The position numbers and the translations under genes were made by a program. Under the pieces are notes generated by a model that was given only the letters and a program-made list of their open reading frames with translations, was not told where the DNA came from and did not search any database. A stretch of DNA of 18,232 nucleotides, from positions 1 to 18,232 of the forward strand of contig DAOWGI010000010.1 of assembly GCA_030637655.1 (NCBI GenBank), written 5' to 3'. Source of the DNA: a candidate division FCPU426 bacterium (GTDB lineage: Bacteria > Oederibacteriota > JAAXVQ01 > JAUVAV01). Below, piece by piece: positions 1-18,232 of this stretch; positions within the stretch are counted from its first letter, which is position 1; every line of letters begins with the position of its first letter.

Positions 1-141
1 ACCACAGCAGCTTGAGGTGGTTTGAAGCCATCCCCTGCAAGACGGCTCCGAAGGGCCTTCCTCCATCTCATGCACAGCATGGATTCGCAAGAGAGTTATT
101 TACTGCATATTCACACCTCCCCGCGCTCCTTCGTGGCGCAC
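1..141 (-). mobile_element. 5' end (domain I) of a group II intron, RmInt1/class D-like; continues off the left edge
   Basis: Minus strand starts GTGCG at 141, then GCTGTGCATGAGATGGAGGAAGGCCCTTCGGAGCCGTCTTGCAGGGGATGGCTTCAAACCACCTCAAGCTGCTGTGGT, which closely parallels the RmInt1 domain I sequence as I recall it (GCUGCGUGAAUGAUGGGGGACGGCCCUCCGGGAUCGGCUUUCAGGAGCGGGUCUCAAACCAGUCCGAGCUGCUGCGGU). Confidence 0.8.
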
Positions 142-160
142 CATCATCAGCGTACCCTAC
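142..160 (-). repeat. Half of a GTAG-type REP-like element forming the 5' exon of the intron
   Basis: Minus strand GTAGGGTACGCTGATGATG abuts the intron GTGCG; same GTAGGG head as the REPs at 6687, 10104, 10443 and 16502. Confidence 0.45.
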
Positions 161-210
161 AAAGACTTTTTTCTGTGGTTTTGTTCCTGTTTTTCCGTCT
201 CTGTGGTTGC

Positions 211-690
211 TTACCACCCGCGGATAATCACAGCCAAAATGAATCCTGCTCCCATGGTGGTCAATGCTCCTGTGAAAATGTTGAGCATAGACTCCCGCAA
301 GGTCATGTTCCCTAAAACTCTGCCTAAGTTTCCATAAATAAACGGCACTCCTAAAACCGCAATAAGCGCACGCCAACCGCTATGCAGGCCAAATAATTCA
401 ATCAGGAACATGTACAGAGTATTTCCAATTAAAGCAATGCCCACTGCCGCGATGATCACTCCAGGCGCTTTCCAGGAAGTGGCGCCTTTGACTATTTTGC
501 CGGCCGCCCATAATGTAAGCGCCAAAACAGCAATTCCGCCTATAAGTAGTAAGCCTATTTGCAGAGCAGACCACTGGAGCCCTGCTTGGTATCCCCACCC
601 GTTGGGAACCAAATGCGGCGTGAGCAAGAGTCCCAAGGTCAACCCCAAACCAATAAGAAACCCGATAAATCCTTTTATTGAATGAAACAT
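211..690 (-). CDS. Hypothetical multi-pass membrane protein (~159 aa)
   Basis: ORF 211-750; ATG at 690 (MFHSIKG) is preceded by AAAGGAAAAC; about 5 hydrophobic Gly-rich segments. Confidence 0.75.
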   Translation of the reverse strand: MFHSIKGFIGFLIGLGLTLGLLLTPHLVPNGWGYQAGLQWSALQIGLLLIGGIAVLALTLWAAGKIVKGATSWKAPGVIIAAVGIALIGNTLYMFLIELFGLHSGWRALIAVLGVPFIYGNLGRVLGNMTLRESMLNIFTGALTTMGAGFILAVIIRGW

Positions 691-831
691 GTTTTCCTTT
701 TTTCTTTGCTTAAAAATATGCCGGTTTGCTATAAAATTAAATTGTACCAAATTTTCTTCGGCAAAAAAATATTTTTAGCGCTTATTTCTTATGCTTTGGC
801 AGGAGTCCTGAATATCCTGCGCGTATTGGGC

Positions 832-858
832 TAAATATTTTCAAGATCTACTCGATAC
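832..858 (+). promoter_or_regulatory. sigma28 (FliA)-like promoter for the V4R-like gene
   Basis: TAAA-N15-CTCGATAC versus consensus TAAA-N15-GCCGATAA; RBS AAGGAGG follows. Confidence 0.5.
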
Positions 859-878
859 TAAAAAAGGAGGAACTGCGC

Positions 879-1445
879 ATGAACTTTAAAGGCAGTGCCA
901 TTATCACGCGTCTCCGTTATCTGGATGAGCGAACGGATCCGGCAGCAAAAACCCGGGTACTTGCCCGGCTGAGTCCTGACTTGCAGAAAGAGATAAAAAA
1001 AGGCGTACTCAGTTCCAAATGGTATCCGTTCCAGTACTATGTGGAGATCAACCAAGCCATTGATAAAATTATCGGCAACGGGGATTTGTTATTACTGCCT
1101 GAGCTAGGACGATTTTCTGCCTCAGCTGCCATGAAATGGCTGTACTCTGTTTTTTATAAAATCGAGTCCCCGGAATTTATTATTAACAAAGCCTCTTCTC
1201 TATTCCGGCAGTATTTTGACTCCGGACAACTGAAGGTCTTGGAAAAAGGCCGACGGACGCATGGATTCTACGCAGTCGTGGATTTACAGGATTTTGCGGC
1301 CCCTTGCCGTGAGCACTGTCTTTCCTGTGCCGGCTGGATCCACCAAACCCTGGAACTTTCCGGTGCCAAGAATGTGCGGGTCACAGAAGAACAATGTGTT
1401 TGCCAGGGTGCCAAATCCTGCCGTTTCCTGGCTATTTATTCCTGA
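879..1445 (+). CDS. V4R/H-NOX-fold-like small-ligand-binding protein (resembles DUF2378/TIGR02265-type proteins)
   Basis: 188 aa, strong RBS; N-terminal KG, WYP motif, C-terminal GW...LELSGAKNVRV...CVCQG..SCRF with V4R-like cysteines. Confidence 0.65.
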   Translation: MNFKGSAIITRLRYLDERTDPAAKTRVLARLSPDLQKEIKKGVLSSKWYPFQYYVEINQAIDKIIGNGDLLLLPELGRFSASAAMKWLYSVFYKIESPEFIINKASSLFRQYFDSGQLKVLEKGRRTHGFYAVVDLQDFAAPCREHCLSCAGWIHQTLELSGAKNVRVTEEQCVCQGAKSCRFLAIYS

Positions 1446-1497
1446 GTTCATCATTGTGCCGGCATTTCAATTCCGAAGAGAAGCTCAAAAAACAGAA

Positions 1498-1941
1498 TCA
1501 GTCCTGGGGCTCAACACGGAAATCTTGAAGCTCATAGTTCTGCAGAAAGTCCTTGATAGCCAGCGCGTCCTCTTGTTTGAGATCTAAAAATTGAATTCCT
1601 ATCAAATAGCGTTTTCCTGAGTGGGGCCAACGCCACACTACGCGGGACGTAAGCGAAACCTTTTTTTTTACCGGAACTGCTTCGTCTTGCTTGTTCCACT
1701 TGTCAGCTTGCTCGAACTCCGGTATTCCGATTTCAATATCCAACAGCTGCCCGGTATCCAACTGTTCCCAAACCATCATGGCCACGCCACCAATGCCCAG
1801 ATCCCTGGAAATACTATTACTAAATATCGATCGTCGATCCTCTTGCCGGGAAGGTTGATACTGCACGTTGAGTTTTAATGGAAAACGCGGATACTTTCTT
1901 CGCTCTGCGATTGTCTCGCCGTGTCCCTGCTTTTCACTCAT
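1498..1941 (-). CDS. Stand-alone PilZ domain protein
   Basis: ERRKYPR (RxxxR), RDLGIGG, SRVVW, GIQFLDL. Confidence 0.88.
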   Translation of the reverse strand: MSEKQGHGETIAERRKYPRFPLKLNVQYQPSRQEDRRSIFSNSISRDLGIGGVAMMVWEQLDTGQLLDIEIGIPEFEQADKWNKQDEAVPVKKKVSLTSRVVWRWPHSGKRYLIGIQFLDLKQEDALAIKDFLQNYELQDFRVEPQD

Positions 1942-2076
1942 GCTTAGGCCTCTGTCCTGCGGTTTATACCTGCCGCGCTCTTTCAGCCGGAGTGTCGGTG
2001 TGATGATGTGTATTAATACTAATATTCCAGCTAAGGTATCTTATATAAATTTCCGGCCTTTGACAAGATAATAGTA

Positions 2077-2240
2077 AGCCGGCTGGTAACCTATCAGTTG
2101 CGGTACTAAAAGGTTTTTCAGGTTTGCTAGGAGCCTGTTGGATTTAGGCACAAAAGCGGATTTTAAACACTCTTCCCCCTTTACAAAAGGGGGAGAATGA
2201 CTTAAGTTCCTAGTACTGTAACTGATAGCTTACGCCGGCT
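2077..2240. mobile_element. Nested MITE-like/inverted-repeat element between the PilZ paralogs
   Basis: Outer IR agccggc..gtaa.ctatcagttgcggtacta (2077-2108) / tagtactgtaactgatagcttacgccggct (2211-2240), core 16/18; inner segment bounded by CTAGGA (2127) and TCCTAG (2213) containing hairpin tcccccttt-aca-aaaggggga (2174-2194). Confidence 0.55.
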
Positions 2241-2242
2241 GC

Positions 2243-2686
2243 TTAAGCGGCATCCACCTTCCCGTCCTGGAGTTTATACTCTTCCAGGAAATCTTTTAGC
2301 AGCACGGCATCCTCCTGCTCCAGGTTCATGAACTGAACACCTACTAAAAAGGTTTCGCCTTCATGGGAACGGCACCAGGCTACCCGGGAGAGCAGGGTCA
2401 CGGTTTTTTCCGCTGCTGACAGTGCCTCGTTGTCATCCTCACCGGAGAAGAGGTCTTGGATGCTGGGCAGATCGATTTTAATCCGGATTTCTTTGCCTAT
2501 TTCCAATTCTTCCTGCACTACCAGCGCAATGCCGCCAACACCCAGATCTTTGGTAATACTTTTGCTGTGCGAAGTATGTTCCCCAACATGCTCCACGGCT
2601 GCATAATTGACCCTTAATCTTAAAGAATAACGGGCATGTTTTCTTCTTTCCGCAAAGGTTTCGGCATGATGATCAGTTGGACACAT
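2243..2686 (-). CDS. Stand-alone PilZ domain protein, paralog of 1498-1941
   Basis: ERRKHAR, KDLGVGG, SRVAW, GVQFMNL; same length (147 aa) and collinear with the neighbouring PilZ. Confidence 0.88.
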   Translation of the reverse strand: MCPTDHHAETFAERRKHARYSLRLRVNYAAVEHVGEHTSHSKSITKDLGVGGIALVVQEELEIGKEIRIKIDLPSIQDLFSGEDDNEALSAAEKTVTLLSRVAWCRSHEGETFLVGVQFMNLEQEDAVLLKDFLEEYKLQDGKVDAA

Positions 2687-2739
2687 AGTTGTTCACCTTC
2701 ATTTCGTTGAATATCGCCCGTTGCGAGGCGTTTTCAGTA

Positions 2740-2766
2740 GTATCGGGTGCTATTCTTTCGGGTTTA
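2740..2766 (-). promoter_or_regulatory. sigma28-like promoter for PilZ 2243-2686
   Basis: Minus strand TAAA-N15-CCCGATAC. Confidence 0.55.
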
Positions 2767-2819
2767 ATCGAATTTTACTTTTCGCTCCCAAATTTTCTTG
2801 CTTTCCTTTTAATAAATAT

Positions 2820-2846
2820 TTGAAAAAAAACCACCTGTGCCGATAC
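2820..2846 (+). promoter_or_regulatory. Possible sigma28-like promoter for the GGDEF gene
   Basis: GCCGATAC -10 box at 2839-2846; weak -35 (TTGA at N15). Confidence 0.4.
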
Positions 2847-2878
2847 TGAAAATATTCTGTCTGAACCGGAGTTGGTGA

Positions 2879-3877
2879 ATGAAAAAAACAATTACAGCTA
2901 AAACCGCTAAACCAAAGAAGAAGCCTGCTTCCAAAGGAACGAAGTCCACGTTCGTAATCCAGGATTTTTCCATGCTGCAGGAAGAGCGGGATTTTGCCCG
3001 TTGGTTATCCAAGGACATCGCGGTCTTGGATTATTTTGCCGGAAAAACAGAAAAAGTGCCCCGGGAATTGTGGATTACCCTGGAAACATTGCGCATTAAA
3101 AAAGGCAAAGCTCTATATGTAGGATTACTGTATGCCTTGACCCACAAATATTTTCCTCCCAAGGATGCCCGGAAAAATTGGGATGATATCGTACAACATA
3201 AAACTAAATTATCTCAACAGCTCAAGCGCGATGTGAGTATGAAGGTTGCAGTCCTGGATTATTTGGAAACCCAAAATGGAAAATCCAAGGATTTGCAATT
3301 GTTACCGGAAGATGACCTGGACAATCTGATGCTCTTTGCCAACCGGGATGGTCTGACCGGATTACACAATCATCGCTATTTTCAGGAACGCTTGCGGTAT
3401 GAGATTGTGCGCAGTGAACGGTATCACCATATCTTAACCCTCTTGTTTGTTGACTTGGACCGCTTTAAAAAATATAACGACACCTACGGACATCTGAAGG
3501 GCGATATTTTAATCCGGGAGATCGCCACTTTTTTGAAACTTTCCTGTCGTCAGTCGGATGTAGTCGCCAGGTACGGCGGTGATGAGTTTGCCATCATTCT
3601 ACCGGAAACCAATAGCCAACAGGCCTTATTCGTGGCAACCCGTCTGAATAAAACCTTTCAAGATTATAATTTTGGATATAAACTGAACATGAATACTCAC
3701 CTGGTCTCGCTCTCCGTGGGAATTGCCTCCTATCCCAAAGACGGCTTTTTTGCGGAAGAATTGATTAATACTGCCGATACTGCTCTTTATCGAGCCAAAC
3801 GGAATGGACGAAATTGTATCTGCCATGGCAAACGTTTGGTTCGCACCCTTGCCAGGCGCATTAAAAAACGTACTTAA
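2879..3877 (+). CDS. Diguanylate cyclase (GGDEF) with uncharacterised helical N-terminal domain
   Basis: DGLTGLHN, DLDRFKKYND, intact RYGGDEF, RxxD I-site (RQSD) five residues upstream, SVGIA, ALYRAK. Confidence 0.95.
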   Translation: MKKTITAKTAKPKKKPASKGTKSTFVIQDFSMLQEERDFARWLSKDIAVLDYFAGKTEKVPRELWITLETLRIKKGKALYVGLLYALTHKYFPPKDARKNWDDIVQHKTKLSQQLKRDVSMKVAVLDYLETQNGKSKDLQLLPEDDLDNLMLFANRDGLTGLHNHRYFQERLRYEIVRSERYHHILTLLFVDLDRFKKYNDTYGHLKGDILIREIATFLKLSCRQSDVVARYGGDEFAIILPETNSQQALFVATRLNKTFQDYNFGYKLNMNTHLVSLSVGIASYPKDGFFAEELINTADTALYRAKRNGRNCICHGKRLVRTLARRIKKRT

Positions 3878-5016
3878 GCCCAGCCCCTTGAGTTGCGGCT
3901 CTGTAAAAAGACCTCGACCATCTCCGGATCAAACTGTTTGATACAATTCGCCTTTACTTCAGCAACAGCGTCTTCGTGTGAATAGCACTGCCGATACGGC
4001 CGTTCCCCGGTCATGGCATCATACGCGTCCGCCACGGCAATCAGACGGCCGAACTCGGGTATGTCTTTTCCTCCCAGGCCGTGCGGATACCCTCTCCCGT
4101 CAAACCGTTCGTGATGAAATAAAATGCCAGGCAGGGCAGCTTGAAACTGCGGGACTTTATCAACAATATGGGCGCCGTGAATCGGATGGTTTTTAATAAT
4201 TGAATATTCAGACTCGGTAAGTTTCTCCGGTTTGAGCAGAATAGCTTCCGGCACCCCGATTTTTCCAATATCATGCAAGATCGCCGACATACGCAACAAA
4301 TCCAGAGTTTCCGGTTTCCACCCCAACAGAGTGGCCATCTGTAAAGAATACTTGGTGACCCGTTCCGAATGGCCGCAGGTATATTTATCCTTGGCTTCGA
4401 TGGTACTCACAAAAGCATGCATCATATTTATCAGCATGCTTTTTAACTCCCGATACAACCAGGCCCGTTCCAGCTCCTGACCGGCGCTCATGGCTTCTGC
4501 GGCCAAATGAGCGACATCCGCATGTGTGAAATCAATGCTCTTTTTCCGGTTGCCAAGCAGCACAGCTCCCAGAATCTGACCGTCCATGCTTAACGGTTGA
4601 AAGCACAAACTCTTAAAACCCAGCGCCTTTTCAAATTGAAAATCATTTCCGGCAGCAAGGGTCTGTTCTGCAAAAACATGTGTTTTATCCAGTCCGGCCG
4701 GAAGCGTCTGCTGCAGACGTTGTATTGACCAGGCCAAGTTCTGAATGGAAGCTAACGAAAGATCAACACCCCGTGCCTCGTAAAATTCCAGACGCTGCCG
4801 CTCTTCTTCAATGACCAAAATAATCCCTTTGGTGGCTTGCGCTGCTTCAAACAAGCGGTCTAGTATGGAACGCAAAACATAACGTTCATCAAAAAACCCT
4901 ACCACCTTCATACCAAAAAGACTTGTGATTTTTTTCCGGGCAATCGTTGCCAGTAGTTGCTTGATACGGCGCTGGCTAAAGCGGGATGTAGCACTGTTGG
5001 AAACGATTTTGGACAT
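3874..5016 (-). CDS. GAF + HD-GYP c-di-GMP phosphodiesterase
   Basis: HSERV, LHDIGK, HHERFDGRGYP, VADAYDAM, RPYR; GAF-like N-region. ATG 5016 preferred over TTG 5124 because of a GGAG RBS and the promoter at 5102-5128. Confidence 0.93.
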   Translation of the reverse strand: MSKIVSNSATSRFSQRRIKQLLATIARKKITSLFGMKVVGFFDERYVLRSILDRLFEAAQATKGIILVIEEERQRLEFYEARGVDLSLASIQNLAWSIQRLQQTLPAGLDKTHVFAEQTLAAGNDFQFEKALGFKSLCFQPLSMDGQILGAVLLGNRKKSIDFTHADVAHLAAEAMSAGQELERAWLYRELKSMLINMMHAFVSTIEAKDKYTCGHSERVTKYSLQMATLLGWKPETLDLLRMSAILHDIGKIGVPEAILLKPEKLTESEYSIIKNHPIHGAHIVDKVPQFQAALPGILFHHERFDGRGYPHGLGGKDIPEFGRLIAVADAYDAMTGERPYRQCYSHEDAVAEVKANCIKQFDPEMVEVFLQSRNSRGWA

Positions 5017-5101
5017 GAATGACTGCTCCCGGGAAAGTCCTGCTTCATTTTTTAAGAGCCGGAACCTTCCGCTTTGCGCTAAGTTTGCTTTGTGATTAGT
5101 A

Positions 5102-5128
5102 TTATCGGCTTTCTCCCGGATCAATTAA
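5102..5128 (-). promoter_or_regulatory. sigma28-like promoter for the HD-GYP gene
   Basis: Minus strand TTAA-N15-GCCGATAA (perfect -10), just downstream of the menA terminator. Confidence 0.65.
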
Positions 5129-5139
5129 CTTTTTGTTTT

Positions 5140-5175
5140 AAAAAAAGCCGGCAGCGACCAAAGCTGCCGGCTTTT
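5140..5175 (-). terminator. Rho-independent terminator after the menA-like gene (possibly bidirectional)
   Basis: aaaagccggcagc-gaccaaa-gctgccggctttt; T7 tract on the minus strand. Confidence 0.8.
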
Positions 5176-5196
5176 ACCTGCACCCGGGATTTGGAC

Positions 5197-6102
5197 TTAT
5201 AAGAAATAAGCGACGGCAATCAATACATTCGTGCCAATGACAACTCCAACGTTGGCTCCCATGGCCGGAACTATTTTTTCAAAAACATCACTAAACCGCA
5301 AAGCGCGATTCATTGCCAACAGTGCCAGGGGCAAGGTCAATAGTGTTATTAATATCTGAGGCGGGAACCATTGCAGCATAGCACCGCTGATCAAAATGGA
5401 GTACTGGAGTATTATCGCCAGACTATACACCATAGCTGCTTTTTTTCTCCCGAGCCGGATAACCAGATGTTTGCGCCCGCCCAGACGATCTGCTTCCACA
5501 TCCGGGAACTCATTGAGCAACAGTAGCAGCGAAGTGAGAATTCCTGGTGGAATGGATAACCACAGCACTGACCAGGTTACTGTTTGGGCTTGGACCAGAT
5601 AGGTTCCCAGCACCACCAAGGTCCCTAATGTCAGTCCGGCCATAACTTCGCCCAAAGCCCATTTGGCCAGATGGGTGGTATAAAAAATAGTGGTGAATCC
5701 GCCAACCGCCATAATTGCCAAAACCCACCAGCTGGATATGGCGGCCAAATACAGACCCAAACCACCCGCTCCCAGCAAGCAAATCCAAGCCACAACCACT
5801 ACACTCCGGGGGCTGGTAAGACCTTTTTGTAAATTACCACTACCTCCTGAAAAAGGTGTTCTTTGGGTCCGGCTGTCAATCCCAGTGTGAAAGTCCGAAT
5901 ATTCATTAAACAAATTCACCGCCACATGCGCTAAAATCACTCCTGTCAGGGAAAGCAACCACGGGAGTAGCGAAAACACCCCATCCGCATGGGCCGCTGC
6001 TCCGCCAACTAAAGTAAGCGCTATGGAGAGAATAAGAAAGGGGGCGCGAATTTGCCTGGCCCAAATTTTTGGGGTTGGTTCGGATTTATTTGTTGCCACC
6101 AT
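5197..6102 (-). CDS. menA: UbiA-family prenyltransferase, MenA-like (1,4-dihydroxy-2-naphthoate polyprenyltransferase)
   Basis: NLFNEYSDFHTGID and NEFPDVEAD aspartate-rich motifs, PFSGGSG, about 8-9 TM segments. Confidence 0.8.
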   Translation of the reverse strand: MVATNKSEPTPKIWARQIRAPFLILSIALTLVGGAAAHADGVFSLLPWLLSLTGVILAHVAVNLFNEYSDFHTGIDSRTQRTPFSGGSGNLQKGLTSPRSVVVVAWICLLGAGGLGLYLAAISSWWVLAIMAVGGFTTIFYTTHLAKWALGEVMAGLTLGTLVVLGTYLVQAQTVTWSVLWLSIPPGILTSLLLLLNEFPDVEADRLGGRKHLVIRLGRKKAAMVYSLAIILQYSILISGAMLQWFPPQILITLLTLPLALLAMNRALRFSDVFEKIVPAMGANVGVVIGTNVLIAVAYFL

Positions 6103-6217
6103 TGTGCCTTGCTCCTTTTATATGATTATTTAGAATATTTTATACCAGGCTTTCTTGTTTTCTACCAGGTCTTTTCCGCTGTGATCAAGATTTTCTGTAA
6201 AAACCATCGCTTGGGAA

Positions 6218-6244
6218 TTAATCATTTCTGTTTTGTGCCGATCC
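6218..6244 (+). promoter_or_regulatory. sigma28-like promoter for PilZ 6301-6687
   Basis: TTAA-N15-GCCGATCC. Confidence 0.45.
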
Positions 6245-6300
6245 TTAGAATGCGAGAAAAAACAAACGAGTAAGTTTTTTTAAGAAGGAGGTTGTGCATT

Positions 6301-6687
6301 ATGCCGGAGAGAAGAAAATATAAAAGAATGGATGTCAATCTGCCCATCCTGTGCAATATAAAAAATCACAACAACGCGCTGCTGATCTCAGCCGTGGGTA
6401 AAGTAGATAACATCTGTCTGGGAGGTATGAAAATACACTTGCCCATTGAATTGGTTCCGCTTAAATCCCGTATAGTGGAATACACCCTGGAACTCCCTGA
6501 TCCTCTGACACCCTTGGAAGGTGAAGGCGTTATTCGGTGGGGCTATTGGGATGATACTGCCCGGGAATCGAGTTTTGGTATGGAGCTTTGCTCTCTACAC
6601 GATGAACAGTTGGCCGCTCTGGAGTCTGTTTTGATAAAATTGGTCGGTGATCGCGAATCGTTATTTATGACCACTATGACCAATTAG
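6301..6687 (+). CDS. Stand-alone PilZ domain protein
   Basis: RBS AAGGAGG at 6285-6291; ERRKYKR, NICLGG, GVIRW, FGMEL. Confidence 0.85.
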   Translation: MPERRKYKRMDVNLPILCNIKNHNNALLISAVGKVDNICLGGMKIHLPIELVPLKSRIVEYTLELPDPLTPLEGEGVIRWGYWDDTARESSFGMELCSLHDEQLAALESVLIKLVGDRESLFMTTMTN

Positions 6688-6714
6688 TAGGGACACGGCC
6701 TGCCGTGCCCCTAC
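6687..6714. repeat. GTAG-type REP palindrome (28 bp) overlapping the PilZ stop codon
   Basis: gtagggacacggcctgccgtgcccctac. Confidence 0.8.
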
Positions 6715-6744
6715 AGAATAAATAATAATTGCCCGGACACAGAC

Positions 6745-6774
6745 CTGGCATCTTTTTCCTGCCTCTGATATAAT
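6745..6774 (+). promoter_or_regulatory. Putative sigma70 promoter for the glp operon
   Basis: Extended -10 TGaTATAAT (6766-6774); CTGGCA -35 at 18-bp spacing. Confidence 0.45.
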
Positions 6775-6793
6775 AAAATTTAATAGCCCATGT

Positions 6794-6997
6794 TAGAGTC
6801 GTGTCTCTTAAATAGCTTTACATTTGGTAATGCCATTTTGCTGCGAACTTCCCTTGGTCCGTCACCCCGGAATGGTTTTATCCGGGGTCCAGAATGATTT
6901 TGATTACCAACGCCTCTGGATTCCGGCTTAAAGCATACCGGAATGACAGCTTAAAAACAAAATCCAAATGTAAAGAAGCGTTAGAGACACTACACTA
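6794..6997. mobile_element. MITE-like element 1 carrying a CGTC-type REP doublet
   Basis: Ends tagagtcgtgtctct / agagacactacacta (13/15) plus subterminal ctttacatttgg / ccaaatgtaaag; inside, cgtcaccccgg..ccggggtccag (6860-6892) and ctggattccggc..ccggaatgac (6916-6947). Confidence 0.75.
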
Positions 6998-7156
6998 GTG
7001 TGGTGTCTCAGAAATTCTATCAATATGTCACCCCGGCATGATTTTAGCCGGGGTCCAGAAAAGGATTGTTTTTTACTGATAAATTTATGGATTCCGGCTG
7101 AAAGCATGCCGGAATGACAACATATTAATTCCAAGTACTTGTGAGACACGACACTA
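6996..7156. mobile_element. MITE-like element 2 carrying a CGTC-type REP doublet
   Basis: Ends tagtgtggtgtctca / tgagacacgacacta (14/15); shares the TA of CTAG (6995-6998) with element 1; inside, tgtcaccccggc..gccggggtccag (7026-7058) and tggattccggc..gccggaatgaca (7088-7119). Confidence 0.75.
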
Positions 7157-7205
7157 GAGTATGCAGATACTGTTAGTTCACGCTTCGCTCCAGGAGGCCT
7201 TACCC

Positions 7206-8684
7206 TTGGATGTCATTCTCGCTATAGACCAGGGAACCACCGGAAACCGCGCTATTCTGTTTTCTCACACCGGAACCGTAGTGGCCGAAGCGTATCAGGA
7301 GTTTTCCCAATATTTTCCTCGTCCCGGCTGGGTTGAACACAATCCGGATGAGATCTGGCAGAGTGTGTATACGACGATTCAAAAGGTTTTGCGGCAGAAA
7401 CCAAATGCGCGTATCTGTGCCATTGGGATTGCCAACCAACGTGAAACCACGGTGGTTTGGGACCGCAAAACCGGAAAACCGGTCCAGCCCGCGATTGTGT
7501 GGCAATGCCGCCGCACAGCCCCGCGTTGTCTGGCCTTACAACGCCGGCCTGGTTTAGTTCACTATTTCCGCCGGAAAACCGGCCTGCCTATTGATGCCTA
7601 TTTCTCCGGCACTAAACTGGAATGGATTTTAAAAAACAATGCCCAGGCACGCGCCCTGGCCAAACAAGAACGTCTCTGTTTTGGAACTACCGATACTTGG
7701 GTTTTGTGGAATTTGACCGGCAAAAAAGTTCAGGCCACGGATTATACCAATGCCTCACGTACCCTGCTGTTTAATATAGAAAAACGTGCCTGGGATACGG
7801 ATATCTTGAAACGTTTTAAAATCCCTGCTTCCGTGTTACCGGAAATAAAATCATCTTCCGGTCTCTTTGGGCATACGGTCAAGCTGGGCAGCCTCCCTGC
7901 CAAGATTCCGATCACAGGGATCGCCGGTGATCAACAGGCTGCCTTGTTCGGTCAGACCTGTTTTGCTCCGGGTACTATAAAAAACACGTACGGGACCGGT
8001 TGTTTTGTTTTGCTCAATACCGGTCAACGCCGGATTCATTCCAAGCACGGACTCATTACTACCTTGGGCTGCGATGCCAAGGGGCAACCGGTCTATGTGT
8101 TGGAAGGCGCAATCTTCATCGCCGGCGCTGCTATTCAATGGCTGCGGGATGAAATGAAGATTCTGCGTCATGCTTCCGACTCGGAAAAAATGGCCGCGTC
8201 CTTGACTTCCAATGAAGGCGTCTATTTTGTTCCTGCTTTTGTTGGTTTGGGTACTCCCTATTGGGATCAAAATGCGCGTGGAACGCTGGTCGGTTTAACT
8301 CGCGGAACCAAACAAGCGCATTTAGTACGCGCGGCTTTGGAGGCCATGGCCTATGCGACGCGTGATGTTTTGGAGACCATGAAAAAAGAGTCCTGTCTCT
8401 CAATCTCTTCCTTGCAAGTGGATGGCGGTGCCGCGGCCAATTCCTTTCTCTGCCAGTTTCAAGCCGATGTGCTGGGTATCCCGGTCATCCGTCCTAAAAC
8501 TTTGGAACTAACTGCCTTGGGCGCGGCCTTCCTGGCTGGACTGCACGTTGGTTTTTGGTCCAATAGCCGGGCCATCAAGAAACTCTGGCAACAAGATCGC
8601 TGTTTCCGACCCCGCATAAATAAATCACATGCCAACCGCCTGTATCAGGGATGGTTAAGCGCTGTGCAACGGACCCGCTCATGA
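7206..8684 (+). CDS. glpK: Glycerol kinase
   Basis: ILAIDQGTTG, GWVEH, NQRETT, WQCRRT, YFSGTK, TDYTNASRT, GDQQAALFGQ, KNTYGTGCF; TTG 7206 follows AGGAGG. Confidence 0.97.
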   Translation: MDVILAIDQGTTGNRAILFSHTGTVVAEAYQEFSQYFPRPGWVEHNPDEIWQSVYTTIQKVLRQKPNARICAIGIANQRETTVVWDRKTGKPVQPAIVWQCRRTAPRCLALQRRPGLVHYFRRKTGLPIDAYFSGTKLEWILKNNAQARALAKQERLCFGTTDTWVLWNLTGKKVQATDYTNASRTLLFNIEKRAWDTDILKRFKIPASVLPEIKSSSGLFGHTVKLGSLPAKIPITGIAGDQQAALFGQTCFAPGTIKNTYGTGCFVLLNTGQRRIHSKHGLITTLGCDAKGQPVYVLEGAIFIAGAAIQWLRDEMKILRHASDSEKMAASLTSNEGVYFVPAFVGLGTPYWDQNARGTLVGLTRGTKQAHLVRAALEAMAYATRDVLETMKKESCLSISSLQVDGGAAANSFLCQFQADVLGIPVIRPKTLELTALGAAFLAGLHVGFWSNSRAIKKLWQQDRCFRPRINKSHANRLYQGWLSAVQRTRS

Positions 8685-10159
8685 CTCCTGCTTTTGATGT
8701 GCTTATTATTGGCGGCGGAGTTACCGGCGCGGCTATTGCGCGGGAACTTTCCCAATACAAGCTGAGCCTGGCTCTGCTGGAAAAAGAGGCTGAACTCGCT
8801 TTTGGGGTATCCAAATCCAACAGCGGAATTATCCACCCGGGAACACAAAATCCCGCTGATTCCTTAAAAGGCAAACTTTGTGTTGAAGGAAATCGTCTTG
8901 TTCGCCAACTCGCTATGGAATTGGGCGTACACTTTGTAGAAGTAGGAGAACTTATTGTTATTTTCCACGAGCAGGACCGGCCTGCCCTGCTCCGCATTAA
9001 AGAAGAGGCCGAACACCTTGGTGTCTCTGGTTTGGAGTTAGTGGATCGAACCTGGCTGCAAACGCATGAACCACTGTTAAACTCTGATATAGTTGCCGCG
9101 CTTTTTGCTCCCACTGCCGGAATTATCAGCCCGTATCGTTTTGTCTATGCTTTATCCGAAAACGCGCAACGCAATGGGGTGGAAATTTATCTTGAGCATA
9201 AAGTGACGGGTATAAAAAAACACTCCTCCGGATTTTTAGTGCGCACGGAAAATCAGGTTGCCTTCCAAACCCGCTATGTAATTAATGCCGCCGGATTATA
9301 CGCTGATGAGATAGCCCGCCTGATCGGCATTCAGAACATTGAGATTCATCCCCGCAAAGGCGAGGAATACTTGCTGGACAAAAAACAAGAGCACTTGACC
9401 CGCCATCTAATCTTTCCTTTGCCCGATAAAACCTCGAAGGGCATCTTGATCATTAAAACTTCGGACGGAAATCCCATGATTGGTCCAACCGCCGAACCGG
9501 TGGAAAGCAAAGAGGACCTGACCACCACTGAAGCGGGTTTGAACAAAATTTTGATATCTGCGCAAAAGCTGCTTCCAACCATAAGCAAAGAAGATATCAT
9601 TGCCTATTTCGCCGGGGTGCGGCCGGTAAGTGGAAATGATTTTATTATTCGTCACGAAGCTGCGGTTCCCGGGTTTATGCAAGTAGCGGGAATTCAATCT
9701 CCTGGTTTAACTGCCGCTCCTGCCATTGCCAAAATGGTGGGAAAGCTGTTACAGGAGCAGGGCTTGAAACTGAAGAAAAAACGGATCTTCCATAAACAGC
9801 GTCAGGCTTCGCCGCATCTTTTTAACCTGCCTTTGGCCCAGGCCAATAGGCTCATACACCGCAATCCTGCCTTTGGTGATATTGTTTGCCGCTGTGAGAT
9901 GGTTTCCGCCCAGGAAATCCGCGAGGCTGTGCAACAAGGGGCCAGAACCTTGGATGGAATTAAATTTCGCACGCGCGCCCAAGCCGGGCGCTGCCATGGC
10001 GGATTTTGTACCACCCGAATCATGAAAATACTGGCTGAGGAATTAAACCTTCCGCTGACCGAAGTGACAAAACGCGGTCCGGGTTCGGAAATTATTATGG
10101 ATTGTAGGGGCACAAAATTTTGTGCCCCTACGTCAGAACGTGACGCCAATGAAAAATAA
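8681..10159 (+). CDS. FAD-dependent oxidoreductase (GlpA/LhgO-like, probable glycerol-3-phosphate dehydrogenase) with C-terminal BFD-like [2Fe-2S] domain
   Basis: IIGGGVTG, SKSNSGIIH, GIQSPGLTAAPAIA, CRCE...GRCHGGFC; ATGA overlap with glpK. Confidence 0.92.
   Translation: MTPAFDVLIIGGGVTGAAIARELSQYKLSLALLEKEAELAFGVSKSNSGIIHPGTQNPADSLKGKLCVEGNRLVRQLAMELGVHFVEVGELIVIFHEQDRPALLRIKEEAEHLGVSGLELVDRTWLQTHEPLLNSDIVAALFAPTAGIISPYRFVYALSENAQRNGVEIYLEHKVTGIKKHSSGFLVRTENQVAFQTRYVINAAGLYADEIARLIGIQNIEIHPRKGEEYLLDKKQEHLTRHLIFPLPDKTSKGILIIKTSDGNPMIGPTAEPVESKEDLTTTEAGLNKILISAQKLLPTISKEDIIAYFAGVRPVSGNDFIIRHEAAVPGFMQVAGIQSPGLTAAPAIAKMVGKLLQEQGLKLKKKRIFHKQRQASPHLFNLPLAQANRLIHRNPAFGDIVCRCEMVSAQEIREAVQQGARTLDGIKFRTRAQAGRCHGGFCTTRIMKILAEELNLPLTEVTKRGPGSEIIMDCRGTKFCAPTSERDANEK
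10104..10131. repeat. GTAG-type REP palindrome inside the 3' end of the dehydrogenase CDS
   Basis: Perfect 28-bp palindrome gtaggggcacaaaa|ttttgtgcccctac, read as CRGTKFCAPT. Confidence 0.85.
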
Positions 10160-11162
10160 AACAAACCAACACGACCTCGTCATTGTTGGCGGCGGTCCGG
10201 CCGGTATGGCTGCCGCTTTAGCTGCCAAAGAATCCGGGATTCAGGATATTCTGCTGCTGGAGCGGGACCAGTATTTGGGCGGAATACTCAACCAGTGCAT
10301 TCATCCTGGTTTTGGTCTACGCCAATTCAAAACCGATCTAACCGGTCCGGAGTTTGCTGACAAATACATCCAGCAAATTGAAAAAACTCCTGAGATTCAG
10401 GTTAGTCTCCAGACCTTTGTTATACGCCTGGAAATTCAAACAGTAGGGGCGACCGGCCGGTCGCCCCTACTGACGTGCATCAAACCTGGTAAGCTGTTCA
10501 CTCTATCCGCCAAAGCAGTGATCATGTGTACCGGCTGTCGCGAACGTACCCGGGAAATGATTCCCATTCCCGGCACCCGGCCGGCTGGAATATTTACTGC
10601 CGGATTGGCACAAAAATTAATTAACCTGGAAGGACTTTTACCCGGACGTAAAGTAGTGATCATCGGATCAGGTGATATTGGGTTGATTATGGCTCGGCGG
10701 TTTTCCTTGGAAGGTGCGAAAGTAAAAGCGGTAATTGAAATACAGAAACAAATACGCGGATTACTGCGAAATGTGGTGCAATGCCTGGAAGATTTCCATA
10801 TCCCTTTGTACCTGCAGCATAAAGTCACAAAGATCGAAGGCCAAGACCGGGTATCGCAAGTAACGATCTGTCGCGTGGATGATCGCTTTCAAGCAATACC
10901 CGGCACCCAGTTTGAGATACCCTGCGACACAGTCCTTATTTCCGTTGGTCTTATCCCTGAAAACGAACTGCTTGAAATGGCCGGAGTACGGCTGGATAAA
11001 AAGACCAACACTCCTGTGCACCAACAATTAAACCACACCTCAATACCCGGAGTTTTTGTGTGCGGAAATGCTTTTCAGATTTATGACCTGGCCGATTCCG
11101 TAACCCGGGATAGCGTGCAAGCCGGAAAACAGGCAGCCGATTATGTGAGGTCCTGGGCATGA
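10149..11162 (+). CDS. NAD(P)/FAD-dependent pyridine nucleotide-disulfide oxidoreductase of glp clusters
   Basis: VGGGPAGMAAA, GGILNQCIHPGFG, TGCRER, IGSGDIGLIMARR, CDTVLISVGLIPENEL. Confidence 0.93.
   Translation: MKNKTNQHDLVIVGGGPAGMAAALAAKESGIQDILLLERDQYLGGILNQCIHPGFGLRQFKTDLTGPEFADKYIQQIEKTPEIQVSLQTFVIRLEIQTVGATGRSPLLTCIKPGKLFTLSAKAVIMCTGCRERTREMIPIPGTRPAGIFTAGLAQKLINLEGLLPGRKVVIIGSGDIGLIMARRFSLEGAKVKAVIEIQKQIRGLLRNVVQCLEDFHIPLYLQHKVTKIEGQDRVSQVTICRVDDRFQAIPGTQFEIPCDTVLISVGLIPENELLEMAGVRLDKKTNTPVHQQLNHTSIPGVFVCGNAFQIYDLADSVTRDSVQAGKQAADYVRSWA
10441..10472. repeat. GTAG-type REP palindrome in frame within the oxidoreductase CDS
   Basis: Perfect 32-bp palindrome cagtaggggcgaccgg|ccggtcgcccctactg (28-bp core 10443-10470), read as TVGATGRSPLL. 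Confidence 0.85.
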
Positions 11163-11518
11163 AAAAACGACTGATTTGTATAGAATGTCCCCGTGGTTGT
11201 GAAATTGAGGCTGAAGTAATTGATAATCGGGTAGTTTCCGTCACTGGCAACAAATGTGAACGTGGAGAGCTGTACACCAAACAGGAGCTGGAAAATCCGC
11301 TGCGCACATTGGCCTCGGCGGTACTCGCTGAGGGGTTAGCTGTAAAAATGATACCTGTCCGGACCAGTCAACCGATCCCCAAACACCTGCTCATGCCGGC
11401 CATGGAGGCAATTAAAACCATCCGCGTCACTCATCCGGTTCAGGTAGGCGAGATAATCCAGGCAAATTTTTTATCCCTGTTGGTTGATCTTATTGCCACC
11501 CGGAGTGTAACAAAATAA
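11159..11518 (+). CDS. DUF1667 family CxxC metal-binding protein
   Basis: ICIECPRGC, VTGNKCERG, ELENP.R, PVRTSQPIPK; usual fourth gene of this glp cluster; ATGA overlap. Confidence 0.9.
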   Translation: MKKRLICIECPRGCEIEAEVIDNRVVSVTGNKCERGELYTKQELENPLRTLASAVLAEGLAVKMIPVRTSQPIPKHLLMPAMEAIKTIRVTHPVQVGEIIQANFLSLLVDLIATRSVTK

Positions 11519-11519
11519 A

Positions 11520-11696
11520 TTATTCGCTTTTCTCTTTACCTTTGTCTTTGTTTTCCTCGCAAAAGGCCTTGATCACATCAATATGTTCCATAATTAATTT
11601 TGCTTTGGACAAACCGAAAGTGAAAGCATACTTATCCTCTTCGTTTCGCTTTAACGTAATTACCGCGTTGCCTTTATATTCACCAATCGTATGCAT
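11520..11696 (-). CDS. Small conserved-looking hypothetical protein (58 aa)
   Basis: AGGGG RBS before ATG 11696; GEYKGNAVITLKRNEEDKYAFTFGLSKAKLIMEHIDVIKAF has a globular beta-beta-beta-alpha pattern. Confidence 0.75.
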   Translation of the reverse strand: MHTIGEYKGNAVITLKRNEEDKYAFTFGLSKAKLIMEHIDVIKAFCEENKDKGKEKSE

Positions 11697-11794
11697 TATT
11701 TTCCCCCTATGAGTATGGATCATCTGGTTGTGGGATATTCAATTCACACTATCTTTTTACTACCACTCGTTGTGGTTGTCAAATCAAATCGGTG

Positions 11795-11998
11795 TGCCGG
11801 CGTAATATGCCGGCGTAATATGTCAGTGAACTAAGGGAAAGAAAATTAACCGCCGATGAACGCCGATAAATACAGATTAAAAAAATTTATCTCTTATGCT
11901 ATAAATATCTGCGTCTATCGGCGTTCATCGGCGGTTAATTTTGGTTCCGGTTTATCCGGATTAGGTTTTTCCCGCTTCACTGACATGATACGGTTCTA
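11795..11998. mobile_element. Nested MITE-like element enclosing a long hairpin repeat
   Basis: Outer IR cgtaatatgtcagtgaa / ttcactgacatgatacg; inner 36-bp IR 11842-11877 / 11907-11942 (33/36) built of 10-bp units; tail ggttccggtttatccggattagg; 13-bp tandem duplication tgccggcgtaata at 11795-11820. Confidence 0.7.
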
Positions 11999-12113
11999 TC
12001 CGGTTTTTTCTTGAATGCTCGTCAAGAGTGTGTTAGAAAACTAGGGATATGTCAGTTACGTGAGAAGCCTAAGTCAATCTCCTGGCTTCAAATTATTTAA
12101 GGAGAAAAATATT

Positions 12114-12641
12114 ATGCCAACACGATTAATAGTGCTTTTTACCTTAGCAGTATTTTTATTACCAAATAGCACGTTCGCACTTTTTGGAAAAACAAAAGAG
12201 AAAGAGGAAGCCAAACCAAATTGGACAGTAGAAATTGTGGGTATCCACGCCTATGCTAAGGACGTCAGGAATCTCCCGAAAAAAACAGAAATATTATCAA
12301 TTAGTACTGGGATAAACTGCTATGACAAGAATGTGGAATTTGGTGATATTAGTCTGGTAACGTATTATAACGTATTAACCCCATATTTATTTCAAGCTGT
12401 TTCAGAAAAGAAACTCTTCCCTAAGGTTATTATAAATTTAGAAAAAGGCGGAGTGCTGATAAATTATGAGCTTTCCGAGGCTATGATTACATCTGTTCGT
12501 CCGGGCGGATCCGCTCAGTCTTCTGAGCCCCTTCTTTTGCAGGAAGTCTCATTTAGTTTTAAAAAAATAAAGCTGAGTTATAAAAATTCAAAAACTGAAA
12601 GTGAGGTCGAACTTGTAAACAAACAGAAAAAAGCCGAGTAG
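12114..12641 (+). CDS. Hcp (T6SS tube, DUF796)-like protein with N-terminal signal peptide
   Basis: AAGGAG RBS; MPTRLIVLFTLAVFLLPNSTFA signal; TPYLFQAV...FPKV, Y.LSEAMITSVRPGGSAQ..EPL.LQEVSFSFKKIKLSY matches the Hcp C-terminal pattern. Confidence 0.7.
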   Translation: MPTRLIVLFTLAVFLLPNSTFALFGKTKEKEEAKPNWTVEIVGIHAYAKDVRNLPKKTEILSISTGINCYDKNVEFGDISLVTYYNVLTPYLFQAVSEKKLFPKVIINLEKGGVLINYELSEAMITSVRPGGSAQSSEPLLLQEVSFSFKKIKLSYKNSKTESEVELVNKQKKAE

Positions 12642-12749
12642 CTTTAGAGGACGGAGCTAAAATTCCGGACAGAGTATACGCTGAATAAAGCATCATTCCG
12701 GGTCGAATTGAAAGGCGGTTTTTTGAGGATAAAATCAGAAAAGCTTGAT

Positions 12750-12830
12750 TGATTCCGGCCACTTGTGGTATATTTTTAACCTTGGGATTTTGTTCAGTTA
12801 GCAGGGTGGCCGGAATCAGCGGTATATCCA
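12750..12830. repeat. 13-bp perfect inverted repeat, possible IS21-like terminal remnant
   Basis: tgattccggccac (12750-12762) / gtggccggaatca (12806-12818), followed by gcggtatatcCA; further ATTCCGG copies near 12662 and 12696. Confidence 0.4.
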
Positions 12831-12871
12831 TAGAGGAGAAAGGGAAGAACTTTTTTCTTAGAATAATACTG

Positions 12872-12897
12872 ATAATAACATTTTGTAATGTTATTAT
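12872..12897. promoter_or_regulatory. Palindromic operator candidate upstream of the acyl ligase fusion
   Basis: ataataacatt-ttgt-aatgttattat (11-bp perfect arms), 21 bp before the ATG. Confidence 0.45.
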
Positions 12898-12918
12898 AAC
12901 TTCCCTTAATATTTAGCT

Positions 12919-15435
12919 ATGACTATAAATAATTTAAATGAATTCTATAACTCAACTTGTCTGAATTTCAAAAATAATCTTCTATTTGATAATAAAATTA
13001 CGTTCTCCGATGCCCTGGCATTAGTAAAATCACGGGCTTCTTTTCTACAAAAAAAGGGGTATAAAAAAGGAGATGTTATTGCCATCCTGGCAAAAAATTC
13101 ATCCGACTGGGTTATAACCTATATGGCAATTACCTCCATCGGAGCGATTTGTCTAACCCTGGATACAAACCTTAAAAAGGCTGATTATCAAAAAATGCTT
13201 GATTTTGTAGGCAGTAAAGCGGTATTTGTCTCTCCAGAATATAAATCACCTTTTAAAAACAAGAAAATCTATGATATTTCTTTAAACCAAAACATCAGCC
13301 GCAGTGCTCCCCAAAAAACCAGCATAAAAGAAAATGATATAGCTACCTTGCTTTTTACTTCAGGAACCACAGGCAATCCTAAAGTCATCCAACTAACACA
13401 CAGCAATATAATCAAAACCACCATTTCCTGTATTAAACATTTGGACGTGCGGGGTACTGATACATACCTGGGAATACTGCCTCTGTATCATATATATGGA
13501 ATAATAGCCAATATAATGGGCATTTTGGGATCCGGCGCTCAGATTATTTTTCAACCGGTTCTTAAGGCACCGGATATAATAAAAAGTTTAAAAGAAAATA
13601 AAATAACCGTATTTCCAGCAGTTCCTCAACTATGGGAATTGTTTTTTGATGGAATAATAAATAAAGTCAAGGCCCAGTCCAAATTAAAGTACTGGAGTTT
13701 TATGTTTTTCCTCAATTCTGCGCCTTTGCTAAAAATTATGGGACTCTCATTTTTATTAAAAAAAATATTCAAACCCATCCATGACACTTTTGGACATTCC
13801 ATAAGATTTTTTATAAGTGCCGGCGCTCCCTTGAAGCAACAGTATTTTAGATACTACAGAAATCTTGGATATATAGTGCTAAATGCTTATGGCCTGAGTG
13901 AGACAACCGGACCTTTAAGTTCCACCTCTCTTTCTACAGCAAAACCCATATCCGTAGGAGAACCGCTGGCGGGCAATTATGTGAAAATTAAAAATGTGAA
14001 AGCAGACGGAGTCGGCGAAATATGGACAAAAGGCATCTCCCTTATGCCCGGATATTACAAAAGCCGAAAAGCTAATCAGGAGGCCTTTGATAAAGCAGGC
14101 TGGTTTAACACTGGAGACCTGGGATATATTGATAAACAAGGAGCAATATTTATAACCGGACGTTTAAAAAATATTATTGTACTGGCCTCAGGCAAGAATG
14201 TATATCCTGAGGAGCTGGAAGAATACTATAAAAAATCCGCCAAGATAGAAGAATTAGCAGTGTTTGGAAAAAAAATCAACAACACAGAGACAGCTTATGC
14301 TGTTATTGTCCCCAAAAACAAAACCCAAAATAGTTATAATGAAATAAAACAGGAAATCACTTCCCTGAACAAGGGATTACCCAGCTATAAAATAATAAGC
14401 AATTTCGCCCTCTCTTTTGATCCTCTGCCCAGGACACCAAAAAAATCACTGCCGATTTGGGAAATTGTTAAATTGTTGGAAAAAGGAGTTTATCAGACTG
14501 AAGCCGCCGGCTCAAAAATAAAACAGCAAGAATTATCAGGCAACACACCGGAGAGCAAACGGGTAATAAATGCACTTAAAATCAAATTGAGCCAAAATAA
14601 AATCTATGGAGTTCAAACCCTCTCTGATTTAGGTATTGATTCATTAAAAATGATAGATCTGATTGTTTATCTGGAACAAAAATTAGGAATTACCATCGAT
14701 ACGAACAGATTTATTAATTGCCTAAACCTGGAAGAGCTGGCTGCATATCTAGCCACCTGCGAAAAGCAGAAAAAGCAAACTCTGGATAAGGAAATTCTGC
14801 AAGGAAAAATAACTACCAGTACATTTTCAATATATAATCCCATACTTGAAGCAGCTTTATATTTAATTAAAATCATTTCCCAAGCTCTATGGAAACTGGC
14901 TATAAGACATAAAGAAAACATTAATATCAACAACAATATTATAGTTGCAAATCATGAATCCTTTTTAGATATAGTATGGATATTCGGTTTTATACCTTAC
15001 CGATTGCGAAAAAATATCTTTTTGCTGGGAAAGAAAGAAGTATCTTTTTTAAAATACATTTTTCCGGGAATAAAAACAATTTTTGTCGAGCGTAAAGGCA
15101 ATGTCGTTCCGGCTTTAAAAGCGGGAGCGGATGTTTTAAGACAGGGAAAATCCTTACTGATCTTCCCGGAGGGAACCAGGACAAAAGACGGAGGCCTTAT
15201 GGATTTTAAAACCGGCGCCGCTTACTTGTCAAAAAACCTCAAAAAAGAAATACTGCCTATAACCATTAAGGGGGCTTTTAAAATATATCCCAGAAACAGG
15301 TTGCTGCCTAAATTATTAACAAAAAACCAGGGTGAAATAATAATAAATAATAAAATAAATCCTGGAAAATTTAAAAGCATAGAAGAACTCAATAATAAAA
15401 TATTTGCTGTAATTAAATCCAATTTAAAAATTTAG
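12919..15435 (+). CDS. Fusion of long-chain acyl-AMP/CoA ligase, acyl carrier domain and PlsC-type acyltransferase
   Basis: FTSGTTGNPK, AYGLSET, FNTGDLG, GRLKNII; LGIDSL phosphopantetheine site; NHESFLD (HX4D) and FPEGTR. Confidence 0.92.
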   Translation: MTINNLNEFYNSTCLNFKNNLLFDNKITFSDALALVKSRASFLQKKGYKKGDVIAILAKNSSDWVITYMAITSIGAICLTLDTNLKKADYQKMLDFVGSKAVFVSPEYKSPFKNKKIYDISLNQNISRSAPQKTSIKENDIATLLFTSGTTGNPKVIQLTHSNIIKTTISCIKHLDVRGTDTYLGILPLYHIYGIIANIMGILGSGAQIIFQPVLKAPDIIKSLKENKITVFPAVPQLWELFFDGIINKVKAQSKLKYWSFMFFLNSAPLLKIMGLSFLLKKIFKPIHDTFGHSIRFFISAGAPLKQQYFRYYRNLGYIVLNAYGLSETTGPLSSTSLSTAKPISVGEPLAGNYVKIKNVKADGVGEIWTKGISLMPGYYKSRKANQEAFDKAGWFNTGDLGYIDKQGAIFITGRLKNIIVLASGKNVYPEELEEYYKKSAKIEELAVFGKKINNTETAYAVIVPKNKTQNSYNEIKQEITSLNKGLPSYKIISNFALSFDPLPRTPKKSLPIWEIVKLLEKGVYQTEAAGSKIKQQELSGNTPESKRVINALKIKLSQNKIYGVQTLSDLGIDSLKMIDLIVYLEQKLGITIDTNRFINCLNLEELAAYLATCEKQKKQTLDKEILQGKITTSTFSIYNPILEAALYLIKIISQALWKLAIRHKENININNNIIVANHESFLDIVWIFGFIPYRLRKNIFLLGKKEVSFLKYIFPGIKTIFVERKGNVVPALKAGADVLRQGKSLLIFPEGTRTKDGGLMDFKTGAAYLSKNLKKEILPITIKGAFKIYPRNRLLPKLLTKNQGEIIINNKINPGKFKSIEELNNKIFAVIKSNLKI

Positions 15436-15444
15436 TGTTTAAGG

Positions 15445-15488
15445 GTCGAGTAGACCGTAGGAACCACTCCTACAGACTCTCACAGAAC
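15445..15488 (-). mobile_element. 5'-truncated group II intron remnant (end of domain V plus domain VI)
   Basis: Minus strand GTTCTGTGAGAGTCTGTAGGAGTGGTTCCTACGGTCTACTCGAC: domain VI hairpin, bulged A seventh from the end, AC terminus. Confidence 0.7.
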
Positions 15489-15604
15489 ACCTAAGTTGTC
15501 AAAGTTAACACCGTACCCACTGGCTGACACGACGTATCCATGCGCCTGCAAATTATTTTTCAGCATACTCCCCTCCTATGCTATGCTCAAATACAGGAGG
15601 CTGT

Positions 15605-16168
15605 ATGAAAAAGAGCGGACTTCACCTGGTTGTTGGCCTCTTGCTGCTCGTGCCGGCCGCAGGCTGCCATCCCCGCATGGCAGGCAAACCCGTTACCCCA
15701 GGCAGTAACATCAGCATCCAACGGCATGCGGACTTACCCATCCAATTTAATTCCAAAATCCGCGACCAGGAATCCGACCGTTTTCTTGTGCGCATCAATA
15801 AATACCGCAAACAAAAAGGACTGAAACCGCTTACGGTAGACAATAAACTTCAACCAGCCGCGCAATGGCTGAGCGAAGACATGGCAGCCAAAAATTACCT
15901 TGGGCACCGGGATTCCATGGGACGCGATCCGTTCAAGCGTATAGCTGCCTTTGGTTATAACTACAACACCTACAAGGCGGAGAATGTGGCTGCCGGCCAG
16001 GAAACCGCGGCTGAGGTGTTTAAATCCTGGCAAGAGTCTAAAACCCACAACACAAATATGCTTAACCCCTATTTTACGGTGATCGGTATTGGATTTACTT
16101 ATAGCAAGAAATCCAGGTACGGCTGGTATTGGGCGACCACTTTCGGCGGGCAAAAAAGTAAAAAATAG
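15605..16168 (+). CDS. CAP (SCP/Tpx-1) domain lipoprotein
   Basis: AGGAGG RBS; lipobox AAGC; INKYRKQKGLKPL, ENVAAG, SWQESKTHNTNMLNP, IGIG, YWATTFG. Confidence 0.9.
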   Translation: MKKSGLHLVVGLLLLVPAAGCHPRMAGKPVTPGSNISIQRHADLPIQFNSKIRDQESDRFLVRINKYRKQKGLKPLTVDNKLQPAAQWLSEDMAAKNYLGHRDSMGRDPFKRIAAFGYNYNTYKAENVAAGQETAAEVFKSWQESKTHNTNMLNPYFTVIGIGFTYSKKSRYGWYWATTFGGQKSKK

Positions 16169-16501
16169 CAGACCATTTGTTTTCACTCCTGCCTGCCAAC
16201 TTGGTTACTGCTGGTTTTTAGATGAGGAATATCCAGATTAATCGTTTACACAACAGCCCATTATGCTGTGATCCCGTTTTCTCCTTCTGGTGCCGGCCAC
16301 TAAGAAACATTGTTTTTTCCCAATTCATCCAATTTCTTTTGATTTCCAAACACCGTCTCCTTACCTAACCCAAGACCATCCCTGTTCGTAGATATCGTTA
16401 TCCGCTTATCCGAACACCGGCCCCATTTACGCAGCCAAGAAACGCAGCCGTCTGCGGAAGGTGTGCAGGATGATCGCGCTGGTGGATTTGATGATGTAAT
16501 C

Positions 16502-16526
16502 GTAGGGGCGAACCTTGTGTTCGCCC
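16502..16526. repeat. GTAG-type REP hairpin (single tag)
   Basis: gtaggggcgaac-cttgt-gttcgccc. Confidence 0.75.
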
Positions 16527-16565
16527 GCCAGCGGTTTCAGTCCGTGACAAAATGTCACGACCCCT

Positions 16566-16594
16566 CGGTTCATCCCCGCTTGTGCGGGGAACGT
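16566..16594 (-). CRISPR. Solitary type I-E-like CRISPR repeat (no array, no cas genes in the window)
   Basis: Minus strand ACGTTCCCCGCACAAGCGGGGATGAACCG versus the I-E consensus GTGTTCCCCGCGCCAGCGGGGATAAACCG; hairpin and 8-nt handle ATGAACCG intact. Confidence 0.75.
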
Positions 16595-16597
16595 TGG

Positions 16598-17740
16598 TCA
16601 TAATACCTTACGCTTACTTGTCATTTTTCGTTTTCTTCCTTTAGGTTTTGTACTACTTTTTTTACTTAATGCCCGTTCAATTACTTCAACACTAGGAAGC
16701 GCCGATTTTAGTTTGGCTGGCAATGCCCTGGTCAGCTCATATTCCGAAACGCCTATCGGTTTAGCAACACCGCGTAATGTATATTCCGCAAGTATGATTT
16801 TCTTCTCTTGGCAAAGAATCAAACCGATTGTTGGATTATCTTTTTCGTGTCTCAATTGATTATCTACAACATTGCAGTAAAAATTCATCTTTCCGGCATA
16901 TTCCGGTTTGAATCCACCTTTTTTTAAATCAATTACAATGAAACAACGAAGTTTAAGATGATAGAATAATAAATCAATATAAAAATCTTCTTTTCCAATC
17001 TCAATGTGATATTGACGGCCGACAAAAGCAAATCCCCGGCCTAATTCCAGGAGAAATCTTTGCAAATGCCGAATTAAGCCGGTTTCCAATTCCCGCTCAT
17101 GAAAGGATTCTTCTAAAGTGAGAAAGTCAAAAATATATGGATCTTTAAGGGTTTGCTCTACCAAGTCTGATTGAGGTGAAGGTAGTTGCTTTTTAAAATT
17201 ATGTGTTATCTTACCCTGACGTTTGTGAGCTTGGCTTTTAATCATACTGAGTAAAACATCCCGGCTCCAGCCTTGCTCGATAATTTGCTGCATGTACCAG
17301 GCGCGATTTTCAATATCTTTCACTTTTTCCATGAGCAGAATATTATGGCCCCAGGGGATTTTTGCAACAAGCTGTTGCAAAATCTCCCGGCCGTTTACTA
17401 GTGCCACAGGCTGTGCCACTTTTTCTGATACTTTGATTTTTGCCACAGCCTGTGGCAAAATTTCACCGATATTGGGATAAGTACGGTAAAACGCTATCAT
17501 TCGCCCAATGTTCCGTTCAGAAAATCCTTTTACTTCCGGCAATTCATTACGAATATCCAATGCTAGCCGAGGAATAACCGCAGCTCCCCATCCTTTCCGC
17601 TGTTGCCGGTCATAAATGATATGGCCAACATCCCAATACATAGTGATCATTTCCACATTCGCAGAAAATACCGCGCGCGTCTGTCCTTGCCTGATTCGCT
17701 TTTTGATCTGACTTAACATTTCAATGTATTGCTTTGGCAT
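16598..17740 (-). CDS. yhcG: YhcG/DUF1016 family PD-(D/E)XK nuclease-domain protein
   Basis: YWDVG, WGAAVIPRLA, GFSERN, IPWGHN, KDPYIFDFL, FLLELG.GFAFVGRQ, IDLLFYH, GKMNFY, IGLILC; AAGGAGG RBS. Confidence 0.95.
   Translation of the reverse strand: MPKQYIEMLSQIKKRIRQGQTRAVFSANVEMITMYWDVGHIIYDRQQRKGWGAAVIPRLALDIRNELPEVKGFSERNIGRMIAFYRTYPNIGEILPQAVAKIKVSEKVAQPVALVNGREILQQLVAKIPWGHNILLMEKVKDIENRAWYMQQIIEQGWSRDVLLSMIKSQAHKRQGKITHNFKKQLPSPQSDLVEQTLKDPYIFDFLTLEESFHERELETGLIRHLQRFLLELGRGFAFVGRQYHIEIGKEDFYIDLLFYHLKLRCFIVIDLKKGGFKPEYAGKMNFYCNVVDNQLRHEKDNPTIGLILCQEKKIILAEYTLRGVAKPIGVSEYELTRALPAKLKSALPSVEVIERALSKKSSTKPKGRKRKMTSKRKVL
17360..17460. repeat. Three intragenic DNA palindromes at 39-bp spacing
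   Basis: ttttgcaaca-agc-tgttgcaaaa; agtgccaca-ggc-tgtgccact; ttttgccaca-gcc-tgtggcaaaa; centres at 17371, 17410, 17449. Confidence 0.85.
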
Positions 17741-18215
17741 TTATTCTTATTCCTCCTTGTGTAGTATAACTTTCTACACAATCAGACAGAAACGCAGCGC
17801 TTTCCTTGCAAAATATTTTATTTATTTTCAAATAACAATTGGCACGGGTATTTTCCAGTTGTCCAATTTTTCCGGATATCTCATTGTCAACCAAGGTACA
17901 ATTTGTCCCCCCTTTTTTTAGTTATCATTCGCTTTGGAAGCATCTCTATTTTTAGAACCAGCTTTAACTAAGAAAGCAGCGAACAGCATATTTATTTATC
18001 AGGTTTTGATTCGGCTTTTTTAGACTACAGATGACGATTCATTTTCATGCGATTTTTTAGAAATAATGGGGCTTCCGGGTTTGTCGTGGGTAAAAAACCG
18101 GCTAAAAGTCGGATAACCTTTTCAAATTAAGGATATATCAGTTTTTCGGTCTTTAAATAACTTGACACGTTCTGGTCACAAAGTAAGTCCCTTGGCAACA
18201 TGACTTTTATAGAGC

Positions 18216-18232
18216 CGTCACCCCGGCATGAT
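18216..18232 (+). repeat. Start of a third CGTC-type REP copy, cut by the window end
   Basis: cgtcaccccggcatgat; the last 16 nt are identical to 7027-7042. Confidence 0.75.

Follow-up and report, generated by a model that had tools for sequence, protein, structure and literature searches.

CRISPR repeats that stand outside an array and genes of Cas-associated PD-DExK proteins have both been described already. In the available part of their article, Shmakov et al. (2023, PMC10120712) find more ectopic repeats, partly degraded, in CRISPR-Cas genomes than would be expected and suggest dynamic gain and loss of them; they also describe mini-arrays that are partly complementary to cas promoters or cargo genes and occur at about 19% of bacterial I-E loci. 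Regulators of the CreA/CreR type lie in a CRISPR-cas locus, are flanked by repeat-like sequences and have a spacer partly complementary to the promoter that they repress. RNA anti-CRISPRs (Racrs) are small RNAs that inhibit interference by binding Cas6 or Cas7. They are carried by viruses, proviruses or plasmids, often just after a promoter; RacrIC1 is co-transcribed with AcrIC5, and most solitary repeat units (SRUs) agree with their host's subtype, as stated in the accessible sections of Camara-Wilpert et al. (2023, PMC10651486). Remnants of another sort are orphan arrays, among them the E. coli I-F arrays that carry anti-cas spacers (PMC8616872, in excerpt). The YhcG/DUF1016 family (PF06250 plus PF17761) is mostly known from beside type I restriction genes, with which the available part of a preprint lists it; the literature on DUF1016 or YhcG together with CRISPR yielded incidental mentions only.

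The window analysed here, 18,232 nt in length, is the entire contig C113 of a metagenome bin of 120 contigs that is 91.6% complete. The genes of its first 16 kb are housekeeping ones, among them those for glycerol kinase, oxidoreductases and PilZ/GGDEF proteins; phage genes were not seen in it, and the context of the cassette at its far end is that of a defence island and not of a virus. The cassette gene, yhcG, encodes a full-length member of its family with both domains complete (PF17761 profile positions 1-137 of 137; PF06250 positions 2-157 of 157), and PADLOC assigns the protein to candidate system PDC-S02 (1e-145) and also matches it to a PD_DExK Cas-associated model. On the minus strand yhcG is followed by CCA, a CRISPR repeat, 39 nt and a REP hairpin, the repeat thus beginning 3 nt past the TGA stop at 16598-16600 (Table 1). 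The preliminary description had reported this anatomy, an intact 29-nt repeat 3 nt after the yhcG stop in the same orientation, then 39 nt and a REP hairpin, with neither a second repeat nor a cas gene in the window, and the minus-strand coordinates agree with it throughout; the repeat, which it called solitary, is single in the window but not unique in the genome, where a second solitary unit lies at C91:18471-18570.

Table 1. Coordinates of the features discussed. Positions without a contig or locus name are those of the window; L numbers denote extracted loci.
Feature	Location	Strand	Details
Terminator-like hairpin and T-rich run	16443-16456	minus	About 50 nt beyond REP; consensus scan and fold
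REP element, GTAG-type palindrome	16502-16526	minus	Right-hand end of duplicated unit; unit homology stops there
Pseudo-spacer	16527-16565	minus	Fragment of conserved Bro-N hairpin site; hairpin at 16540-16561
Solitary type I-E CRISPR repeat, 29 nt	16566-16594	minus	One loop base off array consensus
yhcG, 380-aa YhcG/DUF1016 PD-(D/E)xK nuclease gene	16598-17740	minus	Pfam YhcG_C 7e-67, DUF1016_N 5e-40
Cassette leader / 5' UTR	17750-17910	minus	Hairpin just before ribosome-binding site; multi-way alignment
Terminal 166 nt of contig	18067-18232		99% identical to end of C120; two-copy repeat where assembly breaks
Cargo of G000 (own genome)	C82 (L036 10500-11700)		Bro-N
Cargo of G003	L035 12384-13780		YhcG
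Cargo of G047	L193 1528-3595		Distant YhcG paralog and 162-aa gene
Cargo of G066	L202		Homologues of the G047 YhcG paralog and 162-aa gene; YhcG part cut by locus edge

The repeat is single by every comparison made in the window. Its 27-nt core occurs once, against zero expected from 200 shuffles, there is no further repeat within 6 mismatches, and no cas gene was found. In the 80 nt downstream, local alignment to the repeat was no better than in shuffled sequence (1782 and 1197 of 2000 shuffles reach the score), and TGAAACCG, which follows the spacer and was considered as a truncated second repeat, was rejected, as it does not rise above shuffles and equally resembles Bro-N sequence. An array or mini-array has at least two repeats, of which the second may be degraded, around a spacer of about 32 nt; the window has one repeat and so holds neither. 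Rfam gave no family match at E up to 1 in window positions 15000-18232, nor for the single repeat unit. A 67-aa open reading frame (16398-16601, minus strand), the ATG of which overlaps the yhcG stop, runs through repeat, pseudo-spacer and REP; it matches no Pfam family, and the repeats are probably what creates it.

The junction between repeat and yhcG is real and not an assembly artefact, because independently assembled Logan contigs of two samples (X1 record 3, equal to 16502-17378; X4 record 26, equal to 16501-16858) cross REP, pseudo-spacer, repeat and the 3' end of yhcG with zero differences. The window contig stops 490 nt upstream of yhcG, inside a 166-nt repeat shared with C120 (C120:7399-7565), where the gene downstream of it is again a YhcG paralog (28% identity), with a PolX/PHP gene next. 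One X1 contig joins 16334 to 18067; this was considered as an allele lacking the island and set aside, the shorter side of the joint being only 22 letters. By consensus scan and fold there is no terminator-like site between yhcG and the repeat, the first lying downstream of the whole unit, and in this model it is likely to mark the end of a yhcG read-through transcript, in the fold of which the repeat hairpin forms as expected.

A complete type I-E system with this repeat is encoded elsewhere in the genome, on C82, where a short leader comes after the operon cas3-cse1-cse2-cas6e-cas7-cas5-(Bro-N)-cas1-cas2 and leads into an array of 11 repeats that runs off the contig end. Type I-E repeats are 28-29 nt long, with a GC-rich stem of 6-7 bp, a tetraloop and a conserved 3' handle, and are the repeats of an array beside I-E cas genes; the window repeat is one of these, its hairpin forming in the fold and 28 of its 29 positions being identical to 10 of the 11 array repeats, from which it differs by one loop base (from the eleventh by two). 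Cas6e of C82 is apparently full length, and all 10 complete spacers are 32 nt long and find no match of more than 20 nt elsewhere in the genome that would indicate self-targeting. Cutting of the yhcG read-through transcript by Cas6e is plausible, as judged from sequence, because of this matching system, the array repeat of which is one loop base different. When two Cas protein sets were compared with the assembly by tblastn, nothing apart from C82 gave a cas match, the 490 nt upstream of yhcG included.

Relatives place the yhcG lineage inside I-E CRISPR loci. The survey of the phylum covered 99 genomes, the relatives all being metagenome bins, and eight of the 99 have I-E loci with a Cas1 at least 75% identical to that of the present genome. 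Four of the eight loci carry cargo between the Cascade genes and cas1 (Table 1), and none was found there in G050, G051, G060 and G018. The closest yhcG is that of G003, where the operon reads cas3-cse1-cse2-cas7-cas5-cas6e-yhcG-cas1-cas2-leader-array with the same repeat; the two genes are 73% identical in DNA, including about 90 nt of upstream leader, and 71% in protein, and in G003 the yhcG stop overlaps the start of cas1. No cas1 homology survives after the window yhcG stop, where only 2 nt agree with cas1 starts, and the idea of surviving cas1 bases was dropped for that reason. In G004 an I-E-type array of 76 repeats ends in a terminal repeat directly followed by tandem leader-bearing cassettes, which carry Bro-N, a paralog of YhcG and a gene of the window yhcG lineage in truncated form. 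A tree of 19 rows places the G003 and G004 copies nearest to the window protein, the fork not being resolved.

The leader is the second link. About 160 nt upstream of yhcG are 81% identical to C82:38627-38788, which precedes the Bro-N gene between cas5 and cas1 of the genome's own operon, and a core of about 75 nt with a hairpin before the ribosome-binding site is common to yhcG and the Bro-N genes of G003, G005 and G007. The same leader also precedes Bro-N in the type I restriction loci of G005 and G007 and therefore marks a cassette family, not cas operons as such. The cargo of G000 and G003, the two loci from the window's own family, shares this leader, and the hairpin just before the ribosome-binding site covaries. 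In G005:C43 (L015 1374-2500) tandem leader-bearing cassettes adjoin hsdS; one leader there is followed by only a 41-nt Bro-N hairpin fragment and an unrelated 182-aa gene, after which come a second leader and Bro-N. Beyond the phylum, 28 loci of the closest YhcG relatives showed no cas genes, no leader and no convincing I-E repeat (a match with 5 mismatches about 4 kb away in a Streptomyces YhcG locus was taken as chance), and the YhcG paralogs of the genome itself have no such repeat.

The I-E loci of C82 and G003:C186 share the same repeat and are 90% identical in Cas1 and 78% in Cas2, whereas identity falls to 24-36% for Cas3 and the Cascade proteins, and the genes are differently ordered. 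Adaptation and effector modules have therefore been swapped, with the junction at the cargo site. In the G047 locus (G047:C3, L193 6584-8664) cse1 is apparently split by an IS200-like (Y1) transposase gene.

The 39 nt after the window repeat derive from a gene of the Bro-N kind, the protein of which is PADLOC PDC-S13. Their origin is clearest in the second copy of the unit, on C91, which matches the Bro-N gene of G007 at 37 of 38 positions, counted from the exact spacer start, with AAG directly before that position in the gene; AAG is the canonical I-E PAM by the rule given for E. coli in the available part of PMC10120712. A Bro-N paralog of the genome itself, on C86, matches with few mismatches and adjoins AGG. 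A 29-nt core of this site is found exactly in at least 119 metagenome contigs, lies inside Bro-N genes in 77 of the 80 loci retrieved, the flanking codons varying freely, and has AAG at the place of the PAM in 48 of the 80 and AAG, AGG or ATG in 69. Two of the 80 Bro-N loci directly follow I-E Cascade genes. Together with the hairpins of the paralogs described below, the presence of the exact 29-mer in at least 119 contigs while neighbouring codons vary points to a DNA or RNA structure under selection within Bro-N genes. The hairpin in the window (16540-16561) is a copy of the C86/G007 type.

A hairpin occupies the same coding place in all six of the genome's own Bro-N paralogs (C82:38896-39090, C86, C61, C36, C44, C91). 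The hairpin sequences and the residues that they encode differ (for example STICRQ, VTFCHG and SPIWVQ), the stems reach up to 17 bp, and TGAAA follows each. Breakpoints of gene fragments cluster at the edges of the Bro-N hairpin (G005, L106, L122).

An I-E spacer begins directly after the repeat, has a source site with a 5' AAG-type PAM and is about 32 nt long. Start and PAM agree with this here, but Bro-N homology in the C91 copy extends at least 6 nt past 32 nt (38 nt or more) and all 10 complete spacers of the array are 32 nt long, so that the stretch would not be a plain spacer; spacer-target recombination or aberrant integration would explain the overlong homology. The window stretch is also 7 nt shorter than the C91 copy (39 against 46 nt) at its 5', or seed, end. 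As a guide it finds no full target in the genome, and its related sites lie only within Bro-N coding regions; the Bro-N gene of the cas operon agrees at about 18 of 32 positions, by hand count on an alignment, with mismatches in the seed, and this site lies within the coding region. Among cultured mobile elements the pseudo-spacer has no match in phage records and a single weak one in plasmids, 34 nt long and within an 'antirepressor' gene (E 0.2); the 29-nt core is absent from phage records and from 2.9 million viral contigs. In viral contigs that carry this type of repeat there is mostly a second, degraded one about 32 nt downstream, which the window lacks.

The unit on C91 (C91:18471-18570) consists of a repeat, 46 nt and, in the corresponding position, the same REP. 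Over 102 nt the two units are 85% identical; what they have in common runs from the repeat's first base to the last of the REP, and beyond these limits the flanking sequences show no relation. The C91 repeat has three changes from the array consensus and four from the window repeat, one of them at the base of the stem. A stand-alone receiver-domain gene stops 5 nt before the unit, which forms the outer end of a type I restriction island with genes for a YhcG paralog, a Y1 transposase, HsdS, HsdR, a YgjP-like peptidase and an XRE protein and a Bro-N pseudogene. For each of the two copies the location is the outer edge of a defence island with YhcG genes. Read depth in X1 is similar for the two copies (15 and 16.3), which therefore belong to one genome. 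REP elements of the RAYT-associated type are short GC-rich palindromes with a GTAG/CTAC foot in many intergenic copies; the one here is of that kind, with 81 copies within 4 mismatches in the genome and a consensus lacking a conserved 5' flank. Comparison of the unit ends by eye showed neither terminal inverted repeats nor target duplications. No copy of the unit was found in relatives, and a pattern joining the 3' end of the repeat to the hairpin had no hits in the genome_contigs and metagenome_contigs collections, scans in which the genome itself is possibly not included. A repeat match at G007:C162, 54 nt from a contig end and with an unrelated spacer, was of no help, and a match at G002:C203 is a chance half-match within a gene. 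A REP palindrome also occurs in frame inside the YgjP-like (DUF45) peptidase gene at C91:~17020-17050.

The comparisons show how the unit is built, that the genome has a matching I-E system, what the synteny in relatives is, where the spacer came from, and that the unit is decayed and present twice. On these grounds we hold, at slightly better than even confidence, that the solitary repeat is a relic, in ectopic position, of a type I-E array, consisting of one intact repeat and the remains of a spacer derived from Bro-N. Solitary repeats also stand between genes at the array trailer of G003, which speaks for this reading. The yhcG lineage of this bacterial family would be cargo of I-E CRISPR loci, placed behind the shared leader, with the Cascade genes on one side and cas1 on the other or else at the trailer of an array, and it is because of this cargo position that yhcG would stand next to a repeat. 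A rearrangement, either loss of cas1, cas2, leader and array or a shuffling of cassettes at the array, would have left yhcG beside a single repeat-spacer unit, with the rest of the array lost and the REP now abutting the remnant. Were yhcG transcripts to read through, Cas6e would probably cut at the base of the hairpin, and the downstream piece, with its damaged seed and no 3' repeat, would be inert or at most a weak decoy. Decay is seen in the loss of 7 nt from the seed in the window, in the substitutions of the C91 repeat and in the 85% identity of the copies. We infer the order of these events and the absence of a selected function today. The relic resembles the standalone repeats of Shmakov et al. 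(available part of PMC10120712) in lying outside an array while the genome has a system of its subtype that looks active. It resembles the orphan CRISPR remnants of PMC8616872, so far as the excerpt describes them, in being array material without adjacent cas genes and with a spacer matching a gene of related cas loci; unlike them it is a single repeat, not a small array, in a genome that has a complete I-E locus elsewhere.

Several observations fit the array relic poorly, and they bear on what else the unit could be. Its precise shared ends, unrelated flanks and position 3-5 nt after stop codons in both cases look more like those of a copied or moved unit and are not predicted by simple deletion; there is no cas remnant upstream of yhcG and no cas1 homology after its stop; Bro-N homology at least 6 nt past a 32-nt spacer is unexplained by a plain spacer; and the near-perfect window repeat could reflect selection, chance or gene conversion. 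Given the identical ends, the sites after stops and the missing cas remnant, a sizeable share of probability is therefore kept for an explanation that we nevertheless consider unlikely, namely that the unit of about 100 nt (repeat, Bro-N hairpin and REP) is a small composite element, mobile or prone to copying, whose position by yhcG is incidental. It may be moved by a RAYT transposase acting on the REP end or by a process at the repeat boundary, landing after stops, and would still derive from an array in the first place. One end being the REP of an 81-copy family, the Y1 (IS200-like, RAYT-type) transposase gene in the C91 island and the placement of both copies, after unrelated genes at the edges of YhcG-bearing defence islands, speak for such an element. 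Only two copies exist, however, far more diverged from each other than many REP copies are, with none in relatives or collections, and they lack terminal inverted repeats and target duplications. REP elements, which move as REP or REPIN units, are not known to take a foreign hairpin along, and this also counts against movement as a composite. That the yhcG-repeat junction is an assembly chimera formed at the repeat is extremely improbable: the genome is a 120-contig metagenome bin and its real array runs off a contig end, but contigs of two samples cross the junction without difference, the unit copies have equal depth and the window repeat has a private loop base.

The remaining explanations give the unit a function. 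The preliminary description had proposed that Cas6 could trim the yhcG mRNA, and a working element of this kind in the 3' UTR, where Cas6e would cut, stay on the mRNA end and free a handle-bearing RNA (a crRNA mimic, Racr-like decoy or guide), tying yhcG expression to CRISPR-Cas, seems to us improbable. It is consistent with a repeat intact save one loop base, a matching host Cas6e, the run from yhcG into the repeat without a terminator-like site, a hairpin that forms in the fold and the cataloguing of YhcG-type PD-DExK genes as Cas-associated. Like a Racr, the unit has a single intergenic repeat of the host subtype, and it could, by analogy with RacrIC1 and AcrIC5, be co-transcribed with yhcG (Camara-Wilpert et al., 2023, PMC10651486, accessible sections). 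The Racrs of those sections are found on viruses or plasmids, whereas the window unit is chromosomal, beside housekeeping genes and without an acr-like neighbour, and its paralog is decayed. The array relic is favoured over a crRNA mimic because the unit occurs twice, the second time after an unrelated gene, for a receiver domain, and there with a mutation at the stem base; moreover the guide comes from a Bro-N site next to an AAG PAM, its seed end is short by 7 nt and no full genomic target exists for it, the two nearest yhcG relatives stand in an I-E operon and at an I-E array trailer, no second repeat is present to supply a 3' handle, and nothing similar is conserved at the 28 YhcG loci, beside the genome's own YhcG paralogs or in relatives. 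A regulatory mini-array of the CreA/CreR kind, in which the spacer would pair with cargo Bro-N, in the cas operon or among the paralogs, and Cascade would repress it, is very unlikely. As in the mini-arrays that Shmakov et al. describe in the available part of PMC10120712, a well-kept upstream repeat is followed by a spacer-like stretch related to a CRISPR cargo gene; the spacer derives from Bro-N, the cas operon of the genome itself contains a Bro-N gene, and the C86 paralog matches next to an AGG motif. The window unit differs from those mini-arrays in lying outside the CRISPR-cas locus, on another contig, without a degraded second repeat, in having its related sites in coding regions and not in a promoter, and in being duplicated with a REP and not conserved in relatives; the match to the cas-operon Bro-N is poor in the seed, and the two copies differ from each other in the seed.

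Taken as a whole, then, the preliminary description is partly supported. Its alternative of a decayed array is the better reading, given the evidence in relatives and the decay of the unit, and its proposed crRNA mimic or Racr found no support: of the checks that it named, the search for the pseudo-spacer gave no phage match and the survey of yhcG homologs no downstream solitary repeat. Two of the three findings that it had named as refuting were made, in that a relative carries a complete array downstream of yhcG and such a repeat follows none of the other yhcG genes surveyed; the I-E system itself is present in the genome. The coupling of yhcG to CRISPR survives as a link between loci, in the G003 operon and the G004 trailer, and not as a selected mimic; for the YhcG and Bro-N proteins the data show co-location with CRISPR genes only, and the C91 island agrees with the restriction-gene context mostly known for the family from the available part of the preprint.

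On its own the solitary repeat is another ectopic repeat of a described class and probably has no important effect. It has been useful as a marker, having led to I-E loci of an uncultured phylum in which YhcG and Bro-N genes with a shared leader sit in cas operons or at array ends, and to a strongly conserved Bro-N hairpin that gave this CRISPR type one of its spacers. Should YhcG or Bro-N work with I-E adaptation or interference, they would be accessory functions of the best-studied CRISPR subtype. A wider account, which we regard as doubtful, is that I-E loci of this candidate phylum have a defined cargo site, before cas1 on the Cascade side and at the array trailer, repeatedly filled by leader-bearing YhcG/Bro-N cassettes, that spacers are taken against the Bro-N hairpin, that recombination of the spacer-target or repeat-boundary type scatters repeat-Bro-N junctions, and that YhcG could act with the adaptation module in the manner of Cas4 in other subtypes. 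The solitary repeat would then be a scar of ongoing conflict or partnership between CRISPR loci and defence cassettes embedded in their operons.

Two further features of the array ends were seen in the relatives. Terminal repeats are chimeric in a reciprocal manner, that at G003:C186:30092-30120 ending in the G004 type and that of G004:C2 (L196 4626-4654) in the G003/G000 type, which suggests past recombination between two I-E repeat types. In the array trailer of G003 (G003:C186:30990-31082, L035) a lone type I-C-like repeat, 32 nt and a lone I-E repeat form a hybrid unit, which sits between two genes for four-helix-bundle proteins of the 23S rRNA IVP family.

Follow-up and report, generated by a model that had tools for sequence, protein, structure and literature searches.

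An in-frame array of DNA palindromes in a YhcG/DUF1016-family gene and related palindromes at a fixed codon across the family

The window, by which we mean the whole stretch of 18,232 nucleotides that was analysed, contains a minus-strand gene of the YhcG/DUF1016 family with two recognisable domains:

16598..17740, minus strand: YhcG/DUF1016-family gene, 380 aa, predicted PD-(D/E)XK nuclease (open reading frame, Pfam and PADLOC PDC-S02)
17219..17710, minus strand: DUF1016_N domain, residues 11-174, all-helical (Pfam, 5.3e-40)
16694..17155, minus strand: YhcG_C domain, predicted PD-(D/E)XK nuclease, residues 196-349 (Pfam, 7.1e-67; columns of alignment A1)

The match to DUF1016_N (PF17761) covers profile positions 1-137 of 137 with 137.1 bits (curated cut-off 32.8), and that to YhcG_C (PF06250) covers positions 2-157 of 157 with 224.6 bits (curated cut-off 32.5). 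Judged by sequence, the window protein is a full-length member of the family. The name yhcG given in the initial annotation is apt for the family (PF17761 plus PF06250), not as a statement of orthology to the E. coli gene. Residues E219, D256 and K273 fall in invariant columns of alignment A1 (60 sequences), and by the usual motif layout they would be the acidic and Lys positions of its nuclease core. Two positions before K273 the window protein has Asp (..VIDLKKG..), where the consensus has Glu. The protein also matches the PADLOC candidate defence gene PDC-S02 over residues 2-361 (E 1.1e-145), and its anti-phage role has candidate status. A search of the window protein against NCBIfam returned 0 families, and a PDB sequence search with the A1 profile gave 0 matches at E up to 0.01. 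We found no defence genes next to the gene within the window; the contig end is 492 bp from the gene. Genes of the family occur in 39 of 99 genomes of the source phylum, with at most 10 matches per genome. The family is widespread and, to our knowledge, uncharacterised, with no known function, and it has reportedly been assigned to the PD-(D/E)XK superfamily before (PMC1189080). Passages of two papers on the family place it in the context of restriction-modification and mobile elements (PMC9881135, PMC4316617), and the palindrome described below is unmentioned in them.

The codons for residues 93-131 form an array of three repeats, each of which carries a palindrome:

17348..17464, minus strand: array of three 13-codon (39-bp) units, residues 93-131 (direct repeats and codons)
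17438..17460, no strand: palindrome u1, nearest of the three to the N terminus, with perfect 11-nt arms, encoding ILPQAVAK (inverted repeat I4)
17400..17420, no strand: palindrome u2, 10-nt arms with one mismatch, encoding KVAQPVAL (codons)
17360..17382, no strand: palindrome u3, 10-nt perfect arms, 3-nt loop (inverted repeat I6)

The arms of u1 (17438-17448 and 17450-17460) are 100% complementary with 1 nt between them, centred on 17449; read with a 3-nt loop, they are 10 nt long. Those of u2 lie at 17400-17409 and 17411-17420 around a centre at 17410, and those of u3, again 100% complementary, at 17360-17369 and 17373-17382 around 17371. Successive centres are exactly 39 and 39 bp apart (direct-repeat family D1), and the minus-strand translation of the three units is EILPQAVAKIKVS / EKVAQPVALVNGR / EILQQLVAKIPWG. 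This confirms the initial annotation, which had reported three palindromes centred 39 bp apart: the arms of u1 and u3 are perfect, and those of u2, 10 nt long, are mismatched at one position. There a single arm has undergone a Pro>Ala codon change specific to the lineage; relatives encode KVPQPVA in this unit. Reading the codons also showed that a change said to keep the symmetry (GCCACA..TGTGGC versus GCAACA..TGTTGC) is real: the left arm goes from CCA to CAA, replacing Pro by Gln, and the right arm changes silently from GTG to GTT. The u3 palindrome occupies the family-wide position, 6 codons ahead of a conserved Trp, and the three-unit array is common to the window gene and its closest relatives.

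We found 28 of 30 stem pairs formed in the window gene (d2-d11 at the three centres). Synonymous shuffles yield a mean of 14.3 pairs (sd 2.2) when codons are drawn from genome usage and 15.0 pairs (sd 2.3) when codons are permuted within the gene, and none of 20,000 shuffles reached 28 pairs with either control. This supports the earlier claim of a nucleic-acid signal beyond what selection on the protein alone would leave. Folded as single-stranded DNA, positions 17340-17480 give z = -7.18 against 200 shuffles. Tandem Repeats Finder returned 0 rows for 17200-17600 because the units are merely 60-83% alike. The contigs of four other DNA sequencing runs contain no indel, inversion or unit variation in the array; contig X4 (17267-17576) spans it unchanged, and the breaks in contigs at 17349-17378 probably stem from the assembly graph. 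No RNA run is listed among those that carry the sequence. We rejected a CRISPR-like repeat-spacer array, as there are three units that are 60-83% alike and translated in frame, with a 23-nt repeat and a 16-nt spacer. An intrinsic terminator was likewise rejected: two terminator-like sites are listed, neither of them at 17360-17460, and the stems here have T before and A after. The opposite-strand open reading frame at 17292-17480 (62 aa), which is in a different phase, results from the symmetry. Motifs in the arms, sigma-54-like ones among them, were dropped because the arm sequence is not conserved.

The palindrome is a feature of the family. Using a set of 114 homologs drawn from three archaea and a wide range of bacterial phyla, and counting as a site any position with at least 8 of 10 stem pairs, we observed one or more palindromes in the same segment of 107 genes. 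The linker, about 19 kb across these genes, contains 168 sites, compared with 65 in the other ~106 kb, and 162 of the linker sites are in codon phase 0. The commonest site is 6 codons ahead of the conserved Trp (position -6.0 in 60/114 genes), its centre being the first base of that codon. Genes have one to four units, with palindromes of 21-31 bp. The stem is conserved from about d2 to d11-13 around a 3-nt loop, while neither its base sequence nor the peptide is conserved, and among the 162 sites it is perfect (10/10) in 60, 9/10 in 50 and 8/10 in 52. At the fixed site, in all 113 usable genes, pairing is far higher than synonymous codon choice predicts for every pair that includes a third codon base (observed versus expected: d2 68 vs 33, d4 73 vs 41, d5 82 vs 35, d7 77 vs 33, d8 76 vs 31). 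The distribution there is bimodal, with 8-10 pairs in 60 genes, 6 pairs in none and 5 or fewer in 47. The -6 copy is lost in 54 genes, 47 of which have an upstream copy. The raw 2x2 table for having at least one copy (22/38/47/7) looks strong; in a tree-aware test the association is not significant (median p 0.25, about 3.5 informative pairs). The signal that had been proposed for the variable segment is present, not as a peculiarity of the window gene but as an ancient trait that the family as a whole carries at a fixed position.

The two arms change together. In alignment A2, 70.6% of cells are paired, compared with 50.5% when shuffled and 35-40% with the partner slid, and the covariation score of 0.471, versus 0.188, was reached by none of 500 shuffles. 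On a tree built with the linker columns left out, Watson-Crick pair types at d2-d9 have switched at least 13, 15, 15, 14, 20, 22, 12 and 17 times, which puts the minimum at 12-22 double changes for each stem position; amino acids are altered by many of them. Between subfamilies the arms share no sequence and complementarity is kept. Within the two gene pairs that are at least 90% identical, there are 3 single differences and 0 double ones. Unit number has changed 33 times on the 114-gene tree. The initial annotation had stated beforehand that its idea would be refuted by homologs lacking compensatory palindromes and by symmetry no greater than in codon-shuffled controls; compensatory palindromes are present in the homologs, and the codon shuffles likewise did not refute it. 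It had also suggested a cassette that expands and diversifies specificity. Expansion receives partial support, since unit number changes on the tree and differs between E. coli alleles; on the other side, the array is shared by the closest relatives and the contigs of the four runs show no unit variation. We found nothing to show that unit changes diversify specificity.

E. coli K-12 yhcG has an equal three-unit, 39-bp array, with its palindromes at codons 105, 118 and 131; the array is matched in 3962 of 5426 complete E. coli genomes, and E. coli alleles vary in unit number. Two extra copies of the palindrome lie outside yhcG, the centre of each 28 nt past a stop codon, and all five E. coli chromosomal copies are confined to one stretch around yhcG. 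Four full-length alleles have 3 differing sites inside palindromes (one centre base and two single-arm changes), and no paired changes in both arms were seen among them. Breakpoints of E. coli variants do not favour palindromes: about 4 of 7 endpoints are in or at a palindrome, which is no excess because palindromes make up 40% of the 201-nt query.

Copies outside the gene are scarce. Perfect palindromes of comparable size number 78 in the whole 3.28-Mb source genome, two of them in the window gene, and such palindromes are rare in coding DNA, with at most 21 of the 78 in long open frames. No other copy of the three palindromes was found in this genome with up to 2 mismatches of 19, and a dispersed palindromic repeat of the REP or MITE type was therefore rejected. 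Of the 162 palindromes, just 2 recur in the fetched flanks of the homologs: one copy lies 48 bp upstream of the frame it belongs to, the other in an adjacent paralog.

We used a model of the N-domain alone (m9e33188a118a, mean pLDDT 89) because the full-length model is poor in the C-domain (mean pLDDT 53.3). Over residues 91-120 the N-domain model has pLDDT 65/53/67, with coil at 94-116 and a helix at 117-127, so that units 1-2 are modelled as low-confidence coil and unit 3 as the helix that enters the conserved PWGH motif. The best VIA matches were ParB-parS (6s6h_B, Z 6.9, 103 aligned, rmsd 5.2), KorB (8qa8_A and 1r71_A, Z 6.3) and Spo0J (1vz0_A, Z 6.0), every one below the Z of 8 under which a match may reflect mere common helical arrangement. 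ParB/KorB-type families also headed another fold search. Foldseek against the PDB gave no match for the N-domain model at E 0.001 or better, and its weak list includes Noc (6y93_B, probability 0.54). The ParB N-terminal CTPase domain is absent from the window protein by Pfam.

That the symmetry arose by chance or as a by-product of the peptide is scarcely credible. A peptide of the form [LV][PQ]Q.VA[KQ] does force partial self-complementarity: amino acids fix 3 of 6 inner pairs (Pro/Ala and Gln/Val first bases; Gln third against Ala/Pro second), and the expected pairing is already high at d3, d6 and d9 (66.8, 72.5 and 61.4 of 113). However, controls that keep the peptide never match the observed symmetry, and subfamilies with unrelated peptides such as LYTLCRE, RDAMRHE and FQTVSGK are palindromic at the same codon, with amino acids covarying as base pairing demands. 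We rejected this explanation on the shuffles, the fixed-site excess, the subfamily peptides and the A2 covariation. A hairpin in the mRNA, placed inside the coding sequence and acting through translation pausing, RNase processing or transcript stability, is also improbable. A 10-13-pair stem with compensatory changes resembles a conserved RNA hairpin, and the innermost pair is largely free, the Gln codon being CAG 47 times out of 64 when C follows and 22 times out of 29 when T follows; this independence of the partner base agrees with a loop of 3 nt or longer. However, sense-strand core mismatches at d3-d9 of the 162 sites comprise 16 G·T, 22 A·C and 35 others, of the transversion type, among 1134 cells, and without an excess of G·U over A·C the constraint is on DNA and not on mRNA. 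Rfam additionally gave 0 matches at E up to 1 on both strands of 16300-18232, no terminator-like site lies there, and perfect Watson-Crick symmetry to 13-15 nt exceeds what an RNA would need. The DNA or RNA signal suggested initially can thus be kept as DNA and dropped as RNA.

The explanation that we tentatively prefer, while holding it at a little under even confidence, is that the DNA palindrome forms a hairpin, that copying keeps its two arms alike and that in-frame duplication multiplies it. The three palindromes would be in-frame copies of one ancient palindrome found in almost all YhcG/DUF1016 genes, and what is conserved would be that either strand of the DNA can pair with itself. Template switching during replication, through a hairpin intermediate, could turn quasi-palindromes perfect, such that a change in a single arm is either reverted or copied across to the other arm. 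Selection on the protein encoded by the right arm, the helix ahead of PWGH, may then pick the surviving outcome, with the left arm and extra units translated as a tolerated unstructured loop. Units would be gained and lost by in-frame 39-bp duplication or deletion between repeats. The copying mechanism, and the view that no further function is needed, are steps that we infer rather than observed. The placement of the extra units in low-confidence coil and the lability of unit number are consistent with copying, and so is the bimodal pattern, kept or lost, which Mikhailov et al. read as a sign of active conversion (PMC6649704). Against copying, neither the E. coli alleles nor the gene pairs at 90% identity or more contain a copying event, and imperfect stems are common, in contrast to Nematomorpha, where the repeats are nearly all perfect. 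An unspecific error of replication would also leave unexplained why one family is affected at one fixed codon in bacteria and archaea, why nearly every gene retains at least one copy, and why coding palindromes of such size are otherwise rare in the source genome.

A cis function is a close rival to arm copying. Here the hairpin, cruciform or dyad would be a functional DNA site read by the encoded protein, as an operator, loading site or substrate; selection would retain at least one copy per gene, and arrays would add sites. We regard this as possible, if on balance doubtful. In its favour, the best fold matches of the confident N-domain model are DNA-binding domains that bind palindromes, a palindrome is retained in nearly every gene, mostly upstream where the -6 copy is missing, and the position stays the same between subfamilies with next to no sequence in common at that place. 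The two E. coli copies past stop codons also point this way. On the other hand, the fold matches all have Z below 8 with nothing from Foldseek at E 0.001 or better, genomic and flanking copies are nearly lacking, and the association for at least one copy fails the tree-aware test. Units within one gene additionally differ at stem positions and are each self-complementary, which a sequence-reading dimer does not need. This same observation goes against the self-binding operators of the initial annotation, in spite of the weak likeness of the N-domain to ParB/KorB. The more specific proposal that the palindrome, as hairpin or cruciform, is the cognate target of its own protein, with a putative ParB/KorB-like head and a PD-(D/E)XK nuclease, seems to us less likely than not.

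Several known systems resemble parts of this arrangement. ParB-parS, KorB-OB and Noc-NBS are pairs of helical HTH proteins and palindromic sites, and the spo0J/parB gene of Bacillus subtilis contains a parS site within its coding sequence. The likeness to YhcG is that the best, weak fold matches of its N-domain are these DNA-binding domains. However, their sites keep their sequence and are scattered or clustered away from the gene, whereas in YhcG the sequence is free, self-complementarity alone persists and few copies occur elsewhere. Correction of quasi-palindromes by template switching, a mechanism cited in PMC6649704, is a mutational hotspot in E. coli reporter genes; copying one arm from the other produces exactly such paired changes, and we know of no case in which it preserves a palindrome of a gene family over deep time. 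REP and Rickettsia palindromic elements are genome-specific, multi-copy and mobile, and decay over time. Like the YhcG palindrome they are short and some are translated, but the YhcG palindrome is specific to its gene and without other copies in the source genome. Rickettsia palindromic elements insert in frame, as mentioned in PMC6649704.

The organelle genes of Nematomorpha contain inverted repeats within functional coding genes with both arms translated (PMC6649704, 2019). Codon degeneracy there serves pairing, and conversion by template switching, possibly parasitic, was proposed. In YhcG both arms are likewise translated and symmetry is above the synonymous expectation. The Nematomorpha repeats are numerous, reach 284 bp, are rarely imperfect, are spread over several genes and are gained or lost between species, whereas YhcG has one short palindrome at a fixed codon, often imperfect and with arms fully turned over; 60 of 162 family sites are perfect over d2-d11, compared with nearly all in Nematomorpha. 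PARCELs (PMC2996958, 2010) are tandem in-frame repeats with dyad symmetry of the coding DNA and variable unit number in horizontally moving genes. They are defined by a protein HMM and consist of 25-residue amphipathic units that account for the greater part of the surface or membrane proteins carrying them, whereas the YhcG units have 13 codons, occur one to four times within a loop of a nuclease N-domain and encode an unconserved peptide. A literature search found no description of a coding palindrome in YhcG/DUF1016 genes, and the family palindrome seems to be undescribed in print.

Whichever explanation holds, the family has a DNA palindrome at a fixed codon across bacteria and archaea that is kept despite a cost in amino acids. 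If it is functional, it may offer a first handle on what YhcG nucleases act on. If arm copying is correct, it would be the clearest bacterial case of a self-perpetuating coding palindrome and a natural system in which to measure copying. If instead the protein reads its own target, each YhcG gene would hold its own site or substrate in frame, with arrays tuning the dose; a substrate would then be named for a very widespread orphan nuclease and defence candidate, and a DNA structure, not a sequence, would be inherited within a coding region.

We do not claim shuffling of modules at the palindrome. The identities of the N-part and C-part correlate (r = 0.84 for 4950 pairs), and mosaic outliers more than about 3 sd away are absent. 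Among gene fragments from relatives, homology ends right at the palindrome in one (L116) and elsewhere in the others.

The YhcG/DUF1016 protein scores as a member of PDC-S02, a candidate defence family in PADLOC (E 1.1e-145), and its gene carries three palindromes, named u1 to u3 in protein order:

16598-17740, minus strand: YhcG/DUF1016-family gene, 380-aa open frame
Residues 11-174, minus strand: DUF1016_N (Pfam, E 5.3e-40)
Residues 196-349, minus strand: YhcG_C PD-(D/E)XK nuclease domain (Pfam, E 7.1e-67)
17438-17460: palindrome u1, 11-nt perfect arms round one base, centre 17449
17400-17420: palindrome u2, 10-nt arms with one mismatch, centre 17410
17360-17382: palindrome u3, 10-nt perfect arms, 3-nt loop, centre 17371

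Re-reading the sequence, we found the palindromes, their 39-bp centre-to-centre spacing and the 13-residue units just as the initial annotation described them, with the array encoding residues 93-131 as three such units. Every centre falls on the first base of a codon, and codon position 1 therefore pairs with 1, 2 with 3, and 3 with 2. We kept the protein and either redrew synonymous codons from genome usage or permuted codons within the gene (20,000 redraws each). The real sequence has 28 of 30 stem pairs at the three centres versus 14.3 ± 2.2 or 15.0 ± 2.3 in the two controls, and none of the 20,000 redraws of either control reached 28. The annotation's expectation of symmetry beyond codon shuffles is thus borne out, and coincidence is an exceedingly improbable explanation. 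The 3.28-Mb genome holds 78 perfect palindromes of comparable size, at most 21 of them in long open frames; two of the latter lie in this gene, 78 bp apart. At 17349-17378, contigs from two other metagenome runs start or stop inside u3 and a third run spans it unchanged; these ends probably stem from the way the palindrome behaves in assembly graphs and have no biological meaning.

Relatives of the protein number in the thousands (at least 8000, since every one of 8000 candidates scored reached E 0.001), and the best 120 have one to four [LV][PQ]Q.VA[KQ]-like motifs ahead of a conserved PWGH. DNA was taken from the best 80 of 593 confirmed loci (one genome per species), 30 loci identified with Pfam in 99 genomes from the window's phylum, and the four copies that the window's genome carries. 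An HMM from the protein alignment chose 121 frames, 7 of which were removed (fragments not spanning the N-domain, one duplicate locus) to leave 114 genes. Scanning without regard to peptide for 8 or more Watson-Crick pairs out of 10 at d2-d11 (pairs numbered by distance from the centre), we observed 168 sites in the ~19 kb before the conserved Trp of PWGH versus 65 in the remaining ~106 kb. Of the pre-Trp sites, 162 have the first base of a codon at their centre. One or more pre-Trp sites occur in 107 of the 114 genes, and in 60 a site lies exactly 6 codons before the Trp. Four of the seven genes lacking such a site have a shorter perfect palindrome, with 8-nt arms, at this fixed spot. Among 113 usable genes, palindromic or not, pairing at the fixed site is about two-fold the synonymous expectation wherever a third codon base is involved. 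Pairs per gene are bimodal, with 8-10 in 60 genes, 6 in none and 47 genes at background.

Arms of different subfamilies have no sequence in common: LQQLVAK, VQQPVAQ, GKQAVSQ, LYTLCRE, RDAMRHE, FQTVSGK and LARLVPE each have coding DNA that is perfectly or almost perfectly palindromic, always at the same codon. In an alignment of fixed-site DNA (113 rows, 12 pairs), 70.6% of cells are paired versus 50.5% when shuffled and 35-40% with the partner slid, and 267 cells changed on both sides versus 117. The covariation score of 0.471 versus 0.188 was reached by none of 500 shuffles, so the compensatory palindromes that the initial annotation had proposed seeking in homologues are present. On a FastTree phylogeny built from 341 columns with the pre-Trp linker excluded, positions d2-d9 need at least 13, 15, 15, 14, 20, 22, 12 and 17 switches from one Watson-Crick pair type to another, counts that tree error inflates somewhat. 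Gene pairs at 60-70% identity, which are not independent, have 118 double differences preserving Watson-Crick pairing, about as many as the 113 single-side ones. Given the codon phase, a synonymous substitution in either arm can usually be matched only by an amino-acid replacement in its partner, hence the covarying residues Leu..Lys/Val..Gln, Pro..Val/Pro..Ala and Gln..Ala/Lys..Ser.

A hairpin in the mRNA could also conserve pairing, and a conserved RNA helix would accept G·U much more readily than A·C. The 73 core mismatches (d3-d9) at the 162 in-phase sites comprise 16 G·T, 22 A·C and 35 others, a strand-symmetric spectrum as expected for DNA. With G·T not above A·C, no Rfam match for the palindrome region and no terminator-like site reported at the palindromes, an mRNA hairpin is very unlikely. 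Of the DNA/RNA signal suggested initially, the nucleic-acid symmetry beyond synonymous controls and its DNA character hold, and the RNA alternative loses ground. Enrichment at the innermost pair is slight (92 of 162 versus 73.2 expected), and in Gln-type units the Gln codon is independent of its partner base. The conserved object therefore looks like a stem that starts at d2 and encloses a 3-nt loop, a single-strand fold-back rather than a dyad read across its centre.

The family-wide, phase-locked, self-complementary DNA element is as firmly established as sequence comparison permits. Its arms may, at something close to an even chance, be copied one from the other on a hairpin intermediate, paralleling the conversion proposed for coding palindromes of hairworm mitochondria in PMC6649704. 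Such copying would generate paired changes without any function being required, and would also account for the DNA-type mismatches, the loop, the kept-or-lost bimodality and the tolerance of extra units in the loop. From mutation rates at E. coli quasi-palindromes, arm copying could outrun point mutation. Against copying as the whole story stand the restriction to one fixed codon of a single family in bacteria and archaea alike, the near-universal presence of at least one copy (retention is not significant after phylogenetic correction), many imperfect stems, and the lack of any observed conversion event among four E. coli alleles or closely similar gene pairs. In a somewhat less probable rival reading, the hairpin, cruciform or dyad is a functional site for the putative ParB/KorB-like nuclease that the gene itself encodes. 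This would explain copy retention and the modelled fold resemblance to ParB/KorB; it leaves unexplained that units within one gene differ, each still self-complementary. We found no published description of the palindrome in yhcG/DUF1016 genes in literature searches or in passages of PMC9881135, PMC4316617 and PMC7967276, with subscription journals and supplements outside the scope.

That resemblance comes from a model of residues 1-180 built with 106 diverse sequences (mean pLDDT 89), in which units 1 and 2 (residues 94-116) are coil at pLDDT ~53-67 and unit 3 is a helix (117-127) continuing into PWGH. Compared with 48,161 PDB representatives, its top matches were ParB-parS (Z 6.9), KorB (Z 6.3, twice), a Rubisco assembly factor (Z 6.0) and Spo0J (Z 6.0), all under the tool's safe level. 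An earlier model of the protein led to the same top fold families, and Foldseek gave no significant match for the N-domain model. A ParB/KorB-like palindrome-binding head is thus a lead only. Two relatives of ~550 aa (P0044, P0108) have a Fic domain (PF02661) between DUF1016_N and YhcG_C, downstream of the palindrome segment as judged from their sequences.

The 114 genes have 0 (7 genes), 1 (59), 2 (42), 3 (5) or 4 (1) palindromes, with 13 codons the commonest neighbour spacing (15 of 54). The suggested expanding cassette partly fits the family, where the tree requires 33 or more changes in copy number; since the three-unit layout is common to the closest relatives, the array here is not a recent expansion. 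E. coli K-12 yhcG, from a distant subfamily, has palindromes at codons 105, 118 and 131, with the same 39-bp period and phase. Two extra copies (L122 2645 and 10983) centre 28 nt past the stop codons of gltD and yhcG, and these five are the only degenerate-pattern matches in the chromosome, all within 8.4 kb. Strains vary in having the palindrome or unrelated sequence after gltD, and the gltF-yhcF cluster between gltD and yhcG or absent there. The 201-nt array region is matched by 3962 of 5426 complete E. coli genomes, 2701 over at least 80% of its length. Variants include an intact allele minus 78 nt (two units), an 80-nt deletion with a frameshift, a truncated form diverging exactly at the third palindrome's outer end, and a deletion reaching from palindrome 1 (left arm) to palindrome 2 (right arm); with the array itself as the query, breakpoints at palindromes are no proven excess. 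Among four full-length alleles, 3 of 81 palindrome positions and 45 of 1047 others vary, with no double change.

Many PDC-S02 sub-models in the PADLOC table cover only residues ~2-108 or begin at ~117-119, so the family's sequence clusters break at the array; testing for shuffling of N and C modules revealed no mosaics. An 818-aa frame (L115, G017:C36) joins an unrelated N-terminal part to the DUF1016 part just before a perfect palindrome, and in a 282-aa frame (L116, G001:C14) DUF1016_N homology ends 4 codons past one.

The window's genome (G000) also has ~15 perfect 23-nt palindromes (e.g. C14:1447, C30:55808, C56:18939) with constant outer GAGAC...GTCTC ends and three different inner stems, each self-complementary, and two more families of 8 copies each, CAGGGGGACC... 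and CCCTCTCCCT...; these dispersed families look like REP-type repeats with covarying stems. Five perfect palindromes with a common ACAA.TTGT core (C82:38516-38978, C96:10324, C44:8300), three within 460 bp, look like operator sites. One lies ~210 bp past the 3′ end of the DUF1016 paralog L003, and they have no sequence relation to that gene's own palindrome.

A defence context is often reported for the family (PMC9881135 and PMC4316617). None is visible here, because ordinary metabolic genes and c-di-GMP genes make up the surroundings in the window and the contig ends 492 bp from the gene. A compact c-di-GMP signalling cluster occupies 1498-6687, with three PilZ-domain ORFs, one GGDEF diguanylate cyclase and one HD_5 (HD-GYP-type) ORF.
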